In this document: positions 1 through 64,000 of the stretch, one piece after another
How positions within the stretch are numbered: position 1 is the first letter of the stretch
Layout of the letters: every line of letters starts with the position of its first letter
From: Candidatus Heimdallarchaeota archaeon
GTDB lineage: Archaea > Asgardarchaeota > Heimdallarchaeia > Hodarchaeales > Hodarchaeaceae
Direction: 5' to 3'
Length of the DNA stretch: 64,000 bases
Assembly (NCBI GenBank): GCA_020353515.1
Contig: CP070695.1
Location: forward strand, 2,578,155-2,642,154
The notes under the pieces: model-generated
What the model was told of the DNA's origin: nothing
The model's input: only the letters and a program-made list of their open reading frames with translations
Databases searched by the model: none
Program-made: the position numbers and the translations under genes

Positions 1-600
1 AGCTCTTCGGATGCCCTCATAAAACATCGATGCTGGTTTAGTATTTAGTAAATATGTCTCAACATAGTTCGAAGCTCGTTGAAGTGAACTAGGATTTGGA
101 TTATCAGGATTTACAGCTCCAGCAAGGTCATAGGGAATATATAAACACGCTGTTGCAACCTGATCAGCAGAAAAATCATGACTTTTAATAAAAGCATCTA
201 GATGTTGGTTTACATTCCAATCTCCAGTCTGGATCTTGAGTAATGATGCTATTGTCATGCATGCAGCCCCTCCGAGTAGATCATCCCATGAGATATGCTC
301 TTGTGATGCTTTTGCAAGAGCATCTGCAGATGCTCTTAACCATTGGTTTTCAGAGTTTGGATCTGATAAAAATCGTTGTATAAGTTGAGCACCTGAAAAA
401 TATTGGTAAGCAGCATTTTTGTATTGCCCTCTTTCTAAAAGTTCTCGAGCATACTTCTCAATGAGGGTAATGGTTTCACTAGATGCTCTAGCGCGTTCAG
501 TAGGGTCTTGGATACTACTTAATGAAGCAAGGGCCTCCTGAACATCATTCGCAGTTGTAGATTTACTTAATCGCTCAAAAAGTTCGTTCACGAATGACAT
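1..600 (-). CDS. Partial (runs off left edge) alpha-helical TPR-like hypothetical protein
   Basis: Not in ORF track. Manual translation from ATG at 600 is open to position 1: MSFVNELFERLSKSTTANDVQEALASLSSIQDPTERARASSETITLIEKYARELLERGQYKNAAYQYFSGAQL...; YARELLERGQYKNAAYQY is a TPR-like helix pair. Confidence 0.75.
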   Translation of the reverse strand, partial: MSFVNELFERLSKSTTANDVQEALASLSSIQDPTERARASSETITLIEKYARELLERGQYKNAAYQYFSGAQLIQRFLSDPNSENQWLRASADALAKASQEHISWDDLLGGAACMTIASLLKIQTGDWNVNQHLDAFIKSHDFSADQVATACLYIPYDLAGAVNPDNPNPSSLQRASNYVETYLLNTKPASMFYEGIRRA

Positions 601-1041
601 AATTTTTCTTTCTCCTAGGTAATTCTCATATGAATTAGTTCAACGATCGATCCTATTCTTGAATCTAAGAGAAGAATTTCACCTTTTTAATACTTCGTTT
701 TTTTCCTAATATTTTCTTTCTTTTTACAGGAATGATCAACAGAAAGCTGATGGATTTATTCATGGGAGAATTGGTGATATTTTTAGTAAGAAAAATGTGG
801 GTGTACTGGTAAGGATTATGGAATGTAAAGATTTTAATTACAAATACAAGCCTCTTAATTGTACAAAAATGCAGAAATCATCCAATAAGATTTTTTATTA
901 AAATAATGTTAATTTACACACCTTTAAAAGACAAATTTGGCTTCAACGTTAATTGAAAAATAAATATATCTCTTCCTCTCTTAACTAATACTTATCGTTA
1001 CTCACTATAATGAATTGTAATATATTGATGGAGAAATTGTA

Positions 1042-1749
1042 ATGGTTTTCTTCCTTAGTCAAAAGGAAAACGAAGTCCCTGATATTCTGAAAAAAGATCA
1101 TGCGGCTAAAAAGGCGTATAATGAGATCCTAGCAGGATTAGAGAAGGCACTTATGCTTTATATTTATGATTCTGGCCCGTATCCTCCAGAGGAAGGATCT
1201 CAAATATTACCTTTTGCTGACTTGTCGCACTGGGCAGAACATGATTGGAAATTACTATATCCTAAATTTGAAAAGAAACGGTGGATTGTGGTATATATTG
1301 CTCGTGGCGGTCTACAGCTAATTGATCTTATAGAAAATAAAATTGATGATTTTAGTTGGACCTATATCAAACCCCAGACTGAAGCTCGGGATTTTGAGGA
1401 TGAAGCCATCTTTATGGAGTATCGAGATCCAGTTTTTGAAGAAAAATTCGCTGATTACATGGAGGAAAGTGTTTCCATTCTCTTCGTTGAAGATATTATT
1501 TCAACTGGAGAAAATGTTGAAACAGTTTTTGATCTCACTATGGAAGTTGCTGAAGAGTATAATGTTGAGGTTGGAGATGTCGTTACACTGGCTTTAATTT
1601 CACGGATGCGGAATATTGGAACGATGCCAATTTATGGAGTACAAACTGATATTCAGATTGATCTTCGCTGTTCATGGGGAAATGATCTCCCTGATCGAAT
1701 TGATGCTCGAGATTTTTCAGAAATCAAAGAATATGTTGATGATCATTAA
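1042..1749 (+). CDS. Type I phosphoribosyltransferase-fold protein
   Basis: PRPP-binding motif ILFVEDIISTGENV plus VYIARGGL loop. Confidence 0.75.
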   Translation: MVFFLSQKENEVPDILKKDHAAKKAYNEILAGLEKALMLYIYDSGPYPPEEGSQILPFADLSHWAEHDWKLLYPKFEKKRWIVVYIARGGLQLIDLIENKIDDFSWTYIKPQTEARDFEDEAIFMEYRDPVFEEKFADYMEESVSILFVEDIISTGENVETVFDLTMEVAEEYNVEVGDVVTLALISRMRNIGTMPIYGVQTDIQIDLRCSWGNDLPDRIDARDFSEIKEYVDDH

Positions 1750-1934
1750 GATTATGAGAATTATGAAATTTGAACCACTTTCACATTAGGAATTGCAAGC
1801 ACACTTAACTTTTATAAGAAAAAAATTACTTTTTTAAAGACAAAAAAGGAATAATACTTGAATAGGAAATGAAAAATAGTGACAATATTGAATCATTTAA
1901 ATGTATTTCATTCAGCTATGGGGTGAAATAGGAA

Positions 1935-2918
1935 ATGAGTATAGATATAACCTATATTAAATCTGCTATTGAAACCTTAAGTCTAATTCAGCGTCTGTTT
2001 AACCATTCAGTCGAAACCCAAACAATGAATAAGCTTACTGATTATATTACTCAAATTGAATCTAAAGCTGATGCAAGAGTGAGCTCTGCATTAGGAGCAC
2101 AACTAGGAATTGACGTCCCTGTTGCAGATCAAGAAGGGAAATCACCTAAATATTGGGAAGGAGTACGCGATATGGCACAATTAGCAAAAAAACAGTTTTT
2201 TACGCTTAATGATAACCAAAAATTTACACAATTTCTAACAAACACTAGTGCCAGTCTTTCAGCTAGAATTGCTCCTGAAGAAAAAGCTATTTCTCCATTG
2301 GAAGAATTACTACAAGATAAAGAACCAGTAACAGTAGAAGCACAACCTGCATCTCCATTAGAAGAAATGCTAACACAGCCAGCTCCTACCCCTGTTCCTA
2401 CTTCTACACCAGAACCTACTCCTATCCCTGAACCCACCCCAATAATCGAACCTACTCCTACCCCTGAACCCACTCCTATACCTGAACCCACCCCAATAAT
2501 CGAACCTACTCCTACCCCTGAACCCACTCCTATACCTGAACCCACCCCAATAATCGAACTTACTCCTACCCCTGAACCCACTCCTATACCTGAACCCACC
2601 CCAATTATTGAACCCACTCCCACCCCTGAGCCAATAGTTGAACCTCCTACTCCTGAAATTCCTGATTTAACTCCAACTTTCTCTGTTGATACCCCCGATT
2701 CAAGTGTACCACCACCCCCAGACAAATTTCAAGCTCTCAATGAAGCATTAAAAACCAGTGGTCTCGACCAGCCAACAGAAGAAGTAAGTGAACCCTCACC
2801 GTCATTAACAAGTATGCTTTTGCAAAAAGATGAAACTAGTGACAAAGAAGAAGATGACATGCTGTCTTTATCTTTAAGAGAAGCACTGAAAATACTTCGA
2901 GATGAAGATGAAGATTGA
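1935..2918 (+). CDS. Hypothetical protein: helical N-domain, Pro/Thr-rich tandem-repeat linker, acidic amphipathic C-terminal helix
   Basis: 327-aa ORF; PEPTPI repeats; C-terminus EEDDMLSLSLREALKILRDEDED; overlaps the next gene. Confidence 0.75.
   Translation: MSIDITYIKSAIETLSLIQRLFNHSVETQTMNKLTDYITQIESKADARVSSALGAQLGIDVPVADQEGKSPKYWEGVRDMAQLAKKQFFTLNDNQKFTQFLTNTSASLSARIAPEEKAISPLEELLQDKEPVTVEAQPASPLEEMLTQPAPTPVPTSTPEPTPIPEPTPIIEPTPTPEPTPIPEPTPIIEPTPTPEPTPIPEPTPIIELTPTPEPTPIPEPTPIIEPTPTPEPIVEPPTPEIPDLTPTFSVDTPDSSVPPPPDKFQALNEALKTSGLDQPTEEVSEPSPSLTSMLLQKDETSDKEEDDMLSLSLREALKILRDEDED
2409..2633 (+). repeat. Coding tandem repeat, 54-bp unit (PEPTPIPEPTPIIEPTPT) x4
   Basis: Repeated cctgaacccaccccaataatcgaacctactcctacc units read directly. 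Confidence 0.9.
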
Positions 2919-3751
2919 GGAGATCTTTTATGAGTGAGAAGAATATCGTTCTTACTTGTATTTGGAGATCAGATGATTTTGCTGTTTCTGAGACCAGAGT
3001 CCACCCTTCTGAGAATGAGGCTGTTTTAATTATTGATGAAAACACTGAAAAAATCTCCATCCAAATCCCTCGGCATTTTTCGTTGATTACGAAAAAGATA
3101 ATTGAACGACGTGTTCAAAGCATATCAAAAAGCGGCTTTTTAATCCCAAAAACTCAAGTGAGAATTGGTACAGGATTTGAAGTAGAAATCGTTACGGAGG
3201 AAGAAATACCAGAAGTTCTCCTCCAAGAGGGTCATAAATATTCGCTAGACAGACCTACAGCTCCTACTGAGTCCCCTAGCCAGCCTGAAACAGATGTAGC
3301 GGAAGAAGAATATGTTCCTACTTTTTTGACTCAAGAACAACCGGTATCAGACACTTCAACCATTGTAAAGGCAGAACCAGGAGTAGAGGTGACAGAAGAG
3401 GAATATGTTCCTACCTTTTTGACTCAAGAACGATCAGTATCAGACACTTCGACCATGGTACCAGCAGAACCACCAGCTCCTGAAACTTTGCCCCCCAAAA
3501 CACCAGAGACAGAACTATTTGTACATGATGCTGAAAGTATTGCAGGTCGCTTTATAATAGCCCTTACTAAAACGGGTGATGTCTATGTTACCCATAAGAA
3601 TGATCAGTATTCTGTGGAATACTCTGCAGGTCGCGTAGATTTTCGGATTCATGATGGAGACATTAAAATAATCATGACTAAGCGTATTACTAAAGATGAT
3701 CAATCGTTGAAGCAAGCTATTCTTACTGCAACCCGGAAAAAATCATCTTAG
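2915..3751 (+). CDS. Protein with divergent gelsolin-like N-terminal domain, duplicated acidic motif and small C-terminal domain
   Basis: AVLIIDENTEKISIQIPRHFSLITKKIIERRVQSI parallels VYIIVDENARKIFIWKGEKAPVRRKFISAKAAQQM of ORF 9362; EEEYVPTFLTQE occurs twice. Confidence 0.55.
   Translation: MRRSFMSEKNIVLTCIWRSDDFAVSETRVHPSENEAVLIIDENTEKISIQIPRHFSLITKKIIERRVQSISKSGFLIPKTQVRIGTGFEVEIVTEEEIPEVLLQEGHKYSLDRPTAPTESPSQPETDVAEEEYVPTFLTQEQPVSDTSTIVKAEPGVEVTEEEYVPTFLTQERSVSDTSTMVPAEPPAPETLPPKTPETELFVHDAESIAGRFIIALTKTGDVYVTHKNDQYSVEYSAGRVDFRIHDGDIKIIMTKRITKDDQSLKQAILTATRKKSS
3302..3460 (+). repeat. Imperfect ~66-bp direct repeat (3302-3367, 3395-3460) encoding EEEYVPTFLTQExxVSDTSTxV
   Basis: Two near-identical copies 93 bp apart. 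Confidence 0.85.
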
Positions 3752-3786
3752 CTTTAGATTCTTAACTAATCACAATTACTTGAGCT

Positions 3787-6147
3787 TTATATTACGATCT
3801 CTCGACTACGAGTTGTATATGTCATTAATTCTTGGGAAAACAACTCGACTAGGTTTTCATTAGCGGTAATTACTCCGATTAATCCTTCTTTTTCTGGATG
3901 TTTAGGTTCAGGACAAACCAACAGCTCTTCAGAATCACGAATGCAACCCCAAAAATCCACTGTGTCCAGTTGTTTTAGCCTAACATTAGCAGATGATAAA
4001 ATTTTCTTTAGTGTTGACTCAGGAACTTTTCTAAAGTCTCCAATAATACTTATCCGAGTCCTTGTTGGTAGTTTAGAGGCTGTAATTAAGGTTTGGAGCT
4101 CTGGACGAGGCATTAGGATAGTCAAAGATGCCTTTGCTCGTAATGTCAAGTCTCTTAGCATCATTATAATAGCTGTTTCTCCAATAACTAAATCAGTAGA
4201 GAGAAAAGAAGGCTCTATATCTGAAATATCGACAGCTTGTGATAATTCAGAGATTTTATTAAGTTTTTGTTTCATCTCTTTAATAGAAAAGGATAAAGCG
4301 GATATCTCATGCTCTAATTGCTGCTCAACTTTGGTTATCTGAGAATTTAGAATCTCTTTAGTTCTATTCAAAGTTAAATTAACCTCATCTGACTGGGCGT
4401 TTGCAAAATTTGCTGTAAAAGCTTTTAGACCAGAAACATACACATCAAACTTGTTTTCTAGATCAGTGACCTTTGTCAGTACACTCTTCAATCCTTCGGC
4501 AGAATTTTCACTTAACTCATCGATGTCACTTTGTAAGCCCTTAAAACTGCTTTTTTCCACATCAAAAACTGGTTCCTTTTCAAGATATTCCTTTAAATTA
4601 GCTTCAAACTCTTTTTCGGTTTGTTGGACTAAAATAAAGAGATTATCAAGAAAATCAGTACTCAACTCTTCTAATTTTTTGTTGAAACCATTTACTTTTT
4701 CATTAAAAACAGATTCGCCAGCCTCGATTTGTGTTTTCATCCCCTGATTTTTAGTGTGGAGAAATTCTTTGAACGATGTTCTAAATTCAGAGCAGATTTT
4801 CAATTTAATTTCTTGTAGGTTGCGTGAAAGGAGTTTTACTTCTTCATCTAGTATCTTTCGTACTTCATTTATGCCGATTTCAGTTGCTTGTACAATTTCA
4901 TCCTCTATTTCATTCAATGTGTTATTCAATCTGTCAATATCTTCTAGAATCTTTGATTGCTCTTTTAAGGTCTGTAAAATCGTTCTTCTATTTTCATCTA
5001 TTTTAGTTAGATTAGAAATAAACTCTTCTTTCCCTTTAAACAATTTTCTACTCTGTATATCGTCTATTGAGCTTTTTAACAAAGGTTCTATGTTATTAAG
5101 CCCATTTTCTAGGCCTGAATAAAGATTCCTCACCGTATCATCAATTTCTTTATATCCTTGCCTTGTGTCAAGGAAGTTTGATTTTTTCTGGTGAGCATTT
5201 GACTTGAGATTTTCAAGTAATGAGTTTCTCTTTTCGATTTTCTCATTAAAAACTTTTTCTTCATCTAAACGATCGGATTCAAATTGGTTAAGCACTTCAT
5301 CCATATTCTCTGAATGTTCTCTTATTTGGTTGTCAATACTAATCATTTCGGACTCAAGATTTGCCTTATTTTCCCTCATGAGTTTTTCAAGGTCATTATT
5401 TGTCATTTCAGAAAGAGTTTCAAATTTCTGTGTTATTTCGTCTGTGTATGGACTGAAAATACCGGAGATATCCTCTAGTTTTGTAAGATTTTGTTTAGTG
5501 ATTTCTTTATTTAGTTCTTCAAAACGCTCTATTGTGTTTTGAACCTTGATTTTAAGTTCCTCATTATTCTTTTGGATTTTAGTATTTGTAAATTCTGCTG
5601 TTGTTCGTAAACTATCTGTTAATTCATTGAAGTTCAATTTAATTGGGGATAAGCTCTCAGAGAAATCATCTTCTAATTTAATTATATATTGTTGATTCTT
5701 TTCTGTTGTTTCAGCAAAAATTTCAGAAATCTGCTTTATATCTTCCTGAAAACCAGTTGATGCTTCTTTTCGAATGTTTACTAGAGTAAATGGATCATAT
5801 GCGAGAAAAAATGCCTTTAAAAAAGGTTCCAAGGCAATATAGCGTCCCACTTTCCCAGGGATTCTTTTTGCTAATTTACTTCCTTCTAGAATTAGAAGTG
5901 CTTCTTGTGTTTTTATATAATCCAATCCTGATAATAAACTGATTTGGCCAAGAGTTGCCATACCTAGAGAAAGTAAACTTAAGTATACTTTTCCTTGATC
6001 ATCATCAGTTAACCCAAGAATTGGGATAATTGCTTTAATTTCTTCTGAAGATATCTTCAGTCCAACCATTATCCTTTCCAACCTTTCTGTATTTTTTTCA
6101 CTAGTGTCCATGTGATTAGTTAGAATAATAGATCTTTCTTCAAACAA
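3787..6147 (-). CDS. TrmB-type wHTH + long coiled coil + PLD-like TrmB C-terminal domain
   Basis: N-term LGLTDDDQGKVYLSLLSLGMATLGQISLLSGL...GKVGRYIALEP is TrmB HTH; ~500 aa heptad-rich middle; C-term IGETAIIMMLRDLTLRAKASLTILMP. Confidence 0.7.
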   Translation of the reverse strand: MFEERSIILTNHMDTSEKNTERLERIMVGLKISSEEIKAIIPILGLTDDDQGKVYLSLLSLGMATLGQISLLSGLDYIKTQEALLILEGSKLAKRIPGKVGRYIALEPFLKAFFLAYDPFTLVNIRKEASTGFQEDIKQISEIFAETTEKNQQYIIKLEDDFSESLSPIKLNFNELTDSLRTTAEFTNTKIQKNNEELKIKVQNTIERFEELNKEITKQNLTKLEDISGIFSPYTDEITQKFETLSEMTNNDLEKLMRENKANLESEMISIDNQIREHSENMDEVLNQFESDRLDEEKVFNEKIEKRNSLLENLKSNAHQKKSNFLDTRQGYKEIDDTVRNLYSGLENGLNNIEPLLKSSIDDIQSRKLFKGKEEFISNLTKIDENRRTILQTLKEQSKILEDIDRLNNTLNEIEDEIVQATEIGINEVRKILDEEVKLLSRNLQEIKLKICSEFRTSFKEFLHTKNQGMKTQIEAGESVFNEKVNGFNKKLEELSTDFLDNLFILVQQTEKEFEANLKEYLEKEPVFDVEKSSFKGLQSDIDELSENSAEGLKSVLTKVTDLENKFDVYVSGLKAFTANFANAQSDEVNLTLNRTKEILNSQITKVEQQLEHEISALSFSIKEMKQKLNKISELSQAVDISDIEPSFLSTDLVIGETAIIMMLRDLTLRAKASLTILMPRPELQTLITASKLPTRTRISIIGDFRKVPESTLKKILSSANVRLKQLDTVDFWGCIRDSEELLVCPEPKHPEKEGLIGVITANENLVELFSQELMTYTTRSREIVI

Positions 6148-6576
6148 CGATTTGGTTCTTATGGAAGTGAAGACATATTACTGATTTTTAAGAGTATGTT
6201 TAGAACTTTGGAAATCTATTTTTTAATATGATAAGACCTTTTCATCATTCTTTATCTATCCCGACAATAAAAAGAATATCTGCTTTAGTAAAATAACAGA
6301 AATGTTCCTTTATATAGGATTATATAGAAATCGTTTGCTAGATTCCTTACCTCTTTCAGATAGTAATAAATAGAGGAGTTAATACAAGATTTCTTGAAAG
6401 CCTGTTGGATACTCCTGAGTGTTAAGATTTGTTTGGAAGTGTTTAAAAAATAACTAAAAATAAGAGTTCATAGCAAGTATTTAAGTATCTAATTATTAAC
6501 CTTTTAATTTGAAACATTCACAAGTTCTAGAAGCCATAAGAAGAATGCGAATAGGAGCTGACTTCAACTGCTACTT

Positions 6577-7131
6577 ATGAAAGTCTGTTTGCTAGGCGAT
6601 GGTGCTGTAGGAAAAACTGCTTTACGCGAGCGGTATTTAGGTAAGCAATTTTCTAGTGGATACGTGATGACGATAGGAGCAGACTTTGCTGTTAAGAAAA
6701 CAAAGATTCAAACTGAAGAAGGAGAAAAAGACGTCAAATTTCAAATCTGGGATCTCGCAGGACAACCTCGATTCAATAGTGTCCGAGAACTCTATTACAA
6801 GGGTTCTCATGGAGGACTATTGGTTTTTGATATCACGCGACGAGACTCTTTTACTAATCTAAATAATTGGATAGACGAACTATACAAGAATTCTGGAAGA
6901 GGAGCAATGCCTGTCGCCGTTTTAGGAAACAAAGTGGATCTTAGGAATGAAGTGGATGACAGTGTCACTCACGAGGAGGGGATGGAATATGCTGAAAATC
7001 TCAAAAAGGAGCTACAATTCAATTGTGATATTCCCTACTTAGAAACTTCAGCAAAAACTGGTGAGAATGTAGATGAGTCATTTGCTATGTTGGCTCATAA
7101 TATCAGAGAATTTTTAATGCAATTGAAATAA
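6577..7131 (+). CDS. Rab-like small GTPase
   Basis: G1 GDGAVGKT, G2 TIGADF, G3 WDLAGQ, G4 NKVD, G5 ETSAK; no C-terminal Cys prenylation motif. Confidence 0.95.
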   Translation: MKVCLLGDGAVGKTALRERYLGKQFSSGYVMTIGADFAVKKTKIQTEEGEKDVKFQIWDLAGQPRFNSVRELYYKGSHGGLLVFDITRRDSFTNLNNWIDELYKNSGRGAMPVAVLGNKVDLRNEVDDSVTHEEGMEYAENLKKELQFNCDIPYLETSAKTGENVDESFAMLAHNIREFLMQLK

Positions 7132-7148
7132 ATGAGAGCGACCTACGA

Positions 7149-7721
7149 TTGGTCACTATTCTTCGAATTGGTCATCGAATCAAACGAGATAAGAGAATAA
7201 CTACTCATTTGGCTCTTGTAGCACGAGCTTTTGGGGTGGAACGTTTAGTCATCGCTGGAGATAAAGACGAAAATTTACTTAACACACTTGCAAAAGTTAA
7301 TTCTGAATGGGGAGGAAACTTACAACTAAAATTAATCCCTTATGATGATTGGAAAACGTTTATTCATAACTGGAAAGCTGACACGAGAAAAAGAATTGTA
7401 CATCTCACAATGTATGGAGAAAACCTTTCTATTTTTGAGAAATCAAAAGAATTTTTAAGTTTGAAAAAACTATCACAGGGGTCTTCTGACCTTTTAGTGG
7501 TAGTTGGAGGTGAAAAAATTCCTGGTAAGGTTTTTAAAATTGCTGATTGGAATATTGCCATTTCTAACCAGCCTCATTCAGAAGTAGCATCTCTTGCAGT
7601 TTTTCTGGATCATATAAAAGACAATGCCTTACAAATACAGTTTTCAAATGCTATTAAACAGATTATTCCCTCAATGGAAGGTAATAAGATTTTATTAGGA
7701 AATAGGAAGAATGGAAAGTAA
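7149..7721 (+). CDS. trm56: tRNA (cytidine56-2'-O)-methyltransferase (SPOUT)
   Basis: LRIGHRIKRDKRITTHLALVARAFG, VHLTMYG, VVGGEKIP, NQPHSEVASLAVFLD. Confidence 0.95.
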   Translation: MVTILRIGHRIKRDKRITTHLALVARAFGVERLVIAGDKDENLLNTLAKVNSEWGGNLQLKLIPYDDWKTFIHNWKADTRKRIVHLTMYGENLSIFEKSKEFLSLKKLSQGSSDLLVVVGGEKIPGKVFKIADWNIAISNQPHSEVASLAVFLDHIKDNALQIQFSNAIKQIIPSMEGNKILLGNRKNGK

Positions 7722-8226
7722 AAGAAAAGTCCAGATCGGTATTATCGGAGATTCAAAGATAAGGAACAAAAATCAATATGAGATTTGTTATGAGATTGGA
7801 AAAGAAGTCGCTCTAGCAGATGCAATTTTAATTTGTGGGGGACGTGGAGGAGTTATGGCTGCTGCTTGTAAAGGTGTTTATGACGCAGGGGGGATTTCAG
7901 TTGGCATATTACCCGAGGATGAGAATGATCCCGAGGTTAATGAATATATAACCGTTAGAATCCCCACTTTTTTGCATTGGGCACGAAATGTCTTAGTCCC
8001 CCTAGCCTCAGACGGTGTGATCGCCTGTGGAGGTGGTGCGGGAACTTTGAGTGAATTAGCTTTTACTTGGATGAGGGAAAAACCATTGGTTTGTATAAAT
8101 TCAGTTTCAGGATGGAGTCGGGAAATTAGTGAACGTGGATATATAGACCATCGAAGTTCGAAAGGTCAAATTTTGACTGCAAAAACGGGATCGGAGGCGG
8201 TCATGAAAGTGCTAGAGGCAATTTAA
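7711..8226 (+). CDS. TIGR00725-type LOG/Smf-like nucleotide-binding protein
   Basis: LICGGRGGVMAAACKG, GILP, ARN, GGGAGTLSE. Confidence 0.85.
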   Translation: MESKRKVQIGIIGDSKIRNKNQYEICYEIGKEVALADAILICGGRGGVMAAACKGVYDAGGISVGILPEDENDPEVNEYITVRIPTFLHWARNVLVPLASDGVIACGGGAGTLSELAFTWMREKPLVCINSVSGWSREISERGYIDHRSSKGQILTAKTGSEAVMKVLEAI

Positions 8227-9056
8227 GGCCTAAATAATGAAAGAAGTCCAGATTGCGATTTACCACTAAAAATTTCGAAAAGACCATCACATAATCCCTT
8301 TAATAAGCCATCTTTTTTAGAATTAATTAAATCAGAATAATCTGATATTGTAGAATGGAACTCCGAATGATTATTTGTCTGTACTGCGCCAAAGATTCTC
8401 GAAGCAATCTCATAATAGTTTTTCGATTCAGAATCATAGGAATCGATCGGTTCTTCAATTGAATGGAGATATTTACCACAGCTTTCTATTTCATAAGCAT
8501 TAATTTCAGCAAGGGTTAAATACGCTCTCATTTTCGGAGAGAGAGAGGATAGTTCATTATACCAAGAGTTTAATGTCTCAAAACAGGACACATAATCCTT
8601 CTTATAACAGAGAATTCCTGCATAACAGAAATAAAGATCAGATATTACACTTTTATTGAAATTTGTCTTACTAACAAAATTATCTAAATATGAAAGGAAT
8701 TCTGATACTTGAAAAGCTTTTTCTACCATTATCTGATTACAAAAGGTTTGAATACAGTTTTCTAGATTCTCCTCTCTAAATAAAGCAAAAAATATTGGAA
8801 TTAAATCAGCAAAGGTATGTTCTTTAATTTTTGGACGGATACTAGTAATAAGACTAAGTCCCAAATTACACGCTAGTTTTTCTTGTTTTCCTGTTGCAAA
8901 AAGAGGAATGGTGTTAGAAAGGATCATTTTAGCATGATCAGGGTTATTAAAAAGAATTGTTCTTTGAATAGCTCCTTTCAACATTTGGAACCCATCGAAC
9001 CAGTGGCCTTGTTTGAGCTCATCCAATCCTCTTTCAAACCAAGGATCTTTTTTCAT
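8223..9056 (-). CDS. Alpha-solenoid protein with Get4-like N-terminus (tentative)
   Basis: All-helical; N-terminal ~70 aa resembles the eukaryotic Get4/TRC35 N-terminal helices (see finding). Confidence 0.5.
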   Translation of the reverse strand: MKKDPWFERGLDELKQGHWFDGFQMLKGAIQRTILFNNPDHAKMILSNTIPLFATGKQEKLACNLGLSLITSIRPKIKEHTFADLIPIFFALFREENLENCIQTFCNQIMVEKAFQVSEFLSYLDNFVSKTNFNKSVISDLYFCYAGILCYKKDYVSCFETLNSWYNELSSLSPKMRAYLTLAEINAYEIESCGKYLHSIEEPIDSYDSESKNYYEIASRIFGAVQTNNHSEFHSTISDYSDLINSKKDGLLKGLCDGLFEIFSGKSQSGLLSLFRP

Positions 9057-9361
9057 TTTTATTCTCCTTTAGCGGTAACTCTAAATGGTCTCTTGAATTC
9101 TAACGCCATGAAATATTTAAACAAAAATCTCTATGAAATAAACAGAGAAATCCCTTTGAGTGTTATTCCTATCCTATTAATTGACATCTGGATACCTTAT
9201 CATCTTCCTAAATTTAGAATCAATAGATTCTAAAAAACATAAAAAGAATGATTTTAAAATAACGCGCGAATAACCAATTAAAACAGTTATAATAATATAT
9301 TTAACTAGCAAGAACTATCAAGCTTTATAAAATCGTAACGGGTATAGAGTGTTGATATACT

Positions 9362-10303
9362 TTGAGTGATTCCGAATTTGTTAAGAAATGGTCTGTAGAA
9401 GATGATGGCACTTTAACTCCCGTCTCTCTTTCTTCGATGTCAGATCTTGCTAATGATAGTGTTTACATTATCGTTGATGAAAACGCGCGGAAAATTTTCA
9501 TCTGGAAAGGTGAGAAAGCACCTGTACGGAGAAAATTTATATCAGCAAAAGCCGCACAGCAAATGCGACAAGAAAAGTACGGAATGGTTTACCGAATAGA
9601 AAGTCTCGACCCAGAATTAGAAGGTGCTGATTTCCTTGCGATTTTTGGTGCAAAACCTGCGCCAAAGGAAGCAGCAGCAGCAGGAGTTTCAGGATCAGAG
9701 GTTTTTACAAAACCAACTCCAGCTCCAACTCCAGCTCCAATGCAAAAACCTGCTGCAGCACCTACACGCGCCCCTACTGCAGCACCCACACGCACCCCTA
9801 CTGCAGCACCTACACGCGCCCCTACTGCAGCACCCACACGCACCCCTACTGCAGCACCTACACGCGCCCCCGCTGCAGCACCCACACACATTCCCACGCC
9901 AGCTGCAAAACCAGCTCCAAGAGTTGTGAAAGAAACTGAAGTAGTAGTCACAGAACCTGTAAAGTCAGTAACACCAACCACTCTGGACGAAGTATCTATA
10001 AAACTGAAGGAAATCGAAATACCAGATGATATGGAACGGGAAATTATCATTATTGGCAATATGGTCTTTTCTGCGATTAAAGAGCATTTAGCTCTTTTTT
10101 CAAAAGATGTTGTGAAATTAGAGCCTATGGATGACTTACCCTCTGGAATTTTTCCCGCTGCTCACTATCAAGTCAGACTTTTTATTGAAGATGGAAGAGT
10201 CATATTCACTGAGCTATTAAGACAAAAGACCCGCTCTGAGAGAGATGAATTCATTGACGATATGCGAAAATCTCTCCAAGATTTATCAAAAATGGGAATA
10301 TAA
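9362..10303 (+). CDS. Asgard single-domain gelsolin with Pro/Thr linker and C-terminal X domain (1DGelX-like)
   Basis: Gelsolin motif DSVYIIVDENARKIFIWKGEKAPVRRKFISAKAAQQM...EGADFLAIF; C-terminal MEREIIIIGN...LPSGIF...YQVRLFIE block. Confidence 0.85.
   Translation: MSDSEFVKKWSVEDDGTLTPVSLSSMSDLANDSVYIIVDENARKIFIWKGEKAPVRRKFISAKAAQQMRQEKYGMVYRIESLDPELEGADFLAIFGAKPAPKEAAAAGVSGSEVFTKPTPAPTPAPMQKPAAAPTRAPTAAPTRTPTAAPTRAPTAAPTRTPTAAPTRAPAAAPTHIPTPAAKPAPRVVKETEVVVTEPVKSVTPTTLDEVSIKLKEIEIPDDMEREIIIIGNMVFSAIKEHLALFSKDVVKLEPMDDLPSGIFPAAHYQVRLFIEDGRVIFTELLRQKTRSERDEFIDDMRKSLQDLSKMGI
9753..9896 (+). repeat. Coding tandem repeat, 24-bp unit (TAAPTR[A/T]P) x~6 with 48-bp superperiod
   Basis: ctgcagcacctacacgcgccccta alternates with ctgcagcacccacacgcaccccta. 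Confidence 0.9.
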
Positions 10304-10325
10304 TTAATCTTTTGGAGAACCTAAA

Positions 10326-10865
10326 GTGCCTGGAGAAGAATACCTGCTCAAAATTTGTGCTATTGGGTCTGGTAGTGTAGGAAAAACCTCCCTCATTAGA
10401 AGGTTTGCAGAGGGAAAGTTTACAACTAATTATTTACCTACCCTAGGAGTAGACATCACAACAAAACAGATTCAAGTTGAATCTAACAATATTAAGCTGA
10501 TACTGGTGGATACTGCGGGTCAGGAGTTTTTTGGCAAACTACGACCAAGTTATTATCGGGGGGCGTCTGCATGTCTCATAATGTTTGCTTTAAATGAAAA
10601 ACCCTCATTTGAAGCCATCCCTGATTGGTTAGCGGAATTTCGGAAACATATTCCGGATTCTGCAGTTCCAATTGCCCTGGCTGGAAATAAGAAAGATCTT
10701 ACTGATCAGCGCCAGATATCTACTGATGAAGCCCATACACTAGCAAAAACATATGATATGACATATTATGAGACATCTGCTAAATTGGGTGGTTCTGAGA
10801 TCGAAGAAATATTTGTTGGCTTAACCAAACGTGTATTACAAAAGAAGCAAGAAAATAACATTTAG
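10326..10865 (+). CDS. Rab-like small GTPase
   Basis: G1 GSGSVGKT, G2 PTLGVD, G3 DTAGQE, YYRGA, G4 NKKD, G5 ETSAK. Confidence 0.95.
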   Translation: MPGEEYLLKICAIGSGSVGKTSLIRRFAEGKFTTNYLPTLGVDITTKQIQVESNNIKLILVDTAGQEFFGKLRPSYYRGASACLIMFALNEKPSFEAIPDWLAEFRKHIPDSAVPIALAGNKKDLTDQRQISTDEAHTLAKTYDMTYYETSAKLGGSEIEEIFVGLTKRVLQKKQENNI

Positions 10866-10903
10866 AAGACATTTTCAACGAAAGAAAATCTCAGGGATTA
10901 ACA

Positions 10904-11656
10904 ATGCAAGCAAATTCCGACTTTGAGGTCATTAAGAGAGACCATCAAGGGGTTCCAGTTGTCAAAATAGTTTTTTGGGGGCCGACTTTGGCAGGAAAAA
11001 CAACAGCACTCACTATTACAAAAGTATTAAAGAGTCTTGAAGATCCTGAGAATGTTTACAAATTTTTAAAGTTAGAAGATCCCACAGGTAGGACTTTGTT
11101 CTTCGATCAAGCAATTTTTGGTGTAGGTAGAACCGCAGCAGGATTACCAATTTTGAAGTATCATCTTTTCACTGTTCCTGGTCAAGAACGGCATGCTGGT
11201 CAACGAAAAGTGGTCTTACGCGGAGCACATGGTTTAATTGTTGTTGTTGACTCTGAAAAATCACGATGGGAAGAAAATAAATTTTCATTACAAGAAATTA
11301 ACACTCTTGCTGGTGATAAACTGGCCAGTGGAGCCCTTCCATATCACATTATGTTAAATAAAATGGATCTTCCCAAAGAACAGCGAATATCGTCATTAGA
11401 GGTAGGAAAACTACTTAGTGAATCGGGAGTAGTAGGAAGTCTTCGAGATGCAGCCGTTCGAATAGTTGAAGTGTCCTGTCTCGAAGCCAGGGATGATCTA
11501 AAGAAACTACTTTCACAAAGTGATCGAAGTAAGATTGTTGATGCCGATGGAAAACTGAAAAAAGAAATTCGACCAATGAGCGTTACTCGAGTTATCAAAT
11601 CAGTTGAAAGCTTAATTCGTGAAATAATTATCCAGATGATGAAACAACAAAGTTAA
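10904..11656 (+). CDS. MglA-family small GTPase
   Basis: KIVFWGPTLAGKTT, RTLFFD, TVPGQ (MglA-type G3), NKMDL. Confidence 0.85.
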   Translation: MQANSDFEVIKRDHQGVPVVKIVFWGPTLAGKTTALTITKVLKSLEDPENVYKFLKLEDPTGRTLFFDQAIFGVGRTAAGLPILKYHLFTVPGQERHAGQRKVVLRGAHGLIVVVDSEKSRWEENKFSLQEINTLAGDKLASGALPYHIMLNKMDLPKEQRISSLEVGKLLSESGVVGSLRDAAVRIVEVSCLEARDDLKKLLSQSDRSKIVDADGKLKKEIRPMSVTRVIKSVESLIREIIIQMMKQQS

Positions 11657-11679
11657 TTACCACAACTTTTTTCTCTTTT

Positions 11680-12357
11680 TTGTTTTCTCAGTCTTCCAAT
11701 TCTATATTAAGCCAGATTTGGAGAGTCATCAGCGTGAGAATCTCAATAACTGATCCCCATATGATTTCAATTGCTGTAAAAGAGTTTAAAAATGGGTCAA
11801 TCGTGGTATTTCCGACAGATACAAGTTATGGACTAGGGACCGTTGGATTAAGATGGAATAACAGTAATATTCGACGAATATACGAAATTAAATCAAGGCC
11901 AATTGATCATCCTCTCAGTCTCCTTGTCACAAAGGAGATGATTTCAAGTTATATTAAGATAAATCCTCTAATTAAAAAGATTTTATCTAAATATTGGCCT
12001 GGTGGCCTCACAGCTATTTTTTCATGTGAAACCAAAGGTTCTCAGGCATTATCCCCACTACTGAATTTTAAAAATCCCCAAAAAATTGGATTTCGTGTTC
12101 CCAATCACGACCTTTTACTAAAGATAATTGAAAAGGTTGGTAGTCCAATCATCGGTACTTCTGCAAATAAATCAGGTTCAAATCCAAAATATGATCTCCA
12201 TTCAATAAGTCAAGAATTTTCTCAAGAGACCATTCATCTTTGGATTGATGCAGGAAAATTAACTGAAATTCCCCCATCTACCGTAGTTGATCTTACCGAT
12301 CCATCGAACCCTATTCTTCTTCGAAGAGGAAGTGTCACATTTGAAGAAAGTATATGA
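11680..12357 (+). CDS. sua5: L-threonylcarbamoyladenylate synthase (Sua5/YrdC); probable start GTG ~11734
   Basis: VFPTDTSYGL, IYEIKSRP, YWPGGLT, GFRVP, TSANKSG, PSTVVDL. Confidence 0.95.
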   Translation: MFSQSSNSILSQIWRVISVRISITDPHMISIAVKEFKNGSIVVFPTDTSYGLGTVGLRWNNSNIRRIYEIKSRPIDHPLSLLVTKEMISSYIKINPLIKKILSKYWPGGLTAIFSCETKGSQALSPLLNFKNPQKIGFRVPNHDLLLKIIEKVGSPIIGTSANKSGSNPKYDLHSISQEFSQETIHLWIDAGKLTEIPPSTVVDLTDPSNPILLRRGSVTFEESI

Positions 12358-12393
12358 GGTAAGAATTGAATCTGAAACTTTAATAATCACATC

Positions 12394-14394
12394 ATGATGA
12401 AGAACGAATGGATAAGTATGCTTAGTCAAGAGACCTCAAGTGACATTCTTGTAATCCATCAGGACAGGATTATTTTCTCATCTGGTCAGGGGCCACTAGC
12501 AAGGCACTCAAAGATTAGTGCAACAGTAACACAAGTACTAACTCTGTTTTCTGAACGAATAATGAAGGGGGAACAAATTCACTTTATTCGGTTTGAAAAA
12601 CACCGCATGATCTTTTTATTCTCTCAAAATATCAAAGATGATAATCTCGTCGCCATTGTTTTGATTCCTATCGAACGGAGTCCCAGACAAGTTATCCCTG
12701 CTATGAGTATTATATTACGTATGCTTGAAGAATCCTTGAAGGGCAATATCGAAGATGCTCAAGCCCAACACCTAGATTGTTTTTACCAGATTCTTTCTTC
12801 TCCTGAAAAAGCCCTTTTTATTGTTCCGCGACAAGCAGATGGTATATTAGCTTCCCTTGTCATTTTAACTGCATTTGCTCATGATATGCGGCTGGGAATT
12901 CATCAAATTACCACAAATATGACCTTTGTTGATCCTAGAAATATGCAAGAACTCCATGAGGTTATAGAAAAATCGAAAACTAAGAGAATCCTTTCTTTCG
13001 TACCTCTTCCACTTGTAGAGGAGAATGAAAATGTCCTCTTTATTGGTTCAGATTTACCTCGCAGACAATACTTTTCAGCCCATCCAGGAGAGCGTATTTA
13101 TGATGTTATTAGTAGAATCTTTGGTAACCAATCTAATGCTGCTAAAATGAGAAATTTGATCTCTAATAATGATGCAAGAGAGCTTGCACACTCAATATCT
13201 ATGTTTCCTCCATCTGAAAATGATTTTATTCGAACAGAAATTTTGTTATCAACTGTATTACAGCCTGGAAAAGATATTATTGTAACAATGTCCTCCCCTG
13301 TTATGCAGAAACTACGAGAGTTAACTCCCACAGAACCAATTACTAGAGAAGCTCCAATTGAAGAGGAAATTCATGTTCCTAAGGAACCTATTATTACTGG
13401 AAAGCCTATTGTTGATGAAATTCCTATCGTCACTGAACCTAAAGTTCATAGAGAAGTTCCTGTAGTCAAAGAAATCCCTCCTATCACGCCTGAACTCGAT
13501 GAAATCAAACCTAAAGTAGAAGTAACCAAGGTTAAACAACCTGAATATCAGCAACCAATAGCTGAACCCATTTTTGAATTAGTAGCAGATCCAGACGCAT
13601 TTCCTCACGTAATTCCTGAAGAAACATCGGAAGTGGTCTCTGAACCTATCGAGTCTGTAGAAGCTATTGCAGTTTCGGATATTGGTAGTGATGTGCTAGC
13701 ACGATTAGATGAGGCAAGAGAACGTGGTTTTGAATATCGATTTGATTCAATCCCTCTAATACTTGACACTACTCCTTATCTTAGTAACATTCCAGGAAAT
13801 GTGAATATTCCTGCTGAGGAATCAACGATTACTCTAAGACTTTTTCAGGGGGAAGATAACCATCTTAATATCCACATTTATACAACTATCGATCGCCTAT
13901 CTGGTTTGAGAGACTCACTGGAGGATCTGACGATCAGAACTGGAGGAGAAATTCACCTAAAAAAGAATCATGTTTCTTTAACTGTCTTAATCGATAAACA
14001 ACAGATTGTCCTTCGAGCATTATTGTGGTTAAGCATTGTAGAGTATCTTACACAAGTCAGAATGGGATTAATGGAAGTATCAGAACTATTTAAAATTCCA
14101 AATGAAGGATCAATTTTAATAATTCCACCAAAAAGGGATTATATCAAGGATAAAATTCCTTCAAAATTCCAAAATTTTATAGAAGAATCAAAAATTCGTA
14201 ATCAATTTGAACAAGAGGACCTCTGGACTCTTGGAAAGTCTCAAAATGAAATCCTTTCACATCTAATGGCTCCTCTTAAGCAAGGAGACGGTGTGGTTTT
14301 TGTGGCTTCCGACAATAACCAAGAAATGGAGGAAATAGCTTTATTTCTACTATTTGTATCCGAAGCTTGTGGTATCGGATTTTCAAGATGGTAA
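12394..14394 (+). CDS. Large hypothetical protein with N-terminal longin-like domain and acidic Pro-rich central linker
   Basis: First ~120 aa show the beta-beta-alpha-beta-beta-beta-alpha pattern (ILVIHQDRIIFS / ISATVTQVLTLFSERIM / IHFIRFEKHRMIFLF / LVAIVLI). Confidence 0.55.
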   Translation: MMKNEWISMLSQETSSDILVIHQDRIIFSSGQGPLARHSKISATVTQVLTLFSERIMKGEQIHFIRFEKHRMIFLFSQNIKDDNLVAIVLIPIERSPRQVIPAMSIILRMLEESLKGNIEDAQAQHLDCFYQILSSPEKALFIVPRQADGILASLVILTAFAHDMRLGIHQITTNMTFVDPRNMQELHEVIEKSKTKRILSFVPLPLVEENENVLFIGSDLPRRQYFSAHPGERIYDVISRIFGNQSNAAKMRNLISNNDARELAHSISMFPPSENDFIRTEILLSTVLQPGKDIIVTMSSPVMQKLRELTPTEPITREAPIEEEIHVPKEPIITGKPIVDEIPIVTEPKVHREVPVVKEIPPITPELDEIKPKVEVTKVKQPEYQQPIAEPIFELVADPDAFPHVIPEETSEVVSEPIESVEAIAVSDIGSDVLARLDEARERGFEYRFDSIPLILDTTPYLSNIPGNVNIPAEESTITLRLFQGEDNHLNIHIYTTIDRLSGLRDSLEDLTIRTGGEIHLKKNHVSLTVLIDKQQIVLRALLWLSIVEYLTQVRMGLMEVSELFKIPNEGSILIIPPKRDYIKDKIPSKFQNFIEESKIRNQFEQEDLWTLGKSQNEILSHLMAPLKQGDGVVFVASDNNQEMEEIALFLLFVSEACGIGFSRW

Positions 14395-14423
14395 GAGAGG
14401 CTATAGGAAATTATTGATGAAGA

Positions 14424-14493
14424 CTGCTATTGTATCGGTCAACAGAGGCTTACCCGTAGCAATGACGTTGATTACCGTCCGGAATAGCAGAGA
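14424..14493 (+). ncRNA. Candidate structured small RNA (H/ACA-like hairpin with K-turn-like motif)
   Basis: CTGCTATT/AATAGCAG lower stem, internal loop, GGTCAAC/GTTGATT upper stem, CAGA...ATGACG K-turn-like boxes, AGA right after the stem; lies between convergent genes. Confidence 0.3.
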
Positions 14494-14672
14494 AGCTTAT
14501 TGCTGTAATCTTTGTTTTTTTTCCAGTCAATTCAACTTACCGTCTCTCTACGCTCCTTTAAAGAATAGTCCCTCTTCATCCCTAATTCATTGAAGAAGAA
14601 ATTTAGTGATTATGACTTCTACATGAAAAAACCAAATTTCTGATCATTAAACTCTCCCTTATGTCTAGTATG

Positions 14673-15365
14673 TTAAAGTAATCGTTTAGGGCAGCTTTTC
14701 GCCTTTGTTATTTCATAATAACCCTCTTCCCGATGTTCATTCCAATGAATTTTCGATTCAAGAATCTTTATATGGGCTGGGAAAAAAGGAGCATCCAATA
14801 CAAAAGATTCAAATTCTCCACCTTCACCTATCATTGATAATTCAGAACCACTTTGTTTGAGAATTTCGACTACCTCAGGAGAAATTTCCTTTCCGAGTAA
14901 TTCTTTATTTAGTCCCATGCTGGAAACAGATGTGAGAATGATACGAAACTCATTGTCAAGTAATTCAGATAACAAAATCTCAGGAGATAATCTCCACAAA
15001 GGATTAAAGCATTTCATGTTCGCAAGGAGAGCTGCATAATTGAACTTAAATCGTTGAAATTCTGATCGTATCCCCCCCGTAATGATTGCTTTAAAACCGG
15101 TTTCAATTAATGCATCCTTGAGGGAATTTATTTCGTCTTCAATATTACAACTGTCTATCTGAATGATTTTATGTGAAATCCCTAACATTTCAGCTATTAG
15201 AGCGACATGTTGACTATTTGGTATATGGAAAAGCAGGCTTTCGGGGCATGAGGATTTTATGGTGAGAATTGATTTTACCTCAAATTGATGTAAAGCAAAC
15301 CATAAAGCTAGAACAGAATCCTTTCCTCCTGAGACAAGTGCTGCCACTTTCAAGATATTCCACAT
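14673..15365 (-). CDS. dph6: Diphthine--ammonia ligase
   Basis: PP-loop SGGKDS, PLW, GEGGEFESFVLDAPFF. Confidence 0.9.
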   Translation of the reverse strand: MWNILKVAALVSGGKDSVLALWFALHQFEVKSILTIKSSCPESLLFHIPNSQHVALIAEMLGISHKIIQIDSCNIEDEINSLKDALIETGFKAIITGGIRSEFQRFKFNYAALLANMKCFNPLWRLSPEILLSELLDNEFRIILTSVSSMGLNKELLGKEISPEVVEILKQSGSELSMIGEGGEFESFVLDAPFFPAHIKILESKIHWNEHREEGYYEITKAKSCPKRLL

Positions 15366-15669
15366 TTACTTGTTCGAGGGTATAAATAGACTCTTAGAAA
15401 TTTTGGTTATTAAAATTGATTACAATGTTTTCAATTTCTAGAAGTATCCCTATAACCACCTAAAAAATTAATTTTCCAAGGAAGAAGCTGCTTGTTGAGA
15501 GACTCCTATCAAATAAAAAACATGGAAATTTATATGTTCTCATTCCAAATTCCTTTCCTCACAAGTAAATTTTCCTTTCATGTAATAAATGCAATTTATC
15601 GGCCTATTAATAACTATCAAGCTCTAGATACTCGAAAGTGCCTGAAAATTTTTCTTAGAGAGAACGAAG

Positions 15670-16590
15670 TTGTCTACAGATATTGGTGAAGAAATAATAT
15701 CGTTAAAAAAAGATCGGGATGCTCTTCTACTAGTACATAACTACCAGGATTCCAAGCTCCATGAACTTGGAGATTTCTCAGGAGATAGTTTTGAACTAGC
15801 TCATAAGGCAAAATACACGGATAAAGAAATGATTGTATTTGCAGGCGCAGAATTCATGGCAGAGACCGCAGTTATTTTAAATCCCGATAAAAAAGTTTTA
15901 ATTCCATCTTCAACTGCAAAATGCCCTATGGCTCATATGCTTTCTCCAAAAGTTATGAAGCGCTACCAAACTCAGTATCCAGATGCCACTATCGCTGTAT
16001 ATGTGAATACAACAGCTGAGATTAAGGCTATGGCTGATATATGTATTACTTCTGGAAATGCAATAGAAATTATTTCAAAACTGGATAATGACCAAATCTT
16101 AATTGGTCCTGATCGCAATCTTGCTTCTTATATTCAACAACAACTTCCCGAGAAAATGATCATCCCTTTTCCTGAAATTGGCCATTGCTATGTTCACCAA
16201 AAATTTATTCCTTCTGATATAAAGAAATTGAGAAATAAATATCCAGAGGCAGAAATTATTGCCCATCCTGAGGTTGCTTCTTCTGTTCAAACACTTGCTG
16301 ATAAAATTTGCTCAACAAGTGGGATGCTCAAGGAGGTTGGTAGATCTACATCTGAGAAATTCATTATTATGACTGAAATTGGATTAATCGATAGGTTACG
16401 ATCAAATTTTCCTACAAAAACGTTCATACCTGCTCGTAAAGATGCTATATGTATCCAACAAAAGAAAATAACAATTTACAATCTATATTTATCTCTTTTA
16501 CATGAAAGGTATCAAGTTAAGGTACCTGCTACAATTGCTAAAAATGCCCGTTTATCACTTGAACGAATGCTCGAATTCTCAGAAGCGTAA
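15670..16590 (+). CDS. nadA: Quinolinate synthase
   Basis: HNYQ, GDS, FMAETA, CPMA, YVNT, CYVH, AHPE, ST, third Cys in AICIQQK. Confidence 0.95.
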   Translation: MSTDIGEEIISLKKDRDALLLVHNYQDSKLHELGDFSGDSFELAHKAKYTDKEMIVFAGAEFMAETAVILNPDKKVLIPSSTAKCPMAHMLSPKVMKRYQTQYPDATIAVYVNTTAEIKAMADICITSGNAIEIISKLDNDQILIGPDRNLASYIQQQLPEKMIIPFPEIGHCYVHQKFIPSDIKKLRNKYPEAEIIAHPEVASSVQTLADKICSTSGMLKEVGRSTSEKFIIMTEIGLIDRLRSNFPTKTFIPARKDAICIQQKKITIYNLYLSLLHERYQVKVPATIAKNARLSLERMLEFSEA

Positions 16591-16604
16591 TCGGAGTCTT
16601 TTTC

Positions 16605-17492
16605 ATGTCTTATATGCCTCCAAAATTGTTAGAAACAAAACTTCTTCAATTCCTAGAAGAAGATATCAACTATGGAGACCTTAGCAGTGATTTAGTACCG
16701 AATGTTCCAATCCATGCTAATATAGTCTCCAAGCAAGAGGGAGTGATATGTGGCTTAAATTTTGCTGAAATTCTCTTAAAATCCTTAAATGTTGAGGTTT
16801 CAAGCTTATTCTCAGATGGAGATACGATTAGAACAGGAGATATTATTTTACAACTGAGAGGCCTCAGTCGTGTAATTCTAGCTTCAGAACGTACAATCTT
16901 GAATATTTTAATGCGCCTTTCAGGAATTGCTACACAAACTCGACGACTTGTTGCGAAGATAAAACAAGCTGGTCAAAAAACAGTTATCGCTTCGACAAGA
17001 AAAACAACCCCTGGATTTAGATATTTTGAAAAATATGCCGTAATAATTGGAGGAGGAGATCCTCATCGATGGAATTTATCTGATACTGTTTTAATTAAGG
17101 AAAACCATCTTCGCTTACTAGGAGAAGAGGCCATTTCAATCATTTTAAATCAATCCTTGAATAAAACCTCATTTACAAAAAAGGTTGAGATCGAAGTTGA
17201 AAATCTTTCAGAATTAAGAATGGCATTAAAGGCCTCTCCAGACATAATTATGTTAGATGATTTTTCTACAGAAGATATTCATTTAGCGATTGACATCATC
17301 AAACAGACCTCAGATCAAGTACGTCCACTTATTGAAGTGAGTGGAGGCATTAATGATCAAAATATCGATGCATTCCTTATTCCTGGTGTTGATATAATTT
17401 CTATGGGAATGCTTACTCACTCTACTTTAGCAATTGATTTTTCATTGAGAATTATGAATATTCTACCTTCATCCCCCGAAAGGAGAGATTAA
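16605..17492 (+). CDS. nadC: Quinolinate phosphoribosyltransferase
   Basis: ERTILN, TRKTTPG, HRWNLSD, KENH, EIEV, IIMLD, SGGI. Confidence 0.95.
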   Translation: MSYMPPKLLETKLLQFLEEDINYGDLSSDLVPNVPIHANIVSKQEGVICGLNFAEILLKSLNVEVSSLFSDGDTIRTGDIILQLRGLSRVILASERTILNILMRLSGIATQTRRLVAKIKQAGQKTVIASTRKTTPGFRYFEKYAVIIGGGDPHRWNLSDTVLIKENHLRLLGEEAISIILNQSLNKTSFTKKVEIEVENLSELRMALKASPDIIMLDDFSTEDIHLAIDIIKQTSDQVRPLIEVSGGINDQNIDAFLIPGVDIISMGMLTHSTLAIDFSLRIMNILPSSPERRD

Positions 17493-17494
17493 AA

Positions 17495-17746
17495 TTGATT
17501 AAATTGATTCGTGGATTTGTTATCGCATTTTTATCTGCAACGATCATTTATTTTGTTATTTTTATTTTTTCACCCTTGCTACCTCTTAATGTCTTTGAAG
17601 GTTACTTTGGGGTAGTTTTATTTTTTATTATTGTTGGATTATCCTTTTTAGTTTACTTAGTTCTACCGCCAGAACCCTCATCACTCAATTCTTCCTCTCA
17701 AATTACGAAGACGGTTCACTCTGATAATTCAGAGAACTCACTCTGA
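17495..17746 (+). CDS. Small two-TM membrane protein
   Basis: Two hydrophobic segments; tight operonic spacing. Confidence 0.6.
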   Translation: MIKLIRGFVIAFLSATIIYFVIFIFSPLLPLNVFEGYFGVVLFFIIVGLSFLVYLVLPPEPSSLNSSSQITKTVHSDNSENSL

Positions 17747-17761
17747 AAAGGAGAACAAAAA

Positions 17762-18493
17762 ATGTCTGGAAATCAAGGATTTCAATCTAAAAGAGCTGTT
17801 TTAGAATCAAGATCCATAGCAAAATCCAGTTGTATATATGGATCCTCACAAATTGGAAGAAATTCCATTATAGACCCTTTTGTTATCATTGGATATCCAA
17901 TACGAGTCAAAACCAAAAATTTCACTGAAAAGAATATGGAACTTCCTCTTGAGAACTCTTATGATAAGATTTCTAATGGCTCAATTATTGGTAAAAATAA
18001 CCATATCAGGCCCTTTACGATTATATATGAAAATTCACAACTAGAGAATGATGTAGAAACAGGAACAAATGTTGTTATCAGAGAGAATTGTCAAATAGGT
18101 TTAGGAAGCATTATTGGAAGCGGTACAATTCTTGATAGTGGAGTATCAATAGGAAAAAGAGCCCGAATTCAATCAAGTAATTTTATTCCTCCAAAAATTA
18201 TTTTAGGAGACAATATTTTTCTAGGACCTGGTGTACGGTTTGCTAATGATCCATATCCAGTGAGTAAAGAGCTTACAACAACTATCGTTGAAGATAATGT
18301 TATAATTGGCATCGGGGCTATTATTCTTGCAGGAATTACAATTAAAGAAAGAGCCGTCATTGCTGCGGGCTCTGTAGTCACTAAAGATGTTCCTAGTGAG
18401 CATGTTATGATGGGGACACCTGCAAGACGGGTTATGTCTCGTGAGGAATATGATACTAAACAAAAAATGTATGAATCTTCGTTTTCTGATTGA
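17762..18493 (+). CDS. Left-handed beta-helix (hexapeptide) sugar acetyltransferase
   Basis: Hexapeptide repeats IGxNxxI; FANDPYP; IAAGSVVTKDVP...GTPAR. Confidence 0.85.
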   Translation: MSGNQGFQSKRAVLESRSIAKSSCIYGSSQIGRNSIIDPFVIIGYPIRVKTKNFTEKNMELPLENSYDKISNGSIIGKNNHIRPFTIIYENSQLENDVETGTNVVIRENCQIGLGSIIGSGTILDSGVSIGKRARIQSSNFIPPKIILGDNIFLGPGVRFANDPYPVSKELTTTIVEDNVIIGIGAIILAGITIKERAVIAAGSVVTKDVPSEHVMMGTPARRVMSREEYDTKQKMYESSFSD

Positions 18494-18527
18494 AACTTCA
18501 AAGCTGTTTTTTTGTAGAAATCTATAT

Positions 18528-18830
18528 TTATAGAGGATGACACTCACAGGGGTTGGCATCACATTTAGGGCATCGATGTGGATATTTCTGATATGCAACA
18601 GTTTCAAGGTCGATATTAAGAAGATTACACACAGAACATAGCCATGCAAATACATCAGCAACTTCTTCTCGAGAAGAGTCTAAATCCCCTTTTAAGTAAG
18701 CCTCAAGGAGCTCTCCAATTTCTGTTTGTAGATGTATTAGGCTTCTGTCTGTCCCTCTTTTTCGATCTCTATCACCATAAAGGATGTTCATTAGATCTTG
18801 AAACTCACGAATTGTGTGATTCACCAGCAA
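18528..18830 (-). CDS. MazG-like nucleotide pyrophosphohydrolase
   Basis: EIGEL, EEVADVFAWL, KYPHRCPKC. Confidence 0.85.
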   Translation of the reverse strand: MLVNHTIREFQDLMNILYGDRDRKRGTDRSLIHLQTEIGELLEAYLKGDLDSSREEVADVFAWLCSVCNLLNIDLETVAYQKYPHRCPKCDANPCECHPL

Positions 18831-18840
18831 TTACACTCCT

Positions 18841-19857
18841 CTATAGAAATTGAACCTTTGAGTGGTCGCCAATATTTAAATCATGCCCTTTTCCGATTAA
18901 TTTAACCTCATCCCCAATAAGAGAATCATGAATGCTAGTATTATAAATTTGAGAACCGCTTCCAATAATCGAGGAGGAAATAATTGCCTTTTTAATAGCT
19001 GTACCTTTATCAATACTCACATACGGACCTATTATTGAGTCTGAAATATCACAATCTGGCTGGATCGCAATAGGTGGAATAAGGATCGTATTATTCAACT
19101 CACTTTCAACCGAGGATTTTTTATTTTTATCTAATACATATTTGTGTGCAGCTAAAAGAGCTTCCTTTTTGCCACAGTCAAACCATCTACCAGAGTCAAT
19201 TGCTCCAAGGATCAGGCCCTTATCTACCATAGCTTGAAGAGCATCTGTTAGTTGAATTTCTCCTCCACTACCAATTTGATTTGAGGTAACAAGTTCTTGT
19301 AAAGCGTTTTTTAACTCTAGAGAATCACGAATAATATATACCCCAGTAATAGCGAGTGATGATGTGGGATTTTCAGGCTTTTCTATTAACTGTTTCACTT
19401 CTTTAGATTTTTCGTGTGTATTTACTATACCATAAGCTTGAGGATTTGAAACTGACTTGACTGTGATTGCCCCACTCCAGTTGGGAAATTTATTGTATTC
19501 ATTTAACATCAAAGAAAAGGAATTCTCGTATAAACTATCACCAAGTGCTATAACCACAGGTTCTCCATCTAGAAATTCATTAGCGGTATATATTGCGTGA
19601 CCTAGTCCTCTACGATCCTTTTGTTCTATAAAGGTAAAATTACAAGTTTTTTTATAATTAGATTTGATAAAATTAATTAACTTGTCTTTCTCATAACCTA
19701 CAATAAGAATAATATCTTTAATGTTAGCTTCGATGATACTATCTATGATATGGGATATTAAGGGCTTATTTCCTAATGAAAGAAGTGCTTTTGGCTTCGT
19801 ATTGGTATGTGGCCGCATTCTTGTCCCTCTGCCAGCAGCAGGTATGATACAACGCAT
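18841..19857 (-). CDS. Sugar-1-phosphate nucleotidyltransferase
   Basis: IPAAGRGTRMRP, PK, EQ..GLGHA, LGD, EKP, EIQLTDAL, WFDCG; short LbH tail. Confidence 0.9.
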   Translation of the reverse strand: MRCIIPAAGRGTRMRPHTNTKPKALLSLGNKPLISHIIDSIIEANIKDIILIVGYEKDKLINFIKSNYKKTCNFTFIEQKDRRGLGHAIYTANEFLDGEPVVIALGDSLYENSFSLMLNEYNKFPNWSGAITVKSVSNPQAYGIVNTHEKSKEVKQLIEKPENPTSSLAITGVYIIRDSLELKNALQELVTSNQIGSGGEIQLTDALQAMVDKGLILGAIDSGRWFDCGKKEALLAAHKYVLDKNKKSSVESELNNTILIPPIAIQPDCDISDSIIGPYVSIDKGTAIKKAIISSSIIGSGSQIYNTSIHDSLIGDEVKLIGKGHDLNIGDHSKVQFL

Positions 19858-19956
19858 TATATTGACTCCTCAATTATTTAGTACTGGAATCGTTTTCATA
19901 ACTTATATGATACGATGTAGTTATATCCTTTTAATTCATTCTTCTTTTAGCAAAAT

Positions 19957-21018
19957 ATGATGTTATCACCAGAAATAGTCATAACAACAATTCTTACGTT
20001 AATAATTTCGATAGTCATAACTCGTGTTCTAATCCCATGGGTAATTCACTCTTGTACAAGTCAGGGAATCACAACAGTAGACGCTCATAAACCAAATAAG
20101 CCTGTTATCGCCGAAGCAGGAGGATTGGCGCCATTACTAGGATTTATTTTTACTATTCTCATCATTGTCTTTATTTGGGAAAATATCTCTTGGGAAAATG
20201 TAATGCCTCAAAAACAGCCAGAAATATTCGAACCTTTACTCGCGGGACTGCTGAGTGTTGTAATTGCTGGATTAATTGGTTTTTTAGATGATGTCTTCAA
20301 AATTCGATGGCGTGATAAAATATTATTAGGATTCTTACCAGCTATCCCATTAATGGCCTTGAAAGTTGGTACTAGTAAAATAAATTTTGGTTTTTTGGGG
20401 ATCATTGATTTTGGAAACCTGATCAGTTTACCTTATCCTATTGGATATATCAATCTATATTCTCTAATTATAATCCCTTTAATGGTAAATTTTGCATTTA
20501 ATTCTTTTAATATGCTTGCTGGGTTTAACGGCTTAGAAGTAGGGAATGGAACAATCTCCCTCGCCATTATTCTGATTGCAGCACTTTTTGTTGGTAACCC
20601 AATTGTTACATTATTTGTTACTTCGTTATTAGGTGGATTTCTTGTTTTACTTAGATATAATTGGTATCCTGCAAAGATTCTAATTGGTGATACAGGAACT
20701 CTAACTCTAGGAACAGGAATAGTTGTTGCTTTAATTATCGGCAATATGGATCGTTTAGCAGTGGGATTATTTGGATTGCACTTCATAAATTTTCTATTAT
20801 TTTTCGTCTACATTTATACTCATCAAACAGCAAAGATTGCTACTGTTAATGACGAAGGAAATATTGTAGCCCCATGCCCCTACACAGTATACTGGTTCTT
20901 ACCTTATTTCCTGAAAAATATTAGTGAAAGAAAGAACGTTGTCATTATTCTTCTAATTCATACAATTATTGCTCTTAGCATACTTATAATTTCGCTACCA
21001 GCGTTTACTCCTGCTTAA
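19957..21018 (+). CDS. aglH: UDP-GlcNAc:dolichyl-phosphate GlcNAc-1-P transferase (AglH/DPAGT1-like)
   Basis: DAHK..EAGG, GFLDD, NSFNMLAGFNGLE, YNWYPAKILIGDTG; multi-TM. Confidence 0.85.
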   Translation: MMLSPEIVITTILTLIISIVITRVLIPWVIHSCTSQGITTVDAHKPNKPVIAEAGGLAPLLGFIFTILIIVFIWENISWENVMPQKQPEIFEPLLAGLLSVVIAGLIGFLDDVFKIRWRDKILLGFLPAIPLMALKVGTSKINFGFLGIIDFGNLISLPYPIGYINLYSLIIIPLMVNFAFNSFNMLAGFNGLEVGNGTISLAIILIAALFVGNPIVTLFVTSLLGGFLVLLRYNWYPAKILIGDTGTLTLGTGIVVALIIGNMDRLAVGLFGLHFINFLLFFVYIYTHQTAKIATVNDEGNIVAPCPYTVYWFLPYFLKNISERKNVVIILLIHTIIALSILIISLPAFTPA

Positions 21019-21037
21019 TTACAAGGAGTATGCAAAT

Positions 21038-22648
21038 GTGCCCCCATCGTCTCAAGATACTCTGTTCAAAGCATTAGACGATCTTACACAAGCACTTATC
21101 ACTGATTCTCCCCCAACAAGAGCTAAACTTGAAACTCTTAAGCGAAAGGTTGCGAAACGATATCAATTGAAACGATTTGTTAAAAACTCGGAGATTCTTG
21201 ATTATATTCTCAATTTGGAGGGATTAACAGAAAAAAAGAAAGAGAACTTGACACAATTATTGCAAGTACGCAAAGTAAGGACAATAAGTGGAATTGCAGT
21301 CGTTGCAGTAATGACCAAACCCTCTCCCTGCCCAGGAAAGTGTATCTACTGTCCTGAAGTCGATGGAGCACCAAAATCTTATACAGGTAAGGAACCAGCT
21401 GCAATGAGGGGGGCTCAAAATGATTTTATTCCAAAAAAACAAGTCCAAGTAAGGCTGAATCAGCTTAACAGCATTGGACATCCTCTAGATAAAGTTCATC
21501 TTGTTATTATGGGAGGAACTTTTTTAGCAACTCCACTAGAATATCAAGAATATTTCGTAAAGGAATGTCTTGATGGTATCACTGGAAAAACATCGAAAGA
21601 TCTAAGAATAGCACAACAAAACGCAGAAACAAGTACCTATCGAAATGTTGGGATAACCTTTGAAACAAGGCCTGACTATTGTACCGATTTCCATGTAAAT
21701 AAAATTCTTGAATTAGGTGGTACATTTGTTGAAATTGGAATCCAGACTCTTTCTGATGACATCTTACAAATTATTCAGAGACACCATAATCTTAAAGAGG
21801 TTGAGGCAGCCGTAAGGTTTTCCAGAGATGGTGGATTAAAAGTTACAGTTCATATGATGCCTAACCTCTTCCAAACTCCTAATAAAGATAGGAAGATGTT
21901 TAGAAATCTCTATTCAGATCCCCGATTCATTCCAGACGCGGTTAAAATTTATCCAACCTTAGTTTTACGCGATACTCGTCTTTACGAGCTTTGGAAAAAT
22001 GGATCATATGTTCCCTATAGCTCAAACGAGGTTGTTGATGTAGTAGCCTCAATTAAATCTATAACACCTCCTTTCGTACGTATTCAACGAATTCAACGTG
22101 ATATCCCAGCATATCTCATTTTAGAAGGTGTTTGTCATGGGAATCTCCGCGAAATAGCCCGAAAAAGATTATCAGAACTAAATCAACAATGCTCCTGTAT
22201 TCGTTGCAGGGAGGTAGGGCATCAAACAAACTTAGGTGATCTTTCATGGCATGAGAAAGATCATGAATTTAATTTTCTTAAGTACCCTGCTTCTGATGGG
22301 ATTGAACACTTTATTTCTTTCGAAACTTCTGATAGAAAGACATTATTTGGATTCTTACGTCTTCGGGAGCCATCGAAATTTACATTCCGACCTGAAACAC
22401 TTGATCCTCCTGCTACAATCATCCGAGAGCTCCATGTTTATGGAAAACTCGTAAGAATTGGTAATCTCCCCAAGAAAATCGAATGGCAACACCGAGGTAT
22501 TGGTCAAAGATTGGTTTCTCTTGCAGAAGAGATCTCTCGTGAGAGAGGATATCAAAAAATCCTTGTAACATCGGGATTAGGTGTCCGAAATTATTATCGC
22601 AAATTAGGATTCGTCAAAAATGGAGTCTATATGGGAAAAAGGATCTAG
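21038..22648 (+). CDS. elp3: tRNA U34 acetyltransferase Elp3 (radical SAM + GNAT)
   Basis: CPGKCIYCP, KSYTG, MGGTF, ETRPD, KIYPTLV, RIQRDIP, RELHVYG, QHRGIG. Confidence 0.97.
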   Translation: MPPSSQDTLFKALDDLTQALITDSPPTRAKLETLKRKVAKRYQLKRFVKNSEILDYILNLEGLTEKKKENLTQLLQVRKVRTISGIAVVAVMTKPSPCPGKCIYCPEVDGAPKSYTGKEPAAMRGAQNDFIPKKQVQVRLNQLNSIGHPLDKVHLVIMGGTFLATPLEYQEYFVKECLDGITGKTSKDLRIAQQNAETSTYRNVGITFETRPDYCTDFHVNKILELGGTFVEIGIQTLSDDILQIIQRHHNLKEVEAAVRFSRDGGLKVTVHMMPNLFQTPNKDRKMFRNLYSDPRFIPDAVKIYPTLVLRDTRLYELWKNGSYVPYSSNEVVDVVASIKSITPPFVRIQRIQRDIPAYLILEGVCHGNLREIARKRLSELNQQCSCIRCREVGHQTNLGDLSWHEKDHEFNFLKYPASDGIEHFISFETSDRKTLFGFLRLREPSKFTFRPETLDPPATIIRELHVYGKLVRIGNLPKKIEWQHRGIGQRLVSLAEEISRERGYQKILVTSGLGVRNYYRKLGFVKNGVYMGKRI

Positions 22649-22668
22649 CCTTACTTTTTGAAAACCAC

Positions 22669-23556
22669 CTATTCTAATTTTGATAACATATCCCACTCGA
22701 ATTGAAGATCCTTCTTCAATTCCTCCACTTGTTGAGGATTCATTCGCTTGAACCGTCCTTGTTTTCCGAAGTATTCTTCTACGGGTAAGCGATTACTTGG
22801 ATCACGATATTTAGCTCCACGGCGACTGAATGTGAGTTTTCCGTTTTCAATTTCATAGAGGGGAAAATAACCTGTTTTCACGGCTAATTTTCCAAGTTCT
22901 GGAGTGATAGCTGGTTCTGAATTCCAACCCGTTGGACATGGAGCATCTATCAAAATAAATCGGTAACCTTCTATGTTTGCTGCTTTTTTTGCTTTAGTAT
23001 GCAAGTCACGGGGATATCCTATTGACGCAGTTGCGATATAGGGCACATCATGAGCTGCCATTATGCGAGTAACACTCTTTCGTTTCTCTTGTTTTCCTAT
23101 TGGAGTAGTAGTGGTAGTTGCACCACGAGGTGTAGCGCCACTTCGCTGAGCACCAGTATTGCTATAGAACCCATTATCGTAACAAAAATGAATTATATCC
23201 TCGTTTCTTTCGGCTGCTCCAGACCAAGTAGCTACACCTATATCATATGTTCCGCCATCTCCAGACCAGACCACTGTCGTCGCCTTTTCCCCTCTCCTTT
23301 TTTTAGCCCGAGAAATGCCAGAAGCAGCTGCAGCATGCGCAGCAAAGGCTATATTCAAGGTGGGAACATTGTAAGTGACATTAGGGTGCAAACTCTGGAT
23401 TACAGAGGCGCAGCATGCTGGAATCACAACTATTGGGCGATCTAACGCTGATATAGCAGTACGATATGCTATAGAAAGCCCACATCCCGCACAAGCAAAA
23501 TTCCCTCTCAATAAAACTTCTGGACGATCCATCATTTCTTTTATTTTAACACTCAT
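22669..23556 (-). CDS. porB: 2-oxoacid (pyruvate):ferredoxin oxidoreductase beta subunit
   Basis: ACAGCG, TPP motif GDGGTYDIG...YDN, NTGAQRS, PCPTGW. Confidence 0.9.
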   Translation of the reverse strand: MSVKIKEMMDRPEVLLRGNFACAGCGLSIAYRTAISALDRPIVVIPACCASVIQSLHPNVTYNVPTLNIAFAAHAAAASGISRAKKRRGEKATTVVWSGDGGTYDIGVATWSGAAERNEDIIHFCYDNGFYSNTGAQRSGATPRGATTTTTPIGKQEKRKSVTRIMAAHDVPYIATASIGYPRDLHTKAKKAANIEGYRFILIDAPCPTGWNSEPAITPELGKLAVKTGYFPLYEIENGKLTFSRRGAKYRDPSNRLPVEEYFGKQGRFKRMNPQQVEELKKDLQFEWDMLSKLE

Positions 23557-23566
23557 GGTTCATTCC

Positions 23567-24715
23567 TCACATAATTTTCTCTACATCATTTACGATGTCC
23601 ATGTAAGTAACATCTTTCCCTCCTAAACCTCTGATAATTTGGTGAAATTCAATATCTACCTTATTTGCATATAATTCAGCTTGGATTTCAATTGCAAGCT
23701 GACCTGCATTACCAAATGAGACAGATCGATCTATGACTAGGACTTTTGGCACCTTCTTTAAGGCAGCAATTAATTCTTTCTTCGGAAACGGCCGAATAAC
23801 TCGTGGTCGAATAACAACGGCTTTGATGTTTTTCTTACTTAACACCTCTAATGACTGTTCGGCTTCTTCACCAAGAGTACCAATTGCTATAATAGCAACC
23901 ATTGCGTTGTTAATCTCACCTACAATTTCTATCATGTCTTTGCTTAATCTGCCGAATCTCTCGTAATATTCTTGGAAAACTTTAGGGATAATGACTCGTG
24001 CGTTATTAAATCCGTCTATCAATGACATTCTTAGCTCCCAAATTCCCTCAGAATCAGTAAGGGATCCGTGAGAAAAAGGATCATCAGGATCCAACATCAC
24101 AAGGGGTGTAAAGGCTGGTAGAAACTCATCGACTTCTTCTTGTGCTGGAATTTCTACCTGAGCTGAGGTATGACTCAAGATGAATCCATCCAAGCAGATC
24201 ATTACAGGCATCCAAACCTTGTGATGTTCTGCAATTTTAAAAGCACAGAGGGTTAGGTCTAATACTTCCTGATTATTTTTTGCATAAAATTGGATCCACC
24301 CTGCATCTCTAAAAGTCATTGAATCTTGGTGGTCTGGCCATATATTCCAAGGGTTCAGAGAACGATTAACAACTGGCATCACAATAGGTACTCGTGTCAC
24401 TCCTGCCCACCAAACTAATTCACCCATGTAGAGAAGACCATGAGCACTGGTTGCAGTGAATGTTCGCACACCTCCTAATGAAGCCCCGATGGCAGCTGCC
24501 ATTGCACTATGTTCACTTTCAACATTTACAAAGTCACAATCAAACTCTCCCCGTGCAATCATAGCGGATATTGTCTCAACGATAAGTGTTTGAGGAGTAA
24601 TGGGATAAGCTGGTATTACTTGTGGTCTTGCTAGTTTTGCTGCTGTTGCTACAGCTGCATTACCAGTTAATAATTCTGTAGTCGCTTTTTTTGTCGCTTG
24701 TACCATTTCTTTCAC
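23567..24715 (-). CDS. porA: 2-oxoacid (pyruvate):ferredoxin oxidoreductase alpha subunit
   Basis: GNAAVA, YPITPQT, ESEHSA, TATS, NR, DGFILSH. Confidence 0.9.
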   Translation of the reverse strand: MKEMVQATKKATTELLTGNAAVATAAKLARPQVIPAYPITPQTLIVETISAMIARGEFDCDFVNVESEHSAMAAAIGASLGGVRTFTATSAHGLLYMGELVWWAGVTRVPIVMPVVNRSLNPWNIWPDHQDSMTFRDAGWIQFYAKNNQEVLDLTLCAFKIAEHHKVWMPVMICLDGFILSHTSAQVEIPAQEEVDEFLPAFTPLVMLDPDDPFSHGSLTDSEGIWELRMSLIDGFNNARVIIPKVFQEYYERFGRLSKDMIEIVGEINNAMVAIIAIGTLGEEAEQSLEVLSKKNIKAVVIRPRVIRPFPKKELIAALKKVPKVLVIDRSVSFGNAGQLAIEIQAELYANKVDIEFHQIIRGLGGKDVTYMDIVNDVEKIM

Positions 24716-25018
24716 CTACTCTTTCTCCATTATCAACGCATCAGCAGGACAGACATGTACACATACTCCACAGCCCTTACAATAAACGTAATCGACGTAT
24801 GGGTATTCTCCTTTTGCATCAACACGTATAGTCCCTTCAGGACAATTCATCCAGCACTGATAGCATTTTGTGCACTGGTCTTCAATAAAAACTGGTCTAC
24901 TTGTTCGCCAATTACCAGTTGTACCTGGCCCTGGAGCAGAGCCTACTGTTGGTCTACCTAATGGTAAAACAGGATCCTTCATCTTACTTTCATTTTCCAT
25001 CATTCTGACCTCGCACAT
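24716..25018 (-). CDS. porD: 2-oxoacid:ferredoxin oxidoreductase delta subunit (2x[4Fe-4S]); true start may be slightly downstream
   Basis: TGNWRTSRP, CTKCYQCWMNCP, CKGCGVCVHVCP. Confidence 0.9.
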   Translation of the reverse strand: MCEVRMMENESKMKDPVLPLGRPTVGSAPGPGTTGNWRTSRPVFIEDQCTKCYQCWMNCPEGTIRVDAKGEYPYVDYVYCKGCGVCVHVCPADALIMEKE

Positions 25019-25584
25019 TAATTAATAAAAGTAAACCTCTCATACGCCATTTTTATTGATCGAATATTGGCCTCAGCGAGTTCTCCTTCTCCAAATTGAT
25101 GTTTAACAGCATTTATTAACGCCTCTAAGTCAACTAATCCTGTAGCTTTAGCCCATGCTCCTAACATTGTAGTACTCACCATCACTGTTCCTGATTTGAC
25201 CAATCCACATTCTAGTGCGATATCTACTGCGTCAACCTTCCCGATCTTGATATTTCTTTTATCTTCTAGAACAGGAGGAACTTCTTTTGAGTTAAGTACT
25301 ATGATTGTACCTGGAGTAATATCCTCGAATGGCATTGTTTCAACTAATGAAGGTTCTAACACAATCCAGCTATGAGTGTTCTCTGTAATTACTGGTGCAT
25401 GAGTCTTTACATGCTCATCAGATATTCGCACATCAGCAAAAAGAGGAGCGCCTTTCCGTTCAGCACCATATTTGGGAATCGCTTGTACGAATTTTCCACC
25501 AAGATGGCCACTATATGCCAAAACTTTCGCTGATGTGACTCCACCCTGTCCTCCCCTACTTAGAATCCGAATTTCAGTCATCAT
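25018..25584 (-). CDS. porG: 2-oxoacid:ferredoxin oxidoreductase gamma subunit
   Basis: EIRILSRGGQGGVT, YGAERKGAP. Confidence 0.9.
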   Translation of the reverse strand: MMTEIRILSRGGQGGVTSAKVLAYSGHLGGKFVQAIPKYGAERKGAPLFADVRISDEHVKTHAPVITENTHSWIVLEPSLVETMPFEDITPGTIIVLNSKEVPPVLEDKRNIKIGKVDAVDIALECGLVKSGTVMVSTTMLGAWAKATGLVDLEALINAVKHQFGEGELAEANIRSIKMAYERFTFIN

Positions 25585-25801
25585 CCTTTTTCCATCCAGA
25601 AAAAAGAGCCCTTAAAATTTTCCAGACTTATATAAATCTATTTAGATATACAGTACATCCAAAGATTTACAAGTGATACATTTTAATGCCCTTTTAAGAA
25701 GTATTCGGGGGTGTCTTCCAAACTCATCTTCAGTATAATTTATTTTTTAAGGCCTTTCATCGAAGAGATTGGCTGTTCTTCTTTTATTAGTCAAAAGAGA
25801 G

Positions 25802-25906
25802 TGGACCGAGTGGGATTTGGACCCACGACCTCCTGCATTAAGGATTCCTATCCAAGAGATTAGAATTTGCCAAGCAGGCGCTACTACCAAGCTGAGCTAT
25901 CGGCCC
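25802..25906 (-). tRNA. tRNA-Ala(GGC) with 30-nt intron at position 37/38 (intron 25838-25867)
   Basis: Reverse complement GGGCCGATAGCTCAGCTTGGTAGTAGCGCCTGCTTGGCA[intron]TGCAGGAGGTCGTGGGTCCAAATCCCACTCGGTCCA; G3:U70 pair, discriminator A, no encoded CCA. Confidence 0.93.
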
Positions 25907-26280
25907 AGTAATTTTTACCACGTGAGGGATAAGTATTTTTGATTTTTTCCAATTAAGCACAGATTATATAACTAATTTTATGCCTTATCTAAACTTTCAA
26001 ATGAGAATTTCTTCGAATGAACTCAATTCAGCCAGTCTTTTTTTTCAAAATTGTAGTAATATATTTCTAATGAATTAGTTCATTCATTACAACAAAAATT
26101 CTTGATGTAAGCTATATAAGAAAAATTAAAAAGGTGTTTCACATATTTTAAGCAAAAAACTTCAATCGAACAAACAAATAAAGGAAGTAGGAAGAGATAT
26201 TAATACCGATATGAACTCTTTTAAAGGATGGAATTGCTCTCCCTCCCATAGACGATTATTAATAAGAGAAGGATCATAAT

Positions 26281-27054
26281 ATGTCTCACACTTATTGTAC
26301 GAATTGCGGGAAAGAAATTAGCATAACTGCTCGTTTTTGTCGATTTTGTGGATCCCCTGTGAAGAAATCTCGGAGTACAGCTCCAAGTCCTGAACCTGTT
26401 TCACCTCCACTCAGTGCACCTCCTGCACCGATGAGAGAACCAGTCATCGCACCTTCTGAAGTTACTGAAAAAATACCAAATGATATTATAGAATTGCTTT
26501 ATTCACGGAAAAGAAAAGACCAAATTAAAGCTGAATTAAAAAAACTCCTTGATCAGATTGATGAATTAACAAAAAAAGTTGAGATTGGTCTTATCACTGA
26601 AGACGAATCTACACAAAAGATTGAAGAAATCCAATCTAATATTACTACACTTCAAGAAGAGAAGAAGGTTCTCCAGACTCAGCCTCTAGCACTTGAAACT
26701 CTGGTTGAAGATGAGAAACTATGGCACAAACGTCTCGAAAAAATTGAAGAGAAAAAACGAGCTCAAGTAGTTTCTAGTGATGTCTACACCTCTCTTCGAG
26801 ATGAATATTCTTCAGAATTGGCTGTTGTTCAGCAGAAACTAGCTGTTGAGGAGCGCAAGGCAAGAAGATGGCTTGTTGACCTACAAAAAGATTCAAGAGA
26901 ACTTGAAGCAAAAGTTGAACAAATTCGAGTCCGTGGAGAGATAGAGGGCTTGAGTAAAGAAGAGATCACTAAAAAAACAGAGGATTTGACTTTACAACGG
27001 GTTAAAAAATCAACTGCTTCCGAGGTTCTTACACAGATCTTAGGTTCACTTTAG
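26281..27054 (+). CDS. Zinc-ribbon + CdvA-like coiled-coil protein
   Basis: CTNCG...FCRFCG; Pro linker; KRLEKIEEKKRAQVVSSDVYTSLRDEY...VRGEIEGLSKEE pattern. Confidence 0.6.
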   Translation: MSHTYCTNCGKEISITARFCRFCGSPVKKSRSTAPSPEPVSPPLSAPPAPMREPVIAPSEVTEKIPNDIIELLYSRKRKDQIKAELKKLLDQIDELTKKVEIGLITEDESTQKIEEIQSNITTLQEEKKVLQTQPLALETLVEDEKLWHKRLEKIEEKKRAQVVSSDVYTSLRDEYSSELAVVQQKLAVEERKARRWLVDLQKDSRELEAKVEQIRVRGEIEGLSKEEITKKTEDLTLQRVKKSTASEVLTQILGSL

Positions 27055-28331
27055 TACAGAAATGCTTCAATCTTTTCCTTATCTATATCTATTTCTTGGG
27101 CAAGGGAGTCAATTTTTTCCTTTAATTTTGGAATTTCTTGTTTTAACAAAGCAGTAAAAACTTCTTTTTCTTCGAATTCTTGTATCTTAGTTTGAGCTTC
27201 AACATAGTGAGAATTTTGTTGTAAATGCTTCTCTACTTCGATAAGTTCCTCCTCAAGTTTTCGTAGACGAGCAAATTTCTCTAAAACATCTTTTAATACA
27301 ATGAATTGCCGCAATTCGATTGGATCCTCGAATTTAAACCAACTTTTTCCACTTAATAATTCGAAACCATGCGTTTCGATAATGAAAACGATTTTTCGCC
27401 ACAAAATCTCGTCTAATCCTTGAAACTTACTTGGTTCTAATATCAATCCAAGCAAATCCTCTTTTTCTTCTATACTGCGGCTTTCACGTCGTTCGATCAT
27501 TTTCATATAGCGTTCGAGGCTAGTTGTAATAATCCTTAGAAATAATGAAAGGTCTGGATCTGAAAAAAGCTGTTCTTTTTCATTAATGATTTCAAGAATT
27601 TTACTATTTTTCCTTTGAGAGGCAATTTCTTCTCTAAATCGAGGTAATTCTTCATTTAATTCTTTTAATTCAGTTTCAATTCTCTTTAAATCATCTTTTT
27701 TCCCTTTAAGTTGGGTTTGAATTATGATTTTTTCGGAATGTTTTTGAGTCAAGGGATTTAGCAATCTAAAGAGAGAATCAAAGAATTCCTTTCCATCAGA
27801 GTCATCAACTATGAAAAGAGTTTGCTTTTTTATAACATCTTTAAGTATAAATGAAAAGTCATTTTCATCGAGTGGTTTTAGATAAGATTTTCGGGCGCTA
27901 AAAATTATCCTGATGTCTTTCTGAGTTTTTATCTGAGGTTTTGGACTTTTCTTAAATTCAAGCTCAATTTTTTTGTGATCGAAATCTACAACTTCGAGTT
28001 CTTTTCGATATCCTCTACGAGATCGTGACTTCAATTGAGAAATTATCTGGTATTGATGTAGGTTATCAAAAATTTCCTTACATGTTTTTCCATATCTGAA
28101 AATATCTGCAGTAGATTCAGGTATTTTTTCATCTGAGTCTTGTGCGGTTAAGATAATGTCCTTGGATTTTTCAATTAATACGAGAGTACTATCCCCTAAA
28201 CGGAAACCCTTTTTTCCAGAGGTAATTTTCAGATGATTTTTTGGGAAGAATTTAGAACATGTATTAAATAATCGTTGTCTTGTATACTCTTTAGAATCAA
28301 ATTTAGTGACCATAACATAAATTCCCTTCAA
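27051..28331 (-). CDS. Hypothetical protein with coiled-coil segments
   Basis: 426-aa ORF; heptad-rich C-terminal half. Confidence 0.7.
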   Translation of the reverse strand: MKGIYVMVTKFDSKEYTRQRLFNTCSKFFPKNHLKITSGKKGFRLGDSTLVLIEKSKDIILTAQDSDEKIPESTADIFRYGKTCKEIFDNLHQYQIISQLKSRSRRGYRKELEVVDFDHKKIELEFKKSPKPQIKTQKDIRIIFSARKSYLKPLDENDFSFILKDVIKKQTLFIVDDSDGKEFFDSLFRLLNPLTQKHSEKIIIQTQLKGKKDDLKRIETELKELNEELPRFREEIASQRKNSKILEIINEKEQLFSDPDLSLFLRIITTSLERYMKMIERRESRSIEEKEDLLGLILEPSKFQGLDEILWRKIVFIIETHGFELLSGKSWFKFEDPIELRQFIVLKDVLEKFARLRKLEEELIEVEKHLQQNSHYVEAQTKIQEFEEKEVFTALLKQEIPKLKEKIDSLAQEIDIDKEKIEAFLY

Positions 28332-28394
28332 TTTATATTTCTTATTGATAATAAGGGAAATACTTCGCTAGGAATATTGCGTGATCTTCATATT

Positions 28395-29078
28395 TCATAC
28401 AGGTTCAGGAGTGAGAATTTCCCAGTCACTCATTCTCAGATTCAGCATCATATCTTCTCCATCAGGACATTCAATCCTTAGGACTAGCTGCTTTTTACTT
28501 TGTAAAATGACTTCCGGATGTAAACATCCTTCTCGTAGCTTTTCTAATAAGAAGCGAACATAAGAATCAGAAATAACAGTTAACGATCCATCCTGTAAAT
28601 TTTCAGCCATTTGTCCAGGATAAATTTGAACTTTACGCCCAGTCCGTTTAGTTGTAACCAGGTTCACATTTTCTAACCGATTTAGATGGTATCTTACTGT
28701 ATCATGATGAACCGTAGGGCTGATTCCTTGGGCAATTTGACTTTGAAACGCACCTGGATTATTTAATACATAGTTGAAGATTTTCTTGGCTGTTTTTGGC
28801 CTTAATACTGCGAAAATACGTTCAGCTTCAGCAGAGCGTAAGCCCGCGGGATAATAAATCCGTTTTCCAGCGTATTTAAGCGATTTAATTAGATGATCTT
28901 CCTCTAAACGTTTTAGATGCCAATTTAAAGTCCCCTGAGGCAATTCTAGATATTTTGCTAAATCGAAGAAGTAGGAACCAGGATTTTCTGCAAGGATTGA
29001 ATAAATCTTTCGTCGAAGCGGATGTAAAAGGAGACTAATATCTCTGTCATCAGATGCAAACGTCATATTATGATTCAT
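28395..29078 (-). CDS. Double winged-HTH (ArsR-like) transcription regulator
   Basis: HPLRRKIYSILAENPG...GTLNWHLKRLEE and KIFNYVLNNPG...TVRYHLNRLE. Confidence 0.85.
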   Translation of the reverse strand: MNHNMTFASDDRDISLLLHPLRRKIYSILAENPGSYFFDLAKYLELPQGTLNWHLKRLEEDHLIKSLKYAGKRIYYPAGLRSAEAERIFAVLRPKTAKKIFNYVLNNPGAFQSQIAQGISPTVHHDTVRYHLNRLENVNLVTTKRTGRKVQIYPGQMAENLQDGSLTVISDSYVRFLLEKLREGCLHPEVILQSKKQLVLRIECPDGEDMMLNLRMSDWEILTPEPV

Positions 29079-29389
29079 CTTCCTCGTAGAATTTTAATTT
29101 AACGATAGAAGTGTTTAATGGAGCTCTTTAATAGGAACTGTTAATTAGGGTTTTTGTGTAGCTCACTGTTTTTATTTTTTCTTTTTATACATTATCTATA
29201 TACCCTAGTCGAACAGAAAATTATCATGGCCGTGGAACTCTCAGTGGTTCTAGTTTTTGTTAAAATAGAGATTTTGTATTTTAGAGGCAAAAAACAATGA
29301 AAATAAAACTAGGCGAAATCAGTAGACGGATAAATGAGGAGGAGGATGTACCTCTCATAATCCAATCTAATCAAATTAAAAAAAAGGAA

Positions 29390-29809
29390 TTATGCAACAA
29401 GAGTAGTAATATCTACCTTGCTTACGCCCTTTATTTCTGCTAATTCGTCTTTTAGTTGCTCTTGTGAGATAGTTAAGTCACTAGAATCTAAGTAGCCTTC
29501 ATACGTACAGCTATCTTGTGTGAAACACAGTCCTGTGCTATAAAGGGTCTTTATTTTACTTCTCATGAAGACAACACCTAACTCTTGCAAAAAGTCAGGG
29601 GACAGCTCACCGATTTCAATTGCTACCTTTACAACTTCCGGACTTTTCGTGGGAATAATCCTAATGATTTTTGTTGAGGGAGCAAGGATCATTACTGCTG
29701 AACTTTCTTCAACATCTTTAGGTCGTAATGTCTCAAGAAAATCAGCTGGAAGGGAAATCGGTTTTGACTCTTGAAGTTGAATCATTTTTGCGATAGTTAC
29801 AGCAGACAT
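29390..29809 (-). CDS. Small protein with C-terminal ACT-like domain
   Basis: VKVAIEIGELSPDFLQELGVVF...LKDELAEIKGVSKVDI beta-alpha-beta-beta-alpha-beta pattern. Confidence 0.55.
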   Translation of the reverse strand: MSAVTIAKMIQLQESKPISLPADFLETLRPKDVEESSAVMILAPSTKIIRIIPTKSPEVVKVAIEIGELSPDFLQELGVVFMRSKIKTLYSTGLCFTQDSCTYEGYLDSSDLTISQEQLKDELAEIKGVSKVDITTLVA

Positions 29810-30458
29810 TTATCATATGGCCTCCGCTATTTCTTCTATTATTCTTTATGATCTTCAGGGGTTTCTTATGTTTTGAGCTGCTTGCATAGCAAAAGCTCTA
29901 TTACAAACAATTTGGATTGATATGTATTTATTAAGGTTTTTATTTTTGCGTGAATTTCAAATTTTTTTGCGAGAAATTCGAATTGAACCTTTACCTCACA
30001 ATATCGAAAATCATTAAGACTGGGTGAAGTTAGGTGTGTTTGTGAGGGCTTGAGAGGTAAGTTCCTCAAAAATATTTTTTGTTAAAAAAACCTATAAAAC
30101 ACCTTTTTAATAGGATCCAATTAATCATCAGTTACGGATTTCAACTTTTTTGAATTAAAATCGCTCAAAAATTTTGATAATTCATTTTTCAGCTTGGATT
30201 ATCTTATTAGAGTGTTTAACTATTTTGGGATCTCTAACTTAAATAGTTTAGTCTAGACCAATTGTAACTTAACTTGATCAGATTGAGTATTCGATGAAAG
30301 AAGATTCTTTAGTTTGAAAAAATGGTGATAATTTACTGATAACAAATTATTGAAAGGTTATTCTTATAAAACACTCATCAGACCTATTTTTTTTGATCAA
30401 ACAACATCCCCTGTTTTACTCCTATTGTGGGTAAGATAATTTTGTGGGGAATTAAGAT

Positions 30459-31085
30459 ATGGTATTAGATAGAGATATTCGGCTAACAATACTTGGAAAT
30501 ACTGGTGTGGGAAAAACTAGTCTCATAAAGCGTTTGAAAGGAGAAGATCCCACAATGACTGAGAAAACCATGGATATTATTGTCGAAAAGAAGAAAATAA
30601 CTCTTCTATCCAGCAGCAGGCAATCAAAACTCTCTTTGGAGCGGTACAGAAAATATAATGTTATTGCAGTGGATAATCCTGGTGACTTCAAATTACGCCG
30701 AAAATGGCGTGATGCGATGAGAAAATACAAAACTGATGGTATTTTATTTATGCTAGATCCTTCACAAGGCATTGAAAGCCAGAGAGTCGCTATGGAAGAT
30801 TCTTTCAACTATTTTCTGGATAGCTTGAGTTTAGATCCTGATAAAGCAGATAAGAAGGCAAAAAAGAAAAAAACTCTCTTTTTTTTTGTAGTAAATAAAA
30901 TGGATACAATTGATAATGACGAAGAGAAAGCAAAAATCTTTCTTGAAAACTTCGATACAGTTATTGAAGACTATAAAATGACATTCCTGTTTGCTAAATT
31001 TGCACAAGCATTCATTAGTGTTCATAAATCGCCATATGAGGAAATCGACTCAATTTTTGAAAAGTGTAAGCAGGCATTATACTGA
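30459..31085 (+). CDS. Divergent small P-loop GTPase
   Basis: G1 GNTGVGKT, G3 DNPGD, GILFMLD, G4 NKMD, G5-like ISVH. Confidence 0.85.
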   Translation: MVLDRDIRLTILGNTGVGKTSLIKRLKGEDPTMTEKTMDIIVEKKKITLLSSSRQSKLSLERYRKYNVIAVDNPGDFKLRRKWRDAMRKYKTDGILFMLDPSQGIESQRVAMEDSFNYFLDSLSLDPDKADKKAKKKKTLFFFVVNKMDTIDNDEEKAKIFLENFDTVIEDYKMTFLFAKFAQAFISVHKSPYEEIDSIFEKCKQALY

Positions 31086-31100
31086 TGGATTCTGACTTGT

Positions 31101-31919
31101 ATGGGAAAAATACATCAAGTAATTGTACGAAATGTTCCTGAAAAAGGGCTAGATGTTGTAGCTACAGATCTGTTAAAGAGTCAAATCCAGAATATTTCCT
31201 TATTTCTTCCAGAAGAAGAACTTTCTGATTTTAATAAAGTATTTTTAACTAAATTTCATCACTCTTCTGGTAATGTTGTCTTACGATTCACATTTGATGA
31301 TGGAACCGACCGTTTTGGACGTCAATCAATTAAAACTCATTCACTTATTATCAACAATGCTTTCTATAATGAGAAAACTCTTCAATACTTTATCTCCCCC
31401 CTGATAAATGGATCTATGAATATTGATGACGATAGAATTTTGGAAAAGAATGATTTTGAAATGCTAGAGACTCATCCAATATCATCAAAATTTACAGAGA
31501 TCATTTTATGTAAAAAACGAATTCAACTGACTAGTCAAAAAGAAATAGACCCAACTGTTCTAATTCAATTATTCGGATCTTTTGATCGTTTAATACCTCC
31601 TCCGTTGAATCCGTCCTTTTCATTCCAAACTATGGTTTTTCCAGGTCACAAAAATACAATTAAAACTCATGATCTAATTTTCTCAATCGAAAAATTACCC
31701 CATTCACAATCAATCGAAAAAATTCAAACAGAAAAATCTGAATTTACAACTATTCAAGCAATAACTGATTCTATTTCAGATTTACCCTTGCTTAGGCAAC
31801 TACAACGGCAATTATTCTTAGAGATCCCAGAAAGATGGCTGAGAATAAAGATTCAATGGCGATTTGGAGTCAAAAAATTTTCTGATATTCGAGAGAATAT
31901 AAATAACTATTTTACATAA
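31101..31919 (+). CDS. GTPase-associated protein, GAP1-N/GAP1-M (DENN-like) candidate
   Basis: GTDRFGRQSIKTHSLII and IILCKKRIQL...FDRLIPPPLNPSFSFQT motifs; 15 bp after the GTPase. Confidence 0.55.
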   Translation: MGKIHQVIVRNVPEKGLDVVATDLLKSQIQNISLFLPEEELSDFNKVFLTKFHHSSGNVVLRFTFDDGTDRFGRQSIKTHSLIINNAFYNEKTLQYFISPLINGSMNIDDDRILEKNDFEMLETHPISSKFTEIILCKKRIQLTSQKEIDPTVLIQLFGSFDRLIPPPLNPSFSFQTMVFPGHKNTIKTHDLIFSIEKLPHSQSIEKIQTEKSEFTTIQAITDSISDLPLLRQLQRQLFLEIPERWLRIKIQWRFGVKKFSDIRENINNYFT

Positions 31920-32135
31920 TTATTTCTTAGATTTGTCGTCTTTCAGAAGTTTACGTATACTTTGGACTACATCAGGATCAGGATCCTCTAAAACAGCTTT
32001 CTTTAAATTCACTTCACACCTCGAGAGATTATATTTTGCAAGATATTGAGCTGCAAACATCCGCTCGAATTTATCAGGGTCCTCATGTAGTTTTTTTATC
32101 AGTATTTCAACGTTTTTTCGATTTTGTTTTGTCAA
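31920..32135 (-). CDS. Small HEAT-repeat protein
   Basis: LHEDPDKFERMFAAQYL...VLEDPDPDVVQSIRKLL. Confidence 0.65.
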   Translation of the reverse strand: MTKQNRKNVEILIKKLHEDPDKFERMFAAQYLAKYNLSRCEVNLKKAVLEDPDPDVVQSIRKLLKDDKSKK

Positions 32136-32277
32136 TTCACCATTTAAATTTGATCATACTAGAACATAATAAGTTCTGTCTTATGAAGAGAATAAGAATA
32201 CCATTTCATACAGGGGGAAATAGATTTATCATCTGACATCTCTCCCTGTTATCGATCCAATATCTAGGGATAAAATA

Positions 32278-32988
32278 GTGAACTCGAAAATTACTTCCGC
32301 CCTAAGCTCGGAAAGAATAGATGCTATTCTAACAAGTTTGTCACATGGCTCTAAAGAGCTAAATGATCCTCTAGTGACCAAGATTTCTAAAACTCGGAAA
32401 GATCCTTTTCGTATTTTAATTGCTACAATTTTAAGTCTAAGAACCAAAGATGAAATGACGTTCAAGGCTAGTCAACGTCTTTTTGCTCGAGCCGTAACTC
32501 CTTCTGATATTCTTGCTATTCCACTTGAAGAGCTTGAAGAGATAATTTTTTCTGTAGGTTTTTACAGACAAAAAGCAAGAACTATACATGATATCTGTAA
32601 ACGATTAATTGAGGAATATGCTGGTAATGTTCCAGATTCTTTAGACGAACTACTCAAATTTAAGGGTGTAGGGCGTAAAACTGCAAATTTAGTTATTACA
32701 AAAGGATTTAACAAACCAGGGATATGTGTTGATGTTCATGTTGCTCGTATAACACAAAGGATTGGTATTGTACCGATCAAAGGGGAAAATGACAATAAAC
32801 CTATCTTTTATGACGCAGATCGGGTTGAAATGATATTGAGAGAGATTCTACCAAAGAAATGGTGGATTCCAATCAATGACATTCTAGTTCGATGGGGGCA
32901 AAATATTTGTACACCAATCAGTCCCAAATGCACTCAATGTGTCATTAATGATTCTTGTTTAAAAATTGGTGTTCAAAAACACCGTTAA
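32278..32988 (+). CDS. nth: Endonuclease III
   Basis: PFRILIATILS, HhH FKGVGRKTAN, VDVHV, C-x6-C-x2-C-x5-C. Confidence 0.95.
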   Translation: MNSKITSALSSERIDAILTSLSHGSKELNDPLVTKISKTRKDPFRILIATILSLRTKDEMTFKASQRLFARAVTPSDILAIPLEELEEIIFSVGFYRQKARTIHDICKRLIEEYAGNVPDSLDELLKFKGVGRKTANLVITKGFNKPGICVDVHVARITQRIGIVPIKGENDNKPIFYDADRVEMILREILPKKWWIPINDILVRWGQNICTPISPKCTQCVINDSCLKIGVQKHR

Positions 32989-34154
32989 TAATATATTTTA
33001 GATTGCCTAATGGTTCGGTAAGAGCCTGAAACATACTTTTCAGTGTCTTGACCTCCACGGAACTGATTTGTATCGAATCCATTACTCTTAGCAATGGAAT
33101 AAGTCAAAAATTCAATTGGTATGGTATATACCAAAGGAGACAATACGTCGTTCTTAGGTGTTTCAATGAGTACATAATGAGGATCGATCTTAGTCTCTCT
33201 ATATATATCTGGATTCACTAAAACAATTGTCTTTGAACCAATTACATCTCGAATCACAGGTTCTACTTCCCTTATACGTTCAAATGTTGGAAAATCTGGG
33301 GCTATGAATATCACAAGACTGTTTTCAGTTGTAATAAAATAATTTGTGTGACAATACTCTTCTATATCACAAGCATATCCATTCAAGGAGAATTCAAACA
33401 TTTTATAAGATCCAAATAACCCAGTTGGACCATTAGCCCCTGATGATACAAAAATAACTTTATCTACCGTCCGGCCGAGGTCATTACCTAGTTTAAGAAA
33501 ACTACTTCGCTGATTTATAGTTATCTTAACTAATTGAAAGGTTTCTCGGATATGCGAAAATACGACTGCTTTTTGTGAAGAAAAATACGCTACTAGTAAG
33601 CTTTGAACAGCCAGATTTGCTAAGTAAGTTTTGGTTTGCGCTACATCGTGGTGATACCCCGTATATTCTTTTGCACCTTCGGTAACATAGGAGGAAGTTT
33701 CTAATGTTTCTGGAGGGGAAGCATGGATAAACAACGTGTGGTCGGTTTCCGCAGCGACTTGTCCTTGAGGATTATCAGTTATCCCTATTGTTTTAGCTCC
33801 AAACTTATTTGCAAAACGGAGCGCTTCAACTACTCTTGGTGTGTTTCCAGAAACAGAAAGACCAATAACAACGCTTTTTGGTAAAAATTGGGGATCAGAA
33901 TAATTCACAAATTCAAATGGAGCATAATATCGAATATCAAGGTCAGGTCGCCATCTTTGCCCAATGTGCGCCCCATACCAAGCAGCACAATAACTATCAC
34001 CTGATCCAGTGAAAATAATCCGTTCAATATCGCTTTGGATTATGAATTTTCCAATATTCTTTATATTCGTATCATCATATAGCGAATCAAGGATTCTAGG
34101 TTGTTCTAACATTTCTGAAAGCATGAAGTCTGGATTTTTAACTGTTTCTGACAT
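32985..34154 (-). CDS. SIS-domain sugar-phosphate isomerase/deglycase (GlmS/FrlB-like)
   Basis: MLSEMLEQP, GSGDS, SVSGNT, ITDN, TKTY, EEYCH; start chosen at ATG 34154. Confidence 0.85.
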   Translation of the reverse strand: MSETVKNPDFMLSEMLEQPRILDSLYDDTNIKNIGKFIIQSDIERIIFTGSGDSYCAAWYGAHIGQRWRPDLDIRYYAPFEFVNYSDPQFLPKSVVIGLSVSGNTPRVVEALRFANKFGAKTIGITDNPQGQVAAETDHTLFIHASPPETLETSSYVTEGAKEYTGYHHDVAQTKTYLANLAVQSLLVAYFSSQKAVVFSHIRETFQLVKITINQRSSFLKLGNDLGRTVDKVIFVSSGANGPTGLFGSYKMFEFSLNGYACDIEEYCHTNYFITTENSLVIFIAPDFPTFERIREVEPVIRDVIGSKTIVLVNPDIYRETKIDPHYVLIETPKNDVLSPLVYTIPIEFLTYSIAKSNGFDTNQFRGGQDTEKYVSGSYRTIRQSKIYY

Positions 34155-34325
34155 GGATTCAGTCCTCTCAAAAGAAAATTTGCCCTTATAATAGTAATCC
34201 ACGAAAATTCGTTTTGCAAAAAGAAGTTTATTATCCAATATTCCCAATTTAAAGAGAGATTAGAAACTCAACCTCCCCTCACTGTGATCTTTCTCCAGAT
34301 CGTTTAGGTCACTTTGAGGCAGAAA

Positions 34326-35294
34326 TTAATCATTTTTTCTTCTGTACACAAATAATAACAATGGAACTATCAGAACCAAGCTTAGGACAGAAAAACCTGG
34401 AGTAGATAGTGCAGTGGGACCTTCAAATGTAATATCCTCTTCATAAACAGGTACCCACCTATATCGTATGTTACCGTCTGGCGACCAATTTATTAATATC
34501 CCTAGGTTGCAGGTTACATTTTCATATACTGTGATAGCACAGGAAAATGTAACTTCCTCATCTGAATCAATTTCAAATGCTTGAGCGGGCACCACATACA
34601 GAGTAACATTTGTTTCGTAATCCAATCCCCATTCTACTACTTTTCTCGTGAAATCTCTTTCAACAGACTTTCCATTAACTACGAAATCATCAACATGCAA
34701 TTTGTGTGAGTACAGAACAAGTTCAATATTTGGGCTAGGGTGTTTTCTAAGAGCAGTAACACTCATTCCGATTTGTGCTGAGTCACTATCAGCCATGTAG
34801 AGAAAGTGGGTTTCGCTGCCCAATGTAAATGTTTTGGGTTTTCCATTGATATAATATGTTCGATTGAAAAATGGCGCATCAACATGGTCGCTTAGTGCGT
34901 AAACATAAGTACCATCGATTGTTGCATCCCATGGACGAGAGGGACTAGGAGTCCAAGTCACAGTAAAAGAATCTGTTTTATCTCCATCACCATTTAGATC
35001 GAAATCTACGTTATTTTCTTTTAGAGTTCCATTTCCTTCATCAAGTTCAAGTTCGTAAAAAGTAGTTTCCCAAAAAATAGGTACTTCTCCTGTGGTTGCG
35101 GGATCACCTGTGTTTTTAAATGTTACATTTAACTGAGTAACACCATTTCCTATTACTGTGAAGGATGGTTCGTTCGCTAAATCCGCAAAATCTGGCATAT
35201 TAATTGATTGGAGCTTGTTAGGATGAGAAGTAACCACCCCATTACTCATAATAAATATTATAGCCAATCCTATCAACATTATTTCTCGTTTCAT
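34326..35294 (-). CDS. Secreted surface protein with C-terminal PGF-TM-basic sorting signal
   Basis: Signal peptide; DLNGDGDKTD Ca-binding-like loop; TPGFSVLSLVLIVPLLLFVYRRKND. Confidence 0.8.
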   Translation of the reverse strand: MKREIMLIGLAIIFIMSNGVVTSHPNKLQSINMPDFADLANEPSFTVIGNGVTQLNVTFKNTGDPATTGEVPIFWETTFYELELDEGNGTLKENNVDFDLNGDGDKTDSFTVTWTPSPSRPWDATIDGTYVYALSDHVDAPFFNRTYYINGKPKTFTLGSETHFLYMADSDSAQIGMSVTALRKHPSPNIELVLYSHKLHVDDFVVNGKSVERDFTRKVVEWGLDYETNVTLYVVPAQAFEIDSDEEVTFSCAITVYENVTCNLGILINWSPDGNIRYRWVPVYEEDITFEGPTALSTPGFSVLSLVLIVPLLLFVYRRKND

Positions 35295-35397
35295 TCTTTT
35301 TTCCCTTCTTACTCATAAATAAATTTGATGAGAAGTATAAGACATAATAGAGACCGAATAACTATTTTAAGTTTTCTTCGGAAGAAAAATTCAATAT

Positions 35398-37626
35398 TTA
35401 ATCGAAAAAGTTTTCTAAATCAACCCCAAGCCTACTTTCAGTTCTAGTAGACTCCGTTAATTCTTTTGCTAATTCCAGCGTAGTTTTTGCCAGTTCTGTT
35501 CCAAAACCTGACATCTGGCTCAGTTCAGAAACACTAAGATTTAATAACATATGGATGTCACGAATACCGTGCTCTAATAAAATACGGGCTCTTTTCCTCC
35601 CTATTCCTTTAATTCGGGTCAAACTTACAGCATCACTCTTTATTCCATATTTAACCCTATCACTTAAGGAATAAGCAGCTTTCATATAAATTTCATATTT
35701 CTCATTTTTTCTTCTCTTCAATTGAGCAATTTCAGCTGCTGCGGATATAATCCACGTTGCTGTTTCTACGATCCTTTGGATATCACCCGAACCTATCTTG
35801 TACCGCATGATTAGGCGTTCAACTGGCAATTCTTTTATCCAATCCCATAGAAAAAGCACTGTACGGAAATCACGTAAGCGAAACTCATATTCAATATCTA
35901 TTGGCTCGGGAACATCTTCAATCAGTCTAGAAGTGAATCGATCAAATCTTTTTACAGTGATTTTCTCATCACTCTTACGAAATGACAGTGTAACCATATC
36001 AGGGGTGCCCATAATCAGATCAAGAATTGCTACTGGATGAATCTTTGACATGGATTTTTCTATGGCTTTAGCAAGGCCATCTGCAATAGTTGCTGCTGTT
36101 TCAGGATCTAGATAGAGCTGACTTACACGAAGACCGTAGAGAGTAGCCTCAAGAGTTTCATTGGTATCGAGAGGTTTAATCATCTCCCATCCTATGAGAA
36201 GATCAATTACTTCTCTGATTTTTCCCTCCAGAAATACTGCTTCAAATTGAAAACCATAAAATGTTTTTTCAAAGAATTGTAATAAATCATGAACTGTCGG
36301 AACAACCTTTGATGCAATCAATCCTAAAACCGCTCGTCGTAATGCAGGTCTGGCTGCTAATTTTGAATATACTGCTTCTGGGTCACGGAGGATATACCGA
36401 TCCATCAACCAATTTACAGCTCTATCCTGTTTAGCTAATAGTAGTGCTTCTCCTTCACTGTCAAATTGAGGTCTACCAGCTCTACCGCTCATCTGTTTGT
36501 ATTCTAGGGTCTTGATAGGATGAGATCCTTCCTCAATAGAGTATCTATAGACACTAGAAACCACTACACGTTTAGCAGGCAAATTGACGCCTGCAGCAAG
36601 TGTGGGGGTGGCGCAAAGGACTTTAATCAACCCTTTTTTGAACGCTTGTTCAACCAGATCTCGCTGTCGAGAATTTAGTCCTGCATGATGGAATGTCACT
36701 CCGCGTTTAGTTGTTTCTGCAAGCTTCAAAGAGAGAGGGTCAGAAAGATTTCGTACAATATGAGAAGAAAGATCAGCTAGGTGTTTTGCCTCCCTTGGTT
36801 CAATCAGAGGCTCAACATTTATTCCAATTCTTTCTGCAGTTGAAACTGCGGATCTTCTAGAAGGAGTAAAAATCAATATTTGTTCCTGGGAATGAACAGA
36901 ATCAAGGGCAATATTCGTTAGCTGATCTTTCCGCCTGAAAGGTACTTCCCTTGAAGTAAAATCTGCATAGGTAATTTGATCCTCAAAGTATATTCCTTCT
37001 TTTAAGGGGACTGGTCTCCAATCACTTTGAACTAACTTCGCTTCCAACCATTCTGCCAAATCATCCGCATTTCCAATAGTTGCGCTTAAAGCGAGTATTT
37101 GAGAGTGAGCATTTTCAGTCAACAATCTAGCCATTAATATTTCTAAAGTTGGTCCTCTATGCTGATCATTTAATAAATGACATTCATCAATGACAATAAG
37201 GCTTACCTGATCTCTTATCCAACTGACTTGATGCCGTAAAAGCGCATCCATTTTTTCATTCGTTGAAACAATGATATCGTATCTAGGAAGATAACTATCA
37301 GCTGAATCATAGTCTCCAGAAGTGACAGCGATACGAATTCCAAGAGTTTCGAATCGCTTCAGATTGTTAAACTTCTCTGATGCTAATGCTCGTAGTGGAC
37401 ATAGATATATTACTTTCCCACCAAGTTCAATCACATGTTTTAATGCTGCCAGTTCCGCTAGTAGTGTTTTCCCAGCAGCTGTTGGGATAGAAATAACGAG
37501 ATTCTCCCCAGTTAATAATCCTTGGTTTATAGCTTCAACTTGTGGAGGAAAAAGCTCTCTAATGCCATCTTGCTCTATTATCACCTTTTTAATTCGATCA
37601 TCCAGAGCAAGTGACTCAATAAGCAT
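35398..37626 (-). CDS. hel308: Ski2-like DNA helicase Hel308/Hjm
   Basis: PTAAGKT, PLRALA, DECH, SAT, FHHAGL, TLAAGVNLPA, QMSGRAGRP, C-terminal HhH. Confidence 0.95.
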   Translation of the reverse strand: MLIESLALDDRIKKVIIEQDGIRELFPPQVEAINQGLLTGENLVISIPTAAGKTLLAELAALKHVIELGGKVIYLCPLRALASEKFNNLKRFETLGIRIAVTSGDYDSADSYLPRYDIIVSTNEKMDALLRHQVSWIRDQVSLIVIDECHLLNDQHRGPTLEILMARLLTENAHSQILALSATIGNADDLAEWLEAKLVQSDWRPVPLKEGIYFEDQITYADFTSREVPFRRKDQLTNIALDSVHSQEQILIFTPSRRSAVSTAERIGINVEPLIEPREAKHLADLSSHIVRNLSDPLSLKLAETTKRGVTFHHAGLNSRQRDLVEQAFKKGLIKVLCATPTLAAGVNLPAKRVVVSSVYRYSIEEGSHPIKTLEYKQMSGRAGRPQFDSEGEALLLAKQDRAVNWLMDRYILRDPEAVYSKLAARPALRRAVLGLIASKVVPTVHDLLQFFEKTFYGFQFEAVFLEGKIREVIDLLIGWEMIKPLDTNETLEATLYGLRVSQLYLDPETAATIADGLAKAIEKSMSKIHPVAILDLIMGTPDMVTLSFRKSDEKITVKRFDRFTSRLIEDVPEPIDIEYEFRLRDFRTVLFLWDWIKELPVERLIMRYKIGSGDIQRIVETATWIISAAAEIAQLKRRKNEKYEIYMKAAYSLSDRVKYGIKSDAVSLTRIKGIGRKRARILLEHGIRDIHMLLNLSVSELSQMSGFGTELAKTTLELAKELTESTRTESRLGVDLENFFD

Positions 37627-37649
37627 AAATAACCCATATTAAGCTATTA

Positions 37650-40600
37650 TTAAGGGCGTTTGACAAAACCTTGCTGGGGTTCAAACAAAATCCCACGACG
37701 TGTCATTTCATCGATTGCTTTTACGACTTGATTCTTATTGAGACCTTCCTCCATCGCTCGATCAATAATGTCTTTAATCGCTACTGGTTCATCCTCCTCA
37801 ACCTCTCCCAGCATCTTATCAATCAAGGCATCTATCCGATCCAATTGCCTTCTTGATCTCGCACTTATCCCAGAAGCATATTTATCAATGTCTAATTTAC
37901 CAGTCTCCGTATCCTTTGCCAATTTTTCTAGTGTTGCATTCATCAAATTAACAGCACCAGAGGCATCATCGTACGTCACCTCATTACTAAGCCGCATTTT
38001 AGCTCGTGCTTCAGCCAATCGTACTAATGATTCTAATTGCCGAGGAGTGATGGCAATTGGTTCAAGCTGACCCTCCTCCACCTTCCCACTTGATCGGCGT
38101 AGTTCTTTGTAATATTCTAATAAACGTTCTTCAGCTTCGTCTGAAAGACGAGGATGAATTTCTCGTCTTGCATAAGCAATATACTTTCGTAATAAATCCT
38201 GTTCAATTGGAGGACTTGTAGTAAGAGTTTGGGATTTGTGTAACTTTAGAACATGAGTAGCTAAATCATGGTCTTCTTTCAAATCAGGTTTATCCTCCAA
38301 GACAAAAATCAAATCAAATCGGGATAGGATTGTTGGAGGAAGATTTAAATTGTCCGCAGTTGCTTTGAAGGGATTCCATCTTCCTCTTCGAGGGTTAGCA
38401 GCAGCTAAAATTGATGTTCGCGCATTAAGGGTAGCTACTATCCCTGCTTTTGCTATAGATATCGTGTTATGAAGAACAATCCCTTGATTGATGAAAGTCT
38501 GCGTAGGACTAACAGTGACATCATAGACCCAATTCGTCTTGTTTTGACCAGTATTCCGAATTCGTCGTATTTCATTAACCCGTAACCAACGAAATTGTTT
38601 TAGCTTTTCAATATACAGTAATGCTTTCTGAACGTTTTTGATTTCTTCTGTGAAGGCCTCTTTCGCTTGTAATAAGACTTGATTTCTCCTTTCAAGAACA
38701 TATCCCCCCCTTTCAATGTAATCAATAGAGCCACGACCATTTCCAGTTATTTGACCTATTCTTTGCTGAGAATAATTAGTAATATGCCGAAACTCTTGAA
38801 TATTTGTAACATATGTTATTTCATTCTTCAACTCATTAATTCTAGTATTCAAGAGATCTAGGTAGCGATCAATAACTGGTATAATTATTCCACAATTTTC
38901 TTTAAATGCTTGTTGGAAATATCCATTATAAGGAATACCTAATTTCTTCATACATCGCTTAATTATATGACCAACGCCTGATGGGAGGACATCATGCCCC
39001 CTAGTCTTAAGACTTCGTTTTAGTAGATATTTTATTTTTTGATGGTTCACTTCAGGTATTATTAATTCAGAAAATGATTTTAGACTATCTCCTCTAATAT
39101 AAACTTTGTATCGCGTTCTCCTTTGCTTACTTTTTGGTGTAAGATATTCACTTGAGATAATTCTTGTCTGAATACCTAAACTCAAGAGAAGATCCTGATA
39201 ATCTTCAGCTAATTTCTTAGAAGAGGTTGAATATGCTGCAGCCTCACTCTCAATTGCTCCATCCCCATGAAAGGCTGTATTTAGAAAGGCTATCTTTTTG
39301 TCTTCACCTGAACTGAAAATTTTATGTGGAATACTCTTCTCTAAACTCTTTTTCATCAATTCAGAAAAATTTTTTTGCATATAATTGAAAACAGATTTAG
39401 ATATAATGCGTAAAACGCGTCCCTGTTTAATGTTATCGATGGGTTCAACGTTGAAAGTTTCTAGAATACATTTTTTCATATCTAAAGTTATTTTGGGGTC
39501 AGTGTTACTTAGACCAACTTCTAGGGATGATCCCTCATAGGAATACCCTTCTGCTACAAAATATCCCAAGAATCGTGCGAGAGGTATCTCCATTTTCGAG
39601 GGTAACCTGACTTTTTTCCTACCTTGGTCTATTGATGAATATAATGACTCATCTGTCTGAAAATTCACCATTCTGACAGCAGGGATAAAAACTTTTTCTT
39701 TTACTTCCTCAGCTGAAACCTCATCAACATACTCACCAGAAAACACAAAAATAGGATGCTCTGGTGTAACAGTAATCTCCCTGCCGTTAGAATATTTGAT
39801 TTTTATGAAATAATTTGGTGCGTTATGCCGACTAACATGACTTGGTTTTAAAGGAAAGATACTATCAAAATCGGTTGAAAGCAAAGTGCCAACTGTATTG
39901 TTATCTGACTGAAGAGGGAGAATTTCACAGTTTGTCCCATTGATCACTTTTTCTTTATTACTGTCAAATAAATTGTCAACAAACTGACCAATAGGATATT
40001 TCTTGCCATTAGAAAAAGTTATTTCAAAAGATGGGTGATAAGAATGCTGCTCCATCGCTTCATGAATAGCAGCCCGATCTTCCGCTCGCATTTTATCGAA
40101 TTCATCAACCATCGCGATTCCTTGATCTGCTAGAACTAAAGCTCCTGCTTCAAGGGTGATTTCTCCTGTATCTTGATCCCTTATCACAGCTGCTGTAAGG
40201 CCTGCTGCTGTACTCCCTTTCCCTGTTGTATACAACGCTCGCGGCGCTAATTGTGATACGAACTTAAGAATTTGAGATTTTCCTGTCCCAGGGTCCCCCA
40301 CAATGAGAATATTTGATTCCCCCCTTAACTTCATCCCATCAGGAGTTTCTTTCGGTGTTCCACCAAATAGTAGCGATGCAATTGCCTCTTTTACAAGATC
40401 ATGTCCATAAATTGAGGGAGCCAAAGAATCCCGTATCTTTTCAATGATATAGGGCGATTTAGAGAGATCAATGATTTTCAATTCATCTTCTTCTGAAATT
40501 TGAATATCTACGTATTCTTCAGTTTCTCTCGAAATCGAAACACCATGAAAAAATTTCCCATAGGTAGCTAACTGTCCCCTTTTTAAAAGACGAGTTGCTC

Positions 40601-41309
40601 TTGCCTTGAGAATTCCCACAATCTCCACACGATCCCCAGGTCTAGCGTGATCTACTAAATCATCAAGAACATGGATGGATGTACTTTGAGGTAACTGTCC
40701 TGGTGGCAGTTCCTCTGGTTTCTCTTGTAGGGTTATCTTTTGCCAATCAATGAAAACACTCCGATCTAGCTGCAGTTGAAGAGAGCCCTTTCGCTGACAC
40801 TGTTCATTACGGCATTGATAAGGTGGAATGTAGATGCCTTCCGGAAAATCCACAATTTGGTTTTCACCACAAGAGGCACATCTAAAATGGGCACTTATCA
40901 TCAGAGGTTTGGCTTCTGTAACTCCAATGACAATACCTTCGAAACACGTGAGAATATCTAAATGCTCAGTCTTTAGAGAACGTAACATTAATCTTTCAGA
41001 TAAATCCGTTATCCTTACATGTACTTGTTTTAATCGTTCTAAATAGCCAGGACTCATTTCAGTTATTTTTGACTTTAAAATCTCCTCACCTGCAATTATA
41101 CTTACCTCTGGATTAACAAGAATTTCCTTGGCCAGTTTCGGATCTTGGATCAGTAAATCATTATAAGAAATATACAAACTCCTAGCCCCCATTGTCTCCA
41201 TCTCACGAATTTTTTCTTGATAACGTAACTGTCCTTCTTCATCTGCGAAATCTTCAATGAAGGACTCAAACCGACCTCTTATATCAAACGTAAACCCCAT
41301 GTATAGCAC
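37650..41309 (-). CDS. mcm: Replicative MCM helicase (693-aa extein) interrupted by an intein
   Basis: Zn finger, GDPGTGKS, DEFDKM, EAMEQ.., SILAAANP, LSRFD, ITPRQLESLVRL. Confidence 0.97.
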   Translation of the reverse strand: MLYMGFTFDIRGRFESFIEDFADEEGQLRYQEKIREMETMGARSLYISYNDLLIQDPKLAKEILVNPEVSIIAGEEILKSKITEMSPGYLERLKQVHVRITDLSERLMLRSLKTEHLDILTCFEGIVIGVTEAKPLMISAHFRCASCGENQIVDFPEGIYIPPYQCRNEQCQRKGSLQLQLDRSVFIDWQKITLQEKPEELPPGQLPQSTSIHVLDDLVDHARPGDRVEIVGILKARATRLLKRGQLATYGKFFHGVSISRETEEYVDIQISEEDELKIIDLSKSPYIIEKIRDSLAPSIYGHDLVKEAIASLLFGGTPKETPDGMKLRGESNILIVGDPGTGKSQILKFVSQLAPRALYTTGKGSTAAGLTAAVIRDQDTGEITLEAGALVLADQGIAMVDEFDKMRAEDRAAIHEAMEQHSYHPSFEITFSNGKKYPIGQFVDNLFDSNKEKVINGTNCEILPLQSDNNTVGTLLSTDFDSIFPLKPSHVSRHNAPNYFIKIKYSNGREITVTPEHPIFVFSGEYVDEVSAEEVKEKVFIPAVRMVNFQTDESLYSSIDQGRKKVRLPSKMEIPLARFLGYFVAEGYSYEGSSLEVGLSNTDPKITLDMKKCILETFNVEPIDNIKQGRVLRIISKSVFNYMQKNFSELMKKSLEKSIPHKIFSSGEDKKIAFLNTAFHGDGAIESEAAAYSTSSKKLAEDYQDLLLSLGIQTRIISSEYLTPKSKQRRTRYKVYIRGDSLKSFSELIIPEVNHQKIKYLLKRSLKTRGHDVLPSGVGHIIKRCMKKLGIPYNGYFQQAFKENCGIIIPVIDRYLDLLNTRINELKNEITYVTNIQEFRHITNYSQQRIGQITGNGRGSIDYIERGGYVLERRNQVLLQAKEAFTEEIKNVQKALLYIEKLKQFRWLRVNEIRRIRNTGQNKTNWVYDVTVSPTQTFINQGIVLHNTISIAKAGIVATLNARTSILAAANPRRGRWNPFKATADNLNLPPTILSRFDLIFVLEDKPDLKEDHDLATHVLKLHKSQTLTTSPPIEQDLLRKYIAYARREIHPRLSDEAEERLLEYYKELRRSSGKVEEGQLEPIAITPRQLESLVRLAEARAKMRLSNEVTYDDASGAVNLMNATLEKLAKDTETGKLDIDKYASGISARSRRQLDRIDALIDKMLGEVEEDEPVAIKDIIDRAMEEGLNKNQVVKAIDEMTRRGILFEPQQGFVKRP
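38466..40043 (-). mobile_element. Intein (526 aa) with LAGLIDADG homing endonuclease in mcm
   Basis: EAMEQH|SYHPSF...VTPEHP (block B)...LGYFVAEG / AFHGDG (LAGLIDADG)...WVYDVTV (block F)...VLHN|TISIAKAG. Confidence 0.92.
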
Positions 41310-41315
41310 TTCTTT

Positions 41316-41897
41316 TTATTCTTGAATAAATTCCGCTTTCCAATTCTGAATCCAATCTACGATCTTATCGAACAAAATTTGCTCGGTTGACGTCAAATTC
41401 CTTTTTCTCTGAGCAAGTACCTGTCTACTATCGGTCATTTTGACTAGTTTTGAGATTCTTTCCTGAATCAACTGGTTAAATTTTGTTTTTTGTCTTTTCT
41501 GCTCTAATTCACTGAATTGCGACTCCTTTTCCTCCATCGCAAGAAAATGATCCTTCAACAAGACATTAAAGTATGGATGAAGAGGCTGTAATTCACCCAC
41601 ACGAACTTCTTTACGAACTGATCCTTCTAATTCGGGCAAACTAATGGGAAAATTAGATTTAAAGTCTTCAATCATTGAGCTTTCATGTAATATTTCCGCA
41701 ATGAAATATGGAACCTCAATTTGACTTCCTTGTGAGGAAGCTGGAATATTAATATGTTCAAATGAAAATCCAGAAAAATTTTGTAAAAATTTCACAGAAA
41801 CATTACTTTCAGTGAGCTCGAATCGTATTCTTTCCAGCTCTTTCATCATTTCTATTTGTTTACCCGTTTTTATTGTTGATCCAGAGACTTTTGGCAA
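41316..41897 (-). CDS. gins23: GINS23 (Psf2/Psf3-like) subunit
   Basis: B-A domain order: EVPYFIAEIL then LQPLHPYF...ERISKLVK...NLTSTEQILF; directly upstream of mcm. Confidence 0.75.
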   Translation of the reverse strand: MPKVSGSTIKTGKQIEMMKELERIRFELTESNVSVKFLQNFSGFSFEHINIPASSQGSQIEVPYFIAEILHESSMIEDFKSNFPISLPELEGSVRKEVRVGELQPLHPYFNVLLKDHFLAMEEKESQFSELEQKRQKTKFNQLIQERISKLVKMTDSRQVLAQRKRNLTSTEQILFDKIVDWIQNWKAEFIQE

Positions 41898-42256
41898 AAA
41901 ATCACTTCTTATAAGCGGGTTGAGGAATGCAATATTTTAACTTAATCAAAACCTCAATTAAGAATGTCATTATAATCTCTTTGTTGTCCTATATACTCTA
42001 TATTCAGTATTGTAGCGCCTATAACAACAAGTATGATTCGTCAATCCTAGAATAAAAGAGCTTTCTCCTCTTATTAAAAAGAAATTATTCTTCTAGATTA
42101 AATTTAACCTGATTAAATAGTTGTAATCATATAAAAACGTAAAATTTTCTTTCGAGATTAACTGATAAATCTATTGAATACTAATATATTCAAAACAAAT
42201 TCCTTATTGAACCTGTGTGTTTATTTCATTCCGAAATATCAGTGTATTGACGTCAA

Positions 42257-43477
42257 CTAGCTTTTTTGGAACCGCCTGGAAAGAAATACTTCAATACGTT
42301 CAATTAGTACTGCTGCGGGTACATCATGAATTGTTAAGCGTGCACGAACCCCCTTTCGTCCCTTTACTCCCTTGGTCACTTTTCCCAATATCCCGATAGC
42401 CTCTAATGTGGATAAGTAATTTCGGAAAGCCGCCTCAGCATTTGGTCGTACATCCCATTCTTCACAAATTATTCGGTAGTTTTTGAATGAGTGTTCTATT
42501 GTTGTTGCTGTAATCCCTTTATGATGTAATCTCCTCGCAATACTTAATGCTGCAAACAGTTCGTGGGTTTTTAGCTCTTCTAGGATGTCCGCGCGTAATT
42601 CAGGGAATACATCATTCTTAGCTTTTCTAATTAACTCTGGTGCAAGCTCGTCAAATCTTTGTTGATCTGCTTCTCGGCCTGCCCTATAGAGGATCTCAAT
42701 TCCATGGCGTAAATTCTTTGTTTGATCTGCGATTTCTGCTACCATTGTAAGAATGTCATCTGAGAGAGCTGTCGTTTTAAACGCTAATTGGGCTCGATAT
42801 TCAAGTATCCTTTTTGTTTCTTCTAACGAATATGTATTAAATTGTATTACATCAGCAATTCGTTGTGAAACCATTGAGGATAATGTTACTTTCCACTCTG
42901 TTGGACGACTAATCATTATTAATGAAATACGATGTTCAGCTCCGAACTCTTCGGGAAGATGGATGAATCCACGAATATCCTTTTGAGGTAATACACTCAC
43001 TTCATCTAGTATTAGTACTAGATAAGCTTGTTCAGAGTTTAATCGTCGAATTAAGATGTCTGTAGATTCCTCATCACTAAACCCTCTACTAGCTACTCCA
43101 AACTGATCTCGAAGAAAGCTTCTTAGAATGGAAGTCTTCGTGCGTGTCGTCCAGCAATTCTTGTAATCAGTGTATAACTTAATATGATAGCGATCAGCCA
43201 TTGTTCGAAGATGATCTACCGTGTATCTTGCTGTAACTGTTTTTCCAACACCTGCAGGGCCAGTTAGAGCAACATTGGTTGAAAAACCTTCGATTCCTCT
43301 ATTTTCAGTTAAAAATAAAGGTCTGAAGTTTTGACTTAAACGACGGATATCATCCTCCCTATATCTCAGTTCTTCAGGAATGTAGGCTTGATTAAGTGTT
43401 TTTTCTCCTCCTTCCTTGAAAATAGATGACGAAAAAACTGCATCCCGAATTATATCAACTGATTTCTTATCATTCAT
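42257..43477 (-). CDS. cdc6: Orc1/Cdc6 replication initiator
   Basis: YIPEELRYRE, GPAGVGKT, LILDEV, FNTYS..IL..R, C-terminal wHTH. Confidence 0.93.
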   Translation of the reverse strand: MNDKKSVDIIRDAVFSSSIFKEGGEKTLNQAYIPEELRYREDDIRRLSQNFRPLFLTENRGIEGFSTNVALTGPAGVGKTVTARYTVDHLRTMADRYHIKLYTDYKNCWTTRTKTSILRSFLRDQFGVASRGFSDEESTDILIRRLNSEQAYLVLILDEVSVLPQKDIRGFIHLPEEFGAEHRISLIMISRPTEWKVTLSSMVSQRIADVIQFNTYSLEETKRILEYRAQLAFKTTALSDDILTMVAEIADQTKNLRHGIEILYRAGREADQQRFDELAPELIRKAKNDVFPELRADILEELKTHELFAALSIARRLHHKGITATTIEHSFKNYRIICEEWDVRPNAEAAFRNYLSTLEAIGILGKVTKGVKGRKGVRARLTIHDVPAAVLIERIEVFLSRRFQKS

Positions 43478-43659
43478 GTTTTATAGAAGCCTCCTCCAAT
43501 TTCTTGGAGCATTACGTAAAAACATGCATTGCTAAAGCAGTAGGGTATGTTTTACTTGAAAATGTTCCCTAATAAATATGCCTTGTTGTTATAAATAGAC
43601 CTGAAAATTGAATCCATGTCTCAGGAAAACTTTAGAAAATTAGTCATGAAAAGGACACT

Positions 43660-44163
43660 TTATTGGAAAAACTTATCACAACTTTTCAAATCAGGAATAT
43701 CGCTCAAAACCTTTTTTAGATACCGTATAGATTCATGGGTAGCTTCTAAGATTTCATCTTCAATGAAGGGATAACCATCAAGTTTCTTAGGTTCAAGGGG
43801 AGTATCTATTAGAATGGGACTCACTTCCATATCGAATTTGTCTAGACAGAAATCAACCCAATCAGGAGGGGAGTCTGTTGGAATTGAAATTTCCGCGATA
43901 CCTGCTAAAATCGCCAGCCAGACACGAGTAACTGAATCAGGATTATAGCCGCCATCTCCTAATAGCAATAACCGACCCTGGGCACTACCCTGCCGACTTA
44001 ATTCAGCTATCCTTTTCCCTAGGTAGGAATATACATTCGTGGTTAATGCAAGGTGCCCTAGAAAGTCACGATAGTGGCCATCTGCACCACACTGCCAAAT
44101 AACGAATTCAGGATCAAATTGTTCCCAGATACAAGGTATAATGTTCTCGAAAGTCATTATATA
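43660..44163 (-). pseudogene. Truncated duplicate of the HDAC 3' portion
   Basis: Matches the last ~165 aa of ORF 44757-45968; lacks HH and DxH catalytic motifs; GGGGY changed to GDGGY. Confidence 0.85.
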
Positions 44164-44709
44164 TGTATCTTAAGGATACCCCGACTTCATGTGAAAAATT
44201 CATTAAAGAAAAATAAATTTAAGAATTATGATAGAATTTTAGAGGACGCTTTGAAAACTCTTTTCTCAATTGATGATGAATCTGATACCGTTTTTCTACA
44301 GGTCACAGTGTATCATCCCGATGAAGTAGCTATCTCAGGATGTAGAATGTTCAATAAGGAAGTTTTAACAACAATTCGTAAACTTGGTGGGGGTGTTGGA
44401 GTAATTAATTTTGGTGTCTTATGCAGCGGGAATGGAACAAGAAAATTGGGTGAAATTTATGAGGCCATTAAATGGGCAAAGACTCATCCTAGTGCCATCT
44501 CTCTCCCAGTAGGCTATGATAGAGTTATCTATGATGCAGAAGAACGATTAAAGAATCTAGAAATATAAGGCGTGACTAGAATCCAGCTCAAGGAGATGAA
44601 AGAGGTTTTTGGTGATGTTGATAATCCAAGAACAACTAATTGGGATGAATTCACAAAATTTTTGATTCGGTTTCTTGATTATTATCACAGCAAATTCATT
44701 TTTCAGTAG
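44160..44709 (+). pseudogene. Headless gene remnant with internal stop
   Basis: Frame reads protein-like through TAA at 44566-44568 (NLEI*GVTRIQLKEMKEVFGDVDNPRTTNWDEF...) to TAG 44709; 5' end fused to the HDAC fragment. Confidence 0.5.
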
Positions 44710-44756
44710 CTTTTTAGTTCTTCCTACCTTCCCATTAAGAGATTAAAGCATAATGA

Positions 44757-45968
44757 TTAAATCTGTAGGAATTGTTTACAACCTTTCCAATCAGGAATGT
44801 CGCTTAAAACCTTTTTCAAATAGCGAATGGATTCGTGGGTCGCTTCTAAAATCTCATCCTCAATAAAGGGATAACCATCAAGTTTTCTCCAATCAAGTTC
44901 TGGATCTTCTAAACTGGGACTGACCTCAAAATTAAACTCTTGTAAACAATAGTCAATCCATTCAGGAGGAGACATTTTGGGTATCTCTACACCTGTAATA
45001 CTAGCCAAAATTGCTAACCAAACCCGAGCAACAGAATCAGGATTGTATCCTCCCCCTCCTAATAACAATAATCGCCCTTGTGCACTTCCCAGCCGACTTA
45101 ATTCAGCAATCCTCTTGCCCAAGTAGGAATATACTTTCGTGGTTAATGCAAGGTGCCCTAGAAAGTCACGATAATGACCATCTGCGCCACACTGCCAAAT
45201 AACGAATTCGGGGTCAAATTCCTCCCAAATACACGGAACAATATTCTCGAAAGTCATGATATACAGGTTATCCCACGTTCCTGGAAAGAATGGGATATTT
45301 ATTGTGTAACCAAGTCCTTCATTTTCCCCGATTTCATCATGGTGTCCTGTGCCTGGAAACAAGTAGCGTCCTGATTCGTGAGTAGAAATGGCTAGAACTT
45401 TTTTATCCCTATAAAAAGCATGTAATACTCCATCACCATGATGAACATCCGTATCAATATAAAGTACCCGCTTAATTCCATATTCTTGCTGGAGATACTT
45501 GATTGCAATAACTACATCGTTATAATAACAAAATCCAGCTGCTCTATCCTCAAAAGCGTGATGTAATCCCCCAAGAATTGCAAAAGCTTGTTGTACATCT
45601 CCATTTTGAATTCGTTTCACACCCTCAAGGGCTCCTCCCACCACTAAGCGAGCTGCTTCATGCATTTCTGGAAATACGGGACAATCACCAGTTCCCAACC
45701 CCATTCTCAATCGAGCTCCTCCTCCAGCTTCTGATAATGCCTTCATGGCTTTTAAATAGGGAAGAGAATGATAGAGAAGGATGTCTGAATCTGTAGCTGG
45801 AGAAGGGGTAAGAATTTGGATTTCGGGCAATTCGAACAGTTCAAGACTCTTAAATAATTGATAAGGGATAGTTAAACGTTTAGGATTCATAGGATGCCCT
45901 TCTCCTAAATTGTATTCAAGATATTGGTCTGACCATATAATCCCCGTTTTCACCATACTTTCTATCAC
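44757..45968 (-). CDS. Class I histone deacetylase / AcuC-like Zn deacetylase
   Basis: HPMNPKR, GDCPVF, GGLHHA, GFCY, DTDVHHGDG, QCGAD, GGGGY. Confidence 0.93.
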   Translation of the reverse strand: MIESMVKTGIIWSDQYLEYNLGEGHPMNPKRLTIPYQLFKSLELFELPEIQILTPSPATDSDILLYHSLPYLKAMKALSEAGGGARLRMGLGTGDCPVFPEMHEAARLVVGGALEGVKRIQNGDVQQAFAILGGLHHAFEDRAAGFCYYNDVVIAIKYLQQEYGIKRVLYIDTDVHHGDGVLHAFYRDKKVLAISTHESGRYLFPGTGHHDEIGENEGLGYTINIPFFPGTWDNLYIMTFENIVPCIWEEFDPEFVIWQCGADGHYRDFLGHLALTTKVYSYLGKRIAELSRLGSAQGRLLLLGGGGYNPDSVARVWLAILASITGVEIPKMSPPEWIDYCLQEFNFEVSPSLEDPELDWRKLDGYPFIEDEILEATHESIRYLKKVLSDIPDWKGCKQFLQI

Positions 45969-46157
45969 CTTGATTACATTTTATCCCTTTTTATTGTTGA
46001 TAACTGTTCCTATTAGACTTATAGAGTAGCTTAAAATCCGTTCTATTACGATAACCAACAAATTCCCTAGGTAATCGTTAATCTTTTAAATTACCAGTAT
46101 AAATGTTGAATTGTCATTGACAATACTTGAAATTTAAATCACGGGGACAAAGTAAGA

Positions 46158-46757
46158 ATGTCTAAAAAAAATGCTAAGATTAGTGTCCTAGGATTAGATA
46201 GAGCTGGAAAAACTACTATGCTTCAAAGATTGAAGACTGGTCGCTGGATACCAGATACAACCCCCACAATAGGTATGAACGCAGAAACAATACAAATTGG
46301 TGATGTCACTTTCTCAGCCTGGGATCTTGGAGGGCAACTGCAGTTCAGAAGAGCGCTTTGGGAAATGTATACCAAAAACTCTGCAGGATTAATTTATGTA
46401 GTTGATGTAAGTGACCCAGCACGTTATCCTGAGGCTAGGAGCAATCTGTGGCGTATGTTGAAAATGAACCACTTGAAGGATATCCCATTAGCGATTTTTG
46501 CGAACAAGGTTGATCTTCTTGAAAGAAATAAAACAGAGTTAAATGAAGAAGACCTAGCTAATTTTATGGGAATTAATAAAAAAATGAGTCGGGTTTTGAA
46601 TATTTTCAGGACAAGTGCAAAAACAGGAGAAGGGATCCATAAGGGAATTTATTGGCTAGCAGATGCAATACAAGAAGGAAGACAGGTTTCCATGGATTTG
46701 TATCAGATTAAATCCCTGTTTGGCCGATCTTCAACTCTCCAAAGCATGACTGGATAA
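46158..46757 (+). CDS. Arf-like small GTPase
   Basis: GLDRAGKTT, TPTIG, WDLGGQ, R.LW..Y, NKVD, TSAKTGEG; no Gly2 or N-terminal amphipathic helix. Confidence 0.93.
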   Translation: MSKKNAKISVLGLDRAGKTTMLQRLKTGRWIPDTTPTIGMNAETIQIGDVTFSAWDLGGQLQFRRALWEMYTKNSAGLIYVVDVSDPARYPEARSNLWRMLKMNHLKDIPLAIFANKVDLLERNKTELNEEDLANFMGINKKMSRVLNIFRTSAKTGEGIHKGIYWLADAIQEGRQVSMDLYQIKSLFGRSSTLQSMTG

Positions 46758-46768
46758 AATCAAGCTGG

Positions 46769-47446
46769 TCAGAAATTTGTTTCGGCTTGACGTAAAGCAC
46801 GACGAATAAGATCAATATCCTCGTTATATAAATGATCAATTTCTTTCAGAAGCCAGTTCTCCGCTTGAGCTATGGATGAGGCGTTTTTAAGTAGAATTCC
46901 TTTTAACAATAACCTTGCTCCTTGAAAGAAATAGCTATTAACAATGGAAGGAGGCAACACCAATGCTAATTCAGACATTAAATGAGCTGCTGTAAAAACA
47001 TCCTTCCCTAAATACATACTGAGAATAGCACACGAATAGTTCATTGCAGCATTCTCATAGAAATTCAGTTCAAGATGTTTTTTGCCTGCTGCTAAATATG
47101 CATCTTTAGCTGCTAAAAATCTTGGGCCTTCTATCTCATCTAAAGTGAGTGGACGTTTTACTGGAACATGTTGGAGTAAAGATCCGAAATCTCCCCGACG
47201 TAATTCTTTGAGGATATCACTTGTAATATTATCCTCAATGATAAGGGAATCTGGTTCTTGGAGTGATGGTTTTGCAGGAGATTCAGGAAGGGGAGGACGC
47301 GATAAAATATCTTGCGATTCTGAAAGAGGAGGAGGAAGATCAGAGGGAGGAGAAGGGGGATGATTAAACACCGAAGGAGGTGTAGGAAGATCTCTAACGT
47401 CAGTTTTTGTGTCCTTTCTTCTGTATGGACGCTTTGAGGGTGACAT
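46769..47446 (-). CDS. Polyproline + WH2-like motif + TPR/SNAP-like helical protein
   Basis: PTPP..PPSPPSDLPPP; ITSDILKELRRGDFGSLLQHV; AKDAYLAAGKKHLELNFYENAAMNY; start chosen at ATG 47446. Confidence 0.6.
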   Translation of the reverse strand: MSPSKRPYRRKDTKTDVRDLPTPPSVFNHPPSPPSDLPPPLSESQDILSRPPLPESPAKPSLQEPDSLIIEDNITSDILKELRRGDFGSLLQHVPVKRPLTLDEIEGPRFLAAKDAYLAAGKKHLELNFYENAAMNYSCAILSMYLGKDVFTAAHLMSELALVLPPSIVNSYFFQGARLLLKGILLKNASSIAQAENWLLKEIDHLYNEDIDLIRRALRQAETNF

Positions 47447-47579
47447 AAAGCCTCTCCGTAAAAATAATTGGCTTAGTTTTTCTAGGTATTTGTACTGCAA
47501 AGGCCTATAAAAATACTTGCAGGTCTTCTGTTTAATAGATACTTTTTATCGAATTCGGGTACTTTTCGGAAGGTATTAC

Positions 47580-48158
47580 ATGGAAATTGAAATGAAAATT
47601 CCTTTAAAAGCACAGTATTCCCCTGAAAATGTAATGTCAAACCTTTTAAATGAATTTGGTAGCACTTCTGAAGAAATTAGTCAAACAGATTATTATTTTT
47701 CGAGTCCAATCCATAATTTCGCGATTACAGATGAAGCTCTTCGAGTGCGGCAAATTCGAGGTAAATCAGGAAAAAAAGAGACTGAAATCACCTATAAAGG
47801 TCCAAAACAGGGCAAAAGTATGAAAATCAGAGAAGAGATAACAATTTTAACATATAGCAACAATGTACAAAAATTCCTACAATGTCTAGGTTTTTCTCTC
47901 TTTGGTGTTGTGAAAAAGAAGAGAATGAATTGGTTTGTCGATGATCTAGTGATTTCACTTGATGAAGTAGAAGATCTAGGTTTTTTTATGGAGATTGAAA
48001 TAACTACACTCTCTGAAAATTCAGAGAATATTTTTAACAGTAAGGAAAGAATCATTCGAATTGTAAAAAAGCTTATTCCTGATTGGGCTGGGGAAGATGA
48101 AAGGAAATCATATTTGGAACTAAAAATAGCTAAGCAGTTCAATGCCCAAGGAACTTAG
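47580..48158 (+). CDS. cyaB: CYTH-domain protein (class IV adenylate cyclase-like)
   Basis: MEIEMK, QTDYYF, EALRVR, TYKGP, REE, VKKKR, LDEV..LG.FMEIE, SYLEL. Confidence 0.9.
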   Translation: MEIEMKIPLKAQYSPENVMSNLLNEFGSTSEEISQTDYYFSSPIHNFAITDEALRVRQIRGKSGKKETEITYKGPKQGKSMKIREEITILTYSNNVQKFLQCLGFSLFGVVKKKRMNWFVDDLVISLDEVEDLGFFMEIEITTLSENSENIFNSKERIIRIVKKLIPDWAGEDERKSYLELKIAKQFNAQGT

Positions 48159-48161
48159 ATT

Positions 48162-49094
48162 ATGAGAGAAAATATAATTCCAGAGGAATTTATTAACCGA
48201 TGGGAGAGATTTTATGGAACATCTCGAACCAAAACTATCGTTACCAATCTTAAACAAACTGATCCCAGATTTATTGTTCATAATTCACTGAAAACTGAAT
48301 TAAATTATTTAAAGTCACAATTAGAGAAAAAAGGATTTGAATTTGAGAAGGTAAAAGATTTTAATGGGCTATTTGTGAAGTTTGAACCTTTTAATATAGT
48401 TTCCACCCCTGAATATTTGGCAGGAATGTTTTCTATTCAAGCTATCTCTTCGTTAATCCCTCCATTAAGCATTAATCCTTCTCCAAACAATATTGTGGTG
48501 GATTTAACTGCCTCTCCAGGCATAAAGACTTGTTTATTGGCTCAACAGATGACCAATCAAGGCACGATTATTGCTATTGAAATATCAAAACAAAGAATAC
48601 CAGCATTAAAATCAAATGTTGCTAGAATGGGTGTTACAAACACCATTATTTTTAATTTTGACGCTTTATTGTTCCCTAAATTAGATATTACTGTGGATTA
48701 TATTCTTTTAGACGCTCCCTGTTCAGGATCTGGGCTTAGTCTTTCCAAAAATAAGCGATTAGAACCTAGAATATTAGATGACATACCTAGGCAATCACAA
48801 CGACAAAAAGATCTACTAGAAGCTGCTTGGAGACAACTAAACCCAGAAGGAACCCTTGTTTATTCTACCTGCAGCTTAGAACCTGAAGAGGGGGAAGTGC
48901 AGATCAGTAACTTTCTTGAACAACATGAAGAGGAAGTATTCCTTCTTCCTATTCCATTCAACATTGGTATGCCAGGTAATAAAACAAATTGGACACACTC
49001 TCTCCATCCTCAATTATCAAAAACCAAACGGATCTTTCCTAAACAAGGATATGACGGATTTTTCACAGCTCTGCTGAAAAAAGTGATTTTATGA
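48162..49094 (+). CDS. RsmB/Nop2/NSUN RNA m5C methyltransferase
   Basis: DLTASPGIKT, DAPCSGSG, YSTCS..PEEGE, DGFF. Confidence 0.9.
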   Translation: MRENIIPEEFINRWERFYGTSRTKTIVTNLKQTDPRFIVHNSLKTELNYLKSQLEKKGFEFEKVKDFNGLFVKFEPFNIVSTPEYLAGMFSIQAISSLIPPLSINPSPNNIVVDLTASPGIKTCLLAQQMTNQGTIIAIEISKQRIPALKSNVARMGVTNTIIFNFDALLFPKLDITVDYILLDAPCSGSGLSLSKNKRLEPRILDDIPRQSQRQKDLLEAAWRQLNPEGTLVYSTCSLEPEEGEVQISNFLEQHEEEVFLLPIPFNIGMPGNKTNWTHSLHPQLSKTKRIFPKQGYDGFFTALLKKVIL

Positions 49095-49636
49095 GATTTT
49101 ACAAGAAATTAGTAAATGAAGAGAAAAATTTGGTTGAGACAACCATCAATCATATTCTCGACTTTAATATCTCCAATATTATTGCAGGAAAAGAGCTTAT
49201 AAAAATTATTGGCCATAGATTCGATATATATCTAATTCAGCAGGAAGATTTGTCTCTATTCAATCTTTTCTCCACTCAGTTTCTTCAAACAAATTTTAAC
49301 ATTGTACATGCTAGAATAAAACTAGGCTTTTTCATTCATGAGAAATTCCTAATTGGTATTGAGTCACTCACGTTTCTTGCTCCTTATGCACGAAGAAGAA
49401 TTCAATTAGATGCACGTAATACAAATAATTTTATTTATGGTAAAGATGTTGATATTGACACTCTTTCATTAAAACAACAAATAAAACATCTTGATGATGG
49501 CCCCACTGTCATGATTTTTTCTAATACAGACATTCCAATTGGATATGCAAAGATTAGATCTAATGGAACAAATAAATGGCTGCAGAATTTGATAGATATC
49601 GGAATTTACATACGTTCAGAAAAAAGCGCATTTTAA
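49091..49636 (+). CDS. Nip7-like PUA-domain ribosome biogenesis protein
   Basis: FIYGKDV, DIPIGYA, NLIDIGIYIRSE; coupled to the Nop2-like gene. Confidence 0.75.
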   Translation: MRFYKKLVNEEKNLVETTINHILDFNISNIIAGKELIKIIGHRFDIYLIQQEDLSLFNLFSTQFLQTNFNIVHARIKLGFFIHEKFLIGIESLTFLAPYARRRIQLDARNTNNFIYGKDVDIDTLSLKQQIKHLDDGPTVMIFSNTDIPIGYAKIRSNGTNKWLQNLIDIGIYIRSEKSAF

Positions 49637-49645
49637 CGTTTGATC

Positions 49646-50674
49646 TTAGATCCTTAATGGAGAACGGCAGTTTTTGCAGAGAGTATCCTTACCTTCTAGG
49701 ATTTTGTTGGTTGTGTTGCATTTGTGGCAGTTAATGAAGATCATCTTCTCTCCAAAGTTGCCTAAGGTGCCTTGGCCAGCCAGAACAGATTTTTCAGCTT
49801 GTTTTTTCATTTTTAGAAATAGCGGGCTATCCACTCCACTTAAATTTCTCAATGAGTTTTTGAAATCGTCTAATTTTGTCGCTTGTTCTTGTTCTTTCTT
49901 CTTCTTTTTGAAATACTCCTTTCTTTGTTTCGGTGTCATCTTACTAATTAGCTTCAATTCCCTTAAGCGAGTATTATACTGATTACGTAATGAAAGAGGT
50001 AATTCAGAGAGAAATTCAGGTGAAAATTGTTTTAATTCTTCGAGGGGCATTTGAGAGAAATTAATTTCAATATTATTTTGCTTATGTAGGTTTTGGCCTG
50101 CATTTGAAGGAGGAGGGGGAGGGGGAGCGTTTTGAGATGAAGATAAATTGCTTTTTATTGATTTCAGATCAGATTCAATGTGTTTTCGGATTGTTATGAG
50201 GATCTCATCGATAATATCACTCATATAATCTCGCGATGAAGTGTTGTTAATTTTGGACTCCATATTCCGAATTTGTTGCTCTAATTCACCTATTTTTTTA
50301 TTTTGAGCAATAATTACTTCCCCTTTACGATAACAATCTAAGCAAACACCTGAAACTAACTCATTTTCCAAGGTCCCCTTACCACAAATCCCACAAACTT
50401 TAAACATTTCACCAAGATCGTATAATACCTTAGTTAAACTTTCACTTGAAGAATTTAATTCTTCTTCAACTGTAAGGACTGCTTTTCGCACTTCTTTACC
50501 AAGGGCGGTGAACATGAGTTCTCCTTCGTGCTCTATTTCTCTATCAAATTGTTTAGTTTCGTCTAATTTTCCGAGCTGAGTGAGAATGTCTTCTAAGTTT
50601 GTAAAAGGATTCTTTAGAACGCTCCCAACAGAAGTAAGCTTCTTAATTGTTTCTTGTTCTAATTTATCAGACAC
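49646..50674 (-). CDS. Hypothetical protein: coiled coil, Zn finger, polyproline, C-terminal Zn ribbon
   Basis: CGIC..CLDC; APPPPPPS; CHKC..CKNC. Confidence 0.7.
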   Translation of the reverse strand: MSDKLEQETIKKLTSVGSVLKNPFTNLEDILTQLGKLDETKQFDREIEHEGELMFTALGKEVRKAVLTVEEELNSSSESLTKVLYDLGEMFKVCGICGKGTLENELVSGVCLDCYRKGEVIIAQNKKIGELEQQIRNMESKINNTSSRDYMSDIIDEILITIRKHIESDLKSIKSNLSSSQNAPPPPPPSNAGQNLHKQNNIEINFSQMPLEELKQFSPEFLSELPLSLRNQYNTRLRELKLISKMTPKQRKEYFKKKKKEQEQATKLDDFKNSLRNLSGVDSPLFLKMKKQAEKSVLAGQGTLGNFGEKMIFINCHKCNTTNKILEGKDTLCKNCRSPLRI

Positions 50675-50684
50675 TTTGCTTACC

Positions 50685-51428
50685 TCATCTACGTTCTAAA
50701 GTCTGAGCTCGTCGGAGGAATGTTCGTGCGACCGTTCGTTCAATTGAATCAACCTCGGATCGACTTTCATTAATCACTACTGTAACAATCTTAGTAATTA
50801 AATCGAAATTTGGATCTGCAATTTGAGGAATACTCGATTTGAGGAGTTCAGCAGAGGTAATACCTCTTTGATTTGCTGCTGTTGTAATCAGATCTTGTTG
50901 CTCCTTAAGCACCTGAATTATCGAGGGATCAATATCAGAGCTAATATCTAAAGCTTGCTTTTTGAGAAATTCAATTTGTAATTCTCGATCTTTTAGGGTA
51001 CGGTAAAGATTATCCACGGTTTTTTGAAGTTCTTCAACCAGAGAAGACTGAAGGGGATTTATTTGAGACACTGTATCTTTAAAAACTCCAAGAGGATCAT
51101 TGATAAGGATATTCTTTTCTTGAACAATAATTTGTTGATAAAATTGCTCCCAGTAGGTTTTATGGGGCAAACCAATATATCTTCGACGCTGACCTTTCGG
51201 TAATGAAACTTTAACAGTAGCTACTTCTTTTTTTTCTTGTAAACGATTAATAGAACCATCGATCTTTCCCCTACTCCAATTCAAACGCGATGCCAACTCA
51301 TTGATTGTGATTGGACGCTCAAATGTTTCGATTCTTGAACGAAGGATTTGGTCTGTAACTTCTGCATTACCTTTTGGCAAATCTATAGCATCCAAGTATT
51401 TGGCTTTCTTGTTTAATATTGATATCAA
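50685..51428 (-). CDS. wHTH + coiled-coil DNA-binding protein
   Basis: PITINELASRLNWSRGKIDGSINRLQEK HTH; heptads LQKTVDNLYRTLKDRELQIEFLKKQ. Confidence 0.7.
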   Translation of the reverse strand: MISILNKKAKYLDAIDLPKGNAEVTDQILRSRIETFERPITINELASRLNWSRGKIDGSINRLQEKKEVATVKVSLPKGQRRRYIGLPHKTYWEQFYQQIIVQEKNILINDPLGVFKDTVSQINPLQSSLVEELQKTVDNLYRTLKDRELQIEFLKKQALDISSDIDPSIIQVLKEQQDLITTAANQRGITSAELLKSSIPQIADPNFDLITKIVTVVINESRSEVDSIERTVARTFLRRAQTLERR

Positions 51429-51518
51429 TGTGTTATAGGCAAGTCTAAATCAAAATAGATTCCACTTTCTCAAAGTATCAAGAGTTACTTAATTTTAAGT
51501 AATTGAAACTGATATAAT

Positions 51519-51597
51519 CATGTCTATATAAATTTATTTATATTGAAAAATCCGTTTTGGTATTATTAGATCGATAAAATATATATAGACATGTCTA
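51519..51597. promoter_or_regulatory. Inverted repeat/palindrome, candidate operator
   Basis: CATGTCTATATA (51519-51530) and its exact reverse complement TATATAGACATG (51582-51593); perfect palindrome TAGACATGTCTA (51586-51597). Confidence 0.5.
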
Positions 51598-51778
51598 AAG
51601 ATGTCTTTTTTATTAAGAATTATTCTAGGTTAATTTAGTGTAGAACTGATTATAGGATAAAAGGCGTGCCTATATGACATAATTGAGTCTTTGCATAGAC
51701 TTAAGAGGTATATGAAGTCAAAAGCACAATAATTCGTAGCACATTTTCAGGTTCTTGATGTGTCATTTATGATTTACA

Positions 51779-52591
51779 TGATAAGGAACGGTCTTTTTGC
51801 TATTGATTATGAAATGAAATTAGTTCTAGCTATTATTGGGATCTCTCTGTGTATTTTATTCATTATCTTTTCTAAAAAACCGATTATCTCTATGTTTTTA
51901 TCACAGGAGTAGTTGTTTGGTCAATATTTGAACTAATGATTACCATTCTAGGTATCAGATCCAGTGTTGAACCCTCTATTTTTGGAATTGAATTGCACTG
52001 GTTGTTAGCGGGCATTATAAGGGGATCCTCTGAAGGTGCTGTGGTTGCAATTGTTGGGATTATCTTTGGCGACTACATTTCGAGTCGAAATCACATAAAA
52101 ATCGCCCTTCCAGCAGCCATCCTAATTCTTGCTTACTTTGTATCACGAACGCTTATCAATGGGCTTCCAAGCAAAGAAATTGGAGGGGCTGTCCTTTCTC
52201 GTAGAGAAATTTTCGCTTGGCCTTCTGTGCTCTTCTTTCTGTTCTTTATTTCCTTGTTATGATTTGGTATGTCTCTCAAAAGGATCCCCAAATTAAGAAA
52301 CGAGCTCGAAATATGTTCATTTCAACTGTGGTATTTTCTTCCATTTGGTCAGTTGCTCAATATGTCGCAAATACTCGTTGGATAGAAGTGAAAACAAATA
52401 CAACATTCATACAAGCTCCCCCTGTTGTTGAATTCTTGGCGTTTACGTGGGATATAATCTTTGAAATTTCTCTCTGTTATATGGCTTTTCTAGTTATTCC
52501 GGTAATGTTAAATTTGATCAAAAATCCCCAAGAGCTCTCTTCATCCATAACGGCCAGCTTCAAGCAGGAGATAGAGGAGGGTTATAACTAA
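51779..52591 (+). pseudogene. Multi-TM membrane protein gene broken by two frameshifts
   Basis: MIRNGLFAIDYEMKLVLAIIG.. / KTDYLYVFITGVVVWSIFELMITILGIR..SRREIF.. / SVLYFLVMIWYV.. in successive frames. Confidence 0.65.
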
Positions 52592-53062
52592 AGCAGAGAT
52601 AATAAACCCAAAAAACCACCAAATTGAATAAATTGTACCAAACATTGAATTTATGGCATTGAGATTGAACGGATCTTGGACTACAGGAAAAGAGGGAAGT
52701 ACGAGTATATATAATCCTATAGCAGCTCCTATCACTAGTACAAAACTGAGTACAAAAAGGAGATTTATTATCCAATCAGTTTCTTTGTCCTCATCCCAGT
52801 TGAATATCCGTTTCGCAATCATTGGAAGCCCTAGAGACAGAACTAAGATTAAGATTATCACACAAATAAATACGATGACCGTGATAATCCCTAGAAATAT
52901 TAAATTATCTAAATATTCACGATTTAGAATAACTGCACCAATGGATACAAGAATAACAATTCCAAGATTGATCAATAGCCCGATAAAAACTATATCAATC
53001 CAAGTGGTTTTTATCGGTGTTTGTTCGTCAGAAATTGGTTCAGATAATGTATCAGAATCCAA
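52541..53062 (-). CDS. Four-TM membrane protein
   Basis: Four hydrophobic segments. Confidence 0.7.
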   Translation of the reverse strand: MDSDTLSEPISDEQTPIKTTWIDIVFIGLLINLGIVILVSIGAVILNREYLDNLIFLGIITVIVFICVIILILVLSLGLPMIAKRIFNWDEDKETDWIINLLFVLSFVLVIGAAIGLYILVLPSFPVVQDPFNLNAINSMFGTIYSIWWFFGFIISALVITLLYLLLEAGRYG

Positions 53063-53225
53063 AAAATCTCAGCTCCATCTATTAGATGAATAATAGTTAA
53101 TTCTAATGTTGTTTGTTAGCTACATTATATAACATCTTGCTAAGCGGACCATATTCTTTCACATTTAATAGATTAGTAATGAACCCTTTTTCAAAAAATC
53201 AAGTGGAAAAAATGAATAGAATTAG

Positions 53226-53277
53226 AGGGCATCGCTCCAGAGAGTAATCCAGCTTCTGTTGGCTCGTTAGGGCTACC
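53226..53277 (-). repeat. Duplicate of RNase P RNA 3' end (att-like direct repeat of 55508-55559)
   Basis: agggcatcgctccagagagtaatccagcttctgttggctcgttaggg: 47 bp identical, 52 bp with one mismatch. Confidence 0.95.
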
Positions 53278-53390
53278 AATACAAATTTTTGATGTTATTT
53301 TACGCTTAAGGAAAAAACCTCAAGATTTAAGGGTTATTCTAAATACTAAACTGATTGAATTTTCTATTAAAATAAACTATCAAGATAATA

Positions 53391-53420
53391 ACATCTAGGA
53401 GTAGGACATCTAGGAGTAGG
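53391..53420 (+). repeat. 15-bp tandem duplication acatctaggagtagg x2
   Basis: Read directly. Confidence 0.8.
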
Positions 53421-53648
53421 AAGATAAGGACTTTTAAACCTCAATAATATCAAGGAAATTTTAGAAGAATTTTGTTTTAGGCTCAAAATTCAAAATATAT
53501 TTCTTTTTGGAGGCGTATATCAACGAGTAAAGGATTTTTAAAGGATTTAACAGAAGAAAATAATAGAATTGACAGAATTAAAACGTATTTATGGGAACAA
53601 AGTAAAAAACTCCCTCTTTTAGTTAAATTAAATGTACTTGCAATTGGA

Positions 53649-55463
53649 GTGGGTATAATAGGAGGATTAGGCTCATGGGTCTTTCGATTAGCGATTAACC
53701 TCATTTATGAGGCCTTTTTTTTCTTACCAATGCAAATTTTGAATTCTTTAGGATTATCTACCATTATTTGGGTACCTTTTCTTCTTACACCTATTATTGG
53801 GGGTTTAATCGTTGGTTATCTCACCTCTAAAGTCTCAAAAGAAACAAAAGGTCATGGTGTTCCCGAAGTTTTAGAGTCAGTTGCTTTAAACAACGGGAAA
53901 ATGAATTTAAGGATTCCTTTCATCAAGATTATTGCTTCTGCAACAACTATTGGATCTGGCGGATCAGCAGGCCGAGAAGGGCCGATTGCTCAAATAGGAG
54001 CTGGGTTTGCTTCATTAATAGGACAGAAATTGAATCTGTCTTCAAAAGAACTTCGGACTTTAGTTGTTTCAGGAGTCGCCGCAGGAATCGCTGCTACTTT
54101 TAATGCTCCGATTGGGGGATCTTTATTTGCTTTAGAAGTATTAATGGGAGAAGGGGGTACAACAGGGCTATTAATTCCAATTATTGTCGCAGCTGTTGTT
54201 GGTGTTGTAGTAGGACAACTTTTACTCGGCACTGACCCAGCTTTCATTGGATTCCCGGCTTTGGAATATCACGAGCCATATTTAATCCCTCTTTTTGTGA
54301 TTCTAGGGCTAGTTTGTGGAGCCGGTTCAGCTTTTTGGATTAAATTCTTTTACAAACTAGAAGATATTTTTGATAATATATTTGAGAAGTTCAAAATTCC
54401 TGGTATCTTGCAACCAGCTTTTGGGGGTGTATTTGTGGGTTTAACATTAGTTATAACATATTTTTTTGTTGGTGAACAGTGGGAAACAGTCACTATAATG
54501 GGACGTTCCTATCTTCCCATGGATGCTGTTTTTCAGGGTTCACTATTACAGGGATCGGTTTTGCTAGTTCTACTTACATTAATTTTATTATTTGTTTTGA
54601 AAGCCCTTAATACTGTATTTACAATTGGTACTGGTGGTTCAGGAGGTGTATTTGCTCCCACTTTATTTTTAGGGGTTATGTTAGGAGCAATCTTTGGTAT
54701 AATTGTAGACGATATTATCATTATAACCAATGTTCCGATACCTCTCCTCGCTTTATTGGGAATGGCTGCATTTTTCGCAGGGACAGGTCGTGCACCGTTA
54801 ACAGCGGTTATCATGACTGCAGAAATGACCAAGGATTATTTTTTAACCATTCCCCTTATGATAGTCGTTTCAATCAGCTGGATTGTTTCCATTCTTCTTG
54901 AAAAAGACAATATTTATACTTTGAAACTTATTCGGAGAGGAGTTGTCTTAAAGGAACCTACTGCTGATATCCTTGAAACAATCACTGTCATAGAAGCGAT
55001 GACCCCAAGGGATAAGTTGGTCGTAGTAGATACAAAAACAAGATTAGAAACAGTAATGGAGCTTGTACGAACTACTCGTCACGAGGGATTTCCAGTAGTT
55101 GAACAAGATATGTTCATTGGAGTAATCACTCTAAGTGATGTCCAAAAAGCGATGCATAGTTCTCCGAAAGATTGGAATGTATTTGATGTCTTAATAACGA
55201 AGAAGAGACCTCTTATTTGCATACACAAGGAGGCGACATTAATGCATGCTGTTCATATCATGGAAAGTAAGGATATTTCACGCCTTCCAGTGGTAGAAAA
55301 ATTTCCTAGTCAGAAAAACGAGTTTCCTAAGCTAATCGGTTGGATAACACACCATGATATCACAAGAGTCTACATTTCAGAAAAGGCACTTTCAACACTT
55401 CAAGCATCTGAAGAGCATATTTTTTCTTATCAAAATGGTCCTTCGGAAAACAAGAGCTCATAG
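53649..55463 (+). CDS. clc: ClC chloride channel/antiporter with CBS pair (start may lie further upstream)
   Basis: GHGVPEV, GGSAGREGP, FNAPIGG, GGSGGVFAP, APLT, IYTLKL; two CBS domains. Confidence 0.93.
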   Translation: MGIIGGLGSWVFRLAINLIYEAFFFLPMQILNSLGLSTIIWVPFLLTPIIGGLIVGYLTSKVSKETKGHGVPEVLESVALNNGKMNLRIPFIKIIASATTIGSGGSAGREGPIAQIGAGFASLIGQKLNLSSKELRTLVVSGVAAGIAATFNAPIGGSLFALEVLMGEGGTTGLLIPIIVAAVVGVVVGQLLLGTDPAFIGFPALEYHEPYLIPLFVILGLVCGAGSAFWIKFFYKLEDIFDNIFEKFKIPGILQPAFGGVFVGLTLVITYFFVGEQWETVTIMGRSYLPMDAVFQGSLLQGSVLLVLLTLILLFVLKALNTVFTIGTGGSGGVFAPTLFLGVMLGAIFGIIVDDIIIITNVPIPLLALLGMAAFFAGTGRAPLTAVIMTAEMTKDYFLTIPLMIVVSISWIVSILLEKDNIYTLKLIRRGVVLKEPTADILETITVIEAMTPRDKLVVVDTKTRLETVMELVRTTRHEGFPVVEQDMFIGVITLSDVQKAMHSSPKDWNVFDVLITKKRPLICIHKEATLMHAVHIMESKDISRLPVVEKFPSQKNEFPKLIGWITHHDITRVYISEKALSTLQASEEHIFSYQNGPSENKSS

Positions 55464-55508
55464 TTTTTTCACAATTACTGTGTTGGAGATTTTATTGATG
55501 AAAGAACA

Positions 55509-55883
55509 GGGCATCGCTCCAGAGAGTAATCCAGCTTCTGTTGGCTCGTTAGGGTTACCCCATCAGAGTTTCTGACATCAACCTAAGCGCTGCTCTCCAC
55601 GATCTCCGAAGAGATCATTATTTCAGCTTGCATTCACTGAGGATGCTCGTTTCACCGATACCCTACTCGTCCTCAGGAGATTAACTCGTCGATTGTTACC
55701 AGCGACTTCACTCCATCATAGCCATAAGAGTAGGGGCGTGTCGTTTCTGTAGCAGAGCCCAATCTCTCGATTGACAGCGAATAGCCACCAACAGGCACTA
55801 CCCGACTGTTCAGCGTACATGAATGGCTGGAATTTCCTCAGGTTTCAGGAGAAACCCGGAGTCAGACTTCTGCTTCGATGCCG
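55509..55883 (-). ncRNA. rnpB: RNase P RNA
   Basis: P1 GGCAUCG/CGAUGCC; CR-I GAGGAAAUUCCAGC; CR-II ACAGAAACGA; CR-III UGAAACG; UGCAAG; CR-V AACAGAAGCUGGAUUA. Confidence 0.93.
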
Positions 55884-56330
55884 TGGTTATTAGGTTCCCT
55901 CTAGTTTATTAATCTTTTGAGGGTTTCACGTTCTAATCCTCTTGCCCAAACCTCTGGCCCTACAACCGTCATACGATTTGGATCCTATTTGCCTTATTGA
56001 ACAGATTTTTCGACAAGTGACTGAACTTATTCAATTTTTAATTTGGTTTCAACCAAATCTATTCACTTCATATGACCCTCACGTATCTTGACAATTTCTT
56101 TCACTTTTGGGCAAACATAAAATAGCATGAGATTGGATAATCGTTAAGTATGGTAAATAAGTCAATCCATCAGATGTATTCTTTTTTAAGCACCTTAAAA
56201 ATCCTTAAATACCCTTTTTAAACTTAAATAACAGGAAAATTTTAAATATGTTATGTGTACATAAATAATTATCCGATTATCTTAACCATAAGGATTCTGG
56301 AGGGTTAAGGCAAGGAGTGAAAAGAAATGA

Positions 56331-56543
56331 TTAAAGTCGCGTTGGTGGATTTTCTGGAGTAATTATGATCCTGATGAAATGAAAAGAGCAACCCTTCATG
56401 AGATATTCCATACCTATGATGCAAAACATGTAAGTGGTTATTATATTATGCGGCATGAGATTCAATATGGTGGGTGGGTTCTCCACAGTAATACAGATTC
56501 CACCGTCAGTAGTAACGATGTTCACTTCGATGGCCCGCCTTAA
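56331..56543 (+). pseudogene. C-terminal remnant of a metzincin-like Zn metalloprotease
   Basis: Frame reads ..MKRATLHEIFHTYDAKHVSGYYIM..DGPP* (HExxHxxxxxH + Met-turn); N-terminal part absent. Confidence 0.6.
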
Positions 56544-56566
56544 AGAACAAGAATGGCTGTGAGAAA

Positions 56567-57259
56567 ATGAGTGGCTACGCCCATTTTGTTATAATAACTT
56601 TGACTTTACTCCTCTTAGCTTCTCCTACTATATCTATTGAGGGTGTGCAATCTGAGTGGTCTTCTTCTATAACAGTCAAGCGTTTTCGCTGGAAAGCGTT
56701 GAAATCTGAGTTACGGGATCTAGATACCCAGGAACAATATCGTGAGAATTATTTAATTGGGGGAATAAACATTCCAGGCGGAATCAATACAATTGCCCTC
56801 CGTGCAATCCCCCCAAATGATTTCGATTTTTTCAATGGTAGTAGACTCGACTTAAGTGTAACGATTGAAGGCGATATATCTCTTGACCCATTGCCCCAAA
56901 ACGGCTCAGATTACCATTTACTCCTACTTCCAATAAAAATTGATAATAAATCATTCTTTGAGGTGTTATTTGCAAAGACAGGCCTCTTAGAAAATCTCAC
57001 TCACTCTATTTTCCTGAATTCTTCGATTACTGACACAATCGCACGATCTTCCTTAAAATATAATGGTGTTCTTGATATTCTGTATGAGTGGGACATTACT
57101 ACAGGATTATTAGTTCGAAAGGAAGTTACAGCTCCCTCAGGATTGCAACTCATAATTGTACCCACAAGTGAAATCTCAGTTCCAGGATGGAACTTACCAA
57201 TAGTCCTCCTAACCGTTTTGATAATTAATTGGTGGCATAAGAAAAGAAAGAAGGATTAA
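56567..57259 (+). CDS. Secreted protein with C-terminal PGW-TM-basic sorting signal
   Basis: Signal peptide; VPGWNLPIVLLTVLIINWWHKKRKKD. Confidence 0.75.
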   Translation: MSGYAHFVIITLTLLLLASPTISIEGVQSEWSSSITVKRFRWKALKSELRDLDTQEQYRENYLIGGINIPGGINTIALRAIPPNDFDFFNGSRLDLSVTIEGDISLDPLPQNGSDYHLLLLPIKIDNKSFFEVLFAKTGLLENLTHSIFLNSSITDTIARSSLKYNGVLDILYEWDITTGLLVRKEVTAPSGLQLIIVPTSEISVPGWNLPIVLLTVLIINWWHKKRKKD

Positions 57260-57393
57260 TTGTCTGATAGGGAATCAGATGTATAGGTCTCGAAGTTCAG
57301 TAATTTACAGGATCAAATGGATTAATGATGACGCCAAGAAAAAGAGAATTTCGTTATTTGCTTAACATCAATAAGACAGGGTGAGATTGAACA

Positions 57394-57807
57394 ATGCGAA
57401 AACAGGATTATTTAGCGCTCCTCCCAATTTTTCTTCTCTTTACCGTCTTGTTCTTGATCATTATAGTAATCCCAGTTGGGAGTCTACTCATAGTGATGTT
57501 TACTGCTAGCTATCGCCAAGATGTAATTATGATAACTCGTGCGAACGAGATGGAAAACATCACAGGGTCAATAGGGAATTTAACAGCAAAGAATCTATCA
57601 TCTGCCCCGAAACTCCTATCAGCATTACAGCAGATGGTTCAGGATGACAAAATAAACCAGAAGATAGTGGAAATCACTGTTAAAGAGCGGGATCACTTAG
57701 TTCAATTGTTTGAGGAGCTTAACTTTCCTTTGTCTTGTAATAATCCAATACATGTATATTTTGAAAATATATTACTTGAAATCATTCTTGCTGAAACTGT
57801 TTCATAG
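57394..57807 (+). CDS. Membrane-anchored hypothetical protein
   Basis: N-terminal hydrophobic segment. Confidence 0.6.
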   Translation: MRKQDYLALLPIFLLFTVLFLIIIVIPVGSLLIVMFTASYRQDVIMITRANEMENITGSIGNLTAKNLSSAPKLLSALQQMVQDDKINQKIVEITVKERDHLVQLFEELNFPLSCNNPIHVYFENILLEIILAETVS

Positions 57808-58003
57808 TTCTCTTTCCAGTGAAGGAAGCACGTTTTTGATAGGAGAAGCATTAGTGTTCTTTGGTAGCTCGGGTGAACCGAATGACCTAGAAAAATTGAT
57901 TAATTTGCTTACATTTAGATGTCTTTGGTTGACTGTGGAATCTTGAAGGCTTATACTGGGATCTCTAGTTAAGGAAAGCTAATTTTGAACATCGACTTGG
58001 CCG

Positions 58004-59392
58004 TTAAATAGGGATTTCAATCAAAAACTCTGATCCCTCATCGATTTTTGAGCTGACTGACATTTTCCCTCCATGTCGTTCAACTATTGTTTTTGTAATG
58101 TACAATCCTAGTCCCATCCCTTGTTTGTAGTATGAAGTTGATTGAGAAAAGAACGGTTCAAAGATTCTATCCATCTTATCATCAGGGATTCCAACACCCT
58201 GGTCTAGTATTGAGATGTTGAGACCTTTTCTGTCAAGTGTAATTCTTGCCTCAACCTCCGTAGCCTTTGGACTGTGGTGACAGGCATTTTCGATTAGATT
58301 GTAGATTGCTTGCGTCAAACGATCAAGATCCAACGAAAAAAGTGAATTCACCTCACGATCATTCTTAAATTCCAGTTTAATTCGTGTTTTTTCTTTCATA
58401 AGATTAATATCATATTCTAACGCAGTTTGTAGCTCATTGAAACGAATCAATCCTTTATCAATTGAAAATATTCCCTTATTTACATTTTCGACATCTTTAA
58501 TGGCTGTTATTTGGCGTTCCAGCTTTCTTGTGTTTCGTAAAAGCGCATCTATGATATTTTGGTCGTATCCGTCCTTTTCGCTATATTTTTTAGGTAATAA
58601 CTCTATAAATCCTTTAAGCAAAGTGATTGGGGTTCCCATCTCGTGAACAGTAATCTGTAAAAATTCGTTTAGTGCTTTTTCCCGCCTTAGACGACTCGAT
58701 GGCAACCATGAGACATCAGCGATAACACCAACCGAAGCAGGTTTTTGTGTTTGAGAAACCACTGGATCTACGCTAATGAGAACATCTTTGTTCTTCCCAT
58801 CCATCTGATAGATCTTCATTAGTACAAATTGATCCAATGACAGTAAAAATTCGTAAGTCATAATGAATTTAGTAATATCATGTCCAATTAACTGTGTGGG
58901 TGAGTTGAATCCCACAAGATCTGCAAACGCTTGGTTTGAAAATACTATTTGTCCCTCTGGGTTGGTTACGGTCATTCCAGCTCTTGTTGCTTCTATCAAT
59001 GATCTTAATCTTTTGTCTGAAGCCCGTAATGCGTTAAAGGCTCTCTTCTCTGTCGTAATATCCCGAACTACCCCATAAAGATATTTATCATCAACTGTAC
59101 CCACAGAAAGCTGTATGTTTACCTCAATATCAAGGTTTTTTCCTTTGGTTTCAATTATTTTTGGGTTATAATCTCTGAATGAGGTTAAAAACATTTGACC
59201 TTTTTTATCGAAAAAGGATCGAATATCGTAGCCAATAATTTCTGATAGTTCCACCTCTAGGATTTCACTCAATTTATCATTACCCCAAAGTATCTCCCAT
59301 TTATCGAGCTCCTGGATCCAAAAACCAATTTCTGCTTCCTTGAGCATTTTAAGTATAAAAGGGCTGTCTAATATGTTAGGAAACTGTTTCAA
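58004..59392 (-). CDS. PAS-PAS sensor histidine kinase (orphan in this window)
   Basis: H-box HEMGTP, N-box NLIENA, G1 DQGVGI, F-box FEPFF, G2 GMGLGL. Confidence 0.92.
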   Translation of the reverse strand: MKQFPNILDSPFILKMLKEAEIGFWIQELDKWEILWGNDKLSEILEVELSEIIGYDIRSFFDKKGQMFLTSFRDYNPKIIETKGKNLDIEVNIQLSVGTVDDKYLYGVVRDITTEKRAFNALRASDKRLRSLIEATRAGMTVTNPEGQIVFSNQAFADLVGFNSPTQLIGHDITKFIMTYEFLLSLDQFVLMKIYQMDGKNKDVLISVDPVVSQTQKPASVGVIADVSWLPSSRLRREKALNEFLQITVHEMGTPITLLKGFIELLPKKYSEKDGYDQNIIDALLRNTRKLERQITAIKDVENVNKGIFSIDKGLIRFNELQTALEYDINLMKEKTRIKLEFKNDREVNSLFSLDLDRLTQAIYNLIENACHHSPKATEVEARITLDRKGLNISILDQGVGIPDDKMDRIFEPFFSQSTSYYKQGMGLGLYITKTIVERHGGKMSVSSKIDEGSEFLIEIPI

Positions 59393-59720
59393 AGATCAAT
59401 TCTCCTTATTCCTGTCTTTCTAAATCTTTTGAAATTTTATAAAGATTCGTAATTAGAACGTGAAAGTATTTGTTCAATCCCCGAGTAATCTCTATATTGA
59501 TGAAGTGGCGAGGTTTAATGAAGAAATTCAACTGTTAACGGAGCCAAAAAGGGATAGACTTAGTAATAACAATTAATAGTGTTATTTTCGTCATTATTTT
59601 TTTAAGGAAAGAGGGGATGTTATCAAAGATCCATAATTTCGAAACATAATTCTGAAAATTCTTTAAGAGAAAATAATGCAAGGAAAACTGAACCAGAATT
59701 AAATGGAGTAACCTTAGAAA

Positions 59721-61553
59721 ATGCGTATTGTTGTTTTGGATACCGATAAGTGTAAACCCAAGAGATGTGTGAAGGAATGCCGTGGTTCCTGTCCAGTTGT
59801 CCGCTCAGGAACCGAAATGTTCGAATTTGAAACGCCTGTTTCCCAACCAATCATCTATGAACAGTTTTGTACTGGATGTGGAATTTGTCCAAAAGCGTGT
59901 CGATTTCATGCTCTCTCAATTATTAACACTCCTGAACGATTAGACAAAGACTTAACTCATAGATTCGGGAGAAATGGGTTCACATTATTTCGATTACCTG
60001 TTATCAAACCAAAAAAGGTGAATGGTTTAGTTGGTCAGAATGGAGTGGGTAAATCAACGGCATTAAAGATCCTATCTGGGGATATCATACCTAATTTTGG
60101 AGTTCATGAGGAGAAACCTACTTGGGAGCGTGTCCACGAGTATTACAAGGGAACTGAGCTCCAGAATTATTTCCAAAAAATGATTGAAAACAAAATTAAA
60201 TGTGTTCGTAAACCACAATACATTGATACCATTGCTAAACACGTTAAGGGAACTGTAAAGGATGTTATAACCCGATTTGATGAAAGAAACGTCCTTGATG
60301 AAATCCAAGAAGATTTAGCTCTTCAAGAAATCTGGAATCGTAACATTAAACTCCTCTCAGGTGGAGAACTTCAGAAACTAGCTGTCGCTGTAGCAATGGT
60401 TCGTGATATGGATATCTATCTATTTGATGAGCCTTCTTCCTTTCTTGATATTAACGAGCGTCTTCGGGTCGGAGTAGCTATTAGAAGCCTAAACGATCAT
60501 GGAAAGACTGTAGTTATTGTTGAACATGATTTAGCTGTGTTAGATTACCTTTCTGATTATGTTACTACTTTTTATGGCACTCCATCATCCTATGGTATAA
60601 TTTCCCAACCATATACCGAAAAAGAAGGAATAAATGTATTTCTTGATGGCTTTATCCCTTCAGAAAACATGAGATTCCGTGATTACTCTATTATCATTCA
60701 AAAATCGTCAGTAAGAGAGAAAAGTATTGTTTCTGACGAAATACTATCTTACCAGGATCTTTCAAAAATCTTTAAACAGAGTAATTTCTCTTTAGACGTT
60801 AGAAAAGGAATGATTCATCAAAATGAGATCATTGGAATATTAGGTCCAAATGGAATTGGAAAAACTACCTTTATAAAGATGTTAGCGGGCCTAGAATCCC
60901 CTACTTCAGGAACAGTAGATCGGGTAATTCTGGATAACCAACCAGATAATGAAAATGCTAATTCGACTGATGTTCTCCGAGTAGCGTATAAACCTCAATA
61001 TATATCTTTAAATGGAGACCAAACGGTAGAAGCTTTTCTCTTGGAAACAGGAGGAGCAATTGTCGCCACGTCCCAATTTCAAAGCGAGTTTATCCGTCCT
61101 TTTCAATTGACAGAGCTATTTGATCAATCACTTAAGTATTTGAGTGGAGGGGAACTACAAAAAGTCGCTATTGTAAGCACTTTAGCCAAAGATGCCGATT
61201 TATACTTATTTGACGAACCATCAGCGTTTTTGTCAATTGAGGACAGATTAACTGCAGCTAAGATCATCCGAAGACTAATTAAGAGTCGGAAGGCTGCAAG
61301 TTTTATTGTAGAGCACGATATCGTTTTCCAAGATTATGCAAGTGATCGGATAATTGTTTTTCTTGGACAATCAGGCGTTTATGGGAAAGCTTATTCCCCA
61401 TCTCCCGTTAGAACAGGGATGAACCGATTTCTTGGAAATTTAAAAATCACTTTTCGACGTGATCCTAAGAGTGGGCGTCCCCGAGTAAATAAAACTGATT
61501 CTAAGCTTGATCGCCTCCAGAAAAACCAAGGCGAATATTATTATGAGAAGTGA
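59721..61553 (+). CDS. abce1: ABCE1/Rli1 ribosome recycling ATPase
   Basis: N-terminal Fe-S Cys cluster; two NBDs (GQNGVGKS, GPNGIGKT, LSGGELQ); RPRVNK..S. Confidence 0.97.
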   Translation: MRIVVLDTDKCKPKRCVKECRGSCPVVRSGTEMFEFETPVSQPIIYEQFCTGCGICPKACRFHALSIINTPERLDKDLTHRFGRNGFTLFRLPVIKPKKVNGLVGQNGVGKSTALKILSGDIIPNFGVHEEKPTWERVHEYYKGTELQNYFQKMIENKIKCVRKPQYIDTIAKHVKGTVKDVITRFDERNVLDEIQEDLALQEIWNRNIKLLSGGELQKLAVAVAMVRDMDIYLFDEPSSFLDINERLRVGVAIRSLNDHGKTVVIVEHDLAVLDYLSDYVTTFYGTPSSYGIISQPYTEKEGINVFLDGFIPSENMRFRDYSIIIQKSSVREKSIVSDEILSYQDLSKIFKQSNFSLDVRKGMIHQNEIIGILGPNGIGKTTFIKMLAGLESPTSGTVDRVILDNQPDNENANSTDVLRVAYKPQYISLNGDQTVEAFLLETGGAIVATSQFQSEFIRPFQLTELFDQSLKYLSGGELQKVAIVSTLAKDADLYLFDEPSAFLSIEDRLTAAKIIRRLIKSRKAASFIVEHDIVFQDYASDRIIVFLGQSGVYGKAYSPSPVRTGMNRFLGNLKITFRRDPKSGRPRVNKTDSKLDRLQKNQGEYYYEK

Positions 61554-62091
61554 TCCACGTACTCGGTCTGTAGTTACGATCTATCATGCAGATCAATGTG
61601 ACAGAAAGAAATGCACTGGAATTAAGACTTGGCTTGCTTTTAAACAGAGCAAGTTTCCTTCCATTACTCATATGAGATTCATTAAGCGATTACCTCAAAT
61701 TCCTCGCTATTCCTTAATTTTAAATCCATCAGCAGAAGATATTTTGTGCTATACAGATCTTGATGTATTCACAAAATCTGGATTAACCGTCCTAGACTGC
61801 TCCTGGAATCATACAGAAGAGATTTTTGCTAAACATTTTCCACATCCAAGGAGGCTCCCCTATTTAATCGCAGCAAATCCAACTAATTATGGAAAACCAA
61901 CAAAACTTAGCAGTGTTGAGGCTCTTGCGGCAGCGTTTTTTCTTTTAAGAAGTGAAAGAACGGCGAATGAGTTAATGTCGGTCTTTAATTGGGGAAAACA
62001 GTTCTTAACTCTGAATTCTAATTTACTCCATGATTATGCGGCAAGTAACAGTACGGATGAGATAAAAAAAATCGAACTTGAATATTTTTGA
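61543..62091 (+). CDS. tsr3: rRNA aminocarboxypropyltransferase Tsr3
   Basis: QCDRKKCTG, LDCSW, RRLPYLIAANPTNYG, LSSVEA, FNWG. Confidence 0.93.
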   Translation: MRSDPRTRSVVTIYHADQCDRKKCTGIKTWLAFKQSKFPSITHMRFIKRLPQIPRYSLILNPSAEDILCYTDLDVFTKSGLTVLDCSWNHTEEIFAKHFPHPRRLPYLIAANPTNYGKPTKLSSVEALAAAFFLLRSERTANELMSVFNWGKQFLTLNSNLLHDYAASNSTDEIKKIELEYF

Positions 62092-62228
62092 ACCTAGAAT
62101 TTTTTAATGTAGTGTTTTAGATTCTGATTTCGAAAGGAAAGGGAAGAAAAAAATTAAGTTAAAAAGTAAATCTTCTCTTATAACCGTAAATCCTAAAATA
62201 AAATGATTTAAATGGAGCAAAAATCCTC

Positions 62229-62693
62229 GTGACTGCAGATAAGCCTTTGAAAATTACCTTACTGGGTGTGAAGCAGTCGAAACCAGGGAACAAGTTCATT
62301 TTCATGGGTGAGACTGAATATTGTTCTGAATGTCGGCTTCGTGGGGTTTGTTTAAAACTCGAAGAAAACAGAGTCTATGAGGTTGCCAGTGTAAAAGACA
62401 CAATTCATCCCTGTGAGGTTTTTGTGCAAGGAGTTCAAACAGTCGAAATATTTGAACCGTCATATGTAGTCACAACAGGAGCAAAACTCGCAGTGGAAGG
62501 AGCAACTATTACTTTTAATCATCGAGAGTGCACCTTAATCGAGTGTCCCCACTATTATCATCATTGTTGCCCAACCTATCTTAATGAAGGGGAAAAACTT
62601 AGGATTATAGATATCTCAAATGAATCTGTCGAGTGCAAGCAAGGATATCAATTAAAATTGATCACTGTTGATCGTAATAGTGAGTACGATTAA
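62229..62693 (+). CDS. UPF0179 family protein
   Basis: ITLLG, CSECRL..VC, YEV, HPC. Confidence 0.8.
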   Translation: MTADKPLKITLLGVKQSKPGNKFIFMGETEYCSECRLRGVCLKLEENRVYEVASVKDTIHPCEVFVQGVQTVEIFEPSYVVTTGAKLAVEGATITFNHRECTLIECPHYYHHCCPTYLNEGEKLRIIDISNESVECKQGYQLKLITVDRNSEYD

Positions 62694-62720
62694 TGGAATT
62701 TTTGTTGAGGAATTAAAAAA

Positions 62721-63476
62721 ATGCCGATTGCTGAAAATGATTGGATAAAAATTGACTACACAGGCCGTCTAAAGGAGAACTCTAAAGCTTTTGATACAAC
62801 ATTAGAGGATATAGCGCGTTCTGAACGTATTTTTGATGAGAAACGGGGATATAACCCCCTATTATGTCGAGCTGGGGATGAGAAGTTCTTAATCCCTGGA
62901 TTGGCTAAAAACCTAATCGGATTAGAATTAAATTCTCCTCAAACCTTTGAAATTCCATCTGAAGATGCATATGGAGAAAGGGATAGCAAAAAAATCGAAA
63001 TGGTTCCTACAAAACGTCTGCGAAAAGCCAATCTCGATCCAAGGGTTGGCAATCGTGTACAATTAGCTGGTAGAAGTGGAACCATAATTTGGGTAGGTGG
63101 AGGTAGATCACGGATCGATTTTAACCATCCCCTAGCGGGAAAGGATCTAATCTTCGATGTTACAATCGTTGAACATCTAGAAGATGAAGAACAAATTCGA
63201 AAAGAAATTGTATCTCGCCGATTTCCTGGAATTAACATTGATGAACTTGAGATCGAGATTTCAGAGGATCCAGATACTATATCCATTTCATTACCAAATT
63301 ATCTGATCTTCATGGAGGGTCTTGCAATTGCCAAATATTCGTTAGCAACAGAGCTTCGTGATTTTCTAGAGTTTAAAGTCGTTAAATTCGTTGATGTTTT
63401 TGATTATCAAGAAACACCACCTTCAGATGAAGAAGTAGAGCCTCAGGAAGAAGAAGGTTCCGAAGAAGAGGAGTAA
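62721..63476 (+). CDS. slyD: FKBP-type peptidyl-prolyl isomerase (long archaeal SlyD)
   Basis: IDYTG, FDTT, LIPGL, AYGER, DFNHPLAGKDL. Confidence 0.93.
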   Translation: MPIAENDWIKIDYTGRLKENSKAFDTTLEDIARSERIFDEKRGYNPLLCRAGDEKFLIPGLAKNLIGLELNSPQTFEIPSEDAYGERDSKKIEMVPTKRLRKANLDPRVGNRVQLAGRSGTIIWVGGGRSRIDFNHPLAGKDLIFDVTIVEHLEDEEQIRKEIVSRRFPGINIDELEIEISEDPDTISISLPNYLIFMEGLAIAKYSLATELRDFLEFKVVKFVDVFDYQETPPSDEEVEPQEEEGSEEEE

Positions 63477-63536
63477 TCCTTAATCTAAATACTATCATTT
63501 GATTCTATTATTGAACAAATTCAATAACAATGATGT

Positions 63537-63752
63537 TCATTCTTCAGATACCGCTCGCATCTTGGGTGTATATTTCTTAGTCCATTTAAACTTTCTAGGA
63601 TCCCGCTTAAAATCCAATAAAGATCTACGACATTTGCGACTGCAAAATCGAAGTAATTGTCCACTTCTTCGTACAAATGAGATCCCCGTCCCAGCCTCAA
63701 TATCATGTCCACAAAAGGCACAAGGGAAAATTCTGACCATTGTTTTCACCAA
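63537..63752 (-). CDS. rpl24e: 50S ribosomal protein L24e
   Basis: CAFCG..I..GTG, FCSRKC, PRKFKWT. Confidence 0.95.
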   Translation of the reverse strand: MVKTMVRIFPCAFCGHDIEAGTGISFVRRSGQLLRFCSRKCRRSLLDFKRDPRKFKWTKKYTPKMRAVSEE

Positions 63753-63767
63753 TCAATATACTGCGAC

Positions 63768-63983
63768 TCAGGGACGTTTCAAGTTTCGAGCTTCTCGTTC
63801 TGTTTCTCTTAAAAGGAGAACGTCACTTTTACGGATCGGGCCTTTAACATTACGTACAATAATTCGACCTCGATCTCTTCCTTCTAGTACTCGAACACGT
63901 ACTTGAGTAATTTCACCTGTTACACCAGTACGTCCAATAATCTGAAGAACTTCGGCTGGAATAGAGATTTCTTCCTCACTCAT
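63768..63983 (-). CDS. rps28e: 30S ribosomal protein S28e
   Basis: [28 protein letters not shown]. Confidence 0.97.
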
Positions 63984-64000
63984 TTAGATGCCTCCTTATA

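Follow-up and report, generated by a model that had tools for sequence, protein, structure and literature searches.

Does an archaeal genome encode a relative of Get4? Get4/TRC35 is the eukaryotic adaptor through which tail-anchored membrane proteins are loaded onto the Get3 ATPase, and its C-terminal domain binds Get5 in fungi or Bag6 in metazoa, linking it to Sgt2/SGTA. Get3 is ancient; Get4, to our knowledge, is regarded as eukaryotic, and the pre-targeting step is treated as a eukaryotic invention. The question is raised by one gene in the window, the 64,000-nucleotide stretch of a Hodarchaeales genome (contig CP070695.1) analysed here. A reading of the sequence alone had taken its product for a Get4/TRC35-like solenoid and a possible precursor of the GET pre-targeting complex. 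The features concerned are:

8223 to 9056, minus strand: Get4-like alpha-solenoid gene (P0001, 277 aa), stop codon included, defined by open reading frame and translation
8832 to 9023, minus strand: P0001 residues 12–75, helices 1–4 (WFDGFQM..GA.QR), aligned to the part of Get4 that binds Get3, its N-terminal domain
8238 to 8387, minus strand: P0001 residues 224–273, C-terminal helices, corresponding to the conserved final helices of Get4
8232 to 8249, minus strand: P0001 residues 270–275, tail GL(F/L)SLF, the conserved extreme C-terminus, unstructured in the model
9057 to 9361, no strand: intergenic region of 305 bp separating the Get4-like gene from a divergent gelsolin-like gene, defined by the gene layout

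The open reading frame of P0001 opens with ATG, and the N-terminal stretch ELKQGHWFDGFQMLKGAIQRT corresponds to residues 13–73. All homologues begin with M-K-x-x-P-W, and the start codon is therefore right. The intergenic region presumably holds the promoters of both divergent genes. Homologues number 41, at 45–79% identity. The gene is present in a single copy in 21 of 21 genomes of the GTDB family to which the window belongs (Hodarchaeaceae), and beyond one GTDB family the protein family is represented only by G025 and G286, each a single divergent relative.

The N-terminal match from which the Get4 proposal started proved to be sound. The 61-residue stretch of human GET4 that had been quoted for it is genuine: it is found at 100% identity in proteins of PF04190 (formerly DUF410), the Get4/TRC35 family with structures 2WPV, 3LKU, 3LPZ, 4PWX, 6AU8, 7RU9 and 9NS5, at 98% in primate GET4, and at 100% over the covered part in a partial Homo sapiens entry. 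Aligned without gaps, this stretch and P0001 agree at 11 of 61 positions, with G, Q, M, R, A, L, F, Q, A, L and S in common as had been listed, and the same gapless register was reproduced by hhalign, with residues 13–75 of P0001 on residues 33–95 of GET4. The hhalign comparisons were made with bilaterian GET4 sequences only and without a secondary-structure term. Residues 12–75 of P0001 fell on columns 18–81 of the GET4 profile with a score of 28.5 (P 4.9e-4); block-shuffled GET4 gave 16.0 ± 2.9 (maximum 25.4), and none of 60 shuffles reached the observed score. Within the first helices, WFDGFQM...R in P0001 against YYEAHQM...R in Get4, the positions W19-F20-D21-G22-x-Q24-M25...R32 are aligned with Y-Y-E-A-H-Q-M...R, both being invariant or nearly so in their own families, and the family-invariant F20, Q24 and R32 fall on the invariant Y, Q and R of GET4. 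The underlying pattern, G-x-aromatic-aromatic-acidic-small...hydrophobic, is in part that of a generic TPR helix-turn-helix.

The C-terminal 77 columns were compared on their own with the whole GET4 profile. They aligned to its C-terminal end, columns 234–286, with a score of 19.2 (P 0.021), which was reached by 1 of 60 shuffles. The conserved pairs in this region (P0001/GET4) are D249/D269, D257/D277, I259/I279, F263/F283 and G270/G296, and the motif that matches the last helices of Get4 is AVE...F...Y...D..L..L.D.I...F...GLF, its later part reading D..L..L.D.I...F...GLF in P0001 and D..Y..YLD.I...FF...GLF in Get4. The tail of P0001 was aligned to the GlfG/GGLLG stretch of GET4. Within the family, conservation of G270, S273 and F275 in this tail is 90% or higher, pLDDT is below 50 for residues 267–277 of the AlphaFold2 model, and the C-terminal end of the f2 relative G286 reads GGLFPLF. 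GL(F/L)SLF is a candidate docking peptide, and may serve such a role. When hhalign was run by segment, the middle third of P0001 (residues 81–200) gave no GET4 signal.

A pooled archaeal profile aligned with a GET4 profile of 41 non-redundant bilaterian sequences over 238 collinear columns, 13–273 on 19–286 (P 8.2e-4, Prob 24%). Its Viterbi score was 30.4, against 17.2 ± 2.6 (maximum 23.7) for block-shuffled profiles, none of which reached it in 100 shuffles, and the N and C ends of the pooled profile scored separately against GET4, in the correct order. TPR decoys from the same genome scored 13–21 against the archaeal profile and 15–27 against GET4, and against the P0001-family profile they scored below GET4. 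Among 62 column pairs at least 70% conserved in both families, the consensus residue is identical in 19 and similar in 38; the shift null for this comparison is biased, the real alignment having been an optimised one. The f1 family alone gave a marginal match to GET4 (P 0.009–0.047, Prob 2–5%, with 4 of 120 shuffles reaching it). The archaeal family carries a weak but specific and recurring Get4 sequence signal, collinear at both of its ends. Two further comparisons were set aside: a 'global' hhalign shuffle null, which yielded short alignments only and was unfair, and a semi-global profile alignment with BLOSUM averages, which was uninformative, with scores near zero for real and shuffled profiles alike.

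The two divergent relatives were compared with both families. G025 is a 284-aa open reading frame at L057:6601-7452, minus strand, in another Asgard archaeon, and its homology to the P0001 family extends along the entire protein (hhalign Prob 96%, E 2.7e-9, 248 columns). Its N-terminus matched vertebrate GET4 in the same register as P0001 (Prob 61%, E 8.2e-5), and against the 41 non-redundant bilaterian GET4 sequences it gave Prob 68% and E 4.9e-5 over 166 columns. Its C-terminal half showed a sub-threshold match to Pfam GET4, residues 133–260 being collinear with profile positions 131–233 (E 0.0016). A metagenome scan found one G025 copy only, 91% identical. G286, a 290-aa open reading frame from the same order, is likewise homologous to the P0001 family (Prob 70%, E 3.9e-5); residues 171–281 of its C-terminal half matched Pfam GET4 positions 123–238 below threshold (E 0.015), and it is the sole GET4 match in its whole genome. 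At the level of sequence, G025 and G286 appear to link the P0001 family to GET4.

Standard profile searches remained silent on the P0001 family itself. At E up to 10, Pfam GET4 gave no match on P0001 or any of 28 family members, and nothing in the whole genome. The gathering threshold of this model is 30 bits; the P0001 family gave no match, G025 scored 18.6 bits and G286 15.5 bits. Even with E allowed to reach 10, the family profile failed to match any PDB chain, though the PDB includes Get4 structures, and a single-sequence search of the PDB with P0001 gave chance matches or none. Across 301 Asgard genomes, Pfam GET4 produced sub-threshold matches only. Most of these are ordinary TPR proteins, such as 278-aa products at L014:3311-4147 and L015:4529-5359, and were not taken as Get4; nor was an open reading frame family of about 630 aa with sub-threshold matches in another Asgard family. 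P0054 (1426 aa, 7 matched stretches) was rejected as a translated tandem repeat matched by chance.

The AlphaFold2 model of P0001 is all-helical (mean pLDDT 90.2, pTM 0.87), with about 15 helices spanning residues 5–275; the length of 277 aa and the all-helical character to which the sequence-only reading had pointed agree with the open reading frame and with this model. P0001 is predicted to be a right-handed solenoid of about 15 helices. Get4 is an alpha-solenoid of 14–16 helices, arranged in N- and C-terminal halves (bioRxiv 10.1101/154351), and the helix count of the model falls in this range. P0001 is comparable in length (277 aa against about 290–330 aa for Get4). It differs from Get4 in being archaeal, in having no Pfam match, and in a middle third of no detectable likeness. 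Neither the beta-hairpin of fungal Get4 nor TRC35's acidic C-terminal extension is present, and the chain ends instead in the conserved GLFxLF tail.

In a Foldseek search of the PDB the best match was TRC35 (6au8_A, E 4.1e-4), followed by Get4 (9ns5_B, E 5.5e-4). Sequence identity to TRC35/Get4 in these alignments was 12–16%, the highest among the leading rows, against 8–11% for SNAP. The TM-score to Get4 was 0.30, with a superposition rmsd of 10–13 Å, below the 0.44–0.46 obtained for Sec17, and by Z and TM both Sec17 and eIF3a equalled or surpassed Get4/TRC35. For the G025 model Sec17 was ranked first (E 2.4e-5). The fold search with P0001 returned many solenoid families at similar Z, and an Atlas search by shape returned generic bacterial TPR proteins alone, at TM up to 0.51. 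The PCI proteins (eIF3a, Rpn/CSN subunits, Thp1/Csn12), compared by their N-terminal helical-repeat parts, were 8–10% identical; they are much longer, have a winged-helix PCI end that P0001 lacks, and showed no sequence-level signal. On predicted models, then, fold searches do not separate Get4/TRC35 from SNAP/Sec17 or PCI solenoids. By language features 19 of the 30 Atlas clusters nearest to P0001 are PF04190 GET4 (score 0.92; 209–212 of 256 features shared), as are 20 of 30 for P0052, which is 30% identical to P0001 (0.92, 211 features shared); SNAP clusters follow in both rankings, at 0.79–0.89. Get4/TRC35 thus has both the best Foldseek E-value and the top language-feature family for P0001.

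The genome check that had been proposed for Get3/ArsA gave one strong homologue (280 bits), a protein of 317 aa with a CxxC zinc motif at G000:C1:1350351-1351301. A strong Get3 homologue is present in 75 of the 81 Asgard genomes sampled, so that co-occurrence with Get3 is a weak test of Get4 identity. The Get3 dimer of the same genome was co-folded with P0001, two ATP and Zn in three runs, alongside three controls. The runs gave ipSAE values of 0.59, 0.55 and 0.52, and the best control 0.00; the runs agreed in 34% or more of their contacts, and partner pLDDT was 81 or higher. Of 80 solved complexes, 58 pass the mark applied to such co-folds, as do 2 of 110 mismatched pairs; only 7 of the 80, together with both mismatches that passed, reach it at 0.60 or under. 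The co-folding suggested by the sequence-only reading separated Get3 from the controls, 0.55 against 0.00, but in a band that the tool rates as 'weak support' and with no interface reported. The pass may reflect likeness, not binding, because Get3–Get4 complexes have been solved. That reading had named two outcomes as telling against it, the lack of a Get4-specific signal and the lack of a Get3 interface in the prediction; neither was observed.

Other components of the pathway were sought in the genome, which is 96% complete. Get5_N, Get5_C and SGTA_dimer gave no match over the cut-off, Get1/WRB (PF04420) gave none, and no Get5, Ubl4A or Sgt2 partner of the kind that accompanies Get4 was found. 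Downstream of the P0001-family genes, in convergent orientation, lie a Ras-like GTPase, Trm56 and in most cases also SLOG; upstream and divergent lies the gelsolin-like gene, followed by a Ras-like GTPase, an MglA-like GTPase and Sua5. The divergent Get4-like/gelsolin-like layout recurs at the relatives' loci L016, L017 and L018, and synteny is kept even for P0052. Get3 was never among the conserved neighbours. At the G025 locus, outside the P0001 family, the synteny is absent, and within-family synteny may therefore merely reflect shared descent. With Get5, Sgt2 and Get1 not found in the genome, a GET pre-targeting complex is conjectural, and so is the reading of P0001 as its precursor.

P0001 could instead be a TPR-like scaffold peculiar to its lineage and not specially related to Get4, its likeness being that of TPR solenoids in general; it might, for example, be an effector, adaptor or regulator working with the neighbouring GTPases and gelsolin-like protein in an Asgard cytoskeleton or membrane-remodelling module. 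The conserved gene neighbourhood, the many solenoid families at similar Z, the generic TPR proteins found by shape, the weak cross-matches of Pfam GET4 to ordinary TPR proteins and the TPR-like N-terminal motif, whose first helix pair fits the TPR consensus in a helix-turn-helix repeat protein, all speak for this. We nevertheless consider it rather unlikely, as the TPR and SNAP Pfam models match dozens of TPR proteins in the genome and not this gene (canonical TPR_1/2/12 models match single family members only, at E 0.1 or worse), GET4 is the top language-feature family for two divergent members, both protein ends match GET4 collinearly above shuffles and TPR decoys, the syntenic arrangement is missing around G025, and the Get3 co-fold, albeit in the weak band, stands out from its controls. 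An alpha-SNAP/Sec17-like adaptor for SNARE-like helical bundles, recruiting an NSF/Cdc48-type AAA ATPase, would fit the higher TM-scores for Sec17, its first rank for G025 and the SNAP clusters among the language-feature neighbours. This family is PF14938, with structures 1QQE, 2IFU and the 20S complexes. The Pfam SNAP model has 43 matches among the genome's TPR proteins and none at the P0001 locus, and no SNAP is among the first 25 of 30 families listed for 28 members, nor among those for G025 and G286; GET4 clusters stand above SNAP for both P0001 and P0052, structural-alignment identity for P0001 favours Get4, and invariant positions of GET4 are matched by the conserved motifs at both termini. 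A SNAP-like role is therefore highly improbable, even with SNARE-like proteins described in Heimdallarchaeota (bioRxiv 10.1101/810531).

A different possibility is that P0001 is a true Get4 relative that has drifted in function, with a partner other than Get3 or as a general chaperone scaffold, the coupling to Get3 being a eukaryotic innovation. The sequence signals of relatedness would be the same, the co-fold lies in the weak band only, and Get5, Sgt2 and Get1 were not found. The family occurs in only one GTDB family and two relatives, against 75 of the 81 sampled Asgard genomes for Get3, so that Get3 in archaea for the most part functions without a Get4-like protein. Against drift, the region best conserved between P0001 and Get4 is the N-terminal domain, the very part with which eukaryotic Get4 binds Get3, and all co-fold controls scored 0.00. 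We judge this explanation distinctly unlikely.

A Get4-like solenoid is thus the best reading of P0001. The label proposed from sequence is supported in part, by the specific sequence signal and by the weak-support co-fold with Get3, but not by Pfam GET4, nor by fold searches, in which Get4 is not separated from SNAP or PCI solenoids. P0001 and eukaryotic Get4/TRC35 are probably related, though very distantly; we infer its common descent with Get4, its binding to Get3 and its role in tail-anchored protein targeting. Taken as a whole, the proposal that it is a very divergent archaeal Get4/TRC35 relative that docks on Get3, with recruitment through its C-terminus, is favoured by a slight balance of probability. 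The N-terminal helices, with the invariant F20, D21, Q24 and R32, would dock on the ATP-bound Get3 dimer of the same cell; docked P0001 would hold Get3 ready for tail-anchored clients, and the C-terminal half and GLFxLF tail would recruit some other upstream factor instead of Get5 or Bag6.

The order Hodarchaeales has been placed as sister to eukaryotes (Eme et al. 2023, PMC10307638). It is conceivable, at somewhat less than even confidence, that Get4–Get3 docking is pre-eukaryotic, going back to the lineage of Hodarchaeales and eukaryotes, with divergent copies in two other Asgard lineages, and that the archaeal Get4 primes Get3 and recruits a chaperone other than Get5, Bag6 or Sgt2 through its C-terminal half and GLFxLF tail. 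A Hodarchaeales relative of Get4, if true, would add a membrane-protein-biogenesis factor to the eukaryotic signature proteins and would suggest that the archaeal ancestor already passed tail-anchored clients to Get3 in a regulated way; part of the 'eukaryotic' Get3-loading step may then predate eukaryotes. A search of the literature within reach found no paper linking Get4 with Asgard archaea. The genome also encodes EMC3/DUF106, which occurs in many archaea.

P0001 is encoded by a minus-strand ORF with an ATG start (window 8223-9056, 277 aa), in a genome comprising one contig of 4.94 Mb that is 96% complete; the window covers positions 2578155-2642154 of that contig (G000:C1). Its 41 homologues share 45-79% identity, and the closest are annotated 'hypothetical protein' from Hodarchaeales, Hodarchaeota or Heimdallarchaeota archaeon. 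The family is sparse, with 17 clusters in all out of 1.84 billion representatives. Its profile found one copy per genome in all 21 genomes sampled from the same GTDB family, no copy in the two other genomes of the order, and none in the remaining sampled Asgard genomes with the sole exception of G025. Residues F20, Q24, G28, R32, Y179, L182, E184, N186, E189, D249, L252 and L255 are invariant across the family, and the tail GL(F/L)SLF is conserved.

A Get4/TRC35-like solenoid had been proposed from the likeness of residues 13-73 to a 61-residue stretch quoted as human GET4. The quoted stretch is genuine (best match 100% identity, primate GET4 98%); as a query it returned 166 proteins, and PF04190 was present in 120 of 120 among the matches listed. 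Gapless alignment to P0001 gave 11 identities over 61 positions, exactly those named in the sequence-only reading. The length and all-helical character were likewise as claimed: the AlphaFold2 model is confident (pLDDT 90.2, pTM 0.87) and shows a solenoid built solely of helices, about 15 in number, with the final 11 residues disordered.

Pfam returned nothing meaningful for P0001, and for 28 family members there was no GET4, SNAP or solid TPR match among the matches listed. The GET4 model found no match anywhere in the genome with the E-value limit relaxed to 10, and the family profile matched no chain in the PDB. In Foldseek searches TRC35 (6au8_A, E 4.1e-4) and Get4 (9ns5_B) ranked first, but Sec17 was close behind with a better TM (0.44 vs 0.30), and an ESM Atlas shape search returned generic bacterial TPR proteins. 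On structure alone, P0001 therefore belongs with TPR-like solenoids near SNAP, Get4 and PCI proteins, and the three cannot be told apart. P0001 stays under the Pfam threshold for the Get4 family (PF04190) and has no recognised partner of the Get5 or Bag6 kind; we therefore class it as Get4-like and leave it outside the family proper.

More specific signal came from sequence comparison. By language-model features, GET4 clusters led for P0001 (19 of 30 neighbours, 0.92, 209-212 of 256 features common) and for P0052, a family member 30% identical to it (20 of 30, 0.92). Two divergent proteins were also found, and they link the family to GET4. G025, from another Asgard class, encodes a 284-aa ORF (L057:6601-7452, minus strand) homologous over its full length to the P0001 family (Prob 96%, E 2.7e-9); its N-terminus aligned with GET4 in the register originally proposed (Prob 61-68%, E 5e-5 to 8e-5), and its C-terminal half gave a collinear, sub-threshold Pfam GET4 match (E 0.0016, 18.6 bits). 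G286, of the same order but a different family, encodes a 290-aa homologue (L073:820-1689, minus strand; Prob 70%, E 3.9e-5), which terminates in GGLFPLF and whose C-terminal half provides the sole GET4 match in that genome (E 0.015, sub-threshold). Judged by these alignments, both proteins are very divergent members of the P0001 family from two other Asgard lineages. The G025 protein ends in a Pro/Gly/Phe-rich tail (PTGFPGFPGMPFGGGV).

Profile comparison with GET4 was marginal for the family alone (P 0.009-0.047; 4 of 120 block shuffles reached the score). With the G025 and G286 lineages pooled with it, hhalign gave P 8.2e-4 over 238 collinear columns, and the Viterbi score of 30.4 was above 100 of 100 block shuffles (17.2 +/- 2.6, maximum 23.7). 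Searched alone, the N-terminal 80 columns matched the N-end of GET4 (0 of 60 shuffles reached the score) and the C-terminal 77 columns its C-end (1 of 60); the middle columns gave no signal. Both families conserve 62 column pairs in common, and 19 of these carry an identical consensus residue, among them Q24, M25, R32, C158, D249, D257, I259, F263 and G270; the shift null for this comparison is biased.

The P0001 gene lies in a conserved cluster spanning window 6577-14394:

6577-7131, Ras-like GTPase, beyond the SLOG gene on the 3′ side of the P0001 gene
7149-7721, Trm56, likewise beyond the SLOG gene
7711-8226, SLOG/LDcluster4 gene, convergent with the P0001 gene, 3′ ends overlapping by 4 bases
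9362-10303, gelsolin-like gene, upstream and divergent, 305-bp gap
10326-10865, Ras-like GTPase, next after the gelsolin-like gene
10904-11656, MglA/Arf-like GTPase
11680-12357, Sua5/YrdC
12394-14394, 666-aa protein without a Pfam family, end of the cluster

This layout is retained at L016, L017 and L018, the loci of relatives 59%, 32% and 30% identical to P0001, and is not retained at the G025 locus. The Get4-like gene and its convergent downstream neighbour, which is SLOG except in L018, where it is Trm56, overlap at their 3′ ends by 4-24 bases in all loci examined (window 8223-8226; L016 7817-7840; L017 2894-2911; L018 7805-7816), leaving no space for separate terminators. In the gelsolin-like protein a long Pro/Thr/Ala repeat linker (PTAAPTRAPTAAPTRTP...) joins a gelsolin repeat at the N-terminus (Pfam E 1.7e-4) to a C-terminal domain without a Pfam match. 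Window 3787-6147 encodes a 786-aa protein with an N-terminal TrmB-type winged helix followed by about 500 residues of coiled coil, and a similar TrmB protein occupies the corresponding position in L016 and L018.

A Get3 partner had been anticipated, and one strong homologue with the CxxC zinc motif is present in the genome, 1.2 Mb from the P0001 gene; Get3 occurs in 75 of 81 Asgard genomes. This Get3 (G000:C1:1350351-1351301, L027:1501-2451) shares 44-50% identity with Get3 of other Asgard classes, more than the 41-42% it shares with Get3 from other families in its class. Co-folding of P0001 with a Get3 dimer, 2 ATP and Zn, using alignments built here, scored 0.59, 0.55 and 0.52 against 0.00 for three controls (contact agreement at least 34%, partner pLDDT at least 81). 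Of 80 solved complexes 58 attain this mark, as do 2 of 110 mismatched pairs; at 0.60 or below the figures are just 7 of the 80, together with both passing mismatches. The tool's verdict was 'weak support', with no interface reported. Get3-Get4 complexes have already been solved, so the score may stem from resemblance to those and not from binding; since that resemblance is the very point at issue, we count the result as modest support.

On balance we lean towards P0001 being a very divergent Get4 relative, whose N-terminal helices would dock onto Get3 and whose C-terminal half and tail would serve another partner. A lineage-specific TPR-like scaffold linked to the flanking GTPase and gelsolin genes would suit the retained cluster and the Atlas result, but TPR proteins of the same genome, used as decoys, scored lower against both the archaeal and GET4 profiles, and we consider it unlikely. 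A true Get4 relative with a different partner is a little less likely still; the controls at 0.00 in the Get3 co-fold speak against it. Signatures of Get1/WRB, Get5 and Sgt2 were not found in the genome, a result that favours this reading; EMC3/DUF106 is present. A SNAP-like adaptor, which the Sec17 superposition might suggest, seems improbable; SNAP clusters stood behind GET4 by language-model features for both P0001 and P0052, and the 43 stretches of the genome matched by the SNAP Pfam model do not include the P0001 gene. The literature searched contained no paper connecting Get4 with Asgard archaea, and neither the ESP surveys examined, in their main texts, nor the supplements consulted for Eme et al. 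2023 (PMC10307638) mention Get4.

A separate GET4 match was seen in a 632-aa protein (L006:934-2829, minus strand), at residues 343-443, where it covers positions 12-112 of the profile (E 3e-5, under the cut-off). It is surrounded by TPR matches and follows a 340-residue N-terminal part without an assigned family; it could mark a Get4-like domain in a fusion protein, or just a TPR domain. Similar ORFs of about 630 aa occur in many genomes of one Asgard family.

Follow-up and report, generated by a model that had tools for sequence, protein, structure and literature searches.

A conserved Hodarchaeales gene pair encoding a glutamine-less small GTPase and a putative GAP1-homologous longin-DENN partner

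We describe two adjacent archaeal genes that we read, with a probability of roughly 0.7, as an operon kept in Hodarchaeales, in which a small GTPase without the catalytic glutamine is encoded together with a dedicated regulator. The regulator would be a GAP1-homologous protein of longin-DENN fold that binds the GTPase and controls its nucleotide state. The way in which eukaryotic small GTPases came by GEFs and GAPs is still unsettled, and the partner described here is tied by sequence profile to the GAP1 proteins of bacteria. Below, the window is the whole stretch of DNA that was analyzed (64,000 nucleotides), and positions are counted from its first letter.

RESULTS

Both genes lie on the forward strand. 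The GTPase ORF runs from 30459 to a TGA stop codon at 31083 to 31085, and the partner ORF runs from an ATG at 31101 to 31919. An earlier sequence-only reading had given the sizes of the two ORFs, a 15-bp spacer, and an upstream region of about 650 bp, and the ORF list agrees, with 208 aa, 272 aa, 15 nt, and 649 bp, respectively. The two genes are separated by no terminator-like site, and the result of a sigma-70 promoter scan was set aside because the host is an archaeon. The features are as follows.

29810..30458, no strand assigned: long intergenic region, 649 bp, possibly regulatory, common to the GTPase gene and a divergent gene.
30459..31085, forward: divergent Ras-superfamily small GTPase, 208 aa (ORF, Pfam, AF2, structural matches).
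30495..30518, forward: G1/P-loop GNTGVGKT, GTPase residues 13-20; L12, G13, G16, V17, G18, and K19 invariant in 39 homologues.
30672..30686, forward: G3 DNPGD, GTPase residues 72-76; D72, P74, and G75 invariant in 39 homologues.
30894..30905, forward: G4 NKMD, GTPase residues 146-149; N146, K147, and D149 invariant in 39 homologues.
31086..31100, forward: intergenic spacer, 15 nt, without a terminator-like site; 18-30 nt in 18 related genomes.
31101..31919, forward: putative GAP1-homologous partner of predicted longin-DENN fold, 272 aa (ORF, 59 homologues, AF2, fold and homology searches).
31101..31466, forward: predicted N lobe of the partner, residues 1-122, longin/uDENN/GAP1-N-like (secondary structure, longin matches).
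31137..31154, forward: P13-E-K-G16-L-D18 loop between strands 1 and 2; P13, G16, L17, and D18 invariant in a narrower family alignment.
31308..31340, forward: D70-R-F-G-R74-QSIKT-H80, hairpin loop and strand 5; aligns to the GAP1 'D.FGR...H' block.
31467..31700, forward: predicted central alpha/beta lobe, residues ~123-200, cDENN/GAP1-M-like (folliculin DENN match, weak GAP1-M match in a relative).
31584..31631, forward: D162-R-L-I-P166-P-P-L-NPS-F-S-F-Q-T177 motif; aligned to the GAP1 'LP......S' block.
31701..31916, forward: predicted C-terminal helical region, residues ~201-272, dDENN-like (helices at 205-270, pLDDT about 90).

In related genomes, the first ~300 nt and the last ~110 nt of the intergenic region at 29810 to 30458 are 70 to 84% identical, and an Rfam search of this region returned only a sub-threshold SCARNA7 match (E 0.078). 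A conserved element of the region spans 29974 to 30081 and could be an RNA. The neighbors encode an AbrB/ACT-like orphan, a HEAT mini-protein, endonuclease III, an SIS protein, and a Hel308-type helicase, and they are syntenic in L001 and L002. We note that the genes around the pair are of housekeeping and information-processing kinds.

Conservation of the pair across Asgard genomes was a check that the sequence-only reading had proposed, and it turned out positively. The genes are adjacent and on the same strand, with gaps of 18 to 30 nt, in 18/18 same-genus genomes that hold both. Adjacency extends to four further sub-lineages that are more diverged; there, the GTPase is 55 to 68% identical to that of the window (L023 unscored) and the partner, in the three diverged sub-lineages compared, is 23 to 31% identical. 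Of the two proteins, the partner is the faster evolving, and the divergences of the two run in parallel. The pairing is not obligatory at the level of gene order, however, because the two genes are unlinked in Heimdallarchaeaceae-like genomes and because a conserved paralogous GTPase of the same genome has no partner of this family. The genes found 3' of the GTPase orthologue in Heimdallarchaeaceae-like genomes (261 to 297 aa) were considered as partners and rejected, as they encode unrelated CxxCxxCC and response-regulator proteins.

The GTPase is a member of the Ras superfamily, with a Ras-like fold and intact G1, G3, and G4 motifs, and is not a DO-GTPase. Pfam matches to MMR_HSR1, GTP_EFTU, SRPRB, and Arf lie just over their cut-offs. 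The AF2 model (pLDDT 90) is matched best by Arf6 (Z 18.4), with LokiRagO at 17.1 and further matches to Rab28, RagD, and Sar1, and the protein is 78 to 96% identical across Hodarchaeales. A divergent small GTPase with a DNPGD G3 motif and no catalytic glutamine had been proposed from the letters, and the ORF and an alignment of 39 homologues bear this out. At the position where Ras, Arf, and Rab have the glutamine, the GTPase has an acidic residue, D76, which is conserved in at least 90% of the homologues and is glutamate in one. Since aspartate replaces the glutamine, the GTPase alone probably hydrolyzes GTP poorly. A polybasic helix, K128 to K137, is conserved in the same alignment, and no lipid anchor motif, N-terminal amphipathic helix, or membrane anchor was found in the protein.

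Identity as a DO-GTPase was considered and rejected. By hhalign, the GTPase matches DO-GTPases with a probability of 95.5% (E 1.5e-8), but in a control comparison the genome's own Arf/Rab-like GTPases are closer (99%, E 5e-18), and the residue after DxxG is Asp, not Glu; DO-GTPases have a Glu in Walker B. Moreover, the DO-GTPase Pfam models (PF19975 and PF19993) did not match the GTPase at E <= 10, and its gene was absent among the matches of a genome search with the DO-GTPase1 and DO-GTPase2 models at E <= 1. Finally, an HMM built from Asgard DO-GTPases failed to match the GTPase; it gave a weak match to the paralogous GTPase of the same genome (E 1.4e-4).

The partner belongs to a family that is confined to Heimdallarchaeia. 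All 59 homologues come from that group, and a second search with a widened alignment added two more proteins (P0217 and P0218), both of the same family. The gene is single-copy, as the partner, ten diverged relatives, and a family HMM, used as queries against its genome, each returned one copy only. Models of Pfam, NCBIfam, and PADLOC gave no meaningful match to the partner, and a profile search of the PDB by sequence found nothing. Motif blocks noticed in the letters of the partner fared unequally. I-L-x3-R-I-x-L (where x3 is CKK) and L-I-P-x2-L-x3-F-S-F-Q-T (residues 164 to 177) are present as quoted, and the residues of D-R-F-G-R-x4-H-S-L-I-I are present too, but the gap from Arg to His is five residues (QSIKT) rather than four. 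The motifs are not chance strings. In a 22-member alignment with identities as low as 19%, D70, R74, and P166 never vary, and conservation is 90% or more at G16, H80, and D162. Most of the invariant positions, including the sole invariant arginine, sit in the longin lobe. In one Hodarchaeales subclade, a KOW domain is found at the C-terminal end of the partner (Pfam KOW, 28.3 and 24.8 bits; cut-off, 22.3), as in P0037, and the partner in the window has none. No other C-terminal addition occurs in the relatives.

According to its AF2 model (pTM 0.78), which shows a longin lobe and a DENN lobe, the partner has a longin (uDENN), central DENN, and helical dDENN architecture. A longin/DENN fold was what the sequence-only reading had anticipated, and the comparison that it suggested, Foldseek with an AlphaFold model, returned DENND1B and DENND1A with Rab35 as the top four PDB matches (E 5e-5 to 3e-4, probability 1.00). 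VIA-align likewise matched DENND10 (Z 10.1 over 235 residues, partner residues 1 to 262) and DENND1A (Z 9.9 over 252 residues, spanning partner residues 1 to 272). DENND1A/B (PDB 6ekk and 3tw8) and DENND10 (8p0v) resemble the partner in their two-lobed full-length architecture and in having a small-GTPase partner, but identity is 7 to 12%, rmsd is about 5 A, and the partner is about 100 residues shorter. The N lobe has the topology beta-beta-alpha-beta-beta-beta-alpha and is matched, over residues 1 to 123, by a Lokiarchaeal longin (Z 8.9), FNIP2 (8.5), Lst4 (7.5), Npr2 (7.3), and NPRL2 (7.0); the matches to FNIP2, Lst4, Npr2, NPRL2, and SMCR8/C9orf72 span Z 7.0 to 8.5. The C-terminal DENN domain of folliculin aligns with partner residues 122/123 to 262 (VIA-align Z 7.6 and 7.3). 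The Pfam DENN, uDENN, dDENN, and folliculin models did not match the partner, and PF02141 found nothing in the whole genome.

An Arf-related GTPase whose GTP form is bound by a longin-fold domain is also found in the eukaryotic SRP receptor, and the pair could be read as an SR-beta/SRX-like module. Pfam SRPRB scores 28.2 bits on the GTPase (cut-off, 25), the GTPase matches SR-beta structures with Z up to 15.9, and the SRX-SR-beta complex 1nrj reaches Z 5.3 for the partner. The SRPRB match, however, is confined to the N-terminal half, which is generic, and does not surpass that of MMR_HSR1 or EF-Tu, and the GTPase has no N-terminal membrane anchor. Moreover, the complete DENN lobe of the partner has no counterpart in SRX, and many other longins score higher. 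We consider an SR-beta-like module extremely unlikely.

Profile comparison and predicted structures support the partner as a remote homologue of GAP1 (GTPase-associated protein 1) over GAP1-N and GAP1-M. When the 22-member family alignment was compared by hhalign with Asgard GAP1-N2 proteins (eight proteins found with PF20013, seven of them over the Pfam cut-off), the probability was 95.8% (E 7.3e-9, 188 columns), and the two partner motifs aligned to the GAP1 'D.FGR...H' and 'LP......S' blocks. The resemblance to GAP1-N and GAP1-M signatures that had been proposed from the letters is thereby upheld. An ESM Atlas structure search returned GAP1-N1/N2/M clusters only (TM 0.65 to 0.77 over 235 to 262 residues), so that the partner is nearer GAP1 models (TM 0.77) than DENND1 (Foldseek TM 0.45), and in a language-model search (score 0.94, 197/256 features shared) the ten best named matches were all GAP1. 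Direct recognition by the Pfam GAP1-N1/N2, GAP1-M, uDENN, and DENN models had been suggested as well and did not occur for the partner in the window. GAP1-N1 and GAP1-N2 (PF20012 and PF20013) matched neither the partner nor its 22 family members at E <= 10, PF20013 matched nothing in the whole genome at E <= 1, and GAP1-M (PF20014) matched neither the partner nor its genome. One of the 22 family members gave a sub-threshold GAP1-M match (E 0.015, 16 bits against a cut-off of 24), which falls exactly on the D..LP...FSF block. Because no curated HMM matches the partner, the homology rests on one profile-profile comparison and predicted structures.

Homology to GAP1 raises the question of whether the pair is a reduced or domesticated conflict (defense) system of the DO-GTPase/GAP1 kind (Kaur, Burroughs, Iyer, Aravind, eLife 2020, PMC7159879). 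The partner shares its N and M homology with GAP1 (Pfam GAP1-N1 PF20012, GAP1-N2 PF20013, and GAP1-M PF20014), its gene lies directly downstream of a GTPase gene, an acidic residue comes right after DxxG where Asgard DO-GTPases have DLAGE, and genuine DO-GTPase/GAP1-N2 operons occur in 7/400 Asgard genomes. The GAP1 proteins of DO-GTPase systems, however, come with GAP1-C, GASH, FNIII, and effector genes, all of which are absent at the locus; the partner ends at residue 272 after its helical tail, with neither a GAP1-C nor a C-terminal effector domain. Moreover, those systems use a DO-GTPase, whereas the partner is paired with a Ras-superfamily small GTPase that matches neither DO-GTPase1 nor DO-GTPase2 and is closer to Arf/Rab-like proteins. 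The partner is single-copy, and the pair sits at a stable housekeeping-type locus, syntenic among housekeeping genes and with its GTPase 78 to 96% conserved, the opposite of a mobile, diversifying system. We conclude that the anatomy of the locus largely refutes a conflict system, which we hold to be very unlikely. In the literature searched, the GAP1 domain names appear only in Kaur et al. 2020 (PMC7159879), without mention of DENN or longin.

DISCUSSION

How the partner would act on the GTPase may be approached through its fold. The partner may be a pared-down GAP1 homologue, made up of GAP1-N-like and GAP1-M-like parts and a helical tail, and its predicted fold would be the longin-plus-DENN module that eukaryotes use on Rab, Arf, and Rag GTPases. 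Complex prediction with the GTPase and the partner, each with an alignment, gave ipSAE values of 0.00 and 0.02 and is uninformative for or against binding. Among the possible activities, we tentatively favor, by analogy, activation of the GTPase by an arginine finger, with R74 as the candidate. R74 lies in the loop ahead of longin strand 5, beside the P13xxG16 loop, and might reach into the nucleotide pocket in the way of R78 of NPRL2 within GATOR1, there supplying what the glutamine-less GTPase is missing. The partner has the same P-x-x-G pattern at the same position as P17-T-L-G20 of NPRL2, and R74 comes 58 residues after G16, as R78 comes 58 after G20 (6ces_N residues 10-88). Moreover, conservation of R74, D70, and G16 extends throughout the partner family and to GAP1. 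In the VIA-align alignment to NPRL2, the first aligned positions are residue 2 of the model and residue 6 of the chain (offset 4); identity is 4%, and insertions amount to about 33 residues. The equivalence of R74 and R78 rests on spacing and alignment ranges, not on residue-level superposition. Comparison of the partner family with a 79-residue NPRL2 fragment by hhalign found no similarity (probability 0.3%). A GP motif ahead of strand 2, beside the arginine finger, is described in FLCN, NPRL2, and SMCR8 (Traffic 2025 paper). NPRL2 (in GATOR1), FLCN (with FNIP), and SMCR8 (with C9orf72) carry that motif, whereas the partner has G-L, and these GAPs are heterodimers of two longin proteins that act on Rag or Arf, whereas here there is a single gene.

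The main alternative to an arginine-finger GAP is that the partner is a DENND1-type exchange factor. The GTPase would then dock into the interlobe cleft, chiefly against the DENN lobe, with its switches pried open for GDP release. The best full-length solved matches are indeed DENND1B and DENND1A with Rab35, D162 and P166 are conserved in the DENN lobe, and exchange activity has been proposed for the Asgard DENN proteins of the Roadblock/GTPase/DENN module (Liu et al., 10.1101/2020.10.19.343400). Most of the invariant positions, including the only invariant arginine, lie instead in the longin lobe. Fold leaves the activity undecided, because the longin-DENN proteins FLCN-FNIP and C9orf72-SMCR8 are GAPs. 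Moreover, a glutamine-less GTPase is of the type that needs a GAP for catalytic groups, as in Rap with RapGAP and Sar1 with Sec23. On balance, we think exchange possible but unlikely. R74 is the single residue whose role would tell GAP from GEF.

Another possibility is that the partner is an effector or adaptor, one that reads the GTP state of the GTPase and couples it to another machine, such as the ribosome or the transcription apparatus, by way of the KOW domain that some of its orthologues have. The partners of one Hodarchaeales subclade bear a KOW fusion, the GTPase has its conserved polybasic helix and no membrane anchor, and the neighboring genes are housekeeping and information-processing ones. 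The partner in the window has no KOW domain, however, and KOW could equally be a localization add-on to a regulator; moreover, shared gene order in closely related genomes says little about function. An effector therefore seems to us quite improbable. For a regulator, too, the KOW domain of the one subclade hints that the output of the switch might be the ribosome or transcription machinery rather than a membrane.

We speculate further that the GAP1 superfamily, taken as the DO-GTPase partners of bacteria and archaea together with the Heimdallarchaeial family, and NPRL2, FLCN, and SMCR8 share a single catalytic arrangement in the longin lobe, with a glycine where strand 2 starts and an arginine just ahead of strand 5. 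The pair might then be a living, single-gene version of the ancestor of both DENN GEFs and longin-DENN GAPs, re-paired with a Ras-superfamily GTPase in place of a DO-GTPase in the archaea most closely related to eukaryotes, and in the KOW subclade it might report to the ribosome or to transcription rather than to membranes. We regard this wider scheme as improbable. If the arginine-finger idea is true, it would offer a function for the uncharacterized GAP1 proteins of bacterial conflict systems and would mean that longin-type GAPs arose earlier than eukaryotes. With a GTPase that is small, soluble, single-copy, and strongly conserved, and a partner of 272 aa, the locus lends itself to direct biochemical and structural work.

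DENN modules were long held to be exclusive to eukaryotes (Zhang et al. 2012), and a TagF-DENN link was not borne out by the same paper. More recently, an operon of Roadblock (LAMTOR1-like), Rab-like small GTPase, and DENN genes was predicted in Asgard archaea (Liu, Makarova et al., 10.1101/2020.10.19.343400; Nature 2021). The sequence-only reading had suggested that a GTPase-regulator pair could link prokaryotic GAP1 to eukaryotic DENN. GAP1 homology and the DENN fold speak for such a link, but the idea is less new than was assumed, because Liu et al. had already predicted GTPase-DENN operons in Asgard archaea in 2020. The pair is a compact switch and regulator of that predicted kind, and its novelty is moderate. 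The two arrangements share a small GTPase gene adjoining a codirectional DENN-fold gene, and in neither is the GTPase a Rag. In contrast to the prediction, neither the window nor the 18 same-genus genomes have a Roadblock gene in the operon; the partner is recognized by no DENN HMM, and we infer its identity with the gene family of Liu et al. Elsewhere the likeness is closer. In the diverged relative L006 the pair is flanked by a Robl_LC7 gene, which matches the operon of Liu et al., and by an Arf/Ras-like GTPase gene, and in L022 it is flanked by an Arf/Ras-like GTPase gene and a gene of Roadblock-like size and position.

RESULTS

The sequence-only reading described a small GTPase encoded 15 bp ahead of a 272-aa protein and preceded by roughly 650 bp of intergenic DNA, and the ORF calls returned both genes with that spacing:

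30459-31085, + strand: GTPase ORF, 208 aa
31101-31919, + strand: partner ORF, 272 aa

The intergenic region 5' of the GTPase gene is 649 bp, and the 15-nt spacer leading into the partner gene has no terminator-like site. The claimed G3 motif DNPGD is present in the GTPase, alongside G1 (GNTGVGKT) and G4 (NKMD). Both partner motifs were also found (DRFGR-QSIKT-HSLII and ILCKKRIQL...LIPPPLNPSFSFQT), except that R74 and H80 are separated by five residues rather than four.

The partner matched no model in Pfam, NCBIfam, or PADLOC. Its AlphaFold model (pLDDT 78, pTM 0.78) has three parts, an N lobe (beta-beta-alpha-beta-beta-beta-alpha), an alpha/beta lobe, and a helical tail, with a low-confidence linker (residues 98-112) between the two lobes. 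Foldseek against the PDB gave DENND1B-Rab35 and DENND1A-Rab35 in places 1 to 4 (E 5e-5 to 3e-4, probability 1.00) and FNIP2, DENND10, C9orf72-SMCR8, the Lst4 longin, and bacterial TagF in later places, while exhaustive VIA-align gave DENND10 (Z 10.1, 235 residues) and DENND1A (Z 9.9, 252 residues). When aligned alone, the N lobe matched a Lokiarchaeal longin (8.9), FNIP2 (8.5), and Lst4, SMCR8/C9orf72, Npr2, and NPRL2 (7.0-7.5), and residues 123-262 matched the folliculin C-terminal DENN domain (7.6). These matches indicate that the predicted fold of the partner is a longin + DENN module, in line with the DENN likeness suggested earlier.

Structures outside the PDB pointed to GAP1. An ESM Atlas structure search with the partner returned only GAP1-N1, GAP1-N2, and GAP1-M clusters (TM 0.65-0.77 over 235-262 residues), which were structurally closer than any eukaryotic DENN structure, and a language-model search led to these families as well (score 0.94; 197 of 256 shared features; 10 of the 10 best named matches). 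One partner-family member had a subthreshold Pfam GAP1-M match (E 0.015) on the D..LP...FSF block. As the GAP1 reference for a sequence test, we searched 400 Asgard genomes with PF20013; proteins over the cutoff occurred in 7 of them, each encoded directly downstream of a DO-GTPase1-like gene (loci L040-L047). By hhalign, the partner family aligned to these proteins with a probability of 95.8% (E 7.3e-9, 188 columns), pairing D70-x-F-G-R74...H80 with D-x-F-G-R...H and L-I-P166 with L-L-P; the GAP1 signatures named in the sequence-only reading are real. The match and the aligned motifs argue that the partner is, at the level of sequence profiles, a remote and shortened member of the GAP1 superfamily. 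It lacks GAP1-C and the remaining components of the GAP1 systems of Kaur et al. 2020 (PMC7159879). The Asgard GAP1-N2 proteins themselves were either short (327-341 aa), their genes being followed by a third gene of ~270-280 aa, or long (at least 597-624 aa, the frames running off the fetched loci). Separately, a 611-aa ORF of the window (59718-61550, + strand) was the genome's best match to an Asgard DO-GTPase HMM (E 9e-5, 22 bits) and also had a weak Pfam DO-GTPase2 P-loop match.

Partner homologues numbered 59 at 90% clustering, with 25 representatives at 50%, all from Heimdallarchaeia-type metagenome bins. A profile search found the family in 47 of 400 Asgard genomes, which belong to four families of a single class, but not in the remaining 353; the source genome (complete, 4.94 Mb) has a single copy. 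An alignment reaching down to 19% identity has D70, R74, P100, F119, and P166 as invariant positions, with conservation of at least 90% at Q6, G16, H80, and D162; the motifs noted from sequence are the family's most conserved positions. In one Hodarchaeales subclade, a KOW domain (~55 aa, Spt5/NusG type; Pfam KOW, 28.3 and 24.8 bits) is fused C-terminally to partner orthologues of 329-355 aa (P0037 at locus L002, 6001-6996, and about 25 others, e.g., P0033-P0056). The KOW domain is missing from the window's partner.

The GTPase had weak, generic Pfam matches barely over the cutoffs (MMR_HSR1, 31 bits; GTP_EFTU, 30; SRPRB, 28; Arf, 22.6). Its confident AlphaFold model (pLDDT 90) shows a Ras-like fold in which an insertion of two short helices separates strands 2 and 3. 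VIA-align ranked Arf6 first (Z 18.4 and 18.1), followed by a Lokiarchaeal Rag-like GTPase (17.1) and then Rab28, RagD, and Sar1, and Foldseek returned Rab, Ras, and Arl structures (E about 1e-8). Against the family HMM, no other GTPase of its own genome scored above 28 bits, and thus the GTPase forms an isolated lineage. Profile-profile comparison gave a probability of 99% (E 5e-18) with the genome's Arf/Rab-like DxxGQ GTPases versus 95.5% (E 1.5e-8) with Asgard DO-GTPases, and no DO-GTPase Pfam model matched. By these profiles, the GTPase appears to be a Ras-superfamily protein nearer to Arf/Rab-like GTPases than to Asgard DO-GTPases. The residue that follows DxxG is Asp in 90% or more of family members and Glu in one. 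The GTPase is 78-96% identical across Hodarchaeales and has a conserved polybasic helix; it lacks a CaaX-type C terminus, and with strand 1 beginning at residue 5, an N-terminal amphipathic helix would not fit. Elsewhere, the source genome encodes a paralogous GTPase (56% identical; C1, 4630147-4630809, - strand; locus L009, 1492-2160), which is kept as a second copy in 19 of the 21 other same-genus genomes searched. In the source genome it is followed by a gene for a 124-aa membrane-like protein, and no GAP1/DENN-like gene was found beside it; in a different Hodarchaeales bin, L005, the equivalent paralogue is paired with a 279-aa member of the partner family.

The pair is conserved, as the sequence-only reading had proposed to check. 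Both genes were found in 18 same-genus genomes, and in every one they share a contig and strand and are separated by 18-30 nt; the wider neighborhood (a divergent 139-aa gene, a HEAT mini-gene, endonuclease III, a SIS protein, and a Hel308-type helicase) is syntenic as well. More diverged pairs are also adjacent, with the GTPase 55-68% identical in the loci scored (all but L023) and the partner 23-31% identical (three loci compared). Two of the Asgard loci share a gene order:

L006, 3289-6264, and L022, 3216-6077: Arf/Ras-like GTPase (190 aa), family GTPase (211 aa), partner-like protein (256-259 aa), Roadblock/LC7 protein (138-141 aa)

The Roadblock position in L022 holds a similar-sized gene, the Pfam match being on record only in L006. 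The four-gene arrangement probably shows the module in a more complete, ancestral state. The GTPase of Heimdallarchaeaceae-like genomes (42-46% identical, two loci compared) is unlinked from a 292-314-aa partner-like protein. Identity to the window's two proteins drops in parallel, the partner diverging ~3 times faster than the GTPase, and kinship alone could be sufficient for such a pattern.

DISCUSSION

We infer that the partner, as a dedicated and probably co-transcribed longin-DENN/GAP1 protein, most likely steers the nucleotide cycle of the adjoining Gln-less GTPase. Further, we favor a partner that would act as a GAP rather than a GEF, with R74 as the candidate arginine finger, because most invariant residues, including the sole invariant Arg, are in the longin lobe. 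They fall in two loops, one preceding strand 5 (D70-R-F-G-R74) and one preceding strand 2 (P13-x-x-G16-L-D), and the topology of the model would place both at the same sheet edge. Moreover, in NPRL2, FLCN, and SMCR8, which are proven longin GAPs, a "GP" motif marks the start of strand 2, beside the arginine finger (Traffic 2025). The NPRL2 PDB sequence reads P17-T-L-G20-P...R78, and both its P-x-x-G pattern and its 58-residue G-to-R spacing equal those of the partner (P13-E-K-G16...R74). The VIA-align alignment to NPRL2, at 4% identity and with insertions unplaced, pairs model residue 2 with chain residue 6 at its start, the offset of 4 that equivalence of R74 and R78 needs. Finally, GAP1 proteins also conserve the Gly, the Arg, and the His of this family. 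The partner may instead be a GEF, as its best full-length structural matches are exchange factors. Its motif, which is G-L where the proven longin GAPs have G-P, and the low identity to NPRL2 also count against a GAP. On the residues and spacings, we lean to the GAP. The KOW fusion and the polybasic helix of the GTPase are weak hints that the output of the switch might be the ribosome or transcription machinery.

Among published descriptions, the Asgard GTPase-DENN operon that Liu et al. predicted (bioRxiv 10.1101/2020.10.19.343400) comes closest to the pair. Longins with GP and Arg motifs are already on record from Asgard archaea, and the DENN fold has been described as common across the tree of life. 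New here are the sequence-profile link of the partner to GAP1, the placement of the GTPase in the Ras superfamily rather than among DO-GTPases, the phyletic limits and linkage statistics of the pair, the KOW fusion, and a specific hypothesis on the catalytic residue.

The divergently transcribed 139-aa protein (29390-29809, - strand) has no Pfam match and is 96-100% identical in amino acids across 11 Hodarchaeales loci, against 78-94% for the GTPase and 46-72% for the partner in those loci. Its neighbors in the Atlas language-model search were hypothetical clusters spread across Asgard archaea (0.93-0.95); AbrB/MazE plus ACT domain proteins came up as weaker leads (0.77-0.81). This orphan is extraordinarily constrained and may be a regulator that senses a small molecule. 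The half of the intergenic region beside its gene (29807-30120) keeps 70-84% nucleotide identity in related genomes and includes the gene's CCTCC ribosome-binding site and two further features:

29924-29945: TATA-like ATTTATTAAGGTTTTTATTTTT
29974-30081, + strand: ~100-nt element, candidate small RNA or regulatory element

In the ~100-nt element, the conserved ends pair as an 8-bp stem (CCTTTACCTC / GAGGTAAG) that encloses a variable interior, and a T run comes next. Compensatory change was limited to a single pair, and no Rfam family matched. On the other side of the pair, a 71-aa HEAT mini-protein (31920-32135, - strand; HEAT_2 E 3e-4, below the cutoff) is encoded convergently with the partner, its gene ending exactly at the end of the partner gene. 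Its counterpart in L001 (72 aa) overlaps the partner's end, and in L023 a 439-aa HEAT protein occupies the same position.

Follow-up and report, generated by a model that had tools for sequence, protein, structure and literature searches.

The window, the 64,000-nucleotide stretch of Hodarchaeales DNA analysed here, comes from a single-contig genome of 4,943,496 bp (G000) and carries an intact RNase P RNA gene, rnpB, convergent with the gene for a ClC-CBS channel (Table 1). In an Infernal search, the covariance model RF00373 matched the minus strand at 55877-55515 over its full length (model positions 1-288) with a score of 140.4 bits (the gathering score is 84), and this was its single match in the whole genome. 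A P1 helix, in which 5' GGCATCG pairs with 3' CGATGCC, extends the gene to approximately 55882-55510 and contains a compensatory pair change relative to the relatives. With a full-length match above the gathering score and a closed P1, the locus is an archaeal RNase P RNA gene.

A repeat search recovered one direct-repeat family at rnpB, whose exact core of 47 nt (53226-53272 and 55508-55554) recurs at a spacing of 2282, confirming the duplication in the same orientation that had been reported in the initial annotation. Because the RF00373 match and the P1 extension place the proximal copy at the end of rnpB, the repeat is the 3' terminal segment of the gene. The displaced copy lies downstream of rnpB, has the states of the rnpB end that are specific to this genome and is followed by a T-rich, terminator-like tract (approximately 53200-53225). 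The 47-mer occurs exactly twice in the genome, with up to three mismatches allowed, blastn detected no further rnpB-like pieces in the genome, and a chance origin of the repeat is excluded. As in islands at stable-RNA genes, direct copies of the 3' part of rnpB border the insert on both sides, and rnpB itself is left intact.

Between the two copies, clc is the only convincing gene by Pfam, in agreement with the initial annotation. Its product combines a Voltage_CLC domain (PF00654, E = 1.8e-88, residues 107-470) with two subsequent CBS stretches (PF00571, 1.1e-18), which is the architecture of a ClC channel with a C-terminal CBS pair. The stop codon of clc, at 55463, is 44 nt from the proximal repeat copy. 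The first canonical start codon is the GTG at 53649; the conserved N terminus begins near an ATT at 53499, an ACG at 53523 being the other candidate start, and alignment with the related genomes G017, G008 and G003 revealed N-terminal conservation upstream of the GTG. The conserved region preceding the gene contains a TATA-like TTTTAAA (53432-53438), and by blastn the left edge of the clc module falls at 53406-53424. The tandem duplication at this edge, also noted initially and recovered by the repeat search, consists of the units 53391-53405 and 53406-53420; the unit is present once in G017, and the duplication is probably the result of slippage.

The GC content across clc (0.35-0.45) is similar to that of other coding DNA of the stretch, and its orthologues in Hodarchaeales and other Asgard archaea form a graded series, the closest at 93% identity and the most distant at 40%, with 15 of the 22 genus genomes encoding one; neither feature marks the cargo as foreign or atypical. 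The clc module is common to G000, G017, G008, G014, G003 and G011, has 80-88% DNA identity to the relatives and is always the most distal cassette in the genomes sharing it. On the question of origin, for which a ClC phylogeny had been proposed, the graded orthologues therefore point to an old native gene, and the clc cassette appears to be the oldest and most distal of the clade, neither a recent arrival nor foreign.

Table 1. Features at the rnpB locus (positions within the window)
Feature	Position	Strand	Evidence
Distal block orf342, orf247, orf108, orf124, orf173, between the displaced fragment and conserved orf181	49646..53062		Synteny
Displaced rnpB 3' fragment, attR-like, 51/52 identical to the gene end	53226..53277	-	Repeat search, blastn
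15-bp tandem duplication, ACATCTAGGAGTAGG x2, left edge of the clc module	53391..53420	+	Repeat search
Conserved clc upstream region, left edge of the module common to relatives	53421..53480	+	G000/G017/G008/G003 alignment
ClC-CBS channel gene (clc), convergent with rnpB	53499..55463	+	Pfam, N-terminal conservation, orthologues
Proximal repeat copy, last 52 nt of rnpB (positions 319-370 of the gene)	55508..55559	-	Repeat search, blastn
rnpB, archaeal RNase P RNA, intact; putative attB/attL role	55510..55882	-	RF00373 match and P1 extension

Fragment arrays and an unoccupied site in related genomes

Extra fragments of the rnpB 3' end, one to five in each case, are present in at least 6 of the 22 genus genomes and in metagenome contigs, and they amount to approximately 25 (in G003, G008, G011, G012, G014, G017 and the metagenome contigs); G008 has four over 21 kb and G011 has five. 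The fragments are co-oriented with each other within every array contig and with rnpB on the contigs that also have the full gene (G000, G008, G011 and G014). All but two of them end within approximately 3 nt of the mature rnpB 3' end and precede a T-rich tract. Their 5' starts vary between rnpB positions 153 and 331, with boundary classes at approximately 191 (three fragments), approximately 297 (two) and 315-323 (four), and the flanking DNA differs within classes. In length, five or six of them measure only 37-56 nt and many 130-218 nt.

The cassettes between the fragments measure 0.6-3.8 kb and contain several genes, in both orientations and with their own promoters; the genes carried are ordinary chromosomal ones that have orthologues elsewhere in the genus. 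An origin by retro-copying, which the exact 3' ends and variable 5' truncation might suggest, was rejected in view of these multi-gene cassettes, and no gene for a reverse transcriptase was observed. Individual cassette-plus-fragment units are found at different array positions in different genomes, a radical-SAM cassette occupies position 1 in G008 and position 5 in G011, and close genomes differ in the cassettes they have and in their order. The order of the common cassettes fits proximal addition. Between genomes these cassettes are 80-86% identical, which is not above the level of vertically inherited genes, and they look vertically inherited, not recently exchanged. In G017, clc and orf173 are swapped, clc is flanked on each side by a copy of the 3' end of orf124, the two copies being diverged, and the contig breaks exactly at the rnpB 3' end.

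At the equivalent position, G008 and G014 have fragments that match the rnpB of the same genome at only 88-89% identity, compared with 51/52 in G000, and the near-identity of the G000 fragment to the rnpB end thus points to later homogenization or re-integration. Comparison of the fragments with all rnpB genes yielded too few differences to assign donors. A seemingly distant, inverted fragment in G015 was discarded, as this genome and G007 are apparently closed but consist of N-joined scaffolds, which makes the position of the fragment uninformative.

An unoccupied site was found in G010, where rnpB has the same orientation and the orf181 orthologue lies 37 nt from its 3' end, and G013, G004 and G002 have compact sites with rnpB inverted in place. 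These four are distant relatives (rnpB 75-78% identical); the comparison with sister genomes advised in the initial annotation provided an empty site in a distant relative, but no precise clc-less site among close relatives. In G017, G011 and G003, clc occurs without a distal rnpB fragment. Extra genes lie 3' of rnpB without any rnpB fragment in G006 and G016, and the 3' region of rnpB, as well as the 5' region, is variable across the genus even where fragments are absent. The distal block is absent from the corresponding position in G010, G013, G002 and G004 and is a rearranged native block; orthologues of orf342 are present in all 22 genus genomes, at other loci in the distant ones.

From these comparisons, the rnpB 3' end appears to be a recurrent insertion point in one Hodarchaeales clade. 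The initial annotation had interpreted the geometry as attL/attR with rnpB as attB, and this geometry does recur as arrays in several genomes, but the absence of a recombinase, the native cargo and the age of the cassette speak against a classical island. With att-like flanks, no recombinase and tandem stacking, the loci of G003, G008, G011, G012, G014 and G017 have the features of satellite or accretion arrays.

Search for a recombinase or helper element

As initially stated, the islet has no integrase. Pfam detected no tyrosine or serine recombinase in it or its neighbours, and six-frame whole-genome searches detected no PF00589 or PF00239 match, even fragmentary, on the array contigs of G000, G003, G008, G011, G012, G014 and G017. 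Nor was a recombinase present among the matches listed for the cassette ORFs with Pfam, PHROGs, NCBIfam and PADLOC, one of these scans listing its 25 commonest families. As none of the approximately 25 cassettes, in at least six genomes and several metagenome contigs, retains a recombinase fragment, it is unlikely that the islet is, as proposed, a reduced remnant of an element that carried an integrase, and the encoded integrase typical of a site-specific island was not found. Two genes of the distal block, orf342 and orf247, were considered as hidden recombinases and rejected; they gave no PDB, Atlas or family matches, and orf342 is not array-specific, because it is genus-wide and located elsewhere in distant members.

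Most genus genomes searched encode one to several non-Xer tyrosine recombinases elsewhere in the genome. There was no correlation between these extra recombinases and arrays among the genomes searched, as genomes with empty sites have them too. No att-like sequence was found near the only such gene of G000 (737657-738529), where the search returned only an 11-mer and an alignment score of 22, under the 99th percentile of random windows. No integrase-bearing element was found at the 13 rnpB loci examined, a limited sampling, or on the array contigs; likewise, these loci, the array contigs and the flank of the G000 recombinase yielded no helper or recombinase of the same site specificity.

The initial annotation had also suggested a search of viruses for the rnpB tail, and three exact-pattern scans of IMG/VR returned no virus or plasmid with the site. 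Two gave no match, and the third, with a looser pattern, produced a lone 21-mer match (L069) in a contig of 48% GC, within an ORF that has RAMP-like and TnpB-like neighbours and no integrase; as approximately 1.7 such matches are expected by chance, it was rejected as a carrier. In the literature searched, rnpB was not found as an attachment site and appeared only as a phylogenetic marker or reference gene.

Relation to known integrative systems

That elements integrate into tRNA and tmRNA genes at the 3' end is textbook knowledge, as are the Campbell model and the arrays formed at ssrA and tRNA genes. Archaeal integrated elements of the SSV, pTN3 and TKV type have been reviewed (PMC8371274). 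Similar to tRNA and tmRNA islands and proviruses, the rnpB insertions involve a stable-RNA gene as target, a regenerated intact gene and a co-oriented displaced 3' fragment at the far end, and, as in such islands, successive insertions would lead to arrays of fragments. In contrast to these islands, the target is rnpB, for which we found no such report, no integrase lies in or beside the cassettes, and the cassettes are very small, with ordinary native cargo and fragments of up to 218 nt.

The CIMEs of Streptococcus are att-flanked, integrase-less and mobilized in trans. Satellite elements in the tycheposon arrays of Prochlorococcus are also integrase-less and mobilized in trans (bioRxiv 10.1101/2020.12.28.424599). 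The rnpB units share with both the att-like flanks, the lack of a recombinase, the tandem arrangement at an RNA gene and niche-type cargo; they differ in that no helper with a cognate integrase was found in the genomes searched and in that the cassettes, at 80-86% identity, look vertically inherited. Integrons have been reported in Archaea too. The rnpB arrays resemble integrons in their small cassettes, with a recombination-site-like repeat at the end of each, and in apparent proximal addition beside a fixed site, whereas they have no IntI gene (no PF00589 match on the array contigs), their repeats are direct copies of an RNA-gene tail instead of attC hairpins, and their cassettes, oriented either way, have promoters of their own.

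Possible modes of insertion at the rnpB 3' end

We tentatively favour a model in which Campbell-type insertions recurred at the 3' end of rnpB and the enzyme acted in trans. A circular DNA, comprising the cargo and an rnpB 3' segment with its terminator tract, would recombine once with chromosomal rnpB; the crossover would regenerate intact rnpB and leave a 5'-truncated duplicate of the tail beyond the cargo, and repeated events at the intact gene would stack cassettes, with the newest adjoining rnpB and the oldest farthest away. G000 would have kept one cassette, ClC-CBS, vertically inherited and not self-mobile today, and its displaced 52-mer would reflect later gene conversion with the rnpB end or re-integration of the cassette within the G000 lineage. 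Site-specific recombination by an enzyme in trans, from either a helper element or a chromosomal recombinase, is considered most likely and would make the cassettes integrase-less, cis-mobilizable satellites with rnpB as attB. The 37-56-nt fragments, whose lengths are typical of att identity blocks, the recurring 5' boundary classes with different flanks and the non-Xer tyrosine recombinases elsewhere in most genus genomes would all favour such an enzyme. However, the 130-218-nt fragments are long enough for homologous recombination, no recombinase on array contigs and no carrier virus or plasmid was found, the cargo is ordinary and native, the common cassettes are no closer than vertical genes, and clc lacks the distal fragment in three relatives.

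The main rival, which we regard as possible but somewhat unlikely, is that host homologous recombination produced the same geometry with no dedicated enzyme, the rnpB 3' segment acting as portable homology. Circles, formed by pop-out between direct repeats, could integrate by a single crossover, or unequal exchange could occur between the chromosome copies of a polyploid archaeon. Arrays entirely without recombinases, the many long fragments, the concerted evolution of the G000 repeat with the rnpB end, the differences in cassette content and order between close genomes (including the clc/orf173 swap in G017) and the native cargo genes are all consistent with this explanation; the 37-56-nt fragments would nevertheless be poor substrates, 5' boundaries of the same class recur next to unrelated flanks, and homologous recombination spreads an existing junction of rnpB and cargo but cannot make a new one. 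We consider it unlikely that the rnpB 3' end is a gene-capture platform behind an essential ribozyme gene and without a recognizable integrase, an integron-like system of independent origin in which ordinary genes would move as small cassettes into and out of the array via an unrecognized recombinase or host machinery acting on a defined site.

A decayed classical element, that is, a virus or plasmid that lost its own integrase, is improbable. Although the textbook scar of these elements is an att-like repeat of a stable-RNA gene 3' end, each of the approximately 25 cassettes would need to have lost every integrase trace, the islet has space for clc alone, the channel gene is native to the group with unremarkable GC, and the IMG/VR scans revealed no element targeting rnpB. 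Repair of a break, or a template switch during replication, at the terminator of rnpB, by which DNA would be copied in from elsewhere and the fork would re-enter upstream and duplicate the tail, could account for native cargo that is found at other loci in relatives, for the variable 5' boundaries and for rnpB flanks that vary without fragments or, in three genomes, surround an inverted rnpB. It is nonetheless very improbable, as the nearly uniform 3' ends of the fragments are unexpected for random re-entry and the same cassette-plus-fragment units occupy different array positions in different genomes.

In the public run that represents this DNA best, possibly the very sample from which the G000 genome was assembled, contigs span 52000-53255 (unique flank into the repeat) and 53243-55537 (repeat to repeat across the islet) at equal depths (9.9 in the flank, 9.7 in the islet and 11.5 upstream). 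Short-read contigs break within the repeat, as they would in any repeat, but an assembly artefact, raised in the initial annotation as a possible source of the pattern, is extremely improbable given a single-contig genome, unique junctions each covered at equal depth and the same architecture in several MAGs and metagenome contigs that were assembled independently. No excision or circle joint was found in the assembled public-run contigs, which break in the repeat and cannot reveal rare circles or deletions; the only joint seen, 52497 to 53422 (run X4, depth 2), was rejected as an excision product because it comes from a G017-like relative.

If recurrent Campbell-type insertion holds, rnpB would represent a new class of target gene for this process, a hot spot at which gene content changes in Hodarchaeales would have been located, and the last approximately 50 nt of rnpB would provide a short DNA site for finding the responsible recombinase and free mobile elements. 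The ClC channel gene itself is old and native, lies in a neighbourhood prone to recombination and is not a recently acquired trait. Should the arrays instead prove to be an integrase-free capture platform, they would constitute an independent integron-like system in the archaeal lineage closest to eukaryotes.

The displaced 3' tail of rnpB

The P1 helix pairing (5' GGCATCG with 3' CGATGCC) extends rnpB, the archaeal RNase P RNA gene, to ~55882-55510, and its final 52 nt form the proximal copy of a direct repeat whose second copy lies downstream in the same orientation. The initial annotation had described this geometry, together with a 15-bp tandem duplication and a ClC-CBS channel gene (clc) as the only gene between the copies, and all three observations hold on repeat and Pfam searches. 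The 47-mer shared exactly by the copies occurs exactly twice in the 4,943,496-bp single-contig genome (G000), in which no further rnpB-like pieces were found. An assembly artefact is unlikely as the origin of the repeat, because contigs from public sediment runs span every unique junction at equal depth (9.9, 9.7 and 11.5), and we give it hardly any credence; the run that holds the locus best is possibly the source sample.

Coordinates of rnpB, clc and associated features (window positions unless a contig is named)
Feature	Position	Strand	Remarks
rnpB, archaeal RNase P RNA, full length	55877-55515	minus	RF00373, 140.4 bits, model 1-288
Direct repeat, 52 nt	53226-53277 and 55508-55559		51/52 identical, 47 exact; start-to-start spacing 2282
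clc, ClC channel with two CBS domains	between repeat copies	plus	convergent with rnpB; stop 44 nt from repeat; Pfam 1.8e-88 and 1.1e-18
clc module	~53421-55474		conserved TATA-like upstream region to stop
orf181	49091-49636		orthologue in G010
orf610	59721-61553		orthologue in G010
PAS-HisKA-HATPase sensor kinase	58004-59392	minus	also in G017
tRNA gene	25802-25906	minus	32-nt intron after anticodon loop (Rfam tRNA, 47 bits)
rnpB of G010	L027 9488-9852		orientation as in G000
Inverted rnpB, G013/G004/G002 (first locus)	L036 9708-10072		
Inverted rnpB, G013/G004/G002 (other two loci)	L038 9557-9921; L037 9520-9883		compared with L027
orf124 3'-end copies, G017	L048 4486-4549 and 6904-6967		flank clc
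Second ClC paralogue, G011	L075 2478-4463		34% identical; directly beside clc orthologue

The displaced fragment of G000 shows 1 difference in 52 nt, compared with ~6 expected if it were orthologous to the fragments of two congeners (G008 and G014), and it carries G000-specific states of the rnpB end, including the T of a P1 pair that is G-C in G008, G011, G014 and G017 and A-T in G000. The copies may be too alike for their age, through either gene conversion between them or re-integration of the cassette within the G000 lineage; this argument is suggestive rather than conclusive, because some of these states recur in fragments of other genomes. The P1 change (55876-55882 and 55510-55516) is compensatory, with GGCATCG/CGATGCC in G000 and GGCGTCG/CGACGCC in those four genomes. 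A clade-specific insertion of ~25 nt with a GNRA-capped hairpin (GGGGTAACCC) lies immediately 5' of the repeat.

Unoccupied sites and cassette arrays in the genus

The genus is represented by 22 species genomes in the collection. In one of these, the distant relative G010, only 37 nt separate the rnpB 3' end from the end of the orthologue of the conserved gene orf181, and the orthologue of orf610 comes after the 5' end; the site there, with rnpB oriented as in G000, appears unoccupied. Compared with G010, G000 carries additional DNA on both sides of rnpB (3', 49637-55507; 5', ~55883-59720). The 5' side is variable too: orf230, orf137 and the sensor kinase are missing at this position in G010 and G013. 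In G013, G004 and G002 the orf181 and orf610 orthologues also flank rnpB, at ~50 nt on either side, but the gene is inverted in place compared with G010 and G000. In three more (G006, G001 and G016), 1-3 unrelated genes separate the conserved block from the rnpB 3' end, and no rnpB fragments were found on that side.

Extra fragments were sought by blastn with rnpB against neighbourhoods and whole genomes of relatives. In G011, five fragments lie with rnpB inside a 9-kb stretch; G008 has four across 21 kb, G003 four, G012, G014 and G017 at least one each, and four metagenome contigs (L062, L064, L065 and L067) one or two each. In an alignment of ~25 fragments, they are co-oriented with the full gene wherever both share a contig, with two exceptions they stop no more than ~3 nt from the mature rnpB 3' end (...GGAGCGAYGCCCT), and a pyrimidine- or T-rich tract like rnpB's own terminator follows each; their 5' ends vary from rnpB position 153 to 331. 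The rnpB contig of G017 breaks off precisely where the 3' end of the gene lies, which is what a repeat there would lead one to expect. As the rnpB tail is single-copy in seven genomes of the class that belong to two other families, the extra fragments are confined, among the genomes searched, to one clade of this genus. Of two nominally '1-contig' genomes, G015 (L049, L039) is not closed but consists of ~1.8-kb pieces linked by 100-N spacers, so that positions and distances in it are meaningless, and G007 is probably not closed either.

The cassettes between successive fragments span 0.6-3.8 kb and hold 1-4 genes in either orientation, among them genes for a PIN toxin and its small partner, a radical-SAM/SPASM enzyme accompanied by a 436-aa protein, a DUF4145 protein, a winged-helix protein, NadA, a GNAT-thioredoxin fusion, a NosD/beta-helix protein, a DUF3267 peptidase, and ABC ATPases. 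No recombinase was found among the cassette genes examined. When whole genomes were searched in six frames with PF00589 and PF00239, a Xer-like gene was recovered, in most genomes together with up to a few other tyrosine recombinases, and no match fell on the array contigs of G000, G003, G008, G011, G012, G014 and G017.

The clc cassette in relatives

The clc module occurs in G017 (88%), G008 (83%), G003 (82%) and G014, and G011 carries clc as well, with a second ClC paralogue. In every case clc adjoins the block orf342-orf247(-orf108-orf124), at the distal array end. This block is a rearranged native block and not an element, because every one of the 22 genomes has an orf342 orthologue. In G008 and G014, clc is set apart from orf124 by a diverged fragment (rnpB 298-365) that shares 88-89% identity with the resident gene; none was found on the orf124 side of clc in G011, G017 or G003. 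In G017, clc has orf124 on one side and orf173 on the other, the order of clc and orf173 being swapped compared with G000, and it is flanked by two diverged copies of the 3' end of orf124, not by rnpB fragments. The radical-SAM cassette comes directly after rnpB in G008 but takes fifth place in G011, and in both genomes clc follows behind it; this order fits the insertion of each newcomer beside the intact gene. Between genomes, shared cassettes show 80-86% identity, similar to clc and below rnpB (91-93%), so the arrays are of long standing and for the most part inherited.

ClC is a native gene of the group, because its orthologues grade from 93% to 40% identity across Hodarchaeales and other Asgard archaea and occur, in other and differing contexts, in distant genus members. 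The ClC islet is old, ordinary cargo. The reading frame of clc is open from 53481, and ATG, GTG and TTG are missing at the conserved ClC N-terminus (53481-53651). The first canonical start is GTG 53649; the ~50 residues ahead of it are kept in G017, G008 and G003, and G017 has GTA at its position. Upstream lie a conserved ATT (53499; ATA in G003), GGAGG (53509-53513) and ACG (53523), and the sequence suggests that clc may use a non-canonical start.

Possible routes of cassette insertion

A regenerated gene with a displaced, 5'-truncated tail, a 3' boundary fixed in nearly all fragments, stacked cassettes and an apparently unoccupied site in a distant relative are together the signature of single-crossover (Campbell-type) insertion of circles bearing a copy of the rnpB tail. 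Such a circle would insert by one crossover at rnpB and regenerate the gene, and the enzyme, we infer, would be a site-specific recombinase supplied in trans. We favour this reading tentatively, at somewhat under even confidence, because several fragments are only 37-56 nt long, because the 5' boundaries form recurrent classes (~191, ~297 and 315-323) with unrelated flanks, and because the geometry matches islands at tRNA and tmRNA genes. The main rival, rather unlikely in our estimate, is host homologous recombination, for which the conserved tail of rnpB would provide the portable homology; long fragments, concerted evolution, reshuffling and the complete absence of recombinases are explained by it, but the origin of new cargo-fragment junctions is not. 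Less likely are a decayed classical element, which is improbable, and template switching at the terminator, which is more improbable still. The initial proposal, that rnpB serves as an attB site for an integrase-less remnant or trans-mobilised islet, is partly supported. The ClC islet differs from a classical integrative island in having neither an integrase nor foreign cargo, and no helper for a trans-mobilised element was found.

Among known systems, the rnpB arrays come closest to islands at the 3' ends of tRNA and tmRNA genes, with the tandem arrays of such islands, and next to integrase-less cis-mobilisable elements and satellites; integrons have only array logic in common with them. A full-text literature search found no paper on rnpB as an attachment site, its matches using rnpB as a marker gene, and the terms 'RNase P' and 'rnpB' are absent from an Asgard mobile-element paper and an archaeal recombinase review that were searched for them. 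What is new here is rnpB as the target gene and integrase-less cassette arrays in an Asgard clade. The rnpB site and its arrays offer a direct starting point for tracing the recombination system at work in these organisms.
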